DNA of 64,000 nt from Nitrospirota bacterium (GTDB lineage Bacteria; Nitrospirota; UBA9217): assembly GCA_963663225.1 (NCBI GenBank), contig OY760142.1:2048001-2112000 (forward strand), in the 5' to 3' direction. Position 1 is the stretch's first letter; each line of letters starts with the position of its first letter. A program made the position numbers and the translations under genes. Shown here piece after piece: positions 1 through 64,000 of this stretch. The notes under the pieces are model-generated. The model did not search any database and was not told the DNA's origin. It was given only the letters and a program-made list of their open reading frames with translations.

Positions 1-425
1 CCTTCAAGAGCAAGAAGCCGTTGGCGAAGGGCATCCGGTATGGCTGTTTTTTCCCCTTTATGATAATTGTACATGACAATCACCCCGTCTCCTTCAGCGG
101 CGATCCGTTGGTGGCGGTGGCTCACGACCACATGCTTCATGGTAACCCTGTCTTCCTCGATGCGGGTGACCTTTGCACCCACGGAGACTGTATCAGGATA
201 CGTGAGCGGCAGTTTGAATGTACAGTTCACCGAACCGAGTATGGGGCCGATGCCCGTTTGCGTTCGATATTCATGCAAACCTACTTTTTGGGCATAGACA
301 ATGCGGGCGTTTTCGAAATAGCGGAAGTATACTACGTTATTTACGTGTTGAAAGGCATCCATGTCGCCCCAGGCTATGGGGAATTCCACAACGACAGGGT
401 AGCCTGCTAAGAGATGATGCACCAT
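1..425 (-). CDS. Acyl-CoA thioesterase (4HBT/YbgC-like hotdog fold), 3'-truncated by window edge
   Basis: Not in the ORF track; read manually from ATG at 425: MVHHLLAGYPVVVEFPIAWGDMDAFQHVNNVVYFRYFENAR... The DMDAFQHVNN motif is typical; AGAAGGA RBS upstream. Confidence 0.88.
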   Translation of the reverse strand, partial: MVHHLLAGYPVVVEFPIAWGDMDAFQHVNNVVYFRYFENARIVYAQKVGLHEYRTQTGIGPILGSVNCTFKLPLTYPDTVSVGAKVTRIEEDRVTMKHVVVSHRHQRIAAEGDGVIVMYNYHKGEKTAIPDALRQRLLALE

Positions 426-465
426 GGTTTCCTTCTGATCTATATGGCCATTATTATATGGGAGA

Positions 466-530
466 AGTATGCAGTAATTCTTTTTCCTTGTCAAGATGAA
501 GAAATTTCCGTCATTTTTGCCTAATCCTCC
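466..530 (-). promoter_or_regulatory. Sigma70-like promoter of the thioesterase gene plus a candidate AraC operator
   Basis: Minus strand TTGACA (494-489), 17 nt, CATACT (471-466); GGAGGATTAGGCAAA at 530-516 recurs at 2363-2349. Confidence 0.55.
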
Positions 531-627
531 GCGAAAGGCATTATAATGGTGAAATTAAGCTTTGCAACTTGGTATAATGTTTTAAATTATCTGGTGTTCA
601 AGCCAAGGATGCGTTTATACAGGAGTC

Positions 628-1536
628 ATGACTATGTTAAAAAAACAGGAACTGCCAGAAAAAACACGAATGGTGCAATTGCTGGATGCACTGGCAACAG
701 CTGAAGGCTTTACTGATTCTGTTCTCAAGGATGTTAAATTTTTGCGGGCAACCAGGCATATACTCCGGCGTCCGAGAACCCATGAACCTTGTATTGTTAT
801 TGTCGGACAGGGGCGCAAATGCGGCTATTTAGGTGATGAAGTTTATGCATATGATTCGTACAATTACTTTGTCCTCACTCTTCCCTTGCCGTTTGAGTGC
901 GAAACAATTGCCAGCCCCGAAGAACCCCTGCTTGCGGTATCAATTAGCATAGATCTTACCTTGCTTGGTGAATTGTTGGCTCAAATGGGCGATTATCCTG
1001 TGCCGAATAAACCGGTGCCGCGGGGGATCTATGCCACACCTCTTACCTCGGAACTTGCCAATGCAACACTTCGGCTATTGGAGTGTCTTAGTCGCCCCGC
1101 TCACAGCCACATTCTGGGGCCGCAGATTGTACGGGAAATAATATACTGGGTACTGCGCGGAAAGATGGGAGATGCCCTGCGCGCACTTGCAATCCGCCAT
1201 AGCTGCTTCAGTCAGATCGCAAAGGTTCTCAAGAAGATCCATAATGAATATCACAAAAAAATTGACATGGGATTTTTGGCCCGGGAAGCAAACATGAGCA
1301 AATCCAGCTTTCACGATAATTTCAAATCCGTTACTGCAACCACACCGCTACAGTACCTTAAAACCATCAGGCTCCATAAGGCACGCATGTTGATGGTCCA
1401 GGATGGGGTTACTGCAAGCTCTGCGGCGACGAGCGTCGGATATGAAAGTGTTTCACAATTTTCCCGGGAATTCAGACGTTTCTTCGGCAGCAGCCCCATC
1501 GTTGAAGCAAAAAGAATGAGAATAACGGGGGATTGA
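628..1536 (+). CDS. AraC family transcriptional regulator (AraC N-terminal / YqhC-like)
   Basis: N-terminal EPCIVIVGQGRK...LPLPFEC and C-terminal double HTH (TPLQYLKTIRLHKAR...VGYESVSQFSREFRRFFG). Confidence 0.93.
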   Translation: MTMLKKQELPEKTRMVQLLDALATAEGFTDSVLKDVKFLRATRHILRRPRTHEPCIVIVGQGRKCGYLGDEVYAYDSYNYFVLTLPLPFECETIASPEEPLLAVSISIDLTLLGELLAQMGDYPVPNKPVPRGIYATPLTSELANATLRLLECLSRPAHSHILGPQIVREIIYWVLRGKMGDALRALAIRHSCFSQIAKVLKKIHNEYHKKIDMGFLAREANMSKSSFHDNFKSVTATTPLQYLKTIRLHKARMLMVQDGVTASSAATSVGYESVSQFSREFRRFFGSSPIVEAKRMRITGD

Positions 1537-1695
1537 TACGCTGTGCTTCCGGAGTAAAATTCTTTCCTTTTCCTTTCTTAGGTTGTACCTCAGAGTATTA
1601 AAGATGTGCTTATTAAAAAATGGGTTACCGCATAAGCAGTAACCCATTGCATCTACCCGCAGCGCGTATGCGGTGCTTATAACCTCGCTGCCATC

Positions 1696-2064
1696 CTACT
1701 TGTTTTCATAATGGATATCAAACGGCTTATTGGTGATAAACAGGGCAACAACTTCAGTTTCGGCCGTGGCCCCGTGTTCCATGCGCATACCTTCAGGGAA
1801 CCAGACGAAGCTGCCAGGCCCGAGTTTATCAGCGTGAGTAACCAGAGTCCCTTCCAAGACAAACATGCCATGAGCACAGTTGTGATAATGCCATTTATTG
1901 GTAAAACCTGCGGGATAACGAACCATGCGAATGATCATGCCCGTATCGGGCTCCTGCCCTTCTTTAAGCAGCCATTTTACGTACATGGTTTTTTTTAAGG
2001 CTTCCTGGTATTTCTCTTCCCACGGCATTTCGCTTGACTTAACAACTATCATTTTCTTTTCCAT
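1696..2064 (-). CDS. Cupin-domain protein (ChrR-like)
   Basis: HYHNCAHGMFVLEG and GSFVWFPEGMRMEH cupin motifs; GAGGAGG RBS. Confidence 0.8.
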   Translation of the reverse strand: MEKKMIVVKSSEMPWEEKYQEALKKTMYVKWLLKEGQEPDTGMIIRMVRYPAGFTNKWHYHNCAHGMFVLEGTLVTHADKLGPGSFVWFPEGMRMEHGATAETEVVALFITNKPFDIHYENK

Positions 2065-2301
2065 AACGACCTCCTCTTTAGTGCATGATTAACGGTTTTG
2101 TATGACGTTTTATATGCAACCTAGGTGGATCGAGTTGTTTTCATGGCTGGCGGGCCAGTGATATAGAAGTCACCTCCTGTCTTTACTTGAATGCGATCCG
2201 CAGTTCTAGGCATTATTTCCGTGTCACAGGTGCTTTGAACTTACGATAAAGTATAATCGCTAAAATTATACTTATTAGTTCTTTTGAAGTTTTATAAATA
2301 T

Positions 2302-2363
2302 ATAATAAACAGTTTAGCTTATTTGACAAGACTTGTTATTGCAGAATCTTTGCCTAATCTTCC
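2302..2363 (-). promoter_or_regulatory. Putative promoter of the cupin gene plus a candidate AraC operator
   Basis: Minus strand TTGTCA, 16 nt, TATTAT; GGAAGATTAGGCAAA at 2363-2349 is 14/15 identical to the 530-516 copy. Confidence 0.5.
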
Positions 2364-2515
2364 AAATTAGTGTTTATGTCAGGGTTTTCTTCGTGTTGAA
2401 TGTGGCCGGAAACAGAAGATGGAATCGCTGAGGAAACTTCGGATGAATAAATGTGATTGAGCAGATAGGCATGTACAAGGTGCATGCTGCGTTTGCGAAG
2501 CACCCGGTTCTATCA

Positions 2516-3619
2516 TTATGTGTTCGGATGCTTCGTCGAACCGGCAATAGGTTTTCCCATAAAGAGCGCACTGGTAGTCACGCCTTTTATTGTGCTCATA
2601 AACGTGTATAGCCACAACGCGGACAGCAGCACGGTGAGAAATACGGCGTAAAACACCGTGAGAGGAGACAGATAGTACGACGCGATTTTCTGGCTGCAGA
2701 TGGTATAGGCGGCCAGAGGAAAGATAAAGGCCCACCATCCCAGATTAAAAGGAATCCCGCCTCTCCGCAGCTGATGAATGCAAATAATGACGATGATGCC
2801 GACAATCCATATTCCAAAACCCCAAATTACCGCGGCGCTCAGTAGAGAAGTGTTTATGTCGCCCAGCAGCCCCATGGTCTGGGCGTTTTTCGCCGAGTCG
2901 ATGATGGCGCTGACCGCGAGCCCGACCGCGCTCAGAAAAATTCCGAACGACGGAGTTGTTTCAGCAGGTGGAAGAGGATGGTATACAAGCCGTACGAATA
3001 TTATCGCGCTGATGAAGACAAACAGAAAAAAACCGATGCCGAGAAATGCCGTATTGGCAATAAATATGGACATGCTCCAGTCAGGCTGGTATTTATGGGC
3101 AAGTTCCAGCACGGGATTTCCATTCAACAATATCGCCATGTTAGCAATGGGGGCCATGATCCAGGAAAAATTCATCGTTTCCGGTTCAGGTGCAACGTCT
3201 TTGCTCATAAGACGGAATGTGGTGTAGAAGGTAAAGAACATCACGCCGATGATTGCTGCAATCCAGGCAATAAAGGTGAGGACAAACACCGCATACTGGA
3301 TCAGGTACTGGCTCCAGATTACATGGATGTTCGTTCCGATAATGGTGGTGGCGACTGGCATGGTGACGAAAAAATTTGTCGCTATCGGGTGATGCAGGTC
3401 CCGGCGGACATACTCGAAATATTTAAACCATCGAATCAGCCAGGGAACAAGAGCAAGAAAGTAGAGCGTCAGGGCCAGGGCCGCCAGGGCGGTGCCGGCA
3501 TACTGCAGCCATGAAATGCTGTCCTTCCACAGGAATAAAATATTGCCGAGACCGCCCGTGCCCATGATAACGGCGAACCATCCCGGCGCGAAATATTTGA
3601 TCATGTGCTTCTCATGCAT
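2516..3619 (-). CDS. TDT/SLAC1 family transporter (tellurite-resistance/dicarboxylate)
   Basis: PGWFAVIMGTGG N-terminal motif, FNLGWWAFIFPL C-terminal motif, about 10 TM segments; start moved to MHEKH after the RBS. Confidence 0.9.
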   Translation of the reverse strand: MHEKHMIKYFAPGWFAVIMGTGGLGNILFLWKDSISWLQYAGTALAALALTLYFLALVPWLIRWFKYFEYVRRDLHHPIATNFFVTMPVATTIIGTNIHVIWSQYLIQYAVFVLTFIAWIAAIIGVMFFTFYTTFRLMSKDVAPEPETMNFSWIMAPIANMAILLNGNPVLELAHKYQPDWSMSIFIANTAFLGIGFFLFVFISAIIFVRLVYHPLPPAETTPSFGIFLSAVGLAVSAIIDSAKNAQTMGLLGDINTSLLSAAVIWGFGIWIVGIIVIICIHQLRRGGIPFNLGWWAFIFPLAAYTICSQKIASYYLSPLTVFYAVFLTVLLSALWLYTFMSTIKGVTTSALFMGKPIAGSTKHPNT

Positions 3620-4006
3620 GAGGAAATCCCTTTCAAGACAAGTTCGCATAACGATTTTTATCCGGCGTATTATCTCATATTCTTTGAGAAAGTAAATAGC
3701 TGGTTTATATTTCCGGGAACCGGGTATGGCATATCCATAACGGGTTATTTAAAAGAGTGCTGGCAGGTTGACTAATTGAAATGTTCTTATTATAATATTC
3801 TATAATCCTAATGGATATGCATTCCCCCGCCGATGTCGGCTGCATGCTTGGCCCGGGGGGAGGCAACTGATAGAGCGTGCAACTGCCTGCCGCTTGTTTT
3901 TTATCGGGATTCTGATTAACAATATACGAAGTTGCATTCCTGAGAACACGCTGCTTTTTTCCACACACGAATAATACCGTACAGAGAAGTTGCTGAGGAA
4001 AAACCC

Positions 4007-7000
4007 ATGCGAAAAACCCTTTTCTTGGGAATTGATGTCGGGTCCATAACGGTCAAAACCGTCCTCCTCGACGCGGAAAAAGCCGTATGCTTCGAGGCTT
4101 ATACCAGAATCAAGGGAGATCCGCTTCGGTCGCTGGAAAGTGAACTCAGGGCCCTTTCCGCACGGTTTCCGGAGGACAGCATCTTCGCAGCCGGAATCAC
4201 GGGCAGCGGCGGCAAGCAGGTCGCTGGCGTTCTCGGCGCCGTCTTTATTAATGAAATTCTGTCGCAGTCAGCGTTTGTCGGACACTTCCATCCGGATGCC
4301 CGCAGTGTCATTGAGATGGGTGGCGAGGACGCCAAACTGATCATTCTTACCCGCAAAAAAAACTCTCCGGACGTCAACATCGAAGATTTTGCCATGAACG
4401 CCGCCTGCGCAGCGGGTACCGGTTCGTTCCTTGACCAGCAGGCTTCCCGTCTCCACCTTACCATAGAAGAGTTCAGCACTATTGCCCTCCAATCCAAAAC
4501 CCCCCCGCGCGTGGCTGGCCGGTGCAGTGTGTTTGCAAAAAGCGACATGATTCATCTTCAGCAGATTGCAACGCCGGACTACGATATCGTAGCGGGTTTG
4601 TGCTATGCCATGGCCAGGAATTTCAAGGCAACTGTGGGGCGGGGCAAAAAAATTTCCACTCCGATCCTGTTTCTCGGCGGCGTCGCCGCAAACCTTGGAA
4701 TGCGGCGGGCTTTTTGCGACATACTTGCCTTGTCCGAGCAGGACCTGATTGCACCGGAGCATTTCAACACATCTGGTGCAATCGGTGTGGCGCTCATGCT
4801 GATGCGGCAGCCTTACCGGCCGGAACAGAAGATTGTATATCAAGGCGTGGCCGCTCTTTCCCGGTTTCTCGCAGAGCATGAAAAAAACAACAACGCAAGC
4901 GGCATGAGCCCGCTGATACGGCCATGCGGCATTATGCCGAATCCGGACCAGGATACTGCGCCTGATGCGGACGCACGGATAGACGCATACCTCGGCGTGG
5001 ATGTAGGGTCTGTTTCCACAAATGTCGTTGTTATCGATGGCAGTATGCGTGTGCTGTCCAAACGGTATCTGCCGACAGCGGGAAGGCCAATAGAGGCGGT
5101 CAAACAGGGGCTGGCCGAAATAGGGGCCGAAGTAGGAACCCGGGTGAGAATTGTCGGGGCAGGAACCACGGGATCGGGAAGATATCTGACCGGGGACATG
5201 ATCGGTGCGGATGTCGTCCGGAACGAAATAACGGCACAGGCCACGGCAGCGGCTTCCATCGACCCGCTGGTGGACACGATCTTTGAGATCGGCGGCCAGG
5301 ACTCGAAATACATCAGTCTGCGGGAGGGGACTGTCGTTGACTTTGAAATGAACAAAGCCTGCGCTGCGGGCACGGGGTCTTTTCTAGAAGAGCAGGCAGA
5401 GCGGCTCGGCATCCGCATCAAACAGGAGTTTGAGAGCCAAGCGTTTCAGGCCGCATCGCCGTGCCGGTTCGGAGAACGCTGCACCGTGTTCATCGAGTCG
5501 GACCTGGTGCATGCCATGAATACCGGCGCAGACGTGCAAGAAGTGACCTCCGGACTTGCGTACTCCATAGCGTATAACTATCTTAATAAAGTGGTCGCCG
5601 GCAGGCGCGTCGGGGACCGCATATTTTTCCAGGGCGGTGTCGCCGCAAACAAAGCGGTGATCGCCGCTTTTGAGAAAATAACCGGCAAGCATATTACCGT
5701 GCCGCCGCATCACGAAGTCACGGGCGCCATCGGCGCGGCCATTCTTGCCATGCGCGAACGTTCTGAAAAAAGTGCCTTCAAGGGTTTTGATCTGAGCAAG
5801 CGCGCGTACACAGTCACGACATTCGAATGCGCCGAATGTTCGAACCGTTGCGATGTCCGGCGGGTGAGCTTTGATGGAGAGAAACCTCTTTTTTATGGAA
5901 GCCGGTGCGAAAAATACGATGTGAAGAAAAAGGCATCCTCCGAAGGCGCTGTGGTTGATCTGTTCGGTCTGCGTGAGAAACTGCTTCTCTCAACTTCGCC
6001 AAGCCCAGCTGCTCCGGACAATGCGCCGAGCATCGGCATCCCCCGCATGCTCTATGTGAACGATTATATTCCTTTCTGGCAGGTTTTTTTCAGCGAACTG
6101 GGATACCGTGTGGTTCTGTCCGAACGCACCAACCGCACCCTCATCAGCCGCGCTCTGGAAGCCACGGTGGCAGAAACCTGCTTCCCCGCAAAAGTTGCGC
6201 TTGGTCACATCCAGGATCTTCTGGATAAGCAGGTTGACATCTTGTTTCTGCCAAGCTTCATCCGTTTCCCGCCTTCACAGGACCAGTCAAAGAATGAACA
6301 GGCCTGCCCTTATGCGCAGGCATTGCCGTATATCGCCCGGACTTCCATCCGCTTCGGGAGCACAAAGACGATCGAGCCTATTCTGCATCTTCAGGACGAG
6401 CGGCATTTCAACAAAAGCATGCAAGAGTTGGGAGCAATGCTTGGAGCGGGAAAATCTGCGATAGTAAAAGCCCGGCAGCGCGCCCAGCGTGCGCAAAAGG
6501 ATTTTTCGCATGCAGTGGAGAAGCATGGCCACGATGCCCTCTCCCGTGTCAAGCCTGAAGAAAAAGTGCTTGTGCTTGTCGGTCGAAACTACAATACGTG
6601 CGATCCGGGAACGAATCTGGGTCTTCCTTCCAAGGTACGCGATCTGGGCGTACAAGCCATTCCCATGGATTTTCTGCCGCTCCATCATGTGGATCTTTCG
6701 GGCTATGAAAACATGTACTGGAGATCGGGACGAAAGATTTTGGCCGCTGCACGATTCATCCGGGAGCATCCCAATCTCTATCCCGTATATATTACGAACT
6801 TCGGGTGCGGACCGGATTCGTTCATTACCCATTTCTTTCAAAGCGAAATGGGCGATAAACCGTTTCTGCAGCTTGAAATTGACGAACACAGCGCAGATGC
6901 CGGAGCAATCACGAGAATCGAGGCGTTTCTGGACAGCCTGAAGAACTCACGAAATGACAAGGCCCGTGTTCCTTTCAGCGTATCCAAAAAAGACAATGGA

Positions 7001-8197
7001 ACGCTTCATACAAAAAAAGTGTTTTTTCCATACATGACCGATCATGCTTTTGTGCTTGCATCTGCTTTTCGCGCGTGCGGTGTAGAAGCCGAGGTGTTGC
7101 CCGAGTCTGACGAGGAGACCGTGAGGGTCGGGAGAGAATTCAGCTCGGGCCGCGAGTGCTATCCACTCACTCTCACGACCGGGGACATGATCAAGGCTAC
7201 CCGCAGGCCGGATTTTAATCCGGAAAGGACCGCTTTCTTTATGCCCACAGGAAAAGGCCCGTGCCGCTTCGGCCAGTACCACCGTTATCAGCGGCAGGTG
7301 CTCGATCGGATCGGCTTGGAGCGTGTAGAGATTATTTCACCCATGCAGGACGAGTCAATGCATAAAGACGTGCGCATACTTGACAAAGACTTTGTTCTTA
7401 TGGGATGGCGGGGGGTCTTTGCGGTGGACATGCTTCAGAAGGCGCTGTGGGAATACCGTCCGTATGAAAAGCATCCCGGCCGGTCTGACGCAGTATATCA
7501 AACAGCGCTTCAAAGGGTGCTCGACGCGATCGAGAAGCGGACGGACCTTCTACCGGTACTGCGGGAGGCCTATGAAGACTTCTCCGGCATCAGGATTTCG
7601 GATCGCACCAAACCCGTGATCGGCGTCGTGGGGGAGATCTATATCCGTTCAAACCGGTTCAGCAACGAAGACGTGGTGCGGCAGATTGAAATGCTCGGCG
7701 GTGAAGCCTGGGTGGCGCCGATGTCGGAGTGGCTGCTGTATCTGACCGCCACTGCAAAGGTGTCGGCGACGATGAACCGGTCCTGGAAGGCGCTGCTCAA
7801 AGCGTATTTGACAGGGCGGGTCCAGCACAAAGACGAACGACGCTTTCTGAACGCATTCAACGGAAATCTGCGCAGTCTGCATGAACCAAGCATCAACCAG
7901 ACACTCCGAACGGCGCGTCCCTATATTCATCATTCCTTTGAAGGCGAAGCCGTGCTGTCCGTGGGCAAGGCAATCGATTATATAAACCGCGGCGTCTCGG
8001 GAATTGTGAATGTGATGCCGTTTACCTGCATGCCGGGCACGATCGCGAGCGCGGTGCTGAAACGCGTGCAGGAGGAGCACAATAATATTCCTCTCCTGAA
8101 CATTGCATACGAAGGCCAGGGCGACTCACAGACCATTACCCGACTTGAAGCGTTCATGCACCAGGCGAAATCGTATCAGAAATCAAGGAGGGGATGA
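4007..8197 (+). CDS. CoA-substrate-specific enzyme activase: two BadF/BcrAD ATPase domains fused to dehydratase-like (DUF2229/HGD-D) domains
   Basis: Two GxDVGS...ExGGxDxK...MNxACAAGTGSFL units, CAECSNRC linker, TNFGCGPDS and PFTCMPG motifs. Confidence 0.9.
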   Translation: MRKTLFLGIDVGSITVKTVLLDAEKAVCFEAYTRIKGDPLRSLESELRALSARFPEDSIFAAGITGSGGKQVAGVLGAVFINEILSQSAFVGHFHPDARSVIEMGGEDAKLIILTRKKNSPDVNIEDFAMNAACAAGTGSFLDQQASRLHLTIEEFSTIALQSKTPPRVAGRCSVFAKSDMIHLQQIATPDYDIVAGLCYAMARNFKATVGRGKKISTPILFLGGVAANLGMRRAFCDILALSEQDLIAPEHFNTSGAIGVALMLMRQPYRPEQKIVYQGVAALSRFLAEHEKNNNASGMSPLIRPCGIMPNPDQDTAPDADARIDAYLGVDVGSVSTNVVVIDGSMRVLSKRYLPTAGRPIEAVKQGLAEIGAEVGTRVRIVGAGTTGSGRYLTGDMIGADVVRNEITAQATAAASIDPLVDTIFEIGGQDSKYISLREGTVVDFEMNKACAAGTGSFLEEQAERLGIRIKQEFESQAFQAASPCRFGERCTVFIESDLVHAMNTGADVQEVTSGLAYSIAYNYLNKVVAGRRVGDRIFFQGGVAANKAVIAAFEKITGKHITVPPHHEVTGAIGAAILAMRERSEKSAFKGFDLSKRAYTVTTFECAECSNRCDVRRVSFDGEKPLFYGSRCEKYDVKKKASSEGAVVDLFGLREKLLLSTSPSPAAPDNAPSIGIPRMLYVNDYIPFWQVFFSELGYRVVLSERTNRTLISRALEATVAETCFPAKVALGHIQDLLDKQVDILFLPSFIRFPPSQDQSKNEQACPYAQALPYIARTSIRFGSTKTIEPILHLQDERHFNKSMQELGAMLGAGKSAIVKARQRAQRAQKDFSHAVEKHGHDALSRVKPEEKVLVLVGRNYNTCDPGTNLGLPSKVRDLGVQAIPMDFLPLHHVDLSGYENMYWRSGRKILAAARFIREHPNLYPVYITNFGCGPDSFITHFFQSEMGDKPFLQLEIDEHSADAGAITRIEAFLDSLKNSRNDKARVPFSVSKKDNGTLHTKKVFFPYMTDHAFVLASAFRACGVEAEVLPESDEETVRVGREFSSGRECYPLTLTTGDMIKATRRPDFNPERTAFFMPTGKGPCRFGQYHRYQRQVLDRIGLERVEIISPMQDESMHKDVRILDKDFVLMGWRGVFAVDMLQKALWEYRPYEKHPGRSDAVYQTALQRVLDAIEKRTDLLPVLREAYEDFSGIRISDRTKPVIGVVGEIYIRSNRFSNEDVVRQIEMLGGEAWVAPMSEWLLYLTATAKVSATMNRSWKALLKAYLTGRVQHKDERRFLNAFNGNLRSLHEPSINQTLRTARPYIHHSFEGEAVLSVGKAIDYINRGVSGIVNVMPFTCMPGTIASAVLKRVQEEHNNIPLLNIAYEGQGDSQTITRLEAFMHQAKSYQKSRRG

Positions 8198-8512
8198 AGG
8201 GAACCCGACCTGTCTGCAAACACTGTTTTCATTAATGGCTGGTTAAAATAAAAATGAATTCGAAGATGATTGCAAAATGTAATATTCATTTGTTTTGACG
8301 TTAGGATTTATATTTTCAATCACGACAACAGGGATATCGAAAAGGACCGGACATGGACAGATTCCGTTGATTATCAACTTCGGAAAAGACAATCCGGTGT
8401 ACAGTCTGGAAGTTTCTCCTTAAAATGCAGACGATTCAGTGAAATGTTCTTCAAGTTGTTTTTTGTATAACGTAAATCTACGACAGCAGAGTAATCCGGC
8501 ATCAGCTTGCTC

Positions 8513-8540
8513 TTGACAAAATGCATTTTTGTGTTACAAT
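8513..8540 (+). promoter_or_regulatory. Sigma70 promoter of the precursor/radical SAM operon
   Basis: TTGACA (8513-8518), 16 nt, TACAAT (8535-8540) with extended -10 TG; palindrome AAAATGCATTTT at 8518-8529. Confidence 0.7.
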
Positions 8541-8624
8541 AAATAATAAGTAATATTATTTGTCATAAACAATTAAAATTGTCAATTAAGGCTTATTGCT
8601 TTATTTGACGATAAGAGGTTTGTT

Positions 8625-9002
8625 ATGAATGACAAAATCGAAAAGCCGGAAAAATCTATTCAAAAACAGGATGCAGATATTGAAACAAAAAAAATCAACC
8701 GGCGGGAAGCCATAAAAAACATCGCCAAGACTATTGCCGTAGCAGGCGCCTGCACGATCCCTTTTCTTTTTACACAACGTGAAAGTGAGGCCGGCAACAA
8801 GCAGTTTGCGCAAAATTCCAATTACTGCAACTATGCAAACTACAGCGACTACGCGGCCTACGGGAATTATTATAACGTGGCCAACTATGCGAACTACTAT
8901 AATGTCGGCAAAGGGCTCTACCTGAACTATGCCAATTATACAAATTATCGCGACTATATAAATTACCGGAATTACGGAGATTACGCTAACAAGTGTAGAT
9001 AG
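8625..9002 (+). CDS. Putative RiPP precursor with Tat-like leader and (Y-x-N/D)n repeat core
   Basis: INRREAIK, hydrophobic stretch, then SEA|G; core YCN YAN YSD YAA YGN YYN VAN YAN YYN VGKGL YLN YAN YTN YRD YIN YRN YGD YAN KCR; AGAGG RBS; directly upstream of radical SAM genes. Confidence 0.85.
   Translation: MNDKIEKPEKSIQKQDADIETKKINRREAIKNIAKTIAVAGACTIPFLFTQRESEAGNKQFAQNSNYCNYANYSDYAAYGNYYNVANYANYYNVGKGLYLNYANYTNYRDYINYRNYGDYANKCR
8823..8990 (+). repeat. Degenerate 9-bp coding tandem repeat encoding Y-x-N/D triplets
   Basis: TAY-NNN-RAY periodicity visible in DNA; codons vary while Tyr and Asn/Asp are kept. Confidence 0.9.
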
Positions 9003-9022
9003 TTGGATGCATCCCTGATCGA

Positions 9023-10006
9023 ATGGCAAATCTTCTTCTTACTACTACGTGTGTCCGTTCCTGCCCCTACTGTTTTGCAAAAAGCGAGATGAAAGAAGCA
9101 AATCCCGGAGATGTAATGTCCTGGGAAAATCTGATTTATCTTGCTGATTTTCTGGCCCTTTCCTCGGAAAAACACATCTCTCTTCTGGGAGGAGAGCCGA
9201 CCCTTCATCCCGCTTATGTGGATTTCCTTCTGTATCTTCTTGAGCGCGGTTTTCATATAACCACATTCACCAGCGGCATTCTCTCGCAGGAGAGGCTGGA
9301 AGAGCTGAAACAGTTTATCACTCCGCTGCCCGTGGACCGTCTCAATTTTGTCTGTAATCTGAACGACCCGGAGCAAACACCGGCGCCGGAAAAAGAGCAG
9401 GCGCGGATCAGCGCGTTTCTCTCCCTGATGGGACCGTGGACCATTCCGGGATTCACCATCTACCGGACTGACTTTGATCTGAAATTCATTTTTGAAAACA
9501 TGTCCCGCTATGGCCTGCAGCGCCAGCTTCGACTCGGCATTGCCAGCCCGACTCCGGGTCATGATAACCAGTTTATCGATGTAAACCAGCATAAACAGGT
9601 TGTTGACCGCCTCTATTCTTTTAAAAAAGAAATCGAGCAATTGCGGGTACGCCCCAGCCTCGACTGCGGTTTTCCTCTCTGTGCGTTCAGCGACGAGCAA
9701 CTTGGATGGATTTACCGCCGTACGAGGCATGTGTATTTCGAGTGCGGCCCCACCATTGACATCACTCCGAACCTGGATGTTTACAATTGCTTTCCGCTTT
9801 CCCGGTTCCATAAACGGTCGATCTTTGAATTTACCACATTCAAGGAAGTCATCGATTATTACCAGAACCTGCATAACAAAGTAAGAAAAGAAATTCCCGG
9901 AATGTACGCGGAATGCGGCGCGTGTCCTCACCGGGATGAACAGCGTTGTTCCGGAGGCGGGCTCTGTAATATCATGCACCGGTTTGTTGAAAAGACCACG
10001 GTTTAA
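9023..10006 (+). CDS. Radical SAM protein with C-terminal SPASM-like Cys cluster
   Basis: CVRSCPYC (CxxxCxxC), LGGEPTLHP, C-terminal ECGP...NCFP...CGAC...CSGGGLC. Confidence 0.9.
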   Translation: MANLLLTTTCVRSCPYCFAKSEMKEANPGDVMSWENLIYLADFLALSSEKHISLLGGEPTLHPAYVDFLLYLLERGFHITTFTSGILSQERLEELKQFITPLPVDRLNFVCNLNDPEQTPAPEKEQARISAFLSLMGPWTIPGFTIYRTDFDLKFIFENMSRYGLQRQLRLGIASPTPGHDNQFIDVNQHKQVVDRLYSFKKEIEQLRVRPSLDCGFPLCAFSDEQLGWIYRRTRHVYFECGPTIDITPNLDVYNCFPLSRFHKRSIFEFTTFKEVIDYYQNLHNKVRKEIPGMYAECGACPHRDEQRCSGGGLCNIMHRFVEKTTV

Positions 10007-10022
10007 GCAGGAAAAATAACGA

Positions 10023-10865
10023 ATGAATTTTCCAAACATTGTTTGTCCATATGACCAGAACCTTTTACAGCGGCTGAAAGGGTATGGAATTGTCGTCCGT
10101 GTTTCCGGTCCGTCAGAGATCATACAGGCAGCGGCCGCGTCAAAGGCCTCAACACGCAACAACCTGCTGAATGTTATCGTCGAATCACGGGAGGCGATGG
10201 ATGCTTTCAAGTTTCAGGATGAATGGCTCGGTATTCCTCTCGCTCTTTTTTTCCCAGAAATGGGAAAGTTCCGCAAATTGGGGGAAAAACTGGAGCAGAT
10301 CCGAAAACTAAAGGCCCATATTTATCTCCCGGCTGAACGTGATGAAAATCTTACTTCCTGCCGGATCCTGTCTTCACTGGGGATCACTTCCTGCCTTGCC
10401 TTCTCACAAGACAAGGCTCCAAACTGGGACTCCCTGGCGGACCTTATGACCTACGCGGTTTTTGGATCTGTCGCGCATGCCCCTCTGGAACCGTTTGCGC
10501 ATATCCGCGGCAACTATGAAGCGAAACAATACGCGGACTGGGGCTCCGTCTGTTTTGATAATCCGCGCGGATATCTGCACGTCGATGCACGGGGGCGCGT
10601 GGCACTTTCGAAGGATGAACTCGCACAGGGAATATTCATAGCCGATGATATTGCGAAGCTGAAAAATCCAATGGATTGCCCGGAATACGCGGAGCGGACG
10701 AATGTTCGGAAGCGTTTTTTTCTGGAGGACCATCCATGCACACGGTGCGAAGGATGGAAGGTCTGCTTGGGGAATTTTATGCGCGACGGAAAGCCTGTCG
10801 ATGGCTGCAGGGAGTTCTGCCGCGAGCTGCTGGTAGCGCTGGAGCAAAAAAAGCAGACCCAGTGA
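10023..10865 (+). CDS. Hypothetical protein with SPASM-like Cys tail but no radical SAM motif (possible degenerate radical SAM partner)
   Basis: No CxxxCxxC; C-terminal CTRCEGWKVCLG...GCREFC; short spacing to both neighbours. Confidence 0.65.
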   Translation: MNFPNIVCPYDQNLLQRLKGYGIVVRVSGPSEIIQAAAASKASTRNNLLNVIVESREAMDAFKFQDEWLGIPLALFFPEMGKFRKLGEKLEQIRKLKAHIYLPAERDENLTSCRILSSLGITSCLAFSQDKAPNWDSLADLMTYAVFGSVAHAPLEPFAHIRGNYEAKQYADWGSVCFDNPRGYLHVDARGRVALSKDELAQGIFIADDIAKLKNPMDCPEYAERTNVRKRFFLEDHPCTRCEGWKVCLGNFMRDGKPVDGCREFCRELLVALEQKKQTQ

Positions 10866-10887
10866 CCGTGACTAAAAGAGGTTTGAC

Positions 10888-12009
10888 GTGACGACGGTAA
10901 TTTTCAAAGCGACCGAAGAATGCAATTCACGATGCGCGTACTGCGCCGTGGTGCGCAAAAACCACCTGGGCCCCACCATTATGCCCGCTGAAACGCTCGA
11001 ACGGTTTTTTGTCCGTGTCAACGCTTATCTGTCGGAACGACCTGAGGACCACCTGAAGATCATCTGGCATGGTGGAGAACCGCTGACTTTGGGGCCTGAC
11101 TATTTTTACCGCGCTCTGGAACTGCAGCAGAAACACTGCGCCGACACCTGCGGACAGATCACGCATGAGATGCAGAGCAATCTTACGCTGTTCTCGCGAA
11201 AATTCACGGATGTGTTCCGAAAAATGGGGATCACCTCATTCGGCACCAGTTACGATCCCCGTCCCGGCATCAGGGGGCCCGGAAAAACGCCAGACACAAG
11301 GGAGTATAACAGGCGGTTTCTGGATGCGCTCGCCCTCCTGGAAGAGGAAGGCTTCACGTGGGGCGTCATCTATGTGGTGACGAAGCAATCACTCCAAAAT
11401 CCTCTGGAGATTTTCCGCCTGCTTACGAACATCAATCCGGCAGGGTCTGTTATGTTCAATCCGGTGACGTTCTACAAAACAAACCCTGTGGACCTGGCCA
11501 TTACTGCGGAAGAGTTCGCCGATTTTCTCGGAGCGCTGTTTCCGTACTGGTGGGAAAATCACAACCGGTTCTCCGGTGTCGAGCCGTTTTACTCCCTGAA
11601 GCAGAACATCCTTGAGGGGGACGAGACCCTGATCTGCACCTATTCAGGAAAATGCGGAGAGACACATTTTAATGTCGGGCCGAGTGGCGCGGTCTCGCAG
11701 TGCGGCCGTTCCGCCGACTGGGGACTGATGGACAACGGATCGATCCATGAGCGGTCCCTTAGTGAAATCATGGCCGATCCGCGAAAACAGTCACTCCTGA
11801 AGCGAGCCGAGGTCTTGATAGGAGTGGACTGCGGCGGCTGCCGGTTCTGGAACATCTGCCACGGCGGATGCCCGCTCGACGCCCTGGCGGAGCAGGGAAC
11901 GATCATGCGCAAATCTCCTTCGTGCTGCATCAACAGAAAAGGATTTATAGAAAAATATTTCGAGCCGATTACCGGCATGCGCTATCGGGCGCGCGAGATA
12001 GAGTCATGA
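10888..12009 (+). CDS. Radical SAM/SPASM peptide maturase (anSME/cyclophane-synthase-like)
   Basis: KATEECNSRCAYC, WHGGEPL, MQSN, SPASM CTYSGKC...QCG...CGGCRFWNICHGGCP...CC; GTG start with GAGG RBS. Confidence 0.9.
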   Translation: MTTVIFKATEECNSRCAYCAVVRKNHLGPTIMPAETLERFFVRVNAYLSERPEDHLKIIWHGGEPLTLGPDYFYRALELQQKHCADTCGQITHEMQSNLTLFSRKFTDVFRKMGITSFGTSYDPRPGIRGPGKTPDTREYNRRFLDALALLEEEGFTWGVIYVVTKQSLQNPLEIFRLLTNINPAGSVMFNPVTFYKTNPVDLAITAEEFADFLGALFPYWWENHNRFSGVEPFYSLKQNILEGDETLICTYSGKCGETHFNVGPSGAVSQCGRSADWGLMDNGSIHERSLSEIMADPRKQSLLKRAEVLIGVDCGGCRFWNICHGGCPLDALAEQGTIMRKSPSCCINRKGFIEKYFEPITGMRYRAREIES

Positions 12010-12136
12010 ATGGAGCCAGACGATCAACCAGCCGTGCCTGTCGTTCCATGTCTTGTTCTTTTTCTTGTACTGGGTTCAGGTGCATATGCCCAGACTAGGT
12101 AGGATGCTGGTGCCATTCTCGACCAGGGAGAAAACT

Positions 12137-15100
12137 ATGAGCCGAACGCAGAATAAGGCGCTGCTTATTTTTGTTTGTACTATCGCAATCCTGCTTTGGA
12201 GCGAGACGTCCTTTTCGCAGAGCAAGGACGAGGCCGAGCGGCTTTGGGAACTCGGGGAAAAGGCATTTGCGGCCCAGAAGCACCAGGAGGCGCGTACGTA
12301 TTACGAGCAATCCCTTGCACTCTGCCGGCAGAGCAACAACCGAGAAGGCATTGCATCCAACCTGAACGGCCTCGGTGAGGTATATGAGGCACTGGGTGAT
12401 TTCAGAAAAGCGCTTTCGTATTATGAAGATGCCGTCAACACCGCGCGACAAATCAATCACAAGGACCTTATTGCGACGAACCTGTTCAATGCGGCATCAA
12501 TCTACAGTTCCGACCTTCACCAATACGACAAGGCAATGCAGCTTTTTGAAGAGTCTCTCAGGATGTTCAGGGAGCTGAACAACAAGGAAAGCACGGCCAT
12601 CGTACTGTTTAATACGGCCAAGACTTTGCAGTCCCTGGGGCGGTATGAGCAGGCGCTGTCCCTGTTCAATGAGTCCCTCAGGCTGAACCGGGAGCTAAAG
12701 AGCTTGCCGGGCATTGCGGGCAATCTTAACCTGATCGGCAATGTATACGCGCGCCTCGGGCAGTATGACAAACCGTTGCCGCTCCATGAAGAGGCGCTCA
12801 GGATAAACAGGCAACTGGCCGATCAGAAGGAGATCGCATTGACCCTTAGGAACATCGGTGATGCGTACGTCGATCTTCTTGAATACGAGAAGGCATTTTC
12901 CTATTACGAACAGGCGCTGGCAATCCAGAAAAAACAGAATATGAGGGCCGATCTCTCAATAACCCTGACCAACATGGGGGCACTGTATCAAGCCCTCGGC
13001 CGGTACGACAGGGCTCTCGCGGCATACCGAGAGTCCCTTGCCGTCAGCAGGGAAACGGATAATCGCCCCGAGATCGCGACCATCCTGAACAACATCGGCC
13101 ACACCTATGCATCGCTCGGTAAATCGGACGAAGCCCTTTCCTATTATCAGCAGGCGCTGGCGATCGAAAAACAGTTGAACAGGCCGCAGAGGGCAGCGAT
13201 TGTGTACAATAACATCGGCATGGAGCAGTTCCGCAGCGGGCAATATGAACAGGCTCTGTCTCATCTCCAGGAAGCGCTCAGGATCAGCAGACAATTGAAC
13301 ATGGTGCATGATATTACGCTCCGGTTGAACAATATCGGAGCGGTTTACCTGCGGCAGAAAAAATACCGTGAAGCGGAGGAGGTATTCCTCGAGAGAAAGG
13401 CGTTGCAGGCGAAGATTCCGAAGATCAGACTGGTGCATCCTGGCCTGGAGGAACTCTATCTTATCCGGAAACAATATGATGCGGCGCTGGCGCTGCTGGA
13501 GGATCCCGGCAGAAAGCCGACCTGGCGGTCAAACAGCGCCTATTCTCTCGAATATTACACGCATTATGGCGCGGCATTGAAAGGCAGGCTCCGGTATCGG
13601 GAAGCAGCGCAGGCACTGGAGCAGGCGGTTTCCCTGTCGGAAGAGATGCGGCTGAGGGCAGGTGAGCAGAAGAGCTTTTTTGCGGGAGGGGGGTATATCG
13701 GCCGGCTGCGTCCTCACCGCCTGCTTTCGGCAGTGCTTGCGGAACGGTCAATGAGCGGTGAACGATCCGATGCGCAGTTCGCATCCTACGGAAAGGATTT
13801 GGCGTCGGGCGCCTTCTCCGTTGCGGAACTGACGAGGGCAAGAACTCTTCTCGAAACAATGGCGGCTGCCGCGAGAAAGCAGGATAATTCGGAGCTGCCG
13901 GTTGAAATAAAGAACCGGGAAAAGTCGCTCTTCACCGCCTGGGAGGAAATCGAAAAACGGTGGGAAGCGGAGTACCAAAAAGGCGAGGCCGCCGTCAGGC
14001 GTCTCCAGAAGGAAAAAGAAAACCTGAAACGCGAAATCGACTCCCATATTGCAATGGTCAGAACAGCCTACCCGAAATATGCGGCGCTCAATTATCCAAA
14101 TCCGGACCCGGCAAACGAACTGCCACTCAAGGACCAGGAAATCCTGATCGAATATGCACTTCATGAAGACGGCGGTTATATTTTTACGGTAAGAAAAGGC
14201 GGCATACAACGAATTACCAGAATATCAATGAGTACCGAGCAGTTAACAGAGCGGATCGGGCGGTTTATGGAGGCCGTCGGAGCGGAACAAGGGAGAGGAT
14301 TTTCCATGACCCTGGCAAAAGAATTGTATGATGTTTTGTTCGCGCCGGTGGCCGCTGACGTGAAGACCGCTGATACGGTCGTTATTGTGCCGGACGGCAT
14401 CCTTGGCCTGTTGCCGTTTGAAGCCCTGGTCATGGAAACCGGCAAAAATTATACGGACAGTGTGTATGTTGGAGACCGCTACGCCATCACCTATTCCCAG
14501 TCGGCATCCGCCCTCGCACTCGGGCGGATGAGGAGCCCTTCCGGAGCGGTAAAACCGCTGTTCGCTATTGGCAACCCCGTTTTCAGCAAACAGGATCCCC
14601 GCTACATAGCGTATAAACAAGGAAAAGCCCAGCCAACACCGGCATCTCTGGCGCAAGGCGATTATGCATACAGAGCAGTTACCGTTGTACCGAAAAACGT
14701 CACAGCATCTTCTTCCGACGGGTGGGAAGAGATTGTGTTTAATCCGCTCCCGGAGACAGAGGACGAAGTAAGGGCAATTGCCGGTCTCTATAGCGTGCCG
14801 CCATTGCCGCCTGATATTCTTTTGAACATGGCAGCCACCAAGGGCAACGTGAAAAAAGCTCCTTTGAAGCAATACCGCTATCTCCATTTTGCCACGCACG
14901 CCGATCTGCCGGGGAAAGTGCAGGGAATAACAGAGCCGTTTCTGATTCTGGGGCAGGTGGAAAACGAAGGCAAGGATAACGGATTCCTGACGTTGAGCAA
15001 CGTGCTGGATCTCGGGCTTGACGCGGACATGGTGGTTTTGTCGGCATGCATGACCGGAAAGGGCAAAATCATGGAGGGAGAAGGGGTGACCAGTTTTGCA

Positions 15101-15313
15101 AGGGCGTTTTTGCATGCCGGAACCCGCAGTGTGATCGTGAGTTTGTGGGAGGTCGCGTCCCGCCAGACTGTCGAATATATGGAAGCATTTTACGGCGGCC
15201 TTAAAGCGGGCGGGACCAAAGCTGAAGCCTTGAAAAATGCCCGCAGTGTGATAAAATCCAAATATCCGGAACCCTATTTCTGGTCCGCCTTTATTTTGCA
15301 CGGAGAACGATAA
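12137..15313 (+). CDS. Secreted TPR-repeat CHAT-domain (caspase-like) protease
   Basis: Signal peptide MSRTQNKALLIFVC...; many TPRs (LNNIG...YxxAL); CHAT motifs IVPDGILGLLPFEAL, LHFATH (His), VLSAC (Cys), PYFWSAF; start set by AGGGAG RBS. Confidence 0.92.
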   Translation: MSRTQNKALLIFVCTIAILLWSETSFSQSKDEAERLWELGEKAFAAQKHQEARTYYEQSLALCRQSNNREGIASNLNGLGEVYEALGDFRKALSYYEDAVNTARQINHKDLIATNLFNAASIYSSDLHQYDKAMQLFEESLRMFRELNNKESTAIVLFNTAKTLQSLGRYEQALSLFNESLRLNRELKSLPGIAGNLNLIGNVYARLGQYDKPLPLHEEALRINRQLADQKEIALTLRNIGDAYVDLLEYEKAFSYYEQALAIQKKQNMRADLSITLTNMGALYQALGRYDRALAAYRESLAVSRETDNRPEIATILNNIGHTYASLGKSDEALSYYQQALAIEKQLNRPQRAAIVYNNIGMEQFRSGQYEQALSHLQEALRISRQLNMVHDITLRLNNIGAVYLRQKKYREAEEVFLERKALQAKIPKIRLVHPGLEELYLIRKQYDAALALLEDPGRKPTWRSNSAYSLEYYTHYGAALKGRLRYREAAQALEQAVSLSEEMRLRAGEQKSFFAGGGYIGRLRPHRLLSAVLAERSMSGERSDAQFASYGKDLASGAFSVAELTRARTLLETMAAAARKQDNSELPVEIKNREKSLFTAWEEIEKRWEAEYQKGEAAVRRLQKEKENLKREIDSHIAMVRTAYPKYAALNYPNPDPANELPLKDQEILIEYALHEDGGYIFTVRKGGIQRITRISMSTEQLTERIGRFMEAVGAEQGRGFSMTLAKELYDVLFAPVAADVKTADTVVIVPDGILGLLPFEALVMETGKNYTDSVYVGDRYAITYSQSASALALGRMRSPSGAVKPLFAIGNPVFSKQDPRYIAYKQGKAQPTPASLAQGDYAYRAVTVVPKNVTASSSDGWEEIVFNPLPETEDEVRAIAGLYSVPPLPPDILLNMAATKGNVKKAPLKQYRYLHFATHADLPGKVQGITEPFLILGQVENEGKDNGFLTLSNVLDLGLDADMVVLSACMTGKGKIMEGEGVTSFARAFLHAGTRSVIVSLWEVASRQTVEYMEAFYGGLKAGGTKAEALKNARSVIKSKYPEPYFWSAFILHGER

Positions 15314-15380
15314 TGCGAGGCGATTGCATCAGCATTCCTGCCGATGCGACGTTCTGTTTCAATGATCCAGGAGGACAAGC

Positions 15381-16244
15381 ATGAATAAATTTTTTATTGC
15401 GTTCCTGTTCCTTATTTTGTCGGCATCCGGTCTGCATGCGGTTCAGTCCACGATTACCGAAGCGGAAGGAACGGCGTGCATGGGAGACGACAAGTCCCGG
15501 AAGCAGACTGAAGAAGCGGCACTGACCGCGGCAAAGAAAAAGGCGGTGGAGTACGCCTCTACGTATGTCTCGAGCGAGACCACGGTGAAAAATTTCATTA
15601 CCGAAAAGGACTTTGTGTCCGCGTATGCGAACGCCTCAGTCAGGATTATTCAGGAACTGGAAAAATCCTGGTACAAGGACCCGGTGTCCGGCGATTGCTG
15701 CAAAACAAAGATCAAGGCGGAAGTGCTGCCGGATGAAAAATCGATGGCCCGACTTTCCAAGAGCTCCGCCGTGGCGGACGATCCTTCCGCTCCGCTGAAC
15801 ATAAAAGTATGGACGGACAAGAAGGAATACAAAAGCGGAGAAAAAATAAAAGTTTTTCTGAGAGGCAATAAACCGTTCTACGCGCGAATTCTGTATAAGG
15901 ACGCGGGAGGAGAATTGGTCCAGCTTCTGCCGAATCCCTATAGAAGCAGCACTTATTTCCACGGCGGCACTATTTATGAATTGCCTTCCGGTGATGACAA
16001 GTTCGATCTGGAAGTCGGCCCGCCTTTTGGCAGTGAGAATGTTGTTGTATACGCGAGCACGTCGCCCCTCGGTGAAATCAGTACCCAGACGCGAGGCGGC
16101 GTATATCAGATAAAAACACAGCCTAAAGATGTGGAAATGAAAACACGCGGCGTGGCGTTGGTGCAGAAACCTGAAGGAAAAGCTGGAACCGCCGCAGCAT
16201 CAGAATTTTTTGAAGAAAAAACAATAATAAAAACAACAAGATAA
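15381..16244 (+). CDS. Secreted DUF4384-like protein with N-terminal FlgT-N/LPP20-like domain
   Basis: Signal peptide; EAEGTAC...AALTAAKKKAVE; VWTDKKEYKSGE...LLPN...LEVGPPFGSE pattern. Confidence 0.7.
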   Translation: MNKFFIAFLFLILSASGLHAVQSTITEAEGTACMGDDKSRKQTEEAALTAAKKKAVEYASTYVSSETTVKNFITEKDFVSAYANASVRIIQELEKSWYKDPVSGDCCKTKIKAEVLPDEKSMARLSKSSAVADDPSAPLNIKVWTDKKEYKSGEKIKVFLRGNKPFYARILYKDAGGELVQLLPNPYRSSTYFHGGTIYELPSGDDKFDLEVGPPFGSENVVVYASTSPLGEISTQTRGGVYQIKTQPKDVEMKTRGVALVQKPEGKAGTAAASEFFEEKTIIKTTR

Positions 16245-16379
16245 GTTTCAGTACGGGAATGTTGATTATCCATAAAGGCACTTTTTCATGATGCACCGGT
16301 ACCGCGTTTTTATTTTTTTTCACAGTACCAGCAATTGTCATGCCTGAATATAATTATTGGTTTTTTTTAAATTATCAGC

Positions 16380-16408
16380 TTGACATGGTGTATGGAAAAA
16401 GGTATTCT
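16380..16408 (+). promoter_or_regulatory. Sigma70 promoter of the cold-shock gene
   Basis: TTGACA, 17 nt, TATTCT. Confidence 0.7.
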
Positions 16409-16464
16409 TTTATATCCGCGGATATGTCCCGGACAATTTCATTCAGATGCAGAGGAGAAACAGA

Positions 16465-16668
16465 ATGGCAAATGGTGTAGTGAAGTGGTTCAACAACAGC
16501 AAGGGGTTTGGGTTCATCACGCAGGAAAATGGTGAGGACGTATTTGTTCACTTTTCAGCAATCACGGGAGATGGATTCAAGTCTCTCAATGAGGGCGACA
16601 AGGTGACCTTCGAAGTTGTGAAGGGCCCCAAAGGACTTCAGGCCGCGAACGTTGCCAAAGTCTCCTAA
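16465..16668 (+). CDS. cspA: Cold-shock protein (CSD)
   Basis: [18 protein letters not shown]...DVFVHFSAI (RNP1/RNP2); GAGGAG RBS. Confidence 0.97.
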
Positions 16669-16703
16669 TCCTGACTGAAAAAAATATCACGTACAACAAT
16701 TCC

Positions 16704-16734
16704 AAAAGCCCCGAAGCGATTCGGGGCTTTTTTT
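16704..16734 (+). terminator. Rho-independent terminator, likely bidirectional
   Basis: AAAAGCCCCGAA-GCGA-TTCGGGGCTTTTTTT. Confidence 0.9.
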
Positions 16735-16795
16735 ATGTGATTGGCTTCTCCTGGAAATAATTACGCAGGAACCGCCGAGTGTGATAATATTAGCA

Positions 16796-17335
16796 TTATT
16801 CTATTCCAACGCAGTATTTTTTCTTGAACGCTCTTACCATTTCCGGAAAGTTTTTAAAATGAGGATTAATATAAAATTTTTCGCCGTTCTCATCATAGTA
16901 TTGAATTGCCAAATCATAATGTTGGCATGATGATTTTTTATCGATATCATTTAAGGCATCGCCAAGGCCCATATGGCATTTCGCAATGCCATTTTTATTG
17001 CCAAGCTCTGTGAATAATTCAATAGCTTTTAAAAAATATTTTTCCGATTCACGCAAGTTTGGCGCTTTTGTCAATTTCCCTTTGTTAAAGGCAAATTTAT
17101 GATAATTGCCATACGTAGCATACGCTTCTGCCAATCCAGCTTTGTCGTCGCGTTGTTTAAATATTTCAATGGCACCAAGAATCAGCCTTTCTGCAGGAGT
17201 ATATCTTCCCTGATCCATTGCGTAGTATGAGTATTGTATTTTTTTATATGGATCTGAAGAATCTGGGATGCCAATTCCTGCGCACGCCATGATAACCATA
17301 GCTAATAAGCAAACAAAAAAAGTTTGTGACTTCAC
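16796..17335 (-). CDS. TPR-like lipoprotein, hypothetical
   Basis: Lipobox IMAC; helical repeats GLAEAYATYG and GIAKCHMGLG; AGGAGG RBS; AT-rich. Confidence 0.7.
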   Translation of the reverse strand: MKSQTFFVCLLAMVIMACAGIGIPDSSDPYKKIQYSYYAMDQGRYTPAERLILGAIEIFKQRDDKAGLAEAYATYGNYHKFAFNKGKLTKAPNLRESEKYFLKAIELFTELGNKNGIAKCHMGLGDALNDIDKKSSCQHYDLAIQYYDENGEKFYINPHFKNFPEMVRAFKKKYCVGIE

Positions 17336-17567
17336 TGTGATGCCTCCTTGAGTTAGAGCAGAGCAAAACCCGACAGATTTGGTTATAGTATCGGCACTCA
17401 GAATTATGAGCGACGATAAGACATAAAAGAGACATAGGTTTCATTTTATTCTACTTAACCGATTATCTAAGTGGACGACATGAGCGGAATGGGTAGCTGT
17501 CGCAAGAGAAGTTTCAACCTTTATAATAACTAGTCGATCTGTTCAGCTTTTAACTATTCATACACAT

Positions 17568-18266
17568 TCAGTTAACAGTGATTGAAGCATAGTTGCAACC
17601 AAAGATGAGCAAACCGGACGAACTGTCGGCATTGGACATGGGTGCGGCTGAAACAATACATACGAGCACCAGACGATTCCCCGCTGTTAAGTTAGAAACA
17701 TAATAAACTGTCGTTCCCATGGAAATCGCGCGGAGGCCGTTATTTGAGGGCCAAACGAGCGGACCGTTGGGATCAGTCGCGTCTAGTACTCCCAGAGCGT
17801 AAATTGCATTTGCGGTTGGCGTTCCGCCTGACCAGGTTACAGGATATGTGGTGTTTGTATTCCATGTTGTTCCTGTAGATAAGGATATTGTTGGATAGGA
17901 GATAAATTGAGTGCCTGAAGCAGTATAGGTGACGCCTCCGAATGTCACGCTGACATTAACAACTCCTCCAAAGGGAACGGTGACATTTCCTTCATATTCC
18001 TGGCGGGAATTATCGTACGTTAAAGTTACTCCATTCATGACCACCGTAGCGGTAGTTATGTTGGTACCGGCAGCATCTTGCACCGAAGCCATTGCGTTCT
18101 TGAAATTAGCTGGAGCCCCACCCACAGGAAAACTGAATATTGCGGCATTAACAGAAGGGAGGGCAGTTCCTCCCGTGCTATTTCCGCCTCCTCCGCAACC
18201 GTTTAGTACGAGACTGAAAATGCCGACCAAAATAATTCCTGTGGAAATTCTGAACAGACTTTTCAT
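17568..18266 (-). CDS. Beta-rich lipoprotein, hypothetical
   Basis: Lipobox LNGC-GGGG; Thr/Val-rich body; AGGAGG RBS before MKSLF. Confidence 0.7.
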   Translation of the reverse strand: MKSLFRISTGIILVGIFSLVLNGCGGGGNSTGGTALPSVNAAIFSFPVGGAPANFKNAMASVQDAAGTNITTATVVMNGVTLTYDNSRQEYEGNVTVPFGGVVNVSVTFGGVTYTASGTQFISYPTISLSTGTTWNTNTTYPVTWSGGTPTANAIYALGVLDATDPNGPLVWPSNNGLRAISMGTTVYYVSNLTAGNRLVLVCIVSAAPMSNADSSSGLLIFGCNYASITVN

Positions 18267-18346
18267 TTTGCCTTCCTCCTGGACAATATTTTGTGCAAGC
18301 ATATTGGAATCAGGTTGTTTTCATAGATATAATGATGTAAAAGTAT

Positions 18347-18769
18347 TTAGTTTCCAGTCGTAAAAGAAAACGTATAGGTGTCCAGCATATTTCCGGATAA
18401 GTCAGTAAAACTAAAATTCCTATTTGCAGGATTCAATGTAAAAGTAATTGGTGTGTTTGGCGATAAATCAGAACTGGAATTGTCTCTTGAAAGGAATAAA
18501 GTTGTCTTGTCGCTTGACCATTGAACGGGGGTAGTGTTCGATAAAGCCCAACCCCCTGATGTGTTGACACTTACCGCTCCTGTCATCGCTTCACTGAACA
18601 CTATTTGAATTTGCTGGGTATTCCGTGCTACGCCCGTTGAACCATTTGCAGGAACGGTCGATACAACATATGGTTTTGTCGTATCACTATTTGCAGCCCC
18701 GCCACATCCGGTAATAGTCCAAAGAGCGGCAATGAATATCCACACAAAAATTGTTCGATTTATTTTCAT
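18347..18769 (-). CDS. Lipoprotein with bacterial Ig-like (Big_5) domain
   Basis: ITGC lipobox; DTTKPYVVSTVPANG...IVFSEAM...DLSGN...FSFTT. Confidence 0.82.
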   Translation of the reverse strand: MKINRTIFVWIFIAALWTITGCGGAANSDTTKPYVVSTVPANGSTGVARNTQQIQIVFSEAMTGAVSVNTSGGWALSNTTPVQWSSDKTTLFLSRDNSSSDLSPNTPITFTLNPANRNFSFTDLSGNMLDTYTFSFTTGN

Positions 18770-18997
18770 ATGATCTCCTTGGTAATAACCTGCGCTTCAG
18801 AAGCTGTTGTTATATAAGGGGTAAAATGATAAGTAACGTAGGTTGGGCTGTACGTTTCATGTAAAGCCCAACGCATCTGTAATTGAAAGATGTTGGGCAA
18901 GTTTACCCTTTTGCCCAACCTACGCACTTATGATCTCCTTGGCAATAGCCTGCACTTCAGAAGTAGTTGTTGTGTAAGGGGTAAAACGATAAGTTAC
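18769..18997. repeat. 69-bp imperfect direct repeat (18769-18837 and 18929-18997)
   Basis: 60 of 69 positions identical by manual alignment; contains the AAGGAG RBS of the Ig-like gene on the minus strand. Confidence 0.92.
18838..18923. repeat. GTAG-type REP doublet (inverted pair)
   Basis: GTAGGTTGGGCT...AGCCCAAC...GTTGGGCAA...TTGCCCAACCTAC; same family at 58734 and 59579. Confidence 0.85.
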
Positions 18998-19176
18998 AAA
19001 GGGAAGCTTTTCGGTAGACTATAGAAAAAAGAAAGGCATTGCAAGAAGAAAATACGAAAGTATTCGTGCATTAAATTGCATTTTATAACATTTTTTTATG
19101 AGTGCCAGAAGAAGATTTATTTTGTGCCGTTGCCAATTAGCAAAGGCTTAAAGAAAAATTCGCAGCATGTAGAAAT

Positions 19177-19204
19177 AAAAAAAGCGCCTCATGTCTGAGG
19201 CGCC
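19177..19204 (-). terminator. Rho-independent terminator of the helicase gene
   Basis: Minus strand GCGCCTCA-GACA-TGAGGCGC followed by a T tract. Confidence 0.85.
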
Positions 19205-19230
19205 ATGTAATTTATTCTATAGTAGTGGAG

Positions 19231-20631
19231 TTATGCCCACCGTGAGCGACGATTCGAGCCTGCTTCGTTGAATCTGGCCGGTTTGCCGCTGTTCTTCTTC
19301 CCGTCCCAATGTTCCTTTTGAGCGAATCCAGTGCTCTGGTTCCTTTTTCCGGCAGGTTTCGCGTTAAAGGGTGACCGAGCGGAAGTGTGCTGGCCGTATT
19401 TTTTGCCGCTTGTTGCTCCCTGCCAACGTTTATTGGAGGATGGTCTTGACGATTTCGTTGTGTTTGCCGTGGTGGGGCGGCGCAGCGGCCGTGCGGGTTC
19501 CAGACCGGGGATTACCTGTTGGGGGATTGACTGGCCGATAAAACGTTCAATCTGGCGCAGGAAATCGATCTCTTTGTGTGAAGCGAAGGAGATGGCTATG
19601 CCGGTTGCTCCGGCCCGGCCTGTGCGGCCGATGCGGTGCACATAGTCCTCGGCATTTTTGGGCAGGTCATAGTTGATTACGTGCGTGATTCCCGACACAT
19701 CGAGGCCGCGCGCGGCCACGTCAGTTGCCACGAGCAGACGCACCCTGCCTCGGCGCATGTTCATAATGGTGCGGTTGCGCGCGTTCTGGCTCATATCGCC
19801 GTGGAGCGCCGCTGAAGCGTGCCCCTGTGCGGACAGCTCGCGTGCAAGCTGGTCTGCGTTTCGCTTGGTTCCCGAAAAGATGATGGCCTTGGTCATGCTG
19901 TCGTCAGAAATCAGATGCTTTAGCAGTTTGTTTTTGTGCTGCATGTCGTCCGCGGCGTGAAGGCGCTGTTCGATTGTTTCAAGCGTGGTTTTCTTTCCGG
20001 CGATTTCGATCCGCACCGGTTCTTTCAGAAGCCGTCGTGCGAGTTTTTCCATGACGGCATCCATGGTCGCCGTGAACATGAGCGTCTGGCGGGTGGCCGG
20101 AGTCGCCGCCGCGATGGTGTCTACGGCCTCGCTGAATCCCATATCGAGCATGCGGTCGGCTTCGTCGAGTATCAGAATTTCAAGACGTGAAAAATCAATT
20201 CTGCCGCTTTCCATATGGTCGATGAGACGGCCGGGAGTTGCCACGATCAGATCCACGGGCTGTGATAGCAGCCGCTGCTGCTCGAAATAGGGCATACCGC
20301 CGAGAATGGCGCCGCTTCGGATGCGCATGAATCTGCCATAAGTCTTGACCGCATCAGTGACCTGGTTCGCCAGTTCGCGGGTTGGCGTGAGTACCAGCAC
20401 GCGGGGTCCCTTAGATTTTTTTGGTGCTGTAGAAAATTTGGACAGGCGCTGAAGCGAGGGAAGCACGAACGCGGCGGTTTTGCCGGTTCCTGTCTGCGCG
20501 GTGGCGATCAGGTCGTGCCCTGCCAGCGCCTCCGGAATGGCTTGTGCCTGGACCGGGGTCGGCGTGGTGTAACCGCAGAGGTTTACTGCTTTTAAAATCG
20601 GTGCTGCGAGCTGCAAATTTGAAAAAGACAT
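19231..20631 (-). CDS. rhlE: DEAD-box RNA helicase (RhlE-like)
   Basis: AQTGTGKT, PTRELA, DEAD, HRIGRTGR motifs; basic C-terminal tail. Confidence 0.9.
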   Translation of the reverse strand: MSFSNLQLAAPILKAVNLCGYTTPTPVQAQAIPEALAGHDLIATAQTGTGKTAAFVLPSLQRLSKFSTAPKKSKGPRVLVLTPTRELANQVTDAVKTYGRFMRIRSGAILGGMPYFEQQRLLSQPVDLIVATPGRLIDHMESGRIDFSRLEILILDEADRMLDMGFSEAVDTIAAATPATRQTLMFTATMDAVMEKLARRLLKEPVRIEIAGKKTTLETIEQRLHAADDMQHKNKLLKHLISDDSMTKAIIFSGTKRNADQLARELSAQGHASAALHGDMSQNARNRTIMNMRRGRVRLLVATDVAARGLDVSGITHVINYDLPKNAEDYVHRIGRTGRAGATGIAISFASHKEIDFLRQIERFIGQSIPQQVIPGLEPARPLRRPTTANTTKSSRPSSNKRWQGATSGKKYGQHTSARSPFNAKPAGKRNQSTGFAQKEHWDGKKNSGKPARFNEAGSNRRSRWA

Positions 20632-21008
20632 ACTACTCCTTTGATTTCACGGTTTGGGCGTGATACGTCCTGTACCGTGAATCCGGTAAAAGGTTTGCGT
20701 GCGGACCGCAGAAACACCCGTGTGTTCCTGAAACGTAGACGGCGCCAGCACAAATATGACCGGCATAACAGCATCGTTCGCCAACCATATGTACTGCCGC
20801 AATTTCAGAGTGGGAGCTGAAAGCAAGGGGGGTCAGAGATCGATGATTATGAAGGGCAGGAAGATGGTGACGCGTAAATGTACTTCAGTCAAATCCTGCC
20901 GCATTGTTAAACAGTCGGCGTGCATAATACACGGTTATTTGAAAATAGCAAGTTATTTTTTTCCCAAAAAGTGCAGCACAGAGAAACGGATGTCCGGATC
21001 CCGGAATA

Positions 21009-22013
21009 TTACAAGGGCATGCCGGCTTTGGGGTTCAGGTCAAGAGGGGAGGATTCTCCGCGCTTGAAGCGAAGATATCCCGCCAGCGCGATCATGGCCG
21101 CATTGTCAACGCACAAACTCATGCCGGGAAGGTACAACGTTGCCTTCTGCTTCATCGATTCTTCTTTCATTCTGCTTCTGAGCAGGCTGTTTGCGGCCAC
21201 GCCGCCCGCAACTACGATCTTGTCCACTCCGGTTTCCCGGACGGCCTGCATGGTTTTGCTGACCAGCGTGTCTACCACCGCGGTCTGAAAACTTGCGGCA
21301 ACGTCATTGATGTGCAGACGCGGATCTATGCCGTGGTCTTTGCTCATAAACAAGGCGATATGGTTTCGGACGGCTGTTTTAAGGCCGCTGAAACTGAAGT
21401 CATACCCTTCGAGGTGGCCGCGCGGGAACTGTATTGCCTGCGGATTTCCCTCTCTTGCCAGACGGTCGAGCACCGGACCTCCGGGATATTCGAGGTTCAG
21501 GAGCTTTGCGACTTTGTCATAGGCCTCACCCGCGGCATCGTCTCTTGTCTGGCCGAGCATGCGGTAGTCGCCCAATTGCTTTACATGGTAGATGGCTGTG
21601 TGGCCGCCTGAAACAAGCAGAGCAAGGTAGGGATAACCGATTTTCGGATATTCTATGTGGGCCGCAAGGATGTGGCCTTCGCCGTGATGGACACCGATCA
21701 GCGGAATTCCCTGAGCATAGGCAATGGCTTTCGCAGCAGACACACCCACGAGCAGCGCGCCGATGAGTCCCGGCGCATGCGTGACAGCAACGAGCCCGAT
21801 TTCACCGAGAGAGACGTTTGCTGCGGCAAGCGCCTCGCGGATGACAGGCATCAGATTTTTGAGGTGCTCGCGTGAAGCAAGCTCGGGGACTACGCCGCCG
21901 TATTTCTTATGAATGGAGATTTGCGAGGAAACAATGTTCGACAGGACGCTTTCATCGCGGAGGACGGCGGCCGCTGTTTCATCGCAGGAAGTTTCTATTC
22001 CGAGGGTGAGCAT
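21009..22013 (-). CDS. tsaD: tRNA N6-adenosine threonylcarbamoyltransferase
   Basis: LGIETSCDET, GGVVPELASREH, HHGEGH, DDAAGEAYDK, DNAAMI. Confidence 0.97.
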   Translation of the reverse strand: MLTLGIETSCDETAAAVLRDESVLSNIVSSQISIHKKYGGVVPELASREHLKNLMPVIREALAAANVSLGEIGLVAVTHAPGLIGALLVGVSAAKAIAYAQGIPLIGVHHGEGHILAAHIEYPKIGYPYLALLVSGGHTAIYHVKQLGDYRMLGQTRDDAAGEAYDKVAKLLNLEYPGGPVLDRLAREGNPQAIQFPRGHLEGYDFSFSGLKTAVRNHIALFMSKDHGIDPRLHINDVAASFQTAVVDTLVSKTMQAVRETGVDKIVVAGGVAANSLLRSRMKEESMKQKATLYLPGMSLCVDNAAMIALAGYLRFKRGESSPLDLNPKAGMPL

Positions 22014-22065
22014 GAAATACTCGATTCAGGACACCGGAGTCTGAGACTGCATTCTGGATTCCGCA

Positions 22066-23064
22066 TCAATTGACTATTCTTGATACCGGCACGACTTCGA
22101 TGCCGTGATTTCCGGCTTCGGCAAGCCACTTCCGCAGTTCGTTGATTGTCGCCGGGTGAGGATGGCCTATCCCGATTGCTTTGCCGTGTTTTTTTGCAAC
22201 GTCGGTCAATTCCTCAAATTGCTTCCGTATGTAGGCGGAATTATCCCCCTCGTTGTCGAGGAAGACATCTCGTTTTGCGGTCTTCAGGCCGAATTCCTTC
22301 GCCGTGGCGTAGGCGACGCTTCCGGCGCTTATCAGGCTGTCGAGAAAGAAAAGGTTGCGGGCCTTCAATTCCGCCATGAGAAATTTCATTGCTTCTTTGT
22401 TTTCCGTAAGCGATGAACCTTCGTGGTTGTTCACGCCGATTGCGCCCGGCACGGACCCCAGATCGCTGCTGAGCGTGTTCAGAAACTCCATGGGGGTCAT
22501 GTCGGAGCGCAGCATTCCGGGCGCCGGTTTTCCGTTTTTGCCTCGGTATTCCATGGGCAGATGCAGCAGAACTTCTCGTCCATTTTGCGCGGCAAGGTCG
22601 GCTATTTTCTTTGAATGCGTCAGTCCGGGCATGATTGCCATGGTGACTTTGGCGCGCAAAACCACAATGTCCTGCGCCTGCTTCATGTCCTGCCCAAGAT
22701 CGTCAATGACGATCGCGACTAGTGTAGTTTTTGTTTTCACTTGTGGTTTGGGTATAGCGGCTTCAACTGATTTTTCAGACGCAGCTTTTGTTTTTATCTG
22801 CGGTTTGGGTGAAGTGATCTCAGCAGGTTTCTCAGGTTTTTTGAGTTCCTTCTTAGATTGTTTTTCAGTTTTTTTCTGGGAAGGTTCCTGCTTTTGTGCT
22901 TGCACGGCCGCTTTTTTCTCTTCCGTGACGCGGCTGCTGCGCAGCGGGCCCCAGAGGATCAGTGCGATGGCTATTACTGCAACAATAATTCCTGCGATGA
23001 TGTAGCGTTCCGCCCTGTTTTTTTTGCCGAAGGTCTTTCGCTTTGTGGGTGATTTTTTAGCCAT
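22066..23064 (-). CDS. Divergent polysaccharide deacetylase (YibQ family)
   Basis: AIVIDDLG, LHLPME, NNHEGS, FFLDS, RDVFLDN, AIGIGHP; TM anchor; start at MAKKS. Confidence 0.92.
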   Translation of the reverse strand: MAKKSPTKRKTFGKKNRAERYIIAGIIVAVIAIALILWGPLRSSRVTEEKKAAVQAQKQEPSQKKTEKQSKKELKKPEKPAEITSPKPQIKTKAASEKSVEAAIPKPQVKTKTTLVAIVIDDLGQDMKQAQDIVVLRAKVTMAIMPGLTHSKKIADLAAQNGREVLLHLPMEYRGKNGKPAPGMLRSDMTPMEFLNTLSSDLGSVPGAIGVNNHEGSSLTENKEAMKFLMAELKARNLFFLDSLISAGSVAYATAKEFGLKTAKRDVFLDNEGDNSAYIRKQFEELTDVAKKHGKAIGIGHPHPATINELRKWLAEAGNHGIEVVPVSRIVN

Positions 23065-23261
23065 GGCACAGTTTATATACAATATTGCGTTAAAAAAGGC
23101 CAGAGATTTTTTAGTTCCGTGCCGTAGCCGATTCGATTCCGGAGAAGGAACGGCGCTTTTTGTCTTGACTAACCTCTGAGCGGTTCTTATAATCAAATTT
23201 ACACCGGCGAAGCACCCTCTGCCGGCGCTTTGTGACTGAACGGAGGTCGGGTTAACCGCAT

Positions 23262-24290
23262 ATGAGTTTTGAGTACGTACGACAAATTCCAAAAGCAAAA
23301 GAAATCCTGGCGAAATTACCGCTGCCCGCGGATTTGAAAAAAATCAAAGCTGCGCGGGACAGGGAAATTTTCGGTGTCCTTACCGGCGCCGTAAACAAGT
23401 TGCTGCTGATCATCGGCCCGTGTTCTGCCCATGACGAAGACGCGGTGTGTGATTATATCGGCCGGCTTGCGAAGATGCAGGACGAGGTGCGAGACAAACT
23501 GATCCTCATTCCCCGGATATATACGAACAAACCGCGCACGACCGGCGTCGGATACAAAGGCATGGCGCACCAGCCGGACCCTCGGAGAGAGCCGAACATC
23601 GTCGAAGGGATCACCGCAATCAGGACAATGCATATCCGCGCGCTCAGGGAATCCCATCTTGCGGCGGCGGACGAGATGCTTTATCCCAACAACTACGCGT
23701 ATCTTGAAGACCTGCTCAGCTATGTTGCCATCGGAGCGCGCTCGGTGGAGAACCAGCAGCACCGGCTCACCTGCAGCGGCCTGGAAATTCCCGTGGGCAT
23801 GAAGAACCCCACAAGCGGCGATATCGAAGTGATGTTCAATGCGGTTCATGCGTCACAGGCCCCACACACATTCGTCTACACGGGGTGGGAAGTGAAAACG
23901 TCGGGCAACCCGCTTACTCATTGCATTCTCAGGGGAGCAGTGAACCAGTTTGGCCAGAGCATTCCGAACTATCATTTTGAAGATCTGATTATGGTGGCAA
24001 AGGGCTATGCAAAACGGAATTTTTCGAATCCTGCGATTATTGTGGACACGAACCACGCGAATTCGAACAAACAGTACAAGGAGCAGCCGCGCATTGCCAA
24101 GGAAGTGATGCAAAGCCGGATGCATTCTGAAATTCTCAGAAAAGCGGTAAAAGGATTCATGATCGAAAGCTTCATCGATGAGGGGGCGCAAAAAGCGACT
24201 GAGAACGTGTATGGAAAATCCATTACCGACCCGTGCCTCGGCTGGAAGGACAGCGAAAAACTTATCAGAAGGATCGCCGAGCTGGCATAG
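23262..24290 (+). CDS. aroG: DAHP synthase class I (3-deoxy-7-phosphoheptulonate synthase)
   Basis: IGPCSAHD, KPRTTG, IGARS, DTNHANS, SITDPCL; paralog symbol uncertain. Confidence 0.92.
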   Translation: MSFEYVRQIPKAKEILAKLPLPADLKKIKAARDREIFGVLTGAVNKLLLIIGPCSAHDEDAVCDYIGRLAKMQDEVRDKLILIPRIYTNKPRTTGVGYKGMAHQPDPRREPNIVEGITAIRTMHIRALRESHLAAADEMLYPNNYAYLEDLLSYVAIGARSVENQQHRLTCSGLEIPVGMKNPTSGDIEVMFNAVHASQAPHTFVYTGWEVKTSGNPLTHCILRGAVNQFGQSIPNYHFEDLIMVAKGYAKRNFSNPAIIVDTNHANSNKQYKEQPRIAKEVMQSRMHSEILRKAVKGFMIESFIDEGAQKATENVYGKSITDPCLGWKDSEKLIRRIAELA

Positions 24291-24316
24291 ACCGCGCGGA
24301 GCCGCTGGGAAATATC

Positions 24317-24949
24317 ATGGAACTTTTTGACGCACTGCAGGGCAGGAGAAGCATCCGCCGGTTTAAACAGATCCCGGTGTCGGACGAAGACATCATGAAA
24401 ATCCTCGACGCGGGGAGACACGCACCAAGCGCGAACAACTCCCAGCCGTGGAGCTTTCTGGTCATCAAAGACCGCGCATTGCTCGGCAGGATGGCCGAGG
24501 CGGTGCGAACGATGGTTGATTCAATGCTGCCTTTTGCGGAAAGCGAAAAACAGCGTGCGCGGCTGGCGGCATATAGAAACACGTTTTACACGTTTTTTGA
24601 AAACGCGCCGCTTGTGATTGCTGTGTTCATGGAGCCGCACGACGCCGGAACCGACACCGTGCTCGGAAAGATGGGCTACACTCCGGCGAATATCATGCGG
24701 CTCAGACCCCTGCCCGGACTGCAGAGCGTCTCTGCCGCGGTTCAGAACATGCTTCTTGCCATCCATGCTCTTGGATACGGTTCCTGCTGGATGACGGGGC
24801 CGCTTGTTGCGCAAGAGGCATTCGAAAAGCTGCTCGGCTACGGAAAGGAACGGTCTATCGTGGCGCTCCTGCCGGTCGGCGTGCCTGATGAAAATCCCCC
24901 TGCCGGAAACAGAAAACCGTTGGAAGGGATTGTGCAAATAAAGGAATAG
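24317..24949 (+). CDS. Nitroreductase family protein
   Basis: RRSIRRF, APSANNSQPW, LGYGSCW. Confidence 0.92.
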   Translation: MELFDALQGRRSIRRFKQIPVSDEDIMKILDAGRHAPSANNSQPWSFLVIKDRALLGRMAEAVRTMVDSMLPFAESEKQRARLAAYRNTFYTFFENAPLVIAVFMEPHDAGTDTVLGKMGYTPANIMRLRPLPGLQSVSAAVQNMLLAIHALGYGSCWMTGPLVAQEAFEKLLGYGKERSIVALLPVGVPDENPPAGNRKPLEGIVQIKE

Positions 24950-24985
24950 CCGTTTTTGCCTCTGATTGTGTATCAGCGATGAAAG

Positions 24986-25756
24986 ATGACAATGTCTGAA
25001 CCGTATCTCCACTGCAATACTCCCGGCTGCAAAGGATTTCCTCAAGCGATCAGCGCAAATACCGCACGCGCTCTTGTGGAATACCGGCTGCAATACAACC
25101 ATAAATATGTTTTGCGGCTGCCGTGCCCGGCTTGCAAAAAAACTGCAACGTATACCGATGAGCAGATTCTCGGCCTGATTGCCCCGGAAAAGCGGCCGCA
25201 GCCGCTGCCTCATGATCACTTCTGGGCATATATGCTGTTTGACCTGGAATCATGGAAGAGCACGGACCACCGCGCTCAACTGGGCGGACGGGTGCTTGTG
25301 CAGCTGTTGACAAACGAGCCGGGAGGGACGTGGTACGGCATTCTCAAATCGACGTCTCCCTATGCGCCGACGTTGAAGATCGGAAACTACATCAAGGGGA
25401 AACCGCGCGGCAGATATGAGATATGTCTTTCCGTGATCGAGGGCGAAAAGACGGTTCCCATACCCAAACCCTCCCAGATACCGAAAGCCAGCAGCTTCGG
25501 ATTGTTTGTATCGCCAAAAAACAACGAGGAAGAACTTCAGTGCGCGAACATTTTCTGCAGCAATCCGTCCTGCCATCATATTTACAGCACGATGACCTAC
25601 AGAAAGTTCAGCGGGTTGATTCTCAGAGAGCAGCTGGATGAAGACGCATATGATGAAGTAACGCTGCAGCCGACCATAAAACTGGCATGTCCTGTTTGCG
25701 GCACGGAGCGGGTGATTGACGAAAGTTCGTTTGAAGGTCTTTACAAGGAGGAATAA
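24986..25756 (+). CDS. Hypothetical protein with four Cys pairs (putative double zinc ribbon)
   Basis: CNTPGC, CPAC, CSNPSC, CPVC. Confidence 0.7.
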   Translation: MTMSEPYLHCNTPGCKGFPQAISANTARALVEYRLQYNHKYVLRLPCPACKKTATYTDEQILGLIAPEKRPQPLPHDHFWAYMLFDLESWKSTDHRAQLGGRVLVQLLTNEPGGTWYGILKSTSPYAPTLKIGNYIKGKPRGRYEICLSVIEGEKTVPIPKPSQIPKASSFGLFVSPKNNEEELQCANIFCSNPSCHHIYSTMTYRKFSGLILREQLDEDAYDEVTLQPTIKLACPVCGTERVIDESSFEGLYKEE

Positions 25757-25781
25757 ACGGAGTCCCGGAGTCGGGTATTCT

Positions 25782-27035
25782 TCATTCCTCCGGGCATTCC
25801 CCCGGTCCGGTGGTTATCTCCGCTGATATTTCCGTTCCCTTCGGAATCACTACTATGCCGGAAGGCGTGACAAAGTAGTGCTTTCGGTCTTCGGCAATGT
25901 TGCAGCCGATCCGGGAACACGAGGGGATCGTGACATCCTTGTCGATGATGGCGCGTCGGATTACGCAGTGTCTGCCGATATCCACGTTTTCCATGAGAAT
26001 GGAATCATGCACTTCGGCATAGCTGTTGATGCGTACGTTCGGCGACAGTACCGAGTTCTGCACGCGACCGCCGCTTATGATGCTCCCGTGCGACACGATG
26101 GAGTCGAGGGCCATGCCGAGCCGCCCCCCTTTCTTTTCCTGCGCAAACACGAATTTCACGGGAGGATTCTGCGCTTGGTAGGTGCGGATGGGCCAAGCAT
26201 TGTCATAAAGATTCAACAGCGGGTCCACGCTCACCAGATCCATGTTTGCTTCCCAGTAAGCATCGATGGTTCCGACGTCCCGCCAGTATTTCGCCTCTTT
26301 CTTGTTCTCATCTTTGAAATTGTATGTGTAGACGCGTGATGTTTTCATCATTTGCGGAATGATGTTTTTGCCGAAGTCATGGGCCGTGTCCTGAAGGGCG
26401 TCGAACTTCAGGTGCTCGAGCACTGTTTTTGTATTGAAGAGGTAAATGCCCATGGACGCAAATGCCATATCAGGACGGCCCGGAATATGTTTCGGTTCCC
26501 GGGGTTTTTCTTCGAAACCGACAATGCGGCAGTCCTCATCTATTTCAATGACGCCGAACGCCGCGGCTGCCGATTTCGGAATTTCAATGGCCGCCACGGT
26601 GGCGTCCGCACGCTTGTCATTGTGGAACTGGAGCATTTCAGAATAATCCATCTTGTAAATGTGATCGCCTGCCAGCACAAGCAAATATTCCGGGTCATCC
26701 TTTTCGATCATGTAGATGTTCTGATAAATGGCATCGGCCGTTCCCTGATACCATTTTTCTCCGACCCGTTGCTGGGGTGGAATGGAAATGACATATTCAT
26801 TCAAGTCTCCGGAGAACAGGTTCCAGGCGGTCCGTATATGCTTGTCCAGTGACAAGGATTTGTATTGAGGAAGTACGGCAATTCTTCTGATTCCGGAATT
26901 AATGCAGTTGGAAAGGCTGAAGTCGATGATCCTGTAGATACCGCCGAAAGGAACCGCCGGTTTTGCCCGGTGCATGGTAAGAGGGTGGAGCCTTTCTCCT
27001 TTTCCGCCTGCCAGAATCATTGCCAGAATATTCAT
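25782..27035 (-). CDS. glgC: Glucose-1-phosphate adenylyltransferase
   Basis: LAGGKGERL, RAKPAVPFGG, WYQGTADA, FEEKP, YWRDVG. Confidence 0.97.
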   Translation of the reverse strand: MNILAMILAGGKGERLHPLTMHRAKPAVPFGGIYRIIDFSLSNCINSGIRRIAVLPQYKSLSLDKHIRTAWNLFSGDLNEYVISIPPQQRVGEKWYQGTADAIYQNIYMIEKDDPEYLLVLAGDHIYKMDYSEMLQFHNDKRADATVAAIEIPKSAAAAFGVIEIDEDCRIVGFEEKPREPKHIPGRPDMAFASMGIYLFNTKTVLEHLKFDALQDTAHDFGKNIIPQMMKTSRVYTYNFKDENKKEAKYWRDVGTIDAYWEANMDLVSVDPLLNLYDNAWPIRTYQAQNPPVKFVFAQEKKGGRLGMALDSIVSHGSIISGGRVQNSVLSPNVRINSYAEVHDSILMENVDIGRHCVIRRAIIDKDVTIPSCSRIGCNIAEDRKHYFVTPSGIVVIPKGTEISAEITTGPGECPEE

Positions 27036-27303
27036 AGAGATTCGCTCCTTTTCCGATAAGACGGCGCTCAATTTATTGTATCAAGCGCAGGAAGGTATGT
27101 CAAACAACCCGTTGAAAACAATCGGGAACTCATATGATGACTTGTTCTCGGCTGTATTGGTCTGTTGCCACCGCAATATCAATGGTAGTTGATTTTTTGT
27201 GGTTTTTCTGTCTTTATAGAGTATAATCCAAAGCAACAGCGATTTTTTTTCCGTGTAATTATCTGAAAAAATGTAAGTCACTTGAAGAGGCAGGGATAAC
27301 CGG

Positions 27304-27921
27304 ATGTATCAAGGCGAGCGCATGAACAGCATTACGCATTTAATCGGGGCAGTCCTTGCGGTTGCCGGTCTTGTCGTGTTGATTGCCTGTGCCGGACGGC
27401 AAGGTGATCCCTGGAAAATCGTCAGCTTCAGCATTTACGGGACCGCACTCGTGTTGTTGTATTTTTTTTCCACGCTGTACCACAGCACGCGGGGGACGAC
27501 CAAAAAAATCTTCCAGAAAATGGACCACAGCGCAATTTATCTGCTAATCGCGGGCAGTTATACCCCCTTCACGCTTGTCACCCTGCGGGGTGCCTGGGGG
27601 TGGTCGCTCTTCGGAATCGTTTGGGGGCTCGCGCTGGTCGGCATTGTTCAGGATGTTCTCGCAGGCAAGGGGAGGCGCGTTCTCTCTATTGCTATTTATC
27701 TGCTGATGGGCTGGCTCGTCGTTGTGGCGTTTCGTCCGCTTATGGATGCCTTGCCCGGAGCAGCCCTTATCTGGCTGGTTGCGGGAGGTCTTTTTTATAC
27801 TGCTGGGCTTCTCTTCTATATGTTGGACAAAAAAATGTCCTATGGTCATGAGATATTCCACCTCTTTGTCCTCGTCGGCAGCGCATGCCATTATTGTGTG
27901 ATTCTTTTTTACGTGGCCTGA
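27304..27921 (+). CDS. Hemolysin III / PAQR family membrane protein
   Basis: ERMNSITH, STLYH, DHSAIYLLIAGSYTP, HEIFHLFV. Confidence 0.93.
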   Translation: MYQGERMNSITHLIGAVLAVAGLVVLIACAGRQGDPWKIVSFSIYGTALVLLYFFSTLYHSTRGTTKKIFQKMDHSAIYLLIAGSYTPFTLVTLRGAWGWSLFGIVWGLALVGIVQDVLAGKGRRVLSIAIYLLMGWLVVVAFRPLMDALPGAALIWLVAGGLFYTAGLLFYMLDKKMSYGHEIFHLFVLVGSACHYCVILFYVA

Positions 27922-27987
27922 CCAGACTGCCGCTCTCCGCTGTGATTTGCATCACAGCGCTTTCCAAAAAAAAATTGTAAAATTTAC

Positions 27988-28039
27988 TTGACATCCGTGC
28001 CTTTTTGTATATTATAGTTAGTATACTTATAATAACTAT
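27988..28039 (+). promoter_or_regulatory. Promoter and possible operator upstream of the HTH-pil operon
   Basis: TTGACA at 27988; -10 candidates TATTAT (16 nt spacer) or TATAGT (19 nt); inverted repeat ATAGTTA...TAACTAT. Confidence 0.55.
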
Positions 28040-28067
28040 TAACCATAGTATATGTAATGAGGGCACC

Positions 28068-28268
28068 ATGGCTACGCGCAAAACTCCGAAAAGCTATAAA
28101 ACTAATGAAATCTGCAACCGGTTTGATATTTCCCGGGCCACGCTGTTTCGCTGGGAAAGTGAAGGGCTTTTGACGGGTGTGGCGCGCGATTGGCGGGGCT
28201 GGAGAGTATACAACGAGGACAATTTAAAAGACATCGAAAAGATCATGAAGAACAAAAAAGCGGATTAA
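28068..28268 (+). CDS. Small MerR-type HTH protein
   Basis: EICNRFDISRATLFRWESEGLL...RDWRGWRVY. Confidence 0.85.
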   Translation: MATRKTPKSYKTNEICNRFDISRATLFRWESEGLLTGVARDWRGWRVYNEDNLKDIEKIMKNKKAD

Positions 28269-28298
28269 TTCGGCACACGGAAAAGCACTCGCGGAGTT

Positions 28299-29354
28299 GT
28301 GATGTTTTTATCAAAAAAAATAGAACCGATTGCACTTGATATAGGATCGACGTTCATCAAGCTGGTAAAATTGAAGGGGACCAACAAGAGTTACCAGCTG
28401 CAGAAATTCGGCATGGTTTCGTTGCCGCCCGAGGTAATCGTGGAGGGGGCGGTCATGGATGCCGGCCGTGTGGTTGAGGCAATCAGACAGCTTCTTGCCG
28501 AGCAGAAGGTGACCACCAAGGAGGCTGTGATTTCGGTCTCGGGCAGTTCCGTAATTATCAAACGCGTTTCGGTTGCCGATATGACCGATGAGGAGCTTGC
28601 CGAGTCCATTCGGTGGGAGGCGGAACAGTATATCCCGTTTTCAATCGATGATGTGAACGTGGATTTCCAGAAGTTGGGGCCCGGTGGGGCTGCAGGCCAG
28701 GCTGATGTCCTTCTGGTTGCGGTCAAAAAGGACAAGATTAACGATTATGTAAACCTCGTGAAGGAAGCGGGTCTTGAGCCTGTCGTTATGGATGTTGATG
28801 CTTTTGCCCTGGCAAATATGTACGAACTCAACTACGAACTTGAACCGGGAATCACCGCTCTGCTCAACATCGGCGCATCGGTGATGAATATTAATATTCT
28901 GAAAGACGGCGCTTCAATTTTCACCCGTGATATTTCCGTGGGGGGCAACCGGTATACAGAGGCACTCCAGCGGGATTTCGGCCTGACGTATGAAGATGCA
29001 GAGCGGGTAAAGAGAGGCGAAACGATTGAAGGTGCGGATGCGGAGCAGATCGCGGGAGTGATGTCGTCCGTAACAGACGACATCGTTACCGAAACGCAGC
29101 GATCCTTTGAATTTTTCCGCTCCACGACCGGAAGTGACAGGGTGTCGCGCGTGCTGGTTTCGGGAGGATGCGCACGCATCGGGAATTTCACATCAGTTCT
29201 TTCGGAACGGCTTGAGATCCCTGTGGAAGTGGTTAATCCTTTTAAAAACATCAAAGTCGATACAAAACGATTTGACCCTGCGCTTCTCGCAGAATCCGCC
29301 CCCCTGTCGGCAGTGGCAGTCGGGCTTGCGATCAGGAGGCCGGGAGACAGATGA
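28299..29354 (+). CDS. pilM: Type IV pilus assembly protein PilM
   Basis: ALDIGS actin-like motif, EAEQYIPF; operon context. Confidence 0.95.
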   Translation: MMFLSKKIEPIALDIGSTFIKLVKLKGTNKSYQLQKFGMVSLPPEVIVEGAVMDAGRVVEAIRQLLAEQKVTTKEAVISVSGSSVIIKRVSVADMTDEELAESIRWEAEQYIPFSIDDVNVDFQKLGPGGAAGQADVLLVAVKKDKINDYVNLVKEAGLEPVVMDVDAFALANMYELNYELEPGITALLNIGASVMNINILKDGASIFTRDISVGGNRYTEALQRDFGLTYEDAERVKRGETIEGADAEQIAGVMSSVTDDIVTETQRSFEFFRSTTGSDRVSRVLVSGGCARIGNFTSVLSERLEIPVEVVNPFKNIKVDTKRFDPALLAESAPLSAVAVGLAIRRPGDR

Positions 29355-29899
29355 TAAAGATAAATCTTCTGCCCAGCAAGAAAAAGCCTCCCAAAAAAGT
29401 AACCGATCTGCAGAAACAGGTGGTTTTCGCTGTCCTGATTCTCGCAGGCGTCGTAGGTGGATTGGGCTATTATTGGAAATATCAGACTGATACGATTGAC
29501 GTTTTGACGAAGCAGAAAGCTTCCGCTGAGGCGCGGCTTAGAGAGCAGGACAACATGCTCAAGGAAGTGAAAAATGTTGAGGCGGAACGGGACAGGGTGC
29601 AGGAAAAAATTAATGTCGTACAGCAGCTTAAGAAAAACCAGGCTGGTCCGGTGCGTCTTCTCGACGAAGTCAGCAAAGCGCTTCCTCTGGGTGTAAATAT
29701 AACGGCTCTTACGGAAAGCAACAATAATATTAGTATTGAAGGACAGGCATTCGGCAATAATGAGGTTGTTCATTTTATTGATAATTTAAAGGCGTCCTCC
29801 CTATTAACGGGGGTGGCTCTGCTCGAAACAAGCCAGGTAAAAGTTGAAGGAATTGATGTTTACAAATACAAACTCCAGTTTGCATATAAGGGGTTGTGA
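29351..29899 (+). CDS. pilN: Type IV pilus assembly protein PilN
   Basis: MIKINLLP motif, TM segment, coiled coil. Confidence 0.95.
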   Translation: MIKINLLPSKKKPPKKVTDLQKQVVFAVLILAGVVGGLGYYWKYQTDTIDVLTKQKASAEARLREQDNMLKEVKNVEAERDRVQEKINVVQQLKKNQAGPVRLLDEVSKALPLGVNITALTESNNNISIEGQAFGNNEVVHFIDNLKASSLLTGVALLETSQVKVEGIDVYKYKLQFAYKGL

Positions 29900-30519
29900 T
29901 GGCATCTCCTTTTGTGGATAAAATTCAAAAAATACCTCCAAAAACGAGGATTATCGCGTTTGTAGCGCTTATTGTCGTGCTTGTGATTCTCGATATCTGG
30001 CAGTTTATAATTCCCATGAATACCCAGATTGACCAGTTGAAAAAGTCACTTATTGAACTGCAGAGCCATATTCAGCAGAATGATGAGAAGATAAGGAACC
30101 TGGACAAGCTAAGGGCTGAGGTCAAGGAATTGCAGTTGCAGTTGAAAATTCTGACTGAACAGCTTCCTCCCGAGTCAGAAGTTTCCGGATTACTCAGACA
30201 GATCCAAGAAAAAGTCAATCAATCAGGTCTTGTTCTAAAATTGTGGAGACCTGAGAAGGCAAGAGACCATGCAAGCGGGTTGTATAAGGAGATTCCTGTA
30301 ACGATAACTTTGGTCGGAGGATATCACAATACAGCAACATTCTTTGACCGCATTAGTAAATTGAGCCGTATTGTGAATATCTTGAATATTAAGATGGGAA
30401 GTGCAAAGCAGAATAATGACGGCTCGATTTCCGTCGAAATCAACTGTACGGCAATGACATTTTCGGCAGTGGAGAAAAAAGTTGAAACAGCACCTACAGC
30501 AGCGAAAAAAGTCAGGTAG
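29896..30519 (+). CDS. pilO: Type IV pilus assembly protein PilO
   Basis: LPPESEVSGLL, GGYHNTATFFDRI...RIVNI. Confidence 0.93.
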   Translation: MMASPFVDKIQKIPPKTRIIAFVALIVVLVILDIWQFIIPMNTQIDQLKKSLIELQSHIQQNDEKIRNLDKLRAEVKELQLQLKILTEQLPPESEVSGLLRQIQEKVNQSGLVLKLWRPEKARDHASGLYKEIPVTITLVGGYHNTATFFDRISKLSRIVNILNIKMGSAKQNNDGSISVEINCTAMTFSAVEKKVETAPTAAKKVR

Positions 30520-31042
30520 CATAATCGGCATTTCCCTGGTCCTGGCACTGGGGGCGATAACGATGATGCTGACGGCCTGTTCTGATTCAGAAAAAGGCTC
30601 TGTGCAGCCTGCCCCCGCTGCACGAAAGACGGCGCAACAGCCTGTGACACAGCCGACTAGCACGGTGATGAAAAACGTGGAACAGCCCGTTTTCTCCTAT
30701 GCTTCAGCTGGAAGACGTGACCCCTTTTCTCCTCTTGTGTCCAAGGCGATGACCAAGGAAAGAGCGAGCGCTCGCCCTCCGCTGGAACGCTATACACTGT
30801 CCGAGTTCAAATTATCAGGAATCGTCTGGGGCGGATTTGGATATAATGCCATGGTTGAAGGGCCGGATGGAAAAGGTTATTTTGTTCGTGTGGGAACAAC
30901 GATTGGATCCAACAAGGGCGTGGTAAAGGCGATAACCAAAGACACCATTGTGATTGAAGAAAAATTCAAAAATGTAATGGGAGCAACAGAACGGAAGCAG
31001 ATCACTATTCAGCTTCGTAAAACAGAGGAGGGAATGCAATGA
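30482..31042 (+). CDS. pilP: Type IV pilus assembly lipoprotein PilP (start uncertain)
   Basis: LTAC lipobox, RRDPF, PLERY...LSGIVW, VRVGTTIG. Confidence 0.9.
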   Translation: MKQHLQQRKKSGSIIGISLVLALGAITMMLTACSDSEKGSVQPAPAARKTAQQPVTQPTSTVMKNVEQPVFSYASAGRRDPFSPLVSKAMTKERASARPPLERYTLSEFKLSGIVWGGFGYNAMVEGPDGKGYFVRVGTTIGSNKGVVKAITKDTIVIEEKFKNVMGATERKQITIQLRKTEEGMQ

Positions 31043-33405
31043 AGCTTGCTCAACAGCTGAAAACGGGATGGTTGATCATCCTCGTCTCCCTCATTGCAGT
31101 AACATTCGCGGGGTGTTCGAAAAAAGCCCCCGTAACACAACCACAGGAAACCCTTGCGGTCATCAATAAAATCGAGCCCCGTGATGTAAATGGCAAAACA
31201 GAAATTCTGTTTGAAGGGACCGCTCCGCTCCATCAATATACATCTTTCCAGCTTACTGAGCCTCTCAGGCTGGTAGTGGATATTGCAAACGCGGATTTGG
31301 GAACACTCAAGGACAAGATAAACGTTATGACTGGAGCTGTTACCGAGATTACTCCAAGCCAAAAAGACAATATTGCGCGTTTTGAAATTGGGCTTTCTCA
31401 ACCGGTTGACACAAAGATAAATCAGCAGGACGGCAAGCTTGTTGTGGAAGTCGCAAAGGCTGACGAATCGGCAAAACCAGCTGCAGAAATAAAGCCTGCG
31501 ACTGAGGTTACTCCTCCCGTTGCGACGAAGGAGAATGATGCGCTGAAAACTGAAGAAAAATTGGAAACACCCCAGCCTGAACTGCCTGCCGCGACAATTA
31601 TTTCATCGGTAAATGCAATGGCCGGCAAAGATGGGGCTAAAGTGGTCATTACGGGTAACGGAGCAATAAAAGCAAAAATTCTGAAGCTGGACGGCAACAG
31701 GGTGGTGGTCAATATCCCGGGTGCCAAAAACAAAGCAAGACCGTATGTTATTCCTGTAAGGAAAGGCGGTCTGGACAAGGTGCGCATCGGACAACACCCA
31801 GATAAGGTAAGTGTGGTGCTTGACCTGAAAAAACCGACGGATTATACGGCTACGAACGAAGGCAAATCGCTTATTATAGCTATGAATACTGCTTCGACAG
31901 TAAAGCCACAGGAAAAAGTTGCAGCGGCCGAGCAACAGGCTGCACCAACGACTGAGAAAGACACATTGGGGACAAGTCAGCCGGCTGTCCAGGAAAAATC
32001 AACACTAGTATCTGAAAAAGAAGCAGCACCTGTGTCCGAAGAACCAATTGCGCCTGCGGCACCGGCTGCTAAAAAAGAACGTGCTGTAGCTGAGAAAAAG
32101 GCAATCCTTGGCGAGGCTGACAAATCAGTCCTCATTGGTGAAAGCAAATATACCGGCAGAAAAATTTCTCTCGACCTTCAGGACGCCGACCTGATAAACG
32201 TTATGCGCCTGTTTGCCGAGGTTGCAAACCTGAATATTATTCTTGCGCCCGATGTAAAGGGCAAGGTCACCGTCCGAATGGTCAATGTTCCCTGGGACCA
32301 GGCAATGGAAATCATTCTCAAAATGAACGGACTTGGCTACGTACTGGAAGATAAAATTTTGCGTATAGGAACAACAGGGGCTCTAACGAAGCAAGCAGAG
32401 GATGAACTAAAAGCAAAAGAAGCAAAGAAGAAAGCGGAGGATTTAATAACTCGAATTGTTCCTATAAATTATGCCACGGCTGCAACTATTGAAACTACTA
32501 TCAAGAAGTCGTTGTCACCTCGGGGTGAAACAGTGGTTGATGCAAGAACAAACACGATTATCGTAAAGGATATTGCGAAAAATGTCGAGGATGTAGTGTC
32601 TCTCGTAAAAGTTCTTGATAAACCAATTGCGCAGATAATGATTGAAGCGAGAATCGTAGAAGCGTCCTTGAACTTTACAAGACAATTGGGTGTTCAGTGG
32701 GGCGGATCCGCTTCAGCCAGTGCCGCAACAGGAAATCCTATTTCCGGCCTTTCCAGCGCTTCTGTCGGTGGATCAAGCCTTCTCGGCTCAACACAATCCG
32801 GAAATGGCAACTGGCTTGTTAATATGCCCGCGGCAGTTGGGTCAGGAAGCGGTGGAGCCATTGCCTTTGCTTTGAGTTCGCTCAACAAGGCATACAACCT
32901 TGATCTCGTTCTATCCGCCTTGGAATCGACCGGTGAAGGCAAGATTATTTCTCAGCCGAAAGTCAGCGCCTTGGACAACAAAGAGGCAAAGATAGAGCAG
33001 GGGCTTTCTATTCCGTACTCGACTACGTCGTCTTCCGGTACCCAGGTGCAGTTTATCGACGCCAAACTGATGCTTACAGTTACACCTCACGCGACGCCGG
33101 ATAATAAGATATTTTTAAAAATTCAGGCAACTAAAAATGCTCCTGATACTTCCGTTCTTGGTGCAACAGGCCAGCCTTCTATACGGAAAAACGAAGCAAC
33201 CACTGAAATTTTGCTTGCCGATGGTGAAACAGCAGTAATCGGCGGTATTCTAACTCTCGAGCGTTCAGTAACTGACAGCAGAGTTCCCTTTTTAGGCAAT
33301 ATTCCTGGACTTAGCTGGCTTTTTAAAAACACGACCACGACTGACAAGAGAGGTGAGCTGCTGATTTTCATCACACCACGGCTTGTGAAGCAGGAAGTGA
33401 TTTAG
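31039..33405 (+). CDS. pilQ: Type IV pilus secretin PilQ with AMIN domains
   Basis: RLVVDI AMIN, YTGRKISLDLQDAD, IMIEARIVE, secretin C-terminus ELLIFITP. Confidence 0.96.
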   Translation: MKLAQQLKTGWLIILVSLIAVTFAGCSKKAPVTQPQETLAVINKIEPRDVNGKTEILFEGTAPLHQYTSFQLTEPLRLVVDIANADLGTLKDKINVMTGAVTEITPSQKDNIARFEIGLSQPVDTKINQQDGKLVVEVAKADESAKPAAEIKPATEVTPPVATKENDALKTEEKLETPQPELPAATIISSVNAMAGKDGAKVVITGNGAIKAKILKLDGNRVVVNIPGAKNKARPYVIPVRKGGLDKVRIGQHPDKVSVVLDLKKPTDYTATNEGKSLIIAMNTASTVKPQEKVAAAEQQAAPTTEKDTLGTSQPAVQEKSTLVSEKEAAPVSEEPIAPAAPAAKKERAVAEKKAILGEADKSVLIGESKYTGRKISLDLQDADLINVMRLFAEVANLNIILAPDVKGKVTVRMVNVPWDQAMEIILKMNGLGYVLEDKILRIGTTGALTKQAEDELKAKEAKKKAEDLITRIVPINYATAATIETTIKKSLSPRGETVVDARTNTIIVKDIAKNVEDVVSLVKVLDKPIAQIMIEARIVEASLNFTRQLGVQWGGSASASAATGNPISGLSSASVGGSSLLGSTQSGNGNWLVNMPAAVGSGSGGAIAFALSSLNKAYNLDLVLSALESTGEGKIISQPKVSALDNKEAKIEQGLSIPYSTTSSSGTQVQFIDAKLMLTVTPHATPDNKIFLKIQATKNAPDTSVLGATGQPSIRKNEATTEILLADGETAVIGGILTLERSVTDSRVPFLGNIPGLSWLFKNTTTTDKRGELLIFITPRLVKQEVI

Positions 33406-33518
33406 CATATGTTAAGCAAGAAATATAAAGCGTAAACGTGAAATAACTTTAAACCTACTGACTAGGCATCTATTATTTATTGCCATAGGATAACTTAAGA
33501 AAATATCATGATAGTGAG

Positions 33519-34004
33519 GTGAGCATGCTAAAAAAAGAAATTCAAAGAAAATTACAAATTTTTTTTGGTTTAATAGTTTTAGGATTGTCCATATTTGCTA
33601 TCTATGGATGTGGTGGAGGAAGTAATACGGCGACACAGGGGTATACAATAAAAGCACTTAATTCTACCCTAGGTGCTCCCAGTGTAGGCCTTTCACCGTC
33701 GTGCTATCAACCGGTGAGTTTCCTAATCACTGATGCTTCGGGCAAAGCAGCAAGCGGTATTACTGTTCAAATACATACCGGACCAATTAATACACAAGTA
33801 GCACCATTTTCGCTGAATTCTGGCTTTTGCCCTGATGCTGTTCTCTCTCCGTTTTCCGATATCACTATGAAATCTGACGATAATGGAGTCGTTGCAATTG
33901 AATTTTTGGTAGACGCGACTACAACGGGCACGGAGTTTTTTATTGATGTGTCTTCAGGCGCTGCGACGCCTGCAGAACTTAAAACAGCAGCTTCTGTAAC
34001 GTAA
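33519..34004 (+). CDS. Lipoprotein, possibly Ig-like, hypothetical
   Basis: IYGC-GGG lipobox; ITDASGKAASGITV...SDDNGV. Confidence 0.65.
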   Translation: MSMLKKEIQRKLQIFFGLIVLGLSIFAIYGCGGGSNTATQGYTIKALNSTLGAPSVGLSPSCYQPVSFLITDASGKAASGITVQIHTGPINTQVAPFSLNSGFCPDAVLSPFSDITMKSDDNGVVAIEFLVDATTTGTEFFIDVSSGAATPAELKTAASVT

Positions 34005-34057
34005 GGGACTACTTGTAAGTTACCCGCAGCTATAAACAATATGGGATTTACAAATAT

Positions 34058-34094
34058 AAAAATTGGCAGGGCACAAATGTCCTGCCAATTTTTT
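34058..34094 (+). terminator. Rho-independent terminator
   Basis: AAAAATTGGCAGG...CCTGCCAATTTTTT. Confidence 0.85.
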
Positions 34095-34195
34095 AACAGG
34101 TTTATTAAAAAACAGAAGTAATATGTTCAAAGATTTATAGTTACAGTGACATAATCAGCCTAGTAATGCGTTGATGAGCGCGGCACCCTGCGAAT

Positions 34196-35578
34196 ATGAG
34201 ACCTTCTGTCCTTCAACTCATACTTGAGTTTCTTACCCCTCACAATCTTTTATCGAAACTGAATCTTACCGGAAAAATGCTTTTAGGATACTTCACTCTT
34301 GTGGCGTTGACCATTGGAGTGGTGGTTTACGTTCTCATGAGCTTGTATCGCCTGAATCATTTAAACAAGGTAATTGTTAAGGGTTATGTGCCTGTCTATG
34401 AAATTTCAGACAAAATGTTGGATGTTTTTAGCGACCAGGATACGTATGAAAAGCGGTACCTGATTCTTCGGGAAAAAAGCATCAATGCTCTCTTCTGGGA
34501 GCGTGCCGATGAATTTAAAAATCTTTCAAGTCGTCTTAAGAAACTGCCGGATACCGCGGGATTTCCTCTTGAGAAAATAGACAAGCTGCATGCCCAATAT
34601 AACAATTTTTTCACTAATGAGGTCAGGCTGTCACAGTCTCACAATATGCAAGAGGCTAGGTTGCTATCTGACACAAAGCTGAAAGGTACTTTTGAGGAAT
34701 TGGTAAAGGTGCTTCGCAGCATGTCCCTTGAGGCTCAAACGTCCCGCGATGTCATGATGAACCGAATCAGCGATGTGGGGACCACGACGTACTATACCAC
34801 CATGGTACTTTGCCTTTTGAGCGTTCTCCTCGGCACGCTGTTCGGTCTTCTTATAACGCGTAATATTTATATTTCAATCAATAAACTTCACAAAGCCACC
34901 ACGCAGATTGCCGAGGGCAATTTCCAGTACGATCCGGGCGTCAAAGCGGAGGACGAAATAGGTGACCTGGCCCGGGCTTTTCTCGACATGGGAAAGCGCC
35001 TTAAAAAACTGGAGGAAATGTATCTGGACGCCAGTCCGCTAACCCGTCTGCCCGGTGGTGTCGCCGTGGAAAGCGTCATGAACAGCCGGCTGGCATCAGG
35101 AGTGCCAGTGGCGTTCTGCGTGCTTGACCTGGATAATTTTAAAGTTTTTAACGATCACTATGGATATGCCCGGGGAAACGAGGTAATCAAAGAAACCGCA
35201 AGAATTGTTGAAACCGCCTCGAAAACAAAAGGATCACCGAATGATTTTGTAGGGCACATCGACGGAGATGATTTCGTGGTGATCACCACTCCTGCCGCTA
35301 TGAAATCCGTTTGCTCCGAAATCATCAGGGTGTTCGATGAGCGCGCTCCCGGTTTTTACGATCTGAAGGATAGGGAGCGTGGCACTATCCGGGGGAAAAA
35401 CAGACAGGGACAGGAAATGGATTTTCCTCTTCTCAGTGTTTCTATTGCTGCGGTAACAAATGAGCAACGTACTTTTGTGAACACGCTCGAAGCTTCAACA
35501 GTGGCCGCTGAGCTGAAAGATTACGCAAAAACCATTCCGTCAAGCGTGTTTGTTGTGGACAAGAGGCGAACGGGATAA
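34196..35578 (+). CDS. Membrane HAMP-GGDEF protein with degenerate active site (DGDDF)
   Basis: Two TMs, DEIGDLA HAMP, DLDNFKVFNDHYG, HIDGDDF. Confidence 0.88.
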   Translation: MRPSVLQLILEFLTPHNLLSKLNLTGKMLLGYFTLVALTIGVVVYVLMSLYRLNHLNKVIVKGYVPVYEISDKMLDVFSDQDTYEKRYLILREKSINALFWERADEFKNLSSRLKKLPDTAGFPLEKIDKLHAQYNNFFTNEVRLSQSHNMQEARLLSDTKLKGTFEELVKVLRSMSLEAQTSRDVMMNRISDVGTTTYYTTMVLCLLSVLLGTLFGLLITRNIYISINKLHKATTQIAEGNFQYDPGVKAEDEIGDLARAFLDMGKRLKKLEEMYLDASPLTRLPGGVAVESVMNSRLASGVPVAFCVLDLDNFKVFNDHYGYARGNEVIKETARIVETASKTKGSPNDFVGHIDGDDFVVITTPAAMKSVCSEIIRVFDERAPGFYDLKDRERGTIRGKNRQGQEMDFPLLSVSIAAVTNEQRTFVNTLEASTVAAELKDYAKTIPSSVFVVDKRRTG

Positions 35579-35680
35579 ACGTTCGGAAACATAGGGCCAA
35601 ATCACACTCCGATATATTCAGCTCATGCATCTTTCCAGAATTTCCTTTGGCCGGACAACCATTTCAGCATACATAAGTAT

Positions 35681-37042
35681 TTATCGGGCAGTTTTTTTAC
35701 GAGGTTTGCGGGGTTGTTCTTCCCGCCTTCTTTTTGCAAAAACGCGGACAGGAGTCCCGAAGAACCCAAATGACTGACGGAGTCCATTTTCGATGTAGCG
35801 GATATAGGAAAAGTGGACTCCGAGCGGATAATTTGCAAAGACAATAAAAGTAGGCGGTTTGATGCCGACTTGCGTGATATAGTAGTATTTAACGCGCTTG
35901 CCGCGGTAAAGCGGCGGTTCATGCCCAGCGACGAGTTTCTCGAAAATTTTGTTCAGCTCGGATGTCGGAACCCTGCGGCGCGTTTCCTCCATCACCTTGT
36001 CTATTTCTGCAAAGACTTTTGTAACACGCTGGCGGGTGACTGCGGATATGGTGAGCACCGGAGCATAATCCGCAAATTTGAGCCGCTGCTGAACAGCGGC
36101 GATAAACTGTTTGTACCGTTCTTCCTTGTCCGTTAGCAAGTCCCATTTGTTCAGAACGATGATAATGCCCTTTCCTGCTTCATGGGCCAGGCCGACAATG
36201 CGTTCGTCCTGCTCGGTAATGCCTTCCACTGAATCAATGAGTACGAGCGCCACGTCCGCTCTACTGATGCTTTTCATGGCGCGCATGACGCTGTATTTTT
36301 CCACACCCTGACTGATTTTGCCCCGGCTCCTGATTCCCGCTGTGTCGACGAGGATATATTTTTTACCATAGTATTGGTAAACGGTATCGATGGCGTCCCG
36401 GGTGGTCCCAGCCGCAGGACTCACAATCATCCGGTCTGCACCAAGGAGAGCGTTTACGAAAGAAGATTTTCCTACATTCGGCCGTCCAATAATCGCTATT
36501 CTCGGCAGCGGTTCAGCTTCCTGCTTTTCCGGATTTAAAACGGGCTCCGGCAGAAAACGGGAAAGTTCGTCCATAAGGTCCGAAAAACCCTGTCCATGTT
36601 GGGCTGACACGGTGAAGAGTGCCTCTGTGCCGAGACGATAAAAATCCGGTATGAGTGCTTCATGTCGTTCGCCATCCACTTTATTCACCGCGTAGATAAC
36701 TGGTTTGCCCGATGCCCGGAGGCGCTGCGCTACTTCCACGTCGGCAGGGAGAAGGCCCTGGCGGCAGTCCATAAGAAAGATGATGATATCAGCTTCCTCT
36801 ACGGCGAGCGTGGTTTGATCCCGCATTTTCGAATACATGGGATCATCGCTTTTCGGTTCAAAACCGCCGGTATCCACAAGAAGAAAACGTTTATGCTCCC
36901 ACTTCGCCTCTGCGTAATTGCGATCGCGCGTAACGCCGGGCATATCTTCAACGATAGCGAGTTCTCTGCCGATAATACGGTTGAACAGCGTCGATTTTCC
37001 GACATTTGGTCGGCCAACTATGGCAACAATCGGACTTGGCAT
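35681..37042 (-). CDS. der: Ribosome biogenesis GTPase Der
   Basis: Two GRPNVGKS G domains plus KH-like C-terminus. Confidence 0.98.
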   Translation of the reverse strand: MPSPIVAIVGRPNVGKSTLFNRIIGRELAIVEDMPGVTRDRNYAEAKWEHKRFLLVDTGGFEPKSDDPMYSKMRDQTTLAVEEADIIIFLMDCRQGLLPADVEVAQRLRASGKPVIYAVNKVDGERHEALIPDFYRLGTEALFTVSAQHGQGFSDLMDELSRFLPEPVLNPEKQEAEPLPRIAIIGRPNVGKSSFVNALLGADRMIVSPAAGTTRDAIDTVYQYYGKKYILVDTAGIRSRGKISQGVEKYSVMRAMKSISRADVALVLIDSVEGITEQDERIVGLAHEAGKGIIIVLNKWDLLTDKEERYKQFIAAVQQRLKFADYAPVLTISAVTRQRVTKVFAEIDKVMEETRRRVPTSELNKIFEKLVAGHEPPLYRGKRVKYYYITQVGIKPPTFIVFANYPLGVHFSYIRYIENGLRQSFGFFGTPVRVFAKRRREEQPRKPRKKTAR

Positions 37043-37252
37043 ATGTATGTGAGAACTCCGAATTCAAAACAGTGCATAAAAAAATATATTCAAAAAAATT
37101 TTTGAAAAGAAAAGGAATCATTACTCAAAACGAAGGAAATTTGTACGAGTAACAGTTGCACTATAGCATGGCCAAGCGTATCAGTTCAAGAAAAAACCTT
37201 GCGAAGAGGTTGTATTTATGCTATTTTCTGCCAGATTCTCCTAGGAGGGCGC

Positions 37253-37777
37253 GTGCACAAAATTGCATCAATAGTCGTATGCATTGTGTTGTTTTCTCTG
37301 TCATCCGTCTGGGCGGACTTCTATCGATACGTGGACAGAGACGGCCGGGAATTTTTCACGAATGACTTGAAGCAAGTACCGCCGGAATACCGCAGCAGCG
37401 CGACACAGGTCAAACCCGATGCCGGCAGAGTGAATATGTCCGAAAGTACGCCAGCCGAGACCGGGAAACTGCGCAACTCATCAAAACAGCATAAAGATAA
37501 ATATGGCCGGGGCGAGGAATATTGGAAAAAGAAAGCGGAAAAACTCCGCACAAAGCTGCGCGACCAGCAGAGCGAGTACGATTTTGTGCAGAAACAGCTG
37601 GATGACCAGAGCACGCCGACGGAAGGAAGTCTTAAAAAGAAGAAGAACCGCACAAGCCTTGAGAAGAAAAAGTTAAAACTTGAACACAGCATAGCGCAAA
37701 CCAAACGCAAGCTGGATGTAGACCTCCCCGAGGAGGCCCGCAAGGCAGATGCCTATCCTGGATGGATCAGAGAATGA
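37253..37777 (+). CDS. Secreted DUF4124-like protein
   Basis: Signal peptide; YRYVDRDGREFFTND...VPPEY; coiled coil; GTG start after GGAGG. Confidence 0.75.
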   Translation: MHKIASIVVCIVLFSLSSVWADFYRYVDRDGREFFTNDLKQVPPEYRSSATQVKPDAGRVNMSESTPAETGKLRNSSKQHKDKYGRGEEYWKKKAEKLRTKLRDQQSEYDFVQKQLDDQSTPTEGSLKKKKNRTSLEKKKLKLEHSIAQTKRKLDVDLPEEARKADAYPGWIRE

Positions 37778-37886
37778 TTACCCGGAATGAGATGCAAAAA
37801 GAAAACAGGTGACCCGGCTGCGACGCAGCTCCCTGCGCTGCATAGAGGAAAAGCTGATATTCCGGAATCATGCGGAGCTCCGTAGT

Positions 37887-38561
37887 ATGAAAAAAATTGT
37901 AATTGCCCGGAACATTCTGCACGTCCTTGGCGCGCCCTCTACGATTTTCGGACGGGGAACCATTACCACGTATCCAGCGCGAACTTCTGAAGAGATCCTG
38001 AATATCCACGGCCTCCGCAAGGCGGATCTTATTATTACCGATGCCACCCTGCCGATTATGGGCGCCGTCAATCTTTGTGCCGCAATACGGAACGACCCGA
38101 CGCTTAGAAATGTTTCCATTATAGTGGCCAGCGACAAGGCGGATGATCTCTCGGCGCAGTGGCGTGAAGCAGGGGCCAATGCAGTGATAGGGAAACCGGT
38201 GGAAGCGGCCCAGCTTTTTTTTAAAATATCGGAATTGCTGGTAATACCGCAACGGAAGGACCTGCGGGTGCCTTTGCATGTGGCGGTGAAGAGCCGCGGA
38301 AAGAAAGCCGCCTTTGCCGCCGTCAGCCAGAACATCAGTATTTCCGGCATTCTGATCGAAACTGATTTGCCATTGCAAAAAGGGGACCGGCTGGCGTGTG
38401 TATTCAACATTGCGCATAGTGAAGTCCAGATGGAAGGACTTGTCACCCGCGCGGACACGGGCCCGTCGGGGAAACAGCTGTATGGAGTGCTGTTTCAAAA
38501 TGCAGCTACAAAATCCCTGGTTATCATAGAGCATTTTATCAAGCAGCAGATAAAGCAATAA
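37887..38561 (+). CDS. Atypical receiver domain fused to PilZ
   Basis: DLIITD...P...GANAVIGKP receiver; PilZ motifs RKDLR and NISISG. Confidence 0.85.
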
Positions 38562-38604
38562 TATCCTGCGCATGCAGTACCCGCAGGTTTCACCGGAGGT
38601 TTTT

Positions 38605-41079
38605 TTGGACGAACGCTATGATTTTAAAAAAATAGAAGAACGATGGCAGCGCACATGGCAGGAGTCGAAAACATTCAAGGTATCCGAGGATGCCTCGAAG
38701 AAGAAATACTACTGTCTTGAGATGTTTCCGTATCCTTCGGGCAGGATTCATATGGGGCATGTCCGGAATTACGCCATTGGTGACGTCGTATCGCGCTATA
38801 AGCGGATGCAAGGGTTTAATGTGCTGCACCCCATGGGATGGGACTCCTTCGGCCTGCCTGCCGAAAATGCCGCTATACAGCACGGCATCCACCCTTCGAA
38901 GTGGACCCTTGAAAACATTGCCTTTATGCGGGACAAGCAGCTCAAGCGGCTCGGCCTCTCCTATGACTGGGACCGGGAGGTGACGACCTGCCTGGAAGAC
39001 TACTACCGCTGGAACCAGTGGTTCTTTATTAAAATGTACGAACGCGGTTTGGCCTATAAGAAACGGTCCTATGTAAACTGGTGTCCTGCCTGTGCAACCG
39101 TTCTTGCGAACGAACAGGTGGAGGACGGCCTGTGTTGGCGCTGCAGTTCCGTCGTCGCCCATAAGGAACTCGAACAATGGTTTTTCAAGATTACCGCGTA
39201 TGCAGAAGAGCTTCTCTCCTGCTGCGACAAACTCTCCGGCTGGCCGGAGCGCGTGTTGACAATGCAGAAAAACTGGATCGGAAAATCCACGGGCGTCGAA
39301 GTCGATTTCCCGGTTGAGGGAACCGGAGAGCGCCTGAAGATTTTTACAACTCGTCCGGACACGCTGTTCGGGGTTACGTTCATGAGTATTGCGCCCGAGC
39401 ACCCCATGCTTGAGTCCCTCATCAAAGGCAGGCAGGAGGCCGAGAGCGTCCATGCTTTCGTGCAGCGTGTGCTGCGTGAAGACAAGGCTGCTCGCACTGA
39501 CGAGAAACGGGCAAAAGAAGGTGTGTTTACCGGAGCCTATGCGATCAACCCGCTGAACAACGACAGGATCCCGGTCTGGGTGGGCAATTTTGTGCTTATG
39601 GAGTATGGAACCGGTGCGATCATGTCCGTGCCGGCCCATGACCAGCGCGACTTCGATTTTGCAAAGAAGTATGGTTTGCCTGTTCGTATCGTGATCCAGA
39701 ATTCCGGGAAAAACCTGATGCCGGAGACCATGCAGGAAGCTTATATTCTTGACGGCACTCTGGTTAATTCAGGCAAATTCGACGGGCTTCCGAATACGGA
39801 TGCGCAGTCGAAGATTGCGGATTATGTGCAGGAAGCAAAACTCGGCAAACGCACGGTGAACTGGCGGCTCCGCGACTGGGGCATTTCACGGCAGCGCTAC
39901 TGGGGGACCCCCATACCGATTATTTACTGCGATACCTGCGGCGCGGTTCCCGTGCCGGAAAAAGGCCTTCCGGTGAGATTGCCGGTTGATGTGGAACTGA
40001 CCGGGAAGGGAAGGTCGCCTCTTGCCGAGTCAAAATCCTTCAGGGAAACAACCTGTCCAGCATGCGGCGGCACGGCTCACCGCGAGACGGACACCATGGA
40101 CACGTTTGTTGATTCGTCATGGTATTTTCTCCGCTATTGCTCTCCCCAGGCGGGCACGGCTCCGTTCGATAAAAAGGCAGCCGGCTACTGGATGAATGTG
40201 GACCAGTACATCGGGGGCATTGAACATGCGGTGCTGCACCTTCTGTATGCCAGATTTTTCACCAAAGTGATTCGCGATCTTGGTCTTTACGACGGCGACG
40301 AACCGTTCCAGAACTTGCTTACCCAGGGCATGGTCATCAAGGACGGGGCCAAGATGAGCAAGTCCAAAGGGAATGTCGTTGATCCGGATTTTATTCTTTC
40401 TAAATACGGCGCGGACACGGCCCGGCTCTTTTCGCTCTTTGCCGCTCCGCCTGAACGCGACCTTGACTGGAGCGACCAGGGAGTGGAAGGTGCATACCGT
40501 TTTCTGCATCGCGTTTGGGCTATAATTCACAAGCACAGTGCGGCGCTCCAGCATGCGAAACCAGCGGGTCCCGAAGCCCGGGGCGACCGGCTTTACCGCA
40601 AAACCCATCTCACGATCAAAAAAGTCACGGAAGACATAGAACGCGAGTTCCATTTCAACACGGCTATCGCGGCCATGATGGAAATGGTGAATGAAATGTA
40701 TGATTATACGGCGGCCGGGAACCTGGACCCCAAACAGGTGACCGTGCTGAGGTCAGCCGTCCAGGCATTGACACTGCTCATGGCGCCGTTTGCTCCCCAT
40801 TTTGCCGAGGAGATCTGGGAGGCGCTCGGAAATAAAGGAGGCGTTGCAAATACCCCTTGGCCGGAGTATGACCACGAGGCAATTATTGCGTCGGAGATTA
40901 CCGTTGTCGTGCAGGTAAACGGCAAGGTAAGAAGCAAACTTACACTGCCTGCAGGAGCTTCAACGCAGGACATCGAATCAGCAGCCCTGGCAGATCAGAA
41001 AGTAAGGGAGTTTATGGCGGGCAAGACGCCGAAAAAAGTCATTGTAGTCCAGGGGAAGCTGGTGAATATTGTCGTATAG
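38605..41079 (+). CDS. leuS: Leucine--tRNA ligase
   Basis: MFPYPSG...HMGH, KMSKS; probable TTG start after GGAGG. Confidence 0.98.
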
Positions 41080-41177
41080 AAGCAACTACTGCAATCTGAG
41101 CGGGAAGTAACTGCACCGAAAAGATGTTGCCGTGCGGGGCGGCTTTTTCCGAATTCTGAAACTTTTTTATTCCGGAG

Positions 41178-41723
41178 ATGAAGCACATGCAGAAACATTC
41201 AAGAACCAAAATCACGGCTGTTTTACTGACGCTGTTTATGATTATGTCGGCCTGCGGCTACCGATTGACGCCGGTGGGAGGCGTTGTGCCGGAACAGGCG
41301 AGAACCATTGCCATTCCGGTGTTTCAGAACGGGACAAATGAACCATACCTGGATACGCTGCTGACCCAGGCCACGGTGGAAGAGTTCCTTGCGGACGGCA
41401 GACTGAAGGTGGTTGTTCCCGATGATGCGGATCTTATCCTGCGCTGCCGAATAACTAAATTTGACATGACCCCCACTGCCTACACTGCCAATTCCTATGT
41501 TCAGACGTATAATCTCGGCGTTACGCTGAACCTGACGCTCGAAGACACGAAAACAAGAAAAATATTGCTGACAGAAAAGAATCTCAATCTGCTCTTTATC
41601 TCTTCCTATCCGGTGACTCTGGGGGACATCGCAGCCACAAAGATCGCAAAGGAAGGAGCTCTGCGAAACGCAAGCAAAGACATTGCTTCAACCATTCGGA
41701 GCAAAGTACTGGAGGGCTTTTAA
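41178..41723 (+). CDS. lptE: LPS assembly lipoprotein LptE
   Basis: SACGY lipobox; leuS-lptE-holA synteny. Confidence 0.88.
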   Translation: MKHMQKHSRTKITAVLLTLFMIMSACGYRLTPVGGVVPEQARTIAIPVFQNGTNEPYLDTLLTQATVEEFLADGRLKVVVPDDADLILRCRITKFDMTPTAYTANSYVQTYNLGVTLNLTLEDTKTRKILLTEKNLNLLFISSYPVTLGDIAATKIAKEGALRNASKDIASTIRSKVLEGF

Positions 41724-41754
41724 TTTTTTGCATCGTGAACACGATTAACCTACC

Positions 41755-42774
41755 ATGACTAAATACGTTGACTTAATGCGCAGTCTTAAACAGGGCAGCA
41801 TCCTTCCGCTGTACTTGTTTTTTGGTGAAGAAGAATTTCTTATCCAGGAGGCGCTTGACCTGCTTGTCAGGCGCGTCGTCAATCCTGATGTTAGAGATTT
41901 TAACTTTTCTCTGATCTATTGCCGCGACACCTCTGCTTCCGAACTGGTAGCCCTAGCCCAGACCCTTCCTTTTTTGACTGAAAAACGACTTGTTATTGCA
42001 AAGGAAATTGACGCCTTCAAGGCGGCTGACCTTGAAGAACTGATACCGTATCTTAATAATCCTTCACCAAGTACCTGCCTCGTGCTGGTGTCTAATCAGG
42101 CCCGGTATGAGAAAAAACCCGTGCTCAATGCCGTGGAGACCCATGGAGCGGTAACAAGATTTTTCCCTCTCCTGGACCGGGAAATTATCGTCTGGATCAA
42201 CGATTGGGCATCAGCGCGCAAATTATCGTTAGAACGCGATGCGGGCCAGTATCTCTCGCAAATAACCGGCAATGATCTCCAGAAGATAAAAAATGAGCTC
42301 GAAAAAGTAGAAATTTTTATAAAAGAGAAAAAGACAATTACCGTTGATGACGTCAAAACGGTCGTGGGAGATTTCCGGGAATACAGCACGTTTGATCTGG
42401 CAACAGCATTAGGGCAGAAAAACAGGGAAAAGGCTTTCTTGATCCTTTCGCGGTTGATTCAGGAAGGGGAGCAGCCGGTGGGGCTGCTTGGCGCAATTGC
42501 GTGGAACTTTCGAAGGCTTATGCGCGCCAAAGCCCTCGAGGCCTCCGGGATCAGCTACGAGGAAATCAAGAAAAAGCTGCAGATTATTTTCCATCAATCA
42601 TTTTCTTTTCAGGAACAGATGCGGCATTTCAGCATGGAGGAACTGCGTGCGGTGTTCGACATCCTTCTGACGGCGGACAAGGCGCTCAAGTCAGGCAGTT
42701 TGAACAATCGGCTGGTGCTTGAACGGTTGATTTTGAAGCTGTGCGGAGAGCAGAGCGTAGTGTCGAGGAGTTGA
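41755..42774 (+). CDS. holA: DNA polymerase III subunit delta
   Basis: YLFFGEE, TLPF...RLVI, NELEK; synteny. Confidence 0.95.
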   Translation: MTKYVDLMRSLKQGSILPLYLFFGEEEFLIQEALDLLVRRVVNPDVRDFNFSLIYCRDTSASELVALAQTLPFLTEKRLVIAKEIDAFKAADLEELIPYLNNPSPSTCLVLVSNQARYEKKPVLNAVETHGAVTRFFPLLDREIIVWINDWASARKLSLERDAGQYLSQITGNDLQKIKNELEKVEIFIKEKKTITVDDVKTVVGDFREYSTFDLATALGQKNREKAFLILSRLIQEGEQPVGLLGAIAWNFRRLMRAKALEASGISYEEIKKKLQIIFHQSFSFQEQMRHFSMEELRAVFDILLTADKALKSGSLNNRLVLERLILKLCGEQSVVSRS

Positions 42775-42871
42775 AACACCGGAGATTAGAGGATAAGAGG
42801 GTACGTTCAAAGACTATCGTGTTGCGCAAGCCTTCTCCACCTCTAATCTGTTCATGAGTGCAGGTATGCTA

Positions 42872-43141
42872 CTAGGCCGCGGTAATCTTGCTGACCTTGG
42901 TTGATAGGCGGGATATCTTCCGGGAGGCGGTGCTTTTATGCAGAATCCCCTGGGATGCGGCCTTATCATACGCTTTCATGGCTTTGACCATGGCGTCTTT
43001 TGCTGCTTCCGCGTTTTTTGATTCAACTGCCTGCTCGACCTTCTTTGCAAGGGTCTTGAGCGCGGATTTCACGGAATTATTGATAAGGTGCTTTTTTTCT
43101 GCCTGTTTCTGCCTTTTGATTGCTGATTTGTGCGTTGCCAC
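42872..43141 (-). CDS. rpsT: 30S ribosomal protein S20
   Basis: ATHKSAIKR...GILHKSTASRKISRL; GTG start after GGAGG. Confidence 0.96.
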   Translation of the reverse strand: MATHKSAIKRQKQAEKKHLINNSVKSALKTLAKKVEQAVESKNAEAAKDAMVKAMKAYDKAASQGILHKSTASRKISRLSTKVSKITAA

Positions 43142-43282
43142 TTCGTAGGCCTCCTTAAATTTAAAAACAGATATGTCTTTTAACATAAAGAACGGTTGGG
43201 TGTCAAGAAAAAAAACCTTTTCTTACCGGGTGTTTTCTGGTAAAGTTACCACTTATTTTTGACTTGTCAGAGGTAGAACAGC

Positions 43283-44866
43283 ATGTCGGAACAGGTAAAG
43301 GTTGCCAAAGCCGCAGGGGTCATCGGGACTGCCACCCTGGCATCCCGCGTACTGGGATATGTCCGCGACATGGTTATGTCCTGGGCTTTCGGCACTGGTA
43401 TTGCCGCCGATGCATTCTATGTGGCGTACCGTATCCCGAACCTTCTGCGGGAACTGCTTGCAGAAGGCTCGATGTCCGCCGCTTTTATCCCTGTTTTTAC
43501 GGAAACGCTTACCAAGGAGTCACGGGAGAGCGCACTTCGCCTGGCAAACGCCATGTTCGCGCGTCTGCTTTTGATTCTTCTTATTCTGACCGTCCTGGGC
43601 ATTATTTTTGCTCCCTATGTGGTCAAAGTGATTGCCGGCGGCTGGGCATACAAGGCGGAACAGGACAAATACCTTCTTGGCGTTACGCTTACGAGGATCA
43701 TGTTCCCGTATCTTTTATTCATCGGGCTTGCGGCGCTCGCCATGGGCATGCTCAATTCGCTTCGCTCTTTCTTTGCGCCTGCGATTTCACCCGTTCTTCT
43801 GAATATCATGACCATTACTGCGGTGGTTTTAAGCCTCCGGTTTCTGTCAGAGCCGATTTTCGGTGTTGCCGTCGGTGTCGTGCTCGGCGGTCTCTGTCAA
43901 TTTCTGGTCCAAATCCCGGGGTTGCGGAAACAGGGAATGATGATCCGGCCGCAGTTTGAGCCCTCGCACCACGGCGTCAGTACCATTACGAGGCTTGCGG
44001 CGCCGGTGTTTTTCAGCTCCTCGGTTAATCAGTTCAATATTCTTATCGGCACAATATTTGCCTCGTTTTTGGCGACCGGGAGCATTGCGTACCTCTTCTA
44101 CGGAATGAGATTCATTCATTTCCCTCTGGGTATTTTCGGTATTGCCCTCGCCACGGCCGTGCTGCCAACCATGTCTGCGCAGGCCGCCAGGAGTGAGACC
44201 GAAAACTTCCGCGAGACTCTTTCCCTCGGCCTGCGGCTTGTGTTTTTCGTGATGTTTCCGGCCATGGCCGGTCTTATCACGCTCCGCGTGCCGATTGTGC
44301 AGCTGTTGCTTGAACATGGCCAATTCGACCGGATATCCACGCAGGGGACGGCCGTTGCCATTCTGTATTATGCGGTAGGTCTCTGGGCCTTTGCAGGTGT
44401 ACGGATCGTCGCACAGGCGTTTTATGCGCTTCAAGACACCCGGACGCCGGTCGCCATCGCAGTTGTTGCCCTGTTTACGAATATCCTCTTGAGCGCGGTT
44501 TTTGTCTTCTGGACACCGCTGCAGCACGGAGGTTTGGCGCTTGCTACATCGCTTTCGGCAATGGTCAACATTACGATGCTTACGCTGCTGCTCAGGAAAA
44601 AGATCGGCCGCATGGATGGGACGAGAATATTCAAGTCATTGCTGAAGATCATTCCTGTGTCTGCCGCGATGGGGCTGATCGGCTGGATGATCAGCAAACA
44701 GCCGGTGTGGCAAACAGGCGGCAACACCCTGCTGAAGGCAGCGCTGCTTTTCGGCGGAATGTCCTTGTGTTTCCTCTTCTATGTTGCGGCCATGTGGTTG
44801 TTGCGCAGCGAAGAACTGAGATTCATGTGGGATATTGTAAAAAGAAAAACGAGGACAAAAAGCTAG
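43283..44866 (+). CDS. murJ: Lipid II flippase MurJ
   Basis: SRVLGYVRD, RIPNLLRELLAEG, FYALQDTRTP. Confidence 0.97.
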   Translation: MSEQVKVAKAAGVIGTATLASRVLGYVRDMVMSWAFGTGIAADAFYVAYRIPNLLRELLAEGSMSAAFIPVFTETLTKESRESALRLANAMFARLLLILLILTVLGIIFAPYVVKVIAGGWAYKAEQDKYLLGVTLTRIMFPYLLFIGLAALAMGMLNSLRSFFAPAISPVLLNIMTITAVVLSLRFLSEPIFGVAVGVVLGGLCQFLVQIPGLRKQGMMIRPQFEPSHHGVSTITRLAAPVFFSSSVNQFNILIGTIFASFLATGSIAYLFYGMRFIHFPLGIFGIALATAVLPTMSAQAARSETENFRETLSLGLRLVFFVMFPAMAGLITLRVPIVQLLLEHGQFDRISTQGTAVAILYYAVGLWAFAGVRIVAQAFYALQDTRTPVAIAVVALFTNILLSAVFVFWTPLQHGGLALATSLSAMVNITMLTLLLRKKIGRMDGTRIFKSLLKIIPVSAAMGLIGWMISKQPVWQTGGNTLLKAALLFGGMSLCFLFYVAAMWLLRSEELRFMWDIVKRKTRTKS

Positions 44867-44883
44867 ACCGCGAGGACCGGAAC

Positions 44884-45432
44884 ATGCCGCATGATTGCAA
44901 TCACGCTTTTTTTAAAACACCGTTCGGCTGGGCGGGAGTGAAAGTATCAAGCCGGGGAGTGTGCCGGGTTATTCTGCCGAAAAAGGACAAAAAAACTGCT
45001 GAAGAGGAAATGCGACGAGTAAAGTTGCCTCGCTCCCGCCATAAGCAGCATTCTGCACAGAATGGATTGCCCGAATCGTGCGACCCGGCTCTCCTGAAGG
45101 AAACAATTCTTTTTCTCCGGGCATACTTCACCGGAAAGTGCATTTTATTTGATATTCCGGTCGATACGCGTTATTATACGCCCTTCCAGCGGGCGGTTTG
45201 GGGAGCAACGGCGGACATCCCGTATGGCGAGACACGCTCCTATGGCTGGGTGGCAAAAAAAATCGGAAATCCAAAATCCATGCGGGCAGTAGGACAGGCG
45301 CTCGGCGCAAACCCTGTCCCGATTATAATCCCCTGCCATCGCGTTCTCCGGTCAACGGGCGAACTTGGCGGTTTCGGCAGCGGCTTGCCCATGAAAAAAA
45401 AGCTGCTGGCATTGGAATTATCAGAGAAATAA
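44884..45432 (+). CDS. ogt: Methylated-DNA--protein-cysteine methyltransferase
   Basis: IPYGETRSY, RAVG, NP...PCHRV. Confidence 0.95.
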   Translation: MPHDCNHAFFKTPFGWAGVKVSSRGVCRVILPKKDKKTAEEEMRRVKLPRSRHKQHSAQNGLPESCDPALLKETILFLRAYFTGKCILFDIPVDTRYYTPFQRAVWGATADIPYGETRSYGWVAKKIGNPKSMRAVGQALGANPVPIIIPCHRVLRSTGELGGFGSGLPMKKKLLALELSEK

Positions 45433-45517
45433 TACGAGACGGCGGCAACGAAATACGACGGAAGATGGTGTGCCGCCGCAATTCAGGTTCTATTTTTCCT
45501 ACGAAAGGTTGTGAAAC

Positions 45518-47796
<2,279 letters not shown>

Positions 47797-47901
47797 GAAG
47801 CGACAACCGGCTGCGGAAACGATTATAATCAACTGCGGAGGCGCGAAGAACACAAAGAATATCCAATCTTTGAAGACTTCGCGCTTTTCTTTTGGGAGCG
47901 T

Positions 47902-48852
47902 ATGACGAAAAAAATTTCCGTTGGAATCAGTGCCTGCCTCCTGGGGGAAAAAGTCCGGTACGACGGCGGACACAAGCTCGATCATTATCTCCGTGACACG
48001 CTCGGACAATTTGTGGAATGGGTCCCGGTTTGCCCGGAAGTGGAATCAGGACTATCCGTGCCGAGAGAAGCGATGCACCTGCAGGGTAATCCGAAGTCTC
48101 CCCGTCTGGTCACCAAAAGCAGCGGCGTCGATCATACGGACCGCATGAACCGCTGGACAGAGAAAAAACTGGCCGGACCGAGGAGCCGGAATCTCTGCGG
48201 ATTTGTTTTTAAAAGCCGCTCCCCCAGTTCTGGAATGCAGGGAGTAACAGTATACGGCCGCTCCGGAAAAGTAGCCGGAAAAAGTGCCGGGATTTTTGCA
48301 AAAATGTTCAGGGAGCGTTTCCCCCTTATACCCGTGGAGGATGAGGGACGATTACAGGACCCGGGTATACGGGAGAATTTTATTGAACGGGTCTTTGTTT
48401 TTCATCGGTGGCAGGAGCTCTTGCGGGAGGGCGTATCAGCAGGTTCGCTGGTTGCCTTCCATACGGACCATAAACTGCTTGTTATGTCCCACAGTACTGT
48501 TCATCTGCGCAAACTTGGCGCGATCGTTTCCCGTTCAAAACAATATCCACGACCGGTGCTGGAGGAACGGTATTGTGCTGCCCTTATGGAAGGGTTGCGT
48601 CTTTGTGCAACCGTCCGAAAGCATACAAATGTGCTGCAGCATTTGGCGGGATATTTTAAGCAACTGCTGTCATCCGATGAAAAAAAAGAGCTGAATGAAC
48701 TCATCATGCACTATCGAGAAGGGTTTCTGCCGTTGCTTGTCCCGATCACGCTGCTGAAGCATTACGCGAACAAATTTAATGAGTCCTATCTTCTGCGTCA
48801 GCATTATCTTAAGCCTCACCCTCTTGAACTTATGCTCAGAAACCATGCCTGA
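47902..48852 (+). CDS. DUF523/DUF1722 (YbgA-like) protein
   Basis: SACLLGEKVRYDGGH, CPEVE, SPSSG, NVLQHLAGYFK. Confidence 0.92.
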   Translation: MTKKISVGISACLLGEKVRYDGGHKLDHYLRDTLGQFVEWVPVCPEVESGLSVPREAMHLQGNPKSPRLVTKSSGVDHTDRMNRWTEKKLAGPRSRNLCGFVFKSRSPSSGMQGVTVYGRSGKVAGKSAGIFAKMFRERFPLIPVEDEGRLQDPGIRENFIERVFVFHRWQELLREGVSAGSLVAFHTDHKLLVMSHSTVHLRKLGAIVSRSKQYPRPVLEERYCAALMEGLRLCATVRKHTNVLQHLAGYFKQLLSSDEKKELNELIMHYREGFLPLLVPITLLKHYANKFNESYLLRQHYLKPHPLELMLRNHA

Positions 48853-48977
48853 TGCGATCTGCCAGGAGAAAGGCATTGCTTCATACTTTTTTTGTGAGGT
48901 GAGGAAATGACGCTTCTCTTTAGAGAGCCGGTTTTTCTGATTAGTTCTTGAATATTCTTACGGAGAAACGAAAAAAC

Positions 48978-50813
48978 ATGAACATAGTGGAACGACTAAA
49001 ACAGGAATTGCTGACCGGCGACGGTGCCGCAGGTACGATGTTTTATGCGAAAGGAATCAACCTTGACAGGAACTTTGAGCATTTAAACATCACCAGACCT
49101 GACCTGGTGCTGGAACTGGCCATTGAGTATGTTGCCGCGGGGGCCCAGGTGATCGAGACGAACACCTTCGGCGCGAACATCACCAAGCTGGACCCCATAG
49201 GTCTTGGAAACAACTTGACGGAAATCAATATTGCCGGTGCGCGTATCGCGCGCGATGCCGCAAACCGCGGCCGTAACATTCTGGTGGCGGGATCTGTGGG
49301 GCCGCTTGCCCGAACCAGAGGGGAAGAGCGGGAGCCAAGCACAGAAGAAATGCTGCAATTCTTTCACACCCAGTGCAAGGCTTTGGCAGCAGGCGGTGTC
49401 GATTTCCTTCTGCTCGAAACCTTCACATCGCTATCGCAGCTTCGGGCCGCCGTCAACGCCGCCCGACAAACGGGCCTGCCTGTCTGTGCAATGATGGCTT
49501 TTCAGGAAGGGGGGCGCAGCGGAGACGGGACCACCGTGGAAAAATTCTGCGAAGCAATGGAGCAGTCTCTCGTAGACATGGTCGGCGCCAACTGCGGCGC
49601 AGGCCCCCGGGAACTCGTTATGGTCGTGCGCAGGCTTGCCGCCCTGACGGAGAAACCGATTGCAGCGTATGCCAACAGCGGTTTTCCGGAGTATCACGAC
49701 GGCCGCTATATTTACCGGGCAACTCCAGATTATTTCGCGGTCATGGCGAAGGAAATGGCCGAAGAAGGAGCAAACCTGATCGGCGGCTGTTGCGGCACCA
49801 CGCCCGAACACATCGCGGCAATTTCCCGGTCTCTTACAGGAAGGAAGCCTGCCGAGCGTTCAAGCAGAGCAACTGCTCCCGTGGCTGAATCCGTACCGTC
49901 TGCACGACGCGGAACGTCGTCGTTTCTGGATGCCTGGGGATGCCGGAAAGTCATTACCGTTGAACTCGATCCCCCAAAGGGCATGGACTGCGGACGCATT
50001 CTGGAGGGAAGCCGCCGCCTCAAAGAGGCAGGAGTTGACGCTATTAATATTGCTGAAAATCCCCTGGCGCGTCCGCGGATGGGCAATATCGCATTGGGAA
50101 GCATCATCCAGCAGCAGATGGGAATAGAAGTTATCATTCATATCACCGGACGGGACCGCAATCTGATCGGCATGCAGTCCGATTTAATGGGGGCCAGTTT
50201 GCTCGGAATCCGTTCGATCCTTGCCGTCACAGGCGATCCTGCCAGCATGGGCGATCATGCGGGGGCAAAATCTGTTTTTGACCTGCATTCATTCACCTTA
50301 ATCAAACTGCTGGCGGACATGAACCGGGGGATCAACGCCATCGGCGGTTCTATCGGCGCCGGGACCAGGTTCACCATCGGCGCGGCGTTTAATCCCAACG
50401 CGAAGAACATTGCAGCGCAGGCAGAACGGTTGCGTAAAAAGGTGGCAAACGGCGCAGTTTTCGCACAGACCCAGCCGGTTTATGATCCGGAATTGCTCTT
50501 CACCGCGAATAATCTGGTTCGTGACTGCGGCATCCCGGTTCTGCCTGGTGTTTTGCCGCTGATCAGCGAACGCAATGCGGAATATCTTCACAACGAGGTG
50601 CCGGGGATCTCGATTCCCACGGAAATACGAGCCCGGATGAAAGGACTGGAAAAAGAGGCGGGAATCCGGGAAGGGATCAGGATTGCGAAGGAATTCATTG
50701 ATACCACGTTTGAATCCGTCGGCGGCTACTATCTCGTGCCCCCTTTTGGAAAGTTTGAAACGGCACTGGAGCTGGTCGACTATGTCCATCGGAAGGAGGA
50801 AAGGCGCTCGTGA
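48978..50813 (+). CDS. yitJ: Bifunctional homocysteine S-methyltransferase / methylenetetrahydrofolate reductase (YitJ-like)
   Basis: GANCG, GGCCGTTP, ELDPPK, TQPVYD, NEVPGI. Confidence 0.93.
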   Translation: MNIVERLKQELLTGDGAAGTMFYAKGINLDRNFEHLNITRPDLVLELAIEYVAAGAQVIETNTFGANITKLDPIGLGNNLTEINIAGARIARDAANRGRNILVAGSVGPLARTRGEEREPSTEEMLQFFHTQCKALAAGGVDFLLLETFTSLSQLRAAVNAARQTGLPVCAMMAFQEGGRSGDGTTVEKFCEAMEQSLVDMVGANCGAGPRELVMVVRRLAALTEKPIAAYANSGFPEYHDGRYIYRATPDYFAVMAKEMAEEGANLIGGCCGTTPEHIAAISRSLTGRKPAERSSRATAPVAESVPSARRGTSSFLDAWGCRKVITVELDPPKGMDCGRILEGSRRLKEAGVDAINIAENPLARPRMGNIALGSIIQQQMGIEVIIHITGRDRNLIGMQSDLMGASLLGIRSILAVTGDPASMGDHAGAKSVFDLHSFTLIKLLADMNRGINAIGGSIGAGTRFTIGAAFNPNAKNIAAQAERLRKKVANGAVFAQTQPVYDPELLFTANNLVRDCGIPVLPGVLPLISERNAEYLHNEVPGISIPTEIRARMKGLEKEAGIREGIRIAKEFIDTTFESVGGYYLVPPFGKFETALELVDYVHRKEERRS

Positions 50814-51775
50814 AAAAAATTGTAAGACCGGTTTTTCTTCTGACAACTGTCTTGCTTTTACACGCTTGCGCAATTGAGCCGTATAACCATGAAGACATCC
50901 GGTCGGTCAAAGTAATTCCGGATTGGAACCTGCCTTCGCCGTTTCATCCCGTGCCCGCGGTTGACACGCTGAACCCTGTCCTTACTGCCCGCGATATCAT
51001 TGACGTTCCTGATGCCCAGTTTGTTGCCGACCCCTTTCTTTACTTTGATGGCAATACGTGGCATATGTTCTTTGAAATTTTCAGGTCCGGCATAGACCGG
51101 GGGGTGATAGGCCATGCCACGAGCCTTGACGGGACTCGCTGGACATACGACAGGATTGTCCTGACCGCAACCTGGCATTTATCGTATCCTCAGATTTTTT
51201 CAGTTAAGGGCAATTTTTATATGATACCTGAGGCCAGGCGATCGGGTAGTGTCATCATATACAAGGCGCGGAACTTTCCTTACGGCTGGGAGCCTGTTGC
51301 CACATTCCAGCTGAAAGGCCTTCTGGACCCGTCGGTGGTTTACTATCATGGGCTGTGGTGGATGTTTGTTTCTGATTCACAATTTAATCTTTATCTTTAT
51401 TATGCGGACGATCCGCTGGCCGGCTGGACTGAACATCCCATGAGTCCGATCAGAAGCGGCCGGGCACTGTCCCGTTGCGGTGGTCGGTCATTTGTGTGGC
51501 AGGGGGATATAATCAGAATTGCGCAGGAATCAACGGAAACAGCGTATGGCGTTTCCGTACGGGCCTTCCGGATAAATCATCTTAGCAAGACGTCGTATGA
51601 AGAATATGAACAGAAAGAAAGTCCCCTTTTGCGCGGCAGCGGCGCCGGCTGGAACGCCGGAGGGATGCACCATTATGATCCCTGGCTCGCGGATGGCCGG
51701 TGGCTTATTGCCGTGGATGGCTGGGGAGAAGGCGTTTTTGCGCCGTGGAGCATCGGTATTTTTACTTCACAGTAA
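50810..51775 (+). CDS. Lipoprotein with five-bladed beta-propeller glycosidase-like domain
   Basis: LHAC lipobox; FVADPF, HLSYPQIF, MIPE, LLDP, GMHH. Confidence 0.75.
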   Translation: MKKIVRPVFLLTTVLLLHACAIEPYNHEDIRSVKVIPDWNLPSPFHPVPAVDTLNPVLTARDIIDVPDAQFVADPFLYFDGNTWHMFFEIFRSGIDRGVIGHATSLDGTRWTYDRIVLTATWHLSYPQIFSVKGNFYMIPEARRSGSVIIYKARNFPYGWEPVATFQLKGLLDPSVVYYHGLWWMFVSDSQFNLYLYYADDPLAGWTEHPMSPIRSGRALSRCGGRSFVWQGDIIRIAQESTETAYGVSVRAFRINHLSKTSYEEYEQKESPLLRGSGAGWNAGGMHHYDPWLADGRWLIAVDGWGEGVFAPWSIGIFTSQ

Positions 51776-51881
51776 AAGATTGAAGTCGTAACACCACAAA
51801 ACTATGCAGGAAAGGATGCTTCAAATAGTTATTATTTTTACGGAAAAAACTCACCAGATGCTTTTCACATAAATTTTTGTA

Positions 51882-51909
51882 TTGACATATTAAATTATTG
51901 GTTTAGTAT
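51882..51909 (+). promoter_or_regulatory. Putative sigma70 promoter
   Basis: TTGACA, 16 nt, TAGTAT. Confidence 0.5.
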
Positions 51910-52001
51910 GTGTATAAAGTTATCACGTTGTTTTTAGTATGTGCGGTGCTGGCCGGATCCCCCTGGCCAGTTGTAACAATCAGTCGGTATGGTGAAGATT
52001 A

Positions 52002-52337
52002 ATGTCTCTGATCAAGGGGTATACTATTTTTTTTCGGCTTCTTCTTTTCTGTCTTGCAGCAGTCTGCATATTGGCTGCCTGCCACCAGAAAACGGCGAAT
52101 AAGACTCCATCGTTGCCACCTCCTGCTCTCGAAACCGTCGACATGGCCCTGATCCAGGATTACTACAACCAGGGGCTGCAATTTTATGCAGATGAAAACT
52201 TTTTGGAAGCAAAACATGCCTGGTTGCAGGTCATCAAACTGGGGCCCAAAACACAGCTCGCCGACAGGGCGCGTGTCTATGTAAAAAAAGTCAACCGGAT
52301 GCTGAAAACCCTGAAAGAAATCGAAAAAAAACAATGA
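52002..52337 (+). CDS. Small TPR-like lipoprotein
   Basis: LAAC lipobox; YNQGLQFY...EAKHAW...LGP. Confidence 0.75.
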   Translation: MSLIKGYTIFFRLLLFCLAAVCILAACHQKTANKTPSLPPPALETVDMALIQDYYNQGLQFYADENFLEAKHAWLQVIKLGPKTQLADRARVYVKKVNRMLKTLKEIEKKQ

Positions 52338-52376
52338 CCGAAATACGCCGCAAAAAAGCGTAGCAGCGCACCGAAT

Positions 52377-54233
52377 ATGGATCAGCAGCCAAAACAACAT
52401 ATTCCGAAAAGGAAATCAAAACATTTCTTTGACCTGGTCGTTCTCGGTTTTGCTGAAACCTGCGATCAGCTGTTCAACGGCTATATCAAACGGACCTTTC
52501 TCTTCAGATTCCTCTCCTCAATCAGTATCCGCTACAAAATAGCGGCCACGATAACCATTCTTCTTGCGCTGACTGTTTTTTCGCTCGGCTATGTGACGTT
52601 TACCCGCCAGACCGCAATCCTCCGCCAGGAGATGCAGAACCGGGCTGAAGTGCTTGTTCAGCAGCTTGCGTCCGCCGGCAAGGAAGGAATCCTGACAAAA
52701 CAGGAGCTGCATGTTTATTCCACCATAGCGGAAATCCAGAAAAAATCCGGTGTGGTCTATGCGATGGTTGTGGACCCGCAAGGGGCCGTTTTTATACACA
52801 GCGTACTTGAGATGAAGGGAAAAATGCTGGTGGGAAAAGCGGACAAGGCGGCCATGAGTGCTGAAGACCTCCTGTTCCAGGAAACTATCCATGAGGGACG
52901 GCCGGTGCTGGATGCAACGTATCCGATCGTATTCAAGCCAAAGAACATAAAGATCGGCATTGCCAGAATCGGGCTTTCGGAAGAGGCCCTGCACGCGGCC
53001 ATCAGAAAGCAAAAAATCATATTTTTCTGGATATCCATCGGTTTTATCGGGGCCGGTCTCCTGCTTTCATTCGGCCTGGCCAGAATCCTGACAAAATCCA
53101 TCTGCACGCTTGAGGAAGGCATGCGCCGGGTGGCGATGGGCGACCTGAGCCGGCAGGTGGCGGCCCCGTACCGGGATGAAATCGGACGGCTCACCGAAGT
53201 GTTCAATCAGATGATTCTCGGCCTGCGGGAAAAACTGCATATGGAAAAATACCTTTCCCGTTCAACCGTGAGAAGCATTAAGAAAAACCGCGACATATCT
53301 CACTTGAAACTGGGAGGAAGAAAAAAGCATGTGACTGCGCTTTTTTCCGATGTTCGTGGGTTCACCGCCCTTTCGGAGCGCATGAGACCGGAGGAAGTGG
53401 TAAAGCTTTTAAACATTTATCTGAACCTGCAGGGAAAAGTGATCAGGCAGTGGGGCGGTGTCGTCGACAAGTTTATCGGCGATGAAGTGATGGCCATTTT
53501 TGAAGGGCAGGGGGCCGAAATCAATGCCGTGAGATCGGCCGTTGAAATCCAGCGCTACTGTGAATCCCTGAATTGGGCGCGCGCAAAAACCGGCCAGAAG
53601 CAGCTACAGATCGGAATCGGATTGAACAGCGGTGAAGTCGTGATGGGGAATATGGGGTCTGAAGAACAGATGGACTACACGGTGATCGGGGACAATGTGA
53701 ATGTCGCTGCGCGATTATGCAGTATAGCGCTGCCCGGCCAGATCGTCATCAGCAAGGTCATTGCCGATCTGGTAGGAGACCTGGCCACCGTAACAAAACT
53801 TGAACCTGTCATGGTAAAAGGAAAGGACAAACTGCTGGAGGTATACAACGTCACTGACGTAAAAGGTTCCACCAGAAAATACATGCGGCAGACAACGGAA
53901 ACACCCGTCGTATACTATCCCGCCGATCTTCCGAATGAGATGCAGCGTGCGGTCGCAAAGAACATCAGCCCCTCGGGGTGTCTTCTGGAGGTCGCCGCTC
54001 CGATTCCTGCCGCTACCCGACTTTGCATGGAGATCGACCACAAGTGCTTTCATGGCCTGAAGCTCAGGGCAGTAGTGCATCACGCGAAAAAAATGTATTC
54101 CAAACACTTTGTTGTCGTGCGGTTCGAAGAATTGGATGAAGCTTCCAAATACGGTATTATTGCCTGGGTCCATGAAGTGGAATCGGACATCATTGATACC
54201 GTTGCATCTCCCTCTCCAGTGGAAACTTTCTGA
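52377..54233 (+). CDS. Membrane class III adenylate cyclase with HAMP and C-terminal PilZ
   Basis: FSDVRGFT, DKFIGD, DYTVIGDNVNVAARL; PilZ motifs RKYMR and NISPSG. Confidence 0.9.
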   Translation: MDQQPKQHIPKRKSKHFFDLVVLGFAETCDQLFNGYIKRTFLFRFLSSISIRYKIAATITILLALTVFSLGYVTFTRQTAILRQEMQNRAEVLVQQLASAGKEGILTKQELHVYSTIAEIQKKSGVVYAMVVDPQGAVFIHSVLEMKGKMLVGKADKAAMSAEDLLFQETIHEGRPVLDATYPIVFKPKNIKIGIARIGLSEEALHAAIRKQKIIFFWISIGFIGAGLLLSFGLARILTKSICTLEEGMRRVAMGDLSRQVAAPYRDEIGRLTEVFNQMILGLREKLHMEKYLSRSTVRSIKKNRDISHLKLGGRKKHVTALFSDVRGFTALSERMRPEEVVKLLNIYLNLQGKVIRQWGGVVDKFIGDEVMAIFEGQGAEINAVRSAVEIQRYCESLNWARAKTGQKQLQIGIGLNSGEVVMGNMGSEEQMDYTVIGDNVNVAARLCSIALPGQIVISKVIADLVGDLATVTKLEPVMVKGKDKLLEVYNVTDVKGSTRKYMRQTTETPVVYYPADLPNEMQRAVAKNISPSGCLLEVAAPIPAATRLCMEIDHKCFHGLKLRAVVHHAKKMYSKHFVVVRFEELDEASKYGIIAWVHEVESDIIDTVASPSPVETF

Positions 54234-54261
54234 AATCGTGACAGTACATAAAGGGATTTTT

Positions 54262-55428
54262 TTGAAACGGGACGTTATTATTATCGGAGCCGGAGCGTCT
54301 GGCCTTTTATGCGCCGTTGAATGCGGAAAACGCGGCCGCTCGGTGCTTGTGTTGGACCATGCGGAAACCACCGGATCCAAAATCCGCATCTCCGGCGGGG
54401 GGCGCTGCAACTTTACCAATACCGATGTCTCGTCTGATCATTATTTTTCCCACAATCCGCATTTTTGCAAGTCGGCCCTCGCACAATTCACTCCGCGAGA
54501 TTTTCTCTCCCGGGTGGAGAAATACCGCATTCCCTACTGCGCAAAAGAAAAAAACCAGATATTCTGCGTTAAAAGTTCACGGGACATCATCGCCATGCTG
54601 GAAAAAGAATGCGAAAAAGTCCACGCGGAGCTTCGTCTCGGGTGCAGAGTTCTGGACATTGTAAAGCAGACAAACTTTGTCATTACAACAACGCAGGGCG
54701 CATTTTCCTCTGATTCGCTCGTGATCGCAACGGGAGGACTATCGTATTCGCATCTGGGGGCAACCGGCTTTGGCTATGATGTCGCCCGGCAATTCGGTCT
54801 GAGGATCGTGCCCCAGAGACCCGCGCTGGTTCCATTCGTGTTTGCGGAACGGGAACGAAAAGAGTTCCGGAAATTGGCAGGAATCTCTCTAAACGCAAAC
54901 GTATCCTGTGGTTCCCGGCAGTTGCGTGGTAATATCCTCTTTACTCATCGGGGATTGTCGGGACCGGCCGCGCTCCAAGCTTCGCTTTTCTGGACGACCG
55001 GCGATTCGATAACGATTGACCTGCTGCCTGAGACGGATATTCTGAATGTTTTTTCCGGTCAACGGGGCAGCAAGATGCAAATACACAACCTGCTTGCAGC
55101 ATATTTCCCCAAACGGTTTGCGCAGGCCTGGTGCGATATCAGGAGAATCGACAAGCCTCTCAATCAAACATCGGATAAGGAATTAAAGGCCATTGCGACG
55201 GAGCTTCACGCATGGCGGGTTCTCCCCAAGGGGACCGAAGGCTATGAAACTGCCGAGGTGACTGCCGGCGGGGTGGACACGGACGCTCTTTCTTCAAAAA
55301 CCATGGAGGCAAAGAGCGTATCCGGACTTTTCTTTGTGGGGGAAGTTGTAGATGTAACCGGCCTGCTTGGAGGGTACAATCTGCACTGGGCATGGGCTTC
55401 CGGATATGTTGCAGGACAGTATGCTTGA
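54262..55428 (+). CDS. HI0933/YhiN family flavoprotein
   Basis: IIGAGASG, KIRISGGGRCNFTN, ATGGLS, LFTHRGLSGP, GGYN; start approximate. Confidence 0.93.
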   Translation: MKRDVIIIGAGASGLLCAVECGKRGRSVLVLDHAETTGSKIRISGGGRCNFTNTDVSSDHYFSHNPHFCKSALAQFTPRDFLSRVEKYRIPYCAKEKNQIFCVKSSRDIIAMLEKECEKVHAELRLGCRVLDIVKQTNFVITTTQGAFSSDSLVIATGGLSYSHLGATGFGYDVARQFGLRIVPQRPALVPFVFAERERKEFRKLAGISLNANVSCGSRQLRGNILFTHRGLSGPAALQASLFWTTGDSITIDLLPETDILNVFSGQRGSKMQIHNLLAAYFPKRFAQAWCDIRRIDKPLNQTSDKELKAIATELHAWRVLPKGTEGYETAEVTAGGVDTDALSSKTMEAKSVSGLFFVGEVVDVTGLLGGYNLHWAWASGYVAGQYA

Positions 55429-55462
55429 ATGATGCGCCGCCGTACTTTTCAGCAGGCTTTTT

Positions 55463-56113
55463 CTAGGGGTTCATCAGGAACCTGTCAGGTGAAGTCGCGC
55501 TGCCGGTGACAACCACACGTCTTCCCTTAACCATCAATCGTCCTTCTGCAAAAAGCTGGATGGCCCGGGAGTATATTGTATGCTCCTGCTTGAGGATGCG
55601 CTCGGCAAGGGTGTCTTCCGTATCATCATCCAGAATCGGCACCACAGCCTGGATAATAACAGGGCCTGTGTCCATGCCTTCATCCACAAAATGCACGGTA
55701 CAGCCGGAAAATTTCACGCCGTGCTCCAGGGCTTTTTTCTGCACGTGCAGTCCCGGAAAGGCCGGAAGAAGTGAAGGGTGGATGTTCAGAATGCGGTTCG
55801 GGTATGCTTTGATCAGCACCGGGGTGATAATGCGCATGAATCCTGCGAGGCACACCAGATCAACGTTGTATTGCTGCAAGTGCGACACCAGCAATGCGTC
55901 ATAAGCTTCCCGTTTGTCCTTATATCCGCTTGGACTGACATGGACTGCCGGAATATCGGCGTTCCGCGCTCGTTCCAGCGCGAAAGCATCTTTCTGGTCG
56001 CTGATGACAACCGCAAGTTCAACGGAAAGCTTTCCTTGCCGGATATTGTCAAGAATGGCTTGTAGATTCGAGCCACGGCCTGAGACGAGGACGCCGATCC
56101 TTGTTTTTTTCAT
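55463..56113 (-). CDS. purN: Phosphoribosylglycinamide formyltransferase
   Basis: SGRGSNLQA, LAGFMR, NIHPSLLP. Confidence 0.97.
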   Translation of the reverse strand: MKKTRIGVLVSGRGSNLQAILDNIRQGKLSVELAVVISDQKDAFALERARNADIPAVHVSPSGYKDKREAYDALLVSHLQQYNVDLVCLAGFMRIITPVLIKAYPNRILNIHPSLLPAFPGLHVQKKALEHGVKFSGCTVHFVDEGMDTGPVIIQAVVPILDDDTEDTLAERILKQEHTIYSRAIQLFAEGRLMVKGRRVVVTGSATSPDRFLMNP

Positions 56114-56172
56114 GATGCATACCTCATGCAGGAATAATCCGGTTGAAGCGGAAGCGGAAACCGGGGATGCAG

Positions 56173-57204
56173 CTACTTCTCATATCGATATTGTACGGTC
56201 TGCTTGCCTTTTATAACCTCGCCGATCAGAAACGCCTTTTCGCGAAGTTGTCTCGCTCTTTTGATAACGGCCGCTGCCTGTTTCTGCGGCACGGCAAGTA
56301 CCATTCCGATGCCCATATTGAAATCGCGGTACATTTCTTCGTCATCGACACCGGCGCTTCGCTGAATGAGGGAGAAAACAGCGGGTATCGTCCATGTCCC
56401 TTTGCGGATAAGGGCGGCAGTGCCCTTGGGAAGCATGCGCGGGGTGTTTTCCGTGATGCCGCCGCCGGTGATGTGCGCCATGCCGTATATATCGAATTCT
56501 TTTAGAAGCGTCAGGATCGTTTTCGCATAGATTCTGGTCGGGGTAAGAAGCACTTCTCCCAGGGGCGCCCCTAATTCAGGCAGGACGTCGGTCACCGCAT
56601 GCTTCGAAGCTTCCAGCAGGACTTTGCGCACGAGCGAGTAGCCGTTGCTGTGAAGCCCTGAAGAGGCGAGCCCGATCAGAGCCATGCCCGGCTTGATCCT
56701 TGAACCGTCGATAATATTTTTTTTCTCCACCACTCCGACGGCAAATCCCGCCAGATCGTATTCGTTCTCTGCATAAAAAGCCGGCATTTCCGCAGTTTCT
56801 CCGCCGATGAGCGCGCATCCCGCCTGCTTGCATCCGGCCGCAATGCCCTTGACAATATCCGCGTGTTCCAGCGGTTTGAGCTTCCCGGTGGCGAAATAGT
56901 CAAGGAAAAAAAGCGGTTCCGCGCCCTGCACGATGATATCATTCACACACATTGCCACGAGATCGATGCCTATGGTGTCATGTTTGTTCATCAGAAAGGC
57001 GATTTTCAGCTTGGTGCCGACGCCGTCTGTCCCGGACACCAGGACCGGATTTTTGTACTTTTTGAGAGCAAAGAGCCCTCCGAATCCGCCGATGTGCGTC
57101 AGGACTTCCGGTCTGAACGTGGATTTGACGTATGGTTTTATCTTCTGAACGAAGAGGTCACCGGCATCGATATCGACGCCGGCGTCTTTATAGGTGATGG
57201 CCAT
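56173..57204 (-). CDS. purM: Phosphoribosylformylglycinamidine cyclo-ligase
   Basis: [34 protein letters not shown]. Confidence 0.98.
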
Positions 57205-57317
57205 GGGGTATCCTTCAGATTTTTTGATGATACTACCTGTAATGCGGAATACTGTCAAGAGGTCCTGGCATGGACGCCCCGCAATCGGCGGAGCATTCTG
57301 ATTGTATGCCCGGGGCG

Positions 57318-57797
57318 CTACTTGGCCTTTTTCTGGATCTCCTGCACAGTGGGATTGCTCAGCAGTTTCATGAATTGCGGATTTGCCGTAAGTGCGGCAA
57401 CATCACCGGACTGCACTGCCTTCATGGTGGCCGGATCTTCCAAAAGTTTTTTGAACTCCGGATCGTTCTGCAGCGACTGGATCAAATTCATAATTTCTTT
57501 ATCATTCATCATTTTTGTCTGGAACGATTGAATCTCCCCGGTCGTGCTGTTGTTCTTCGACAACGAGAGATTTCCCTCCGGCGAGGTCTTGTTTTGAATA
57601 GCTTGTATTCTCGATTCTTCAATGGTAATGGTGCCGAGAATGTCGGATTTGATCGTGTAAATGCCCTTGTTTAAAGAAATGACTTCTCCGGAGATGACGC
57701 TGCCATCCCGCAGCACGATGTCCTTTATTTCACCCGCAAACGCGGGTCCGCATACCAAAGTCAGCATTAATCCCAAACAAACCAGACATTGTCTCAT
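57318..57797 (-). CDS. Secreted hypothetical protein with STI1-like DP helical tail
   Basis: Signal peptide AFA|G; [11 protein letters not shown]; [12 protein letters not shown]...[11 protein letters not shown]. Confidence 0.7.
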
Positions 57798-58080
57798 AAA
57801 CGGGTTTCCTCTCTTCTGATTAAGATGGAGCGCGGCTCCGTAGAAGATATGATAATTTGGCCGTTCTGTCAAGGAACCTTTCTTGTATGTGTTGCCTCGT
57901 TCTGCATCTGGTTTGAAATCAAGCATAAATAATGTTCCGCGCAAAATGTTTGCTAATATCATGGCGCATATGATATATTCCTATATGAAATAATTTTCCC
58001 TGTTCGTCGCACTTGTTGGCACGAAAAAGAATGCGCAGTTTCATACTGAGTACATTACTCTTTAAAACGAGTGCCCATTT

Positions 58081-58712
58081 ATGAAAAACAAAGCATCATC
58101 GAGTTTCCTGAAATATATAATACCGCAATACGATGAAATCGCACTTTTTGCCATGAGTTTAACTTTTGCACTTCTTCTGCTGGCTGGCGTTCTATTAGGC
58201 AATAAAGACTTACAATTTGAATATATATCTCCAAGAGACTTTGACCCTAGAATAATTCTAGCTATTTTGGTTTTCTTTGCCGGGTTTGTCTTATCTATTT
58301 ATCATGCTTTTGTTAATCGCCCTAAAACATCTTTTGAAAAGTCCTGCATGCTTTTTTTGCTGTGCTATTAAATGCATTTAGCGGTGTAATGGCGGGCGCG
58401 TATGCTCTTATTACATCGAATGGATTGTTAATCATATTTCCAATTTTAAATATTCTTAACGGTATCGCTTTAGTATTTATGTTCAGAATGGGATGTCTTA
58501 ATGAATCAAACATTAGTGATCAACATATGTCTTTAAGAGAACTCATCCTTACAGCAACTATAGTAATCATCTTATTCTTTATCTGTAATTCTCTATTCAA
58601 ATTGATGTGGCTCGAAACTCTGTCGATCAGTCTCATATATGCTACAAATCTGATCCGTCTGGTCCAATCATTAATTATGCCAATGCTGATATCAAAAAAT
58701 CGACCATTATAA
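58081..58712 (+). pseudogene. Membrane protein split by a frameshift in a T7 run (58352-58358)
   Basis: Adding one T joins ORFs 58081-58371 and 58362-58712 into a single hydrophobic ORF (...CMLFFAVLLNAFSG...). Confidence 0.7.
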
Positions 58713-58733
58713 GTTCTAACAATTTCCAGTAGA

Positions 58734-58767
58734 TAGGTTGGGCTTCACAATATTCAGCCCAACCTAC
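58734..58767. repeat. GTAG-type REP palindrome
   Basis: TAGGTTGGGCT...AGCCCAACCTAC. Confidence 0.85.
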
Positions 58768-58855
58768 ACTACTTTCAACCAGTATTGATGAGGTTTAGAC
58801 ATTCTGACCGAGATTCTAAATTTATTTGTCAGCTGCATTATAAAAGGGTGCTCTA

Positions 58856-59446
58856 GTGATTTACAAAATGGTATTTAAAAGGATATCGATAGTTTTAATA
58901 ATAATTTTTATTGCCTATTATATTGTTTTATCTTTTTTAGCTCACACTTTAATTGGGCCTTTTGTTTTCATTGATGTGCATAAAACATTTTATAAAGTTG
59001 CACTGTATAAAAATAATAAATTGAGCTTTAAACAGGAATTTCTAAATACGGATGGAACACATAAGTTCGTATGGGTTGATACGCACATGAAAAAGCAATG
59101 TGCAGAGATAGTGCCATATTTCTGGAAATGCCTTTTCCATCCAATGGACAATGATTCCCATACACTTGATGATGGGGAAAAATACAATTATCACTTGCCA
59201 CCATTTACTTATAGAATGTCGAGTTCAAAACATTCTAAAAAGTATGCGACGTTAAGCCGTAGTATTATAAGCTCTAGTGACATAAAGTCCTTGCAAAGGG
59301 CTGGCTGGAAGTACGACGAAGCTGATCAAATGTCTGCAGGTGCGACATTAGAAAAAAATGGAATTTATCTATCATTTGGTTCAAGTCTAGAGTTCGATGA
59401 TGAAGGCTGTATAAGTGATATTTACGTGAACATTAACAAGCCTTGA
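58856..59446 (+). CDS. AT-rich hypothetical protein with N-terminal TM
   Basis: 196-aa ORF with hydrophobic N-terminus; no family recognised. Confidence 0.6.
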   Translation: MIYKMVFKRISIVLIIIFIAYYIVLSFLAHTLIGPFVFIDVHKTFYKVALYKNNKLSFKQEFLNTDGTHKFVWVDTHMKKQCAEIVPYFWKCLFHPMDNDSHTLDDGEKYNYHLPPFTYRMSSSKHSKKYATLSRSIISSSDIKSLQRAGWKYDEADQMSAGATLEKNGIYLSFGSSLEFDDEGCISDIYVNINKP

Positions 59447-59578
59447 TTTATACCCCAGATAGGTTGTTTTAATGAATATCTAATTAATACTCGCGTGACA
59501 TAAAGAATGAATACTTCATGAATATCATATGCTTTTAATGCGGTGGCCGGATTATATTAATAACCATTTGCAAAGTAG

Positions 59579-59613
59579 GTAGGTTGGGCTGAACGTTCTT
59601 TGTGAAGCCCAAC
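59579..59613. repeat. GTAG-type REP
   Basis: GTAGGTTGGGCT...AAGCCCAAC. Confidence 0.82.
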
Positions 59614-59925
59614 GAATACATGATGCTGTGAACTCTTATACATAACCATGCGCTATCGAAGGGCAAATACACCCGAAGCAACATACTTTTAACAATGGTA
59701 TCGGAAGCGAATAAAAACTCATTTTCTTAGTGCCTAATACATGGCTGCAGCCTATTTACTCCCGTTCTCTTGACACGCGCCATCTTCCTGAGAATATGCA
59801 ATATGCGTCCGGGTTTTTTGCTGATCAAAATCTCTCTTAAATTGTGCTTCGTTTCCTGTGAGTTCTTTGGTATAATAGCACCGCTTTTATCAGAAAGGTT
59901 CATAATTTGACGAGGAGGGGAAGGC

Positions 59926-60240
59926 ATGAGAACACTGCTGGGACTTGGATTGATTATTGCGCTGTCTATGCCGTCGCTTGCATGGTGTAAAGTCGGGGGA
60001 GATGATGTCACGTATCGCCCGCCGGGATCAGACACGGTTGTATTCAGTCATGACTTTCACACAAGAAAAGGCATGAAGTGCAGTGACTGCCACTACAAAT
60101 TATTTTCAATCACGGGTGGACGAGCGAAGAAAGCAACGATGCAGGAAATGGAAAAAGGGCAATCCTGCGGAGCATGCCATTCCGGCCAGAAAGCATTTAG
60201 CGTAAAAGACAAGGTGAACTGTAAAAAATGTCACAAGTAA
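59926..60240 (+). CDS. Triheme c7-type periplasmic cytochrome c
   Basis: Signal peptide; FSHDFH; CSDCH, CGACH, CKKCH. Confidence 0.92.
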   Translation: MRTLLGLGLIIALSMPSLAWCKVGGDDVTYRPPGSDTVVFSHDFHTRKGMKCSDCHYKLFSITGGRAKKATMQEMEKGQSCGACHSGQKAFSVKDKVNCKKCHK

Positions 60241-60374
60241 AATAACTGCTACCCGGGCGGGGGAGTTCCCTGCCCGGAGTATTTCCTGAACTCCTGCCTT
60301 TTTCTCCATCGATCATAATTGCAAAATAAGAAGCTTGGTTTCTGCATCATGTATGAAGGGTGCAGGCCGGCTTG

Positions 60375-61625
60375 TCAACGAGCAGTTTTCTTGGTATGAA
60401 AACGACCTCGTTTTGGAGCGGACCGGGAAGGATGTTGCCGTGCTTCCGGGCGATGCTTTTCTTCAGGTGAACGTCTGATTTCCTGCGCATACATGGTTTC
60501 ATCAGCCCATTCTACCGGAATTTTCTGCCCGATATATTTTTCGATTTCTTCAAGTGAGTAGACATACTCTTCATCCGCCAGACTCACCGCCTTGCCGCTT
60601 GCGCCGGCTCGTCCGGTCCGGCCGATCCGGTGCACGTAATCCTCGGCGTCCTGCGGAAGATCATAATTGATTACATGCGTCACCCCCTCCACATGGATGC
60701 CGCGGCTTGCAACATCCGTTGCAACGAGGATGGGGAGTTTTCCTTCCTTAAAGTCGGCGAGTATGCGCAGCCGCTTCTTTTGTTCTATGGTGCCGGTAAT
60801 GGCTTGCGCTTTCCAGGAATTGCGGTTCAGGCGTTCCACGACCATATCGGCTGCGCGGCGGGTATTCACGAAAATCAGAGTGCGTGACGGGTTCTCCTTC
60901 CGGAGGATCCCGAGCAGCAGGGAGAGTTTTTCATGTTTGCCGACGTGGTACAGGACCTGGACTACTTGTTCAACGGTGACTTTTTCCGGTGTGATTGATA
61001 TTTTTTCCGGAAGATTCATATGCTCGTACGCAAGCTCCATGACACGATAGGAGAGGGTGGCGGAGAAAAGCATGGACTGGCGTTTCGTGTAGGGCGGAAG
61101 CTTTTTGATCAAATACCGCAAATCATCGATGAATCCCATGTCGAACATGCGGTCCGCTTCGTCGATGATGAGATACCGGGTTTTTTTCAAACTGTATATG
61201 CGCTGTTTATAGTAATCGATGAGCCGGCCCGGAGTGCCGATGAGGATATCTATTCCTTTTTGAAGGGCGTCCATTTGCTTCCGGTAATCGATTCCTCCAT
61301 AGACCGCAAGACAGCGGAAGCCGGTAAATTTCCCTAATCGCTCTGCTTCGTGATATATCTGGTCGGCGAGTTCCCGTGTCGGAGCAATAATGAGTGCCTG
61401 AGGAGAGGATGAAGAGTCGATAGCCGGATTCTTTACCATGCGGGTAAACAGTGAGATGAGAAAAGCGGCGGTTTTTCCTGTTCCCGTTTGAGCCTGCGCG
61501 GCAACATCTTCCCCCCGTATGGCTCTCGGGATCACTGCTTCCTGCACAGGAGTACATACCGTGAAGCCCGCGTGTTCAATGCCTTGTTTCACAGCATAAG
61601 GCACATCAAGTTCTGCAAAATTCAT
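60375..61625 (-). CDS. rhlB: DEAD-box RNA helicase (RhlB-like)
   Basis: AQTGTGKT, DEADRMFDMGF, SATLSYRVMELAYEHMN typical of RhlB. Confidence 0.88.
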   Translation of the reverse strand: MNFAELDVPYAVKQGIEHAGFTVCTPVQEAVIPRAIRGEDVAAQAQTGTGKTAAFLISLFTRMVKNPAIDSSSSPQALIIAPTRELADQIYHEAERLGKFTGFRCLAVYGGIDYRKQMDALQKGIDILIGTPGRLIDYYKQRIYSLKKTRYLIIDEADRMFDMGFIDDLRYLIKKLPPYTKRQSMLFSATLSYRVMELAYEHMNLPEKISITPEKVTVEQVVQVLYHVGKHEKLSLLLGILRKENPSRTLIFVNTRRAADMVVERLNRNSWKAQAITGTIEQKKRLRILADFKEGKLPILVATDVASRGIHVEGVTHVINYDLPQDAEDYVHRIGRTGRAGASGKAVSLADEEYVYSLEEIEKYIGQKIPVEWADETMYAQEIRRSPEEKHRPEARQHPSRSAPKRGRFHTKKTAR

Positions 61626-62103
61626 ACTGCTCCGATTACCGCTGAAGACAATTTGTCAACAAAATATTTTCAGCAGTATACCATAGCTCACGAGGAGAGC
61701 AAAACAAAAATTACGCAGGTTCTTCTCATATGTTTTCGTGAATACGGGGCGGATTGACTTATCGGCATCAGCGTCTGTGTCGTGACACCACGAAATAACG
61801 CTGAAGAGTCGTTCCCGATTTTATTTTTCCTGCAGAATGCAGCTATATTCGTAAATAAATTATTCAAGAAAGTGTCGTTTTTGGCGAGTTTTTTTGCATT
61901 TTCCCCGGCAAAGGAAGCATTTCCCCTTCCAACGCACGGCCGTGCTTGCTGGTTTTTTGGCGGAGCATTAGCAGGCGACATAAACAAAAAAATACTTATA
62001 ACCAGAAAAAACTTTATTTTGCTTGGCTTTTTTTTGCTGTATGTTGATTATTTTGTTGATAAATTGTCTAACATGCTGAAATATAATTTTTTAATTTTTC
62101 TTG

Positions 62104-62137
62104 TTGACAAAATATACACTTTTGTTGTATATTTGTC
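62104..62137 (+). promoter_or_regulatory. Promoter with overlapping inverted repeat (candidate autoregulatory operator)
   Basis: TTGACA, 18 nt, TATATT; GACAAAATATACA...TGTATATTTGTC dyad. Confidence 0.7.
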
Positions 62138-62154
62138 CACGAGGTGAACGTAAC

Positions 62155-62721
62155 GTGCTGACAAAACTCTTCTCTTCGACTAGAGCGGAGCTTTTAGGCC
62201 TGTTCTTTAACAATCCGGATGATCGCTTCTACCTGCGGGAAATAGCCCGCCATATCGGCAAAGATGCGGCAGGGATCAAGAGGGAGCTGGACAATCTGGT
62301 CAAGCTGGGACTTCTTGCGCGGGAGAAGCGGGGTGTTCAAAAATACTACTTCGCGAATAAGAGCTCTCCTGTTTTTTCCGAAATGAAGGGGTTGGTTTTT
62401 AAAACAACGGGAGTGCAGGGGGCCATGAAGGCGTCGCTTTCCCGGCTGAAAGGCGTCAAGGCCGCATTTATTTACGGGTCCTACGCCAAGGGAGCAGAAA
62501 AGGAAGACAGCAATATAAACCTTATGGTTGTCGGCCAAGCGAACATCACGGAATTGAACGACATGGTTATGGGCCTGGAAGAGAAGCTGAAGCGGGATAT
62601 CGATTATCTTGTTTTTGATGAGCAGGAATATCGAAAACGCAAAGAGACAAAGGATCCGTTCGTCAGGGAAATCCTGAAAGGGAAGAAAATATTCCTGGTG
62701 GGCAAAGAAGATGAATTATAG
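62155..62721 (+). CDS. wHTH-minimal nucleotidyltransferase (MNT) protein, catalytic DxD replaced by NxN
   Basis: YLREIAR...RELDNL HTH; YGSYAKG...SNINL; GTG start after GAGGTG. Confidence 0.85.
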   Translation: MLTKLFSSTRAELLGLFFNNPDDRFYLREIARHIGKDAAGIKRELDNLVKLGLLAREKRGVQKYYFANKSSPVFSEMKGLVFKTTGVQGAMKASLSRLKGVKAAFIYGSYAKGAEKEDSNINLMVVGQANITELNDMVMGLEEKLKRDIDYLVFDEQEYRKRKETKDPFVREILKGKKIFLVGKEDEL

Positions 62722-63196
62722 CCAGCTGAAGGAAACGGGAATCGTTGAAGAACGGGCTGCCGAGGTTTCGGAGATTATTGCGCTGGTAACGAGAGTGGAC
62801 CGTGATCTCGAAACAAGCAGATTGCTGTACGGGAAAGATGAAGAATGGGCCTTTGTAGCCGCGTATCAGGCTATGGCTCGTTCAGCGCGAGCGCTGATCC
62901 TGTCCGAAGGATACAGGCCAAAGGTTGTTCGGGGAAGGGACGCTCAGAAGACCGTGGTGACGGCGGCAGGCGTTATTCTTGGTGAACAGTTCAAGAGCCT
63001 CACGAACAAATTTGACCGGATGCGCAGAAAATACCAAAGCTTTATTGAAGATGCGGGCAGGATTATCTCCCGGTATGAGGCGGGGCAGGCCATTAAAGAT
63101 GCGGAGGAATTCACCGCGCTGGTCAATGCAAGAATCCGCGAGAAATATTCTCAGTTATCACTGCTGAATGATGTTCCTCAGCTTGTTTCAAGATAA
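62711..63196 (+). CDS. HEPN-domain protein with degenerate RNase motif
   Basis: WAFVAAYQAMARSARALI...GYRP; FDRMRRKYQSFIE lacks R-x4-6-H; overlaps the MNT gene. Confidence 0.8.
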   Translation: MNYSQLKETGIVEERAAEVSEIIALVTRVDRDLETSRLLYGKDEEWAFVAAYQAMARSARALILSEGYRPKVVRGRDAQKTVVTAAGVILGEQFKSLTNKFDRMRRKYQSFIEDAGRIISRYEAGQAIKDAEEFTALVNARIREKYSQLSLLNDVPQLVSR

Positions 63197-63243
63197 GGCC
63201 GCTTAGTTCACGAACGCGGTATGCCGAAAGGGGGTGGACAACA

Positions 63244-63300
63244 ATGGCAGCCAAGAAGAAAGCCAAGAAGAAGGCCAAGAAGAAAGCTAAGAAAAAGTAG
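63244..63300 (+). CDS. 18-aa Lys-rich micropeptide MAAKKKAKKKAKKKAKKK
   Basis: GAAAGGGGGTG RBS, ATG...TAG, synonymous variation among Lys and Ala codons. Confidence 0.7.
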   Translation: MAAKKKAKKKAKKKAKKK

Positions 63301-63329
63301 TTTTCATAATGTAGTCCCCGATGAGGGAC

Positions 63330-63359
63330 CGCCGGAGGCACTGAGACATGCCTCCGGCG
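63330..63359. other. 11-bp GC-rich hairpin between the micropeptide genes
   Basis: CGCCGGAGGCA-8 nt-TGCCTCCGGCG; no U tract. Confidence 0.75.
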
Positions 63360-63481
63360 CATTTACCGGAAACACTATCAACGAAATAAGAGTGCACTAT
63401 AAAAGAGTCCTTTTTTCGGACTGACTGGTCATAATTCCATCTTTCAACTATTCTCAGGATGAAAGGGGGTGATTTCATACC

Positions 63482-63538
63482 ATGGCGGCTAAAAAAAAGG
63501 CTCCGGCAAAAAAGGCAAAGAAGACCACAAAAAAATAA
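63482..63538 (+). CDS. 18-aa Lys-rich micropeptide MAAKKKAPAKKAKKTTKK
   Basis: Same GAAAGGGGGTG RBS, ATG...TAA, paralogous to 63244-63300. Confidence 0.7.
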   Translation: MAAKKKAPAKKAKKTTKK

Positions 63539-63590
63539 TAACCGAGACGGGGCAATGGTACAAAGGCCATGTCCTCAGTATTGAGTCTTT

Positions 63591-63624
63591 ACCACGAAGC
63601 TGGTCTTCGTGGTTTTGTTTTTTT
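63591..63624 (+). terminator. Rho-independent terminator
   Basis: ACCACGAAG-CTGGT-CTTCGTGGT followed by a T-rich tail. Confidence 0.8.
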
Positions 63625-63766
63625 ACCATATGCAAACGCGAAGTTTTCTGCTGTAGTTTTGCATAAATTCCGGTATTATTACTGCAAGCTTTCCCCGTAC
63701 GGGCAGATATATGACCAGTCTCTGCTTTTCCCGCGACCGGAAGGCAGCCGAAGAACGTCGATTCCT

Positions 63767-64000
63767 ATGCGTAAGCGGAATTATATAAAAATTGATCGAG
63801 GTTCCCGGACCGACGGACGGAAGAAATTGCTTATTGCGCTCGGCATTCTTCTTACTGCTTACCTCATATCGTCGTGCATTTTCGGGGAGATGGGGCTTAT
63901 AAAATACTACCGTATGAAAATGCAGTGCAATGCCTTGACAGACGAAATTGCGCTCCTGAAGCGAGACAATGCAAAACTCAGAAAACATGTCTATTCCCTG
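63767..64000 (+). CDS. ftsB: Septum formation initiator (FtsB/DivIC family), truncated by window edge
   Basis: Manual translation MRKRNY...LLIALGILLTAYLISSCIFGEMGLIKYY...LKRDNAKLRK: TM, FG.xG motif, coiled coil. Confidence 0.8.
   Translation, partial: MRKRNYIKIDRGSRTDGRKKLLIALGILLTAYLISSCIFGEMGLIKYYRMKMQCNALTDEIALLKRDNAKLRKHVYSL

Follow-up and report, generated by a model that had tools for sequence, protein, structure and literature searches.

What does an operon make that joins a tyrosine-repeat peptide to two radical SAM enzymes, and where does the product go? The question is raised by four genes in the 64,000-nucleotide stretch of Nitrospirota DNA analysed here (the window), which the initial annotation had put forward as a candidate new RiPP system. 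Our best explanation, which taken as a whole we hold with slightly better than even confidence, is that these genes are a minimal version, lacking a glycosyltransferase, of a widespread system in which radical SAM enzymes mature tyrosine-repeat peptides destined for export.

The operon and its peptide

The features on which the argument is built are the following.

8513 to 8540, + strand: promoter-like TTGACA-16-TACAAT with TG (extended -10), sigma-70-like, 11 of 12 consensus matches
8625 to 9002, + strand: precursor peptide, 125 aa, with ribosome-binding site AAGAGG 7 nt upstream of the ATG
8700 to 8726, + strand: twin-arginine leader motif RREAIKNIA (residues 26-34), followed by a hydrophobic stretch (residues ~35-50)
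8820 to 8999, + strand: Tyr-repeat core (residues 66-125), with 18 Tyr, 15 Y-x-N/D units, Cys68 and Cys124
9023 to 10006, + strand: rsA, radical SAM enzyme, 327 aa, CxxxCxxC at residues 10-17
10023 to 10865, + strand: mid, Cys-tailed protein without a curated family, 280 aa, with C239, C242, C248 and C262 invariant
10888 to 12009, + strand: rsB, radical SAM/SPASM enzyme, 373 aa, GTG start, ribosome-binding site AAGAGG, CxxxCxxC at residues 12-19

The four genes are co-oriented, and the gaps between peptide, rsA, mid and rsB are 20, 16 and 22 nt, so that this part of the initial description stands. The strong promoter also credited to the operon is a consensus match only, since the region as a whole contains 6 promoter-like sites, against 3.8 ± 2.1 in shuffles. 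None of the listed records that hold the stretch is registered as an RNA run. The absence of a PqqD/RRE gene was borne out, as NCBIfam and Pfam profile searches of the four operon proteins gave no such match. The window's operon also has no gene for a GT9 glycosyltransferase, unlike most of its relatives.

The composition of the core was reproduced exactly as first reported: all 18 Tyr of the peptide lie within residues 67 to 125, the last 59, and the triplets comprise 12 Y-x-N, 3 Y-x-D and one YAA. Successive Tyr are three residues apart in 13 of 17 gaps, while 20,000 shuffles average 2.57 such gaps and reach 10 at most; in place of the 15 Y-x-N/D units, shuffles average 4.95 and do not exceed 11. 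The peptide belongs to no Pfam family and reaches no curated NCBIfam cut-off; its gene is single copy in the genome. Relatives at 93%, 44%, 47% and 34% identity were found, and in an alignment of eight sequences of the NY-type subfamily (A3) both Cys68 and Cys124 are invariant.

A reading frame of small size and odd composition could be a chance low-complexity ORF, and nothing beyond these two traits speaks for that view. A promoter-like site, a ribosome-binding site and tight spacing are present, and the DNA is not a slippage-type repeat: the sole simple tandem array is 9 nt in 2.9 copies, at 8961-8985. Above all, orthologues in other organisms keep their positions, with 40 invariant columns in A3. 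This conservation refutes the chance reading, to which we give practically no credence.

The radical SAM enzymes and their partner

Both enzymes with a CxxxCxxC motif, as initially recognised, are confirmed by profile: PF04055 is matched at 55.5 bits by rsA and at 39.9 bits by rsB, the Pfam gathering threshold being 29.5, and the motif is invariant in the alignments of rsA (A2) and rsB (A4). Eight further Cys are invariant in rsA. Its C-terminus is SPASM-like by Cys pattern only, matching no SPASM model and not being called by Pfam. The best curated NCBIfam family for rsA scores 35.6 bits against a cut-off of 180, and its weak matches include MoaA, viperin and the tetraether synthase Tes.

For rsB, the SPASM model TIGR04085 is reached (40 bits, cut-off 27), with PF13186 just under its threshold (19.7 against 21.5). 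Every curated family falls short of its cut-off: anSME (TIGR03942) with 134.4 bits against 349.45, DynA (NF041298) with 132.4 against 450, DarE (NF038005) with 108.4 against 650, AmcB (NF041718) with 82.6 against 425, GrrM/OscB (TIGR04261) with 79.7 against 310, YhhB (NF041707) with 63.2 against 445, FxsB (TIGR04269) with 60 against 370 and XyeB (TIGR04496) with 40.4 against 450. HxsB (TIGR03978), with a cut-off of 370, gives 50.2 bits for rsB and 15 for rsA. The best solved-structure match of rsB is again an anSME (4k37, E = 1e-15). By these scores, rsB stands nearest to the group of anSME, DynA, DarE and the cyclophane-forming enzymes, far under every cut-off. Since none of the four proteins reaches a curated NCBIfam family cut-off, the chemistry cannot be transferred by membership. 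The novelty first claimed for the locus holds in the sense that no curated family among those tested covers the system.

Between the two enzymes lies mid, for which the initial annotation had proposed a SPASM tail. A Cys-tailed protein is indeed encoded there; of the SPASM pattern, CxxCx5Cx3C with flanking Cys, its tail shows only CxxCx5C plus one later Cys (the four invariant residues). Mid matches no NCBIfam or Pfam family, including PF04055, and has no CxxxCxxC motif, and a profile comparison with rsB (hhalign) gives a match of 1.2% probability only. Its predicted structure (pLDDT 94.5) is a radical-SAM-like barrel without the SAM cluster. In Foldseek, this model finds nothing at E <= 1e-3, the best TM match being SuiB (5v1s, TMq 0.53). 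We take mid to be a putative SAM-cluster-less barrel that would keep a single auxiliary four-Cys site.

Conservation of the cassette and the rule of its cores

Seven genome loci were found with rsB, and scanning metagenomes with rsA yielded 360 relatives, from which 80 loci were kept. The order rsA-mid-rsB is complete in six of the seven and in 42 of the 80, respectively. Where there is room, the gene next after rsA is mid in 62 of 65 loci by ORF calling (64 by tblastn), and rsB follows mid in 42 of 48 (46 by tblastn). Among relatives, start and stop codons typically overlap (-32, -13 and -4 nt). The pair rsA and mid are invariant in the family, and variants exist with and without rsB and with and without GT9, the latter being added in most relatives; these natural variants should be useful for assigning each enzyme's role. 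By record title, the genome loci belong to Nitrospiraceae, Armatimonadetes, Syntrophobacteraceae, Thermodesulfobacteriota, Korobacteraceae and Bacteroidales, and the family spans at least six bacterial lineages on the same basis, in mostly anaerobic habitats. Source names are generic, namely "hypothetical protein", "uncharacterized protein" and "SPASM domain-containing protein". The family is large, given these 360 rsA relatives in one metagenome scan and 312 clusters of mid relatives (E <= 1e-3, clustered at 50% identity).

Precursors were sought as ORFs with an RR leader and at least 5 Tyr in 30 residues. Such a candidate stands beside 36 of the 42 complete metagenome cassettes, compared with about 1.6 expected by chance in the same amount of DNA, as estimated from the window's own genome, where the filter lets through 9 of 29,046 ORFs, none but the precursor having more than 5 Tyr. 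The candidate is upstream of rsA in 47 of 57 cases, 36 of these within 300 nt. Among the six cassettes that fail the strict filter, three (L043, L083 and L028) do show a candidate when the criteria are loosened; the leader ORFs of L051 and L035 lack a Tyr-rich core, and the flank of L084 is too short. The neighbourhoods of homologs thus hold Tyr-rich leader ORFs. The Y-x-N repeat as such is not conserved, as relatives have YSS, YRY, YYNYGD or GYGVSGDYTDS cores. Homologs of the enzymes do occur without a Y-x-N-repeat ORF, formally the very finding named beforehand as refuting the proposal, and a broader rule of Tyr at period 3 holds.

This rule was computed on 57 non-redundant cores (4,771 aa); cores of the system span about 25-210 aa. 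Tyr accounts for 28.1% of the residues, and its autocorrelation has z-scores of +19.4 at lag 3, -9.8 at lag 1 and -15.1 at lag 2. The residue at Y+2 is Ser in 40.7% of cases, Asn in 17.4%, Tyr in 17.0% and Asp in 8.7%. Since Tyr, Val and Arg also occur there, the partner residue is not fixed. Gly is found 17 times at Y+2 (1.3%), against 124 times at Y+1, 122 at Y-1 and 168 at Y-2; it is missing from Y+2 in 31 of the 41 Gly-containing cores, and the rule persists where Y+3 is not Tyr (Gly 1.2%). As read from the sequences, the constants of the family are therefore an RR leader, Tyr at period 3 and a directional Y-x-(S/N/D/Y) unit with Gly almost excluded at Y+2; the family thus offers a testable rule, with no Gly at +2.

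The Tyr-rich ORF might nevertheless be a co-located secreted protein, the enzymes acting in truth on a cofactor, a lipid or a glycan. The missing RRE/PqqD domain and the weak matches of rsA to MoaA, viperin and Tes would suit such a role, as would GT9, since glycosyltransferases of this class usually work on lipopolysaccharide cores. We regard it as improbable, because varying cores stand behind a conserved leader, adjacency far exceeds the chance expectation, and Ser at Y+2 co-occurs with GT9 in 36 of 37 loci, the lone exception having only 451 nt of flank. In addition, a variant carries the same leader on a lasso-type peptide. At the level of the system, there is strong support for a real, conserved combination of a peptide and radical SAM enzymes across several phyla, of which the NCBIfam and Pfam libraries searched hold no description.

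Leader, proposed chemistry and probable export

The family leader consists of the motif (S/T)RRxA(I/L)KR(I/M)A and a hydrophobic stretch. In the 57 non-redundant relatives, RR is found in all, Ala at +3 and Arg at +6 in 55 each, and a hydrophobic stretch (12-aa window, Kyte-Doolittle mean >= 1.2) after the motif in all; the strict motif occurs in only 2 of 34,173 ORFs in the genome, one of them the precursor. This leader resembles a twin-arginine (Tat) signal peptide. Small-x-small sites ahead of the cores, as judged by eye, and a lipobox-like Cys in 10 of the 57 leaders point the same way. Weak leader matches coincide with signal regions in proteins known as Tat substrates (MsrP, an iron oxidase and a formate dehydrogenase TAT target), and TatC is encoded in the genome (233 bits). 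Since the signal is Tat-like and some relatives have a lipobox, export of the product is probable, as is a lipid anchor in those relatives; such a product would thus not be a classical small diffusible RiPP.

On another view, which we consider rather unlikely given these same features, the N-terminal region does no more than serve the maturases as a recognition helix, or hold the peptide in the membrane as an anchor that is not cleaved, with no periplasmic release. The Tat consensus usually has Phe where the family has Ala at +3, and the conservation of KR(I/M)A exceeds what export needs. The TAT_signal model (TIGR01409) stays below threshold, the best of 10 precursors scoring 15.4 bits against 16.7 and the window's own peptide having no match. 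Moreover, in a variant peptide at three loci (L037, L048 and L057) beside lasso-type genes, the RR motif is kept without the hydrophobic stretch, so the motif may be a recognition element rather than an export signal. A PqqD domain was found only among the lasso-type neighbours at L037.

As to the chemistry, the review PMC11002830 describes triceptide maturases that link residues i and i+2, joining Tyr C3 to the C-beta of Asp (YxdB) or Arg (YhhB), Phe to the C-beta of Ser, and Trp to the C-beta of Asn or Asp. Like these enzymes (XncB/XyeB, OscB/GrrM, MscB/FxsB, YxdB and YhhB), rsB is a SPASM radical SAM protein without an N-terminal RRE, and the substrates share aromatic-x-X units with Asn, Asp, Ser or Arg at i+2, as seen in the 15 Y-x-N/D units of the window's peptide and in the directional rule of the family. 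The exclusion of Gly and Ala at Y+2 across the family fits such an i-to-i+2 unit. The differences are the low scores of rsB, the second radical SAM enzyme with its SAM-cluster-less partner, the twin-arginine-like leader, the 15 to several dozen units and, often, GT9.

DarE and DynA, among the best-scoring curated families for rsB, also make links to the C-beta of residue i+2 (in part likewise in PMC11002830); their substrates are short, Trp-based single cores modified by one enzyme. The nearest relatives of rsB, that is, anSME, DynA, DarE and the cyclophane-forming maturases, abstract a C-beta hydrogen. An anSME modifies its protein in the cytoplasm before export, at a Cys/Ser-x-Pro/Ala-x-Arg motif; none was seen in the precursor sequence. 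The His-Xaa-Ser system (HxsABCD) likewise pairs two radical SAM proteins with a precursor built of three-residue repeats; the HxsB scores stay below the cut-off, and the repeat residue and leader differ.

The same system might, with the same substrate, perform a chemistry other than a C-C cyclophane: ether or C-N links to C-beta as in DarE and DynA, anSME-like C-beta oxidation of Ser, Asn or Asp, epimerisation, or splicease-like excision of the Tyr side chain. This is a serious minority possibility, as rsB scores at least as well with anSME and DynA as with AmcB, GrrM/OscB, YhhB, FxsB and XyeB, a second radical SAM enzyme implies a further reaction, and residues with an oxidisable beta-CH2 dominate Y+2. 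A strict Tyr at period 3 and a directional rule nevertheless suit a link from Tyr to i+2 better than a one-residue change. The splicease motif is X-Y-G, at odds with Gly directly following Tyr in only 9.3% of cases.

We therefore return to the reading that we mildly favour, in which each Y-x-N/D unit is modified in the cytoplasm by radical SAM chemistry, most likely to i-to-i+2 cyclophanes, and the product is then exported. The three enzymes would act in the cytoplasm on the unfolded core, since they are of Fe-S type and lack signal peptides, with Y-x-(N/D), so far a rule of sequence, as the putative unit. RsB would take a hydrogen from the C-beta of residue i+2 and join this carbon to the Tyr ring, yielding up to 15 tandem three-residue cyclophanes; rsA with mid may add a second modification, or prepare and hold the substrate. 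The twin-arginine motif might be both maturase handle and export signal, by analogy with the Tat proofreading chaperones (TorD, DmsD and NapD type), which bind the twin-arginine signal until maturation is complete. The modified peptide would be exported and its signal removed, and Cys68 and Cys124 might conceivably then form a disulfide. For relatives with GT9, there is a parallel in the protein heptosyltransferases TibC and AAH, which heptosylate Ser while their targets are still in the cytoplasm, ahead of export; no GT9 gene lies in the window, and for chaperones and heptosyltransferases alike we draw an analogy without claiming a sequence relationship.

If this chemistry is true, we know of no radical-SAM peptide modified as densely as this product would be, with 15 units here and several dozen in relatives; it would also be the first such peptide known to us to use a Tat-type signal as leader, linking RiPP-style maturation to the folded-protein export pathway. 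A bolder, and in our judgement doubtful, proposal is that the product is an exported material rather than an antibiotic-like RiPP. Every Y-x-X of a 50-200-residue core would be cyclised into a rigid ladder of constrained phenols, glycosylated in most relatives and delivered by Tat because the cyclised chain can no longer be threaded unfolded, with the leader, doubling as maturase recognition, serving as an export checkpoint. Some products would be lipid-anchored or freed from a trimerising S74 chaperone domain, and in anaerobes the material might serve in electron hopping, metal binding or envelope cross-linking. Bufferins are also ribosomal peptides that carry an export signal where a classical leader would stand, and they act outside the cytoplasm; they differ in enzyme class (MNIO), signal type and their Cys targets. 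In PMC12452194, the term "signal peptide" occurs 31 times.

The operon and the spread of its cassette

The operon consists of four co-oriented ORFs: a precursor gene, encoding a Tyr-repeat peptide with an RR leader; rsA, the first radical SAM enzyme; mid, its Cys-tailed partner; and rsB, a radical SAM/SPASM enzyme.

Features of the operon (positions in the window)
8513-8540: promoter-like TTGACA-16-TACAAT with an extended -10 TG, 11 of 12 positions matched
8625-9002, + strand: precursor gene, ORF of 125 aa
9023-10006, + strand: rsA, ORF of 327 aa
10023-10865, + strand: mid, ORF of 280 aa
10888-12009, + strand: rsB, ORF of 373 aa with a GTG start

The gaps between the ORFs are 20, 16 and 22 nt, and ribosome-binding sites of the AAGAGG type precede genes 1 and 4 (the precursor and rsB), with AGGAAA before gene 3 (mid). 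The genes, gaps, promoter and Tyr counts that the initial annotation had read from the sequence were borne out in full by the ORF, motif and shuffle analyses. The promoter is to be taken as a consensus match only, since the region holds six such sites against 3.8 +/- 2.1 in shuffles. Terminator-like sites show no excess in the region (6 vs 4.9 in shuffles), and an Rfam search of 8200-12300 gave no match. Among the sequencing runs listed as containing this stretch, none is recorded as RNA.

It is very probable that the operon is real, that it represents a conserved system for which NCBIfam and Pfam have no entry, and that the Tyr-repeat peptide is the substrate of that system. Searching with rsB in one genome per species returned seven loci, titled Nitrospiraceae (95% identity), Armatimonadetes, Syntrophobacteraceae (two), Thermodesulfobacteriota, Korobacteraceae and Bacteroidales. 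The order rsA-mid-rsB is kept in six of the seven, the exception (L008) having an rsB relative only, beside other radical SAM genes. A metagenome scan with the rsA alignment matched 486 stretches, 360 of which encode relatives, and the best 80 of these 360 were analysed. Of the loci in this best 80, 65 have 900 nt or more of room, and mid comes after rsA in 62 of these by ORF calling and in 64 by tblastn, with L068 as the exception; in the same best 80, rsB follows mid in 42 of 48 cases by ORF calling and in 46 by tblastn. Contig ends truncate the four rsB genes regained by tblastn, which leaves L037 and L048 as the true exceptions. Genes of the cassette typically overlap at start and stop (-32, -13 and -4 nt). 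Within the window's phylum, mid occurs in 8 of 401 sampled genomes (G000 included), and it is found in two of five other genomes of the same genus; its distribution is therefore patchy and accessory-like.

The flanking genes of the window, namely the TPR-CHAT gene (12053-15313), the DUF4384 gene and the upstream BcrAD_BadFG/DUF2229 gene, were considered as parts of the system and dropped, because they are common only to the 95%-identical locus L004 and absent from other loci. The TPR-CHAT and DUF4384 proteins (12053-16244) come after rsB with no terminator-like site in between, an arrangement common only to the near-identical L004. As called, the TPR-CHAT protein has 1,086 aa; its likelier start looks to be the ATG near 12138 that has a ribosome-binding site. 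The gene that immediately precedes the operon, in the same orientation, encodes a 1,396-aa fusion (4007-8197) of BcrAD_BadFG ATPase modules (scoring best over residues 329-581) with DUF2229 and a weakly matching HGD-D tail; it is common to L004 only.

Some of the loci encode a conserved protein, about 400-470 aa long and without a Pfam family, immediately upstream of rsA (L006 2871-4139; L007 287-1576; L009 2881-4125; also L027, L029, L031, L041-L044, L046, L053 and L059). A search of the window's genome with one query for this accessory protein (about 420 aa) gave no match. PKD-domain proteins adjoin the cassette in two unrelated loci (L005 2455-3111 and L010 8811-9491).

The precursor peptide and its family

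All 18 Tyr of the window's precursor lie within residues 67-125, where there are 12 YxN, three YxD and one YAA. Successive Tyr are spaced by three residues in 13 of 17 gaps, against a mean of 2.57 and a maximum of 10 in 20,000 shuffles of the core. A repeat scan of the precursor DNA found no slippage-type repeat, the sole array being one of 9 nt in 2.9 copies, which places the maintenance of the periodicity at the protein level. The NY-type core is also kept as a specific sequence: the alignment of eight NY-type precursors (A3) has 40 invariant columns, and the window's copy is a shortened form within this type. Both Cys that flank the repeat core, Cys68 (window 8826-8828) and Cys124 (8994-8996), are invariant in all eight. 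No Pfam or NCBIfam family matched the precursor. A C-terminal Cys-containing block ending ...YGSTY.SGG is common to a different subfamily (L055, L069, L079 and L085).

The small ORFs that adjoin the cassettes have a leader in common; their cores differ. Candidate precursors were collected by a filter for an RR motif in the first 120 residues followed by at least five Tyr in some 30-residue window. Such an ORF is present in 54 of the 80 metagenome loci (best 80 of 360) and in 36 of the 42 complete rsA-mid-rsB cassettes. Of 57 candidates, 47 precede rsA (36 at a distance of no more than 300 nt), and the other ten lie 2.0-3.5 kb past its end. As a control, the whole genome of the window has 29,046 ORFs, of which 9 pass the filter, the precursor alone exceeding five Tyr, which gives a chance expectation of about 1.6 candidates in the 574,702 nt of loci; a strict form of the leader motif is found in 2 of 34,173 ORFs of that genome, and the precursor is one of the two. 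The complete cassettes that fail the filter comprise two with clear family members missed by the regular expression (L043 and L083), one with a short 70-aa member (L028), two with a leader ORF without a Tyr-rich core (L051 and L035) and one with too little flank (L084).

Core types among the candidate precursors
NY-x-NY: the window, L012, L013, L014, L016, and P0003 and P0004
YYNYGD: L020, L021, L030
YRY: L018
YSS: L010, L080, L061
GYGVSGDYTDS: L034, L036, L054, L056, L058, L062, L065
YYSYYYYYNYY: L081, L090

At some loci two different precursors adjoin each other (L018 3951-4899, L006 8089-8828 and L069 5047-5969), the pair in L018 being two YRY-type peptides. The Bacteroidales precursor (L010 8040-8807, 255 aa) combines a lipobox and a YSS-repeat core with a C-terminal Peptidase_S74 domain (60.4 bits), an intramolecular-chaperone domain otherwise known from self-cleaving trimeric phage fibres.

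The radical SAM enzymes and the partner protein

The initial annotation had proposed a new system, and the family HMMs agree with it, since no curated family tested fits the operon proteins beyond the radical SAM superfamily and the SPASM domain. Both enzymes pass the Pfam Radical_SAM model (rsA with 55.5 bits, rsB with 39.9 bits), and rsB passes the NCBIfam SPASM domain model (40 bits; cut-off 27). Membership in a known family is ruled out, as the curated NCBIfam family cut-offs are all missed, those for rsB by far: it scores 134.4 bits against anSME (cut-off 349.45), 132.4 against DynA (450), 108.4 against DarE (650) and 103.1 against TIGR04083 (300). The cyclophane-forming families score lower still, with 82.6 bits for AmcB, 79.7 for GrrM/OscB, 63.2 for YhhB, 60 for FxsB and 40.4 for XyeB. 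The closest solved relative of rsB is anSME (4k37, E = 1e-15). Family matches to rsA are weak and N-terminal only, the best at 35.6 bits; besides CxxxCxxC it has eight invariant Cys in a SPASM-like pattern that Pfam leaves uncalled. There is no room for an N-terminal RRE in either enzyme, because CxxxCxxC begins at residue 10 in rsA and at residue 12 in rsB.

For the partner protein mid, neither Pfam nor NCBIfam gave a family. Its relatives, sought exhaustively among 1.84 billion cluster representatives, fall into 312 clusters at E <= 1e-3 (270 at <= 1e-10, 167 at <= 1e-30), and their length is almost always about 280-290 aa. Source names, where given, are 'hypothetical protein' for these relatives, which is also the Atlas label for the clusters closest to the homologue P0006, and 'uncharacterized protein' or 'SPASM domain-containing protein' for the cluster in which rsB is fused to GT9, a glycosyltransferase domain. 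In 35 diverse members of the mid family C239, C242, C248, C262, S118, W135, P157 and F158 are invariant.

The AlphaFold model of mid is confident (pLDDT 94.5, pTM 0.91). A Foldseek search of the PDB with this model gave no match at E <= 1e-3; by TM-score and probability the top matches are radical SAM enzymes, among them SuiB (5v1s; TMq 0.53, probability 0.93) and AbmM (8wm2; TMq 0.41), and the remainder are TIM-barrel enzymes. With hhalign, mid has no match to rsA, and its alignment with rsB is a hint only, because the probability is 1.2%; it pairs an EPF invariant in both families, CxxCxxWxxC of mid with CGGCRFWNIC of rsB, and C262 of mid with C347 of rsB. Nothing meaningful came from a PDB sequence search with the mid profile. 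Our reading is that mid may be a degenerate radical-SAM-like barrel that would have lost the SAM cluster and retained one auxiliary four-Cys site, which, going by the anSME ligands, may be the counterpart of the second auxiliary cluster of anSME-type enzymes. In the family, rsA and mid form the core pair, since both are invariant throughout, the rsB-less variant included.

As a kind, ribosomal peptides with modifications by radical SAM/SPASM enzymes are known. Pfam and NCBIfam hold no description of the precursor type, the signal-like leader, the partner without a SAM cluster or the frequent GT9 fusion, and none of these, or of the system as a whole, was found in the full-text literature searched, combinations of radical SAM with Tat or Tyr-rich included; the triceptide landscape, the radical-SAM RiPP atlas and supplements lie outside that scope. 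By 'not described' we mean not found in these literature searches and libraries, and network figures or tables elsewhere could list the family.

Candidate chemistry, glycosylation and export

The rules of the core were drawn from 57 non-redundant sequences with 4,771 core residues in total, left after near-duplicates had been filtered out by shared 5-mers, and the figures that follow are descriptive and not probabilities, because related sequences are not independent. Tyr makes up 28.1% of the core residues, Ser 20.7%, Gly 9.0% and Asn 7.4%. The Tyr-Tyr autocorrelation has z = +19.4 at lag 3 and +15.0 at lag 6, with -9.8 at lag 1 and -15.1 at lag 2; the best lag is 3 in 26 sequences, 4 in 11, 6 in nine, 7 in eight and 5 in three. 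The second residue after Tyr (Y+2) is Ser in 40.7% of cases, Asn in 17.4%, Tyr in 17.0%, Asp in 8.7%, and Gly and Ala in 1.3% each. Elsewhere around Tyr, Gly reaches 9.3% at Y+1, 9.1% at Y-1 and 12.7% at Y-2 (124, 122 and 168 counts, against 17 at Y+2). It is absent from Y+2 in 31 of the 41 cores that have at least three Gly, and it stays at 1.2% even for Tyr without a Tyr at +3.

A side chain with a beta-carbon two residues past an aromatic is what an i-to-i+2 cyclophane needs. Passages of PMC11002830 describe links from Tyr C3 to the C-beta of Asp by YxdB, from Tyr C3 to the C-beta of Arg by YhhB, from Phe C4 to the C-beta of Ser by MscB, and from Trp to the C-beta of Asn or Asp by OscB, which are exactly links of this i-to-i+2 type. 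It is tempting to propose that the main reaction, carried out by rsB, would be tandem Tyr-to-(i+2) C-beta cyclophane formation, a tentative reading of the core pattern to which we give somewhat less than an even chance. The main alternative is that the enzymes direct other reactions to the C-beta, such as ether or C-N links, oxidation or epimerisation.

A possible second modification, glycosylation, concerns the relatives. In the 42 complete metagenome cassettes (best 80 of 360), GT9 (PF01075) is fused to rsB in 17, separate in 17 and lacking in eight. Ser is found at Y+2 in 37 of the 44 complete-cassette loci with a scored core (genome and metagenome), and GT9 is present in 36 of these 37 (for example L005-L009, L024, L063 and L077), the exception, L071, having only 451 nt of flank. 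Three (L013, L018 and L021) of the seven loci without Ser at Y+2 nonetheless have GT9. Where a complete cassette lacks GT9, has a scored core and leaves 3.7 kb or more of room (L004, L016, L056, L058 and L065), Ser is absent from Y+2. The window's operon has no GT9, and a search for an orthologue in its genome gave only one weak match elsewhere (E = 0.0045); its precursor has 15 Y-x-N/D units and no Ser at Y+2. This co-occurrence suggests that Y-x-S may be the unit on which GT9 acts, in which case the product of the window would stay unglycosylated.

Counted from the first Arg, the 57 leaders have RR in 57, Ala at +3 in 55, Ile/Leu at +4 in 51, Lys at +5 in 48, Arg at +6 in 55, Ile/Met at +7 in 51 and Ala at +8 in 46. 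All 57 contain a 12-residue hydrophobic window (mean Kyte-Doolittle of at least 1.2), ten have a lipobox-like Cys, and small-x-small sites are seen by eye ahead of the cores. The leader looks like a twin-arginine signal, with weak support from models: the best of ten precursors reaches 15.4 bits with TIGR01409 (cut-off 16.7), which does not match the window's peptide, and other sub-threshold matches are to known Tat substrates, in their signal regions (MsrP, iron oxidase and a formate dehydrogenase TAT target). TatC is encoded in the window's genome (233 bits). Judging from these leaders, export of the product through the Tat pathway seems rather likelier than not.

The motif is argued to exceed the role of an export signal, since RRxAxKRIA is kept in peptides without a hydrophobic stretch (L037, L048 and L057). 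We propose that the RR motif would be a handle recognised by rsA and mid and, in most members, would also be a Tat signal. Tat proofreading chaperones offer an analogy for such a dual role. The three variant loci (L037 5645-8813, L048 696-3603 and L057 5664-8236) encode a peptide of 55-56 aa with this motif; then come rsA and mid fused to GT9, and rsB is lacking. In L037 and L057 the peptide comes directly after lasso-type genes, which in L037 are, by Pfam, an ABC exporter, a PqqD-transglutaminase fusion and an Asn-synthase homologue. The arrangement points to a lasso-type peptide as a possible substrate for tailoring by rsA and mid, and to recognition of the RR motif by this pair.
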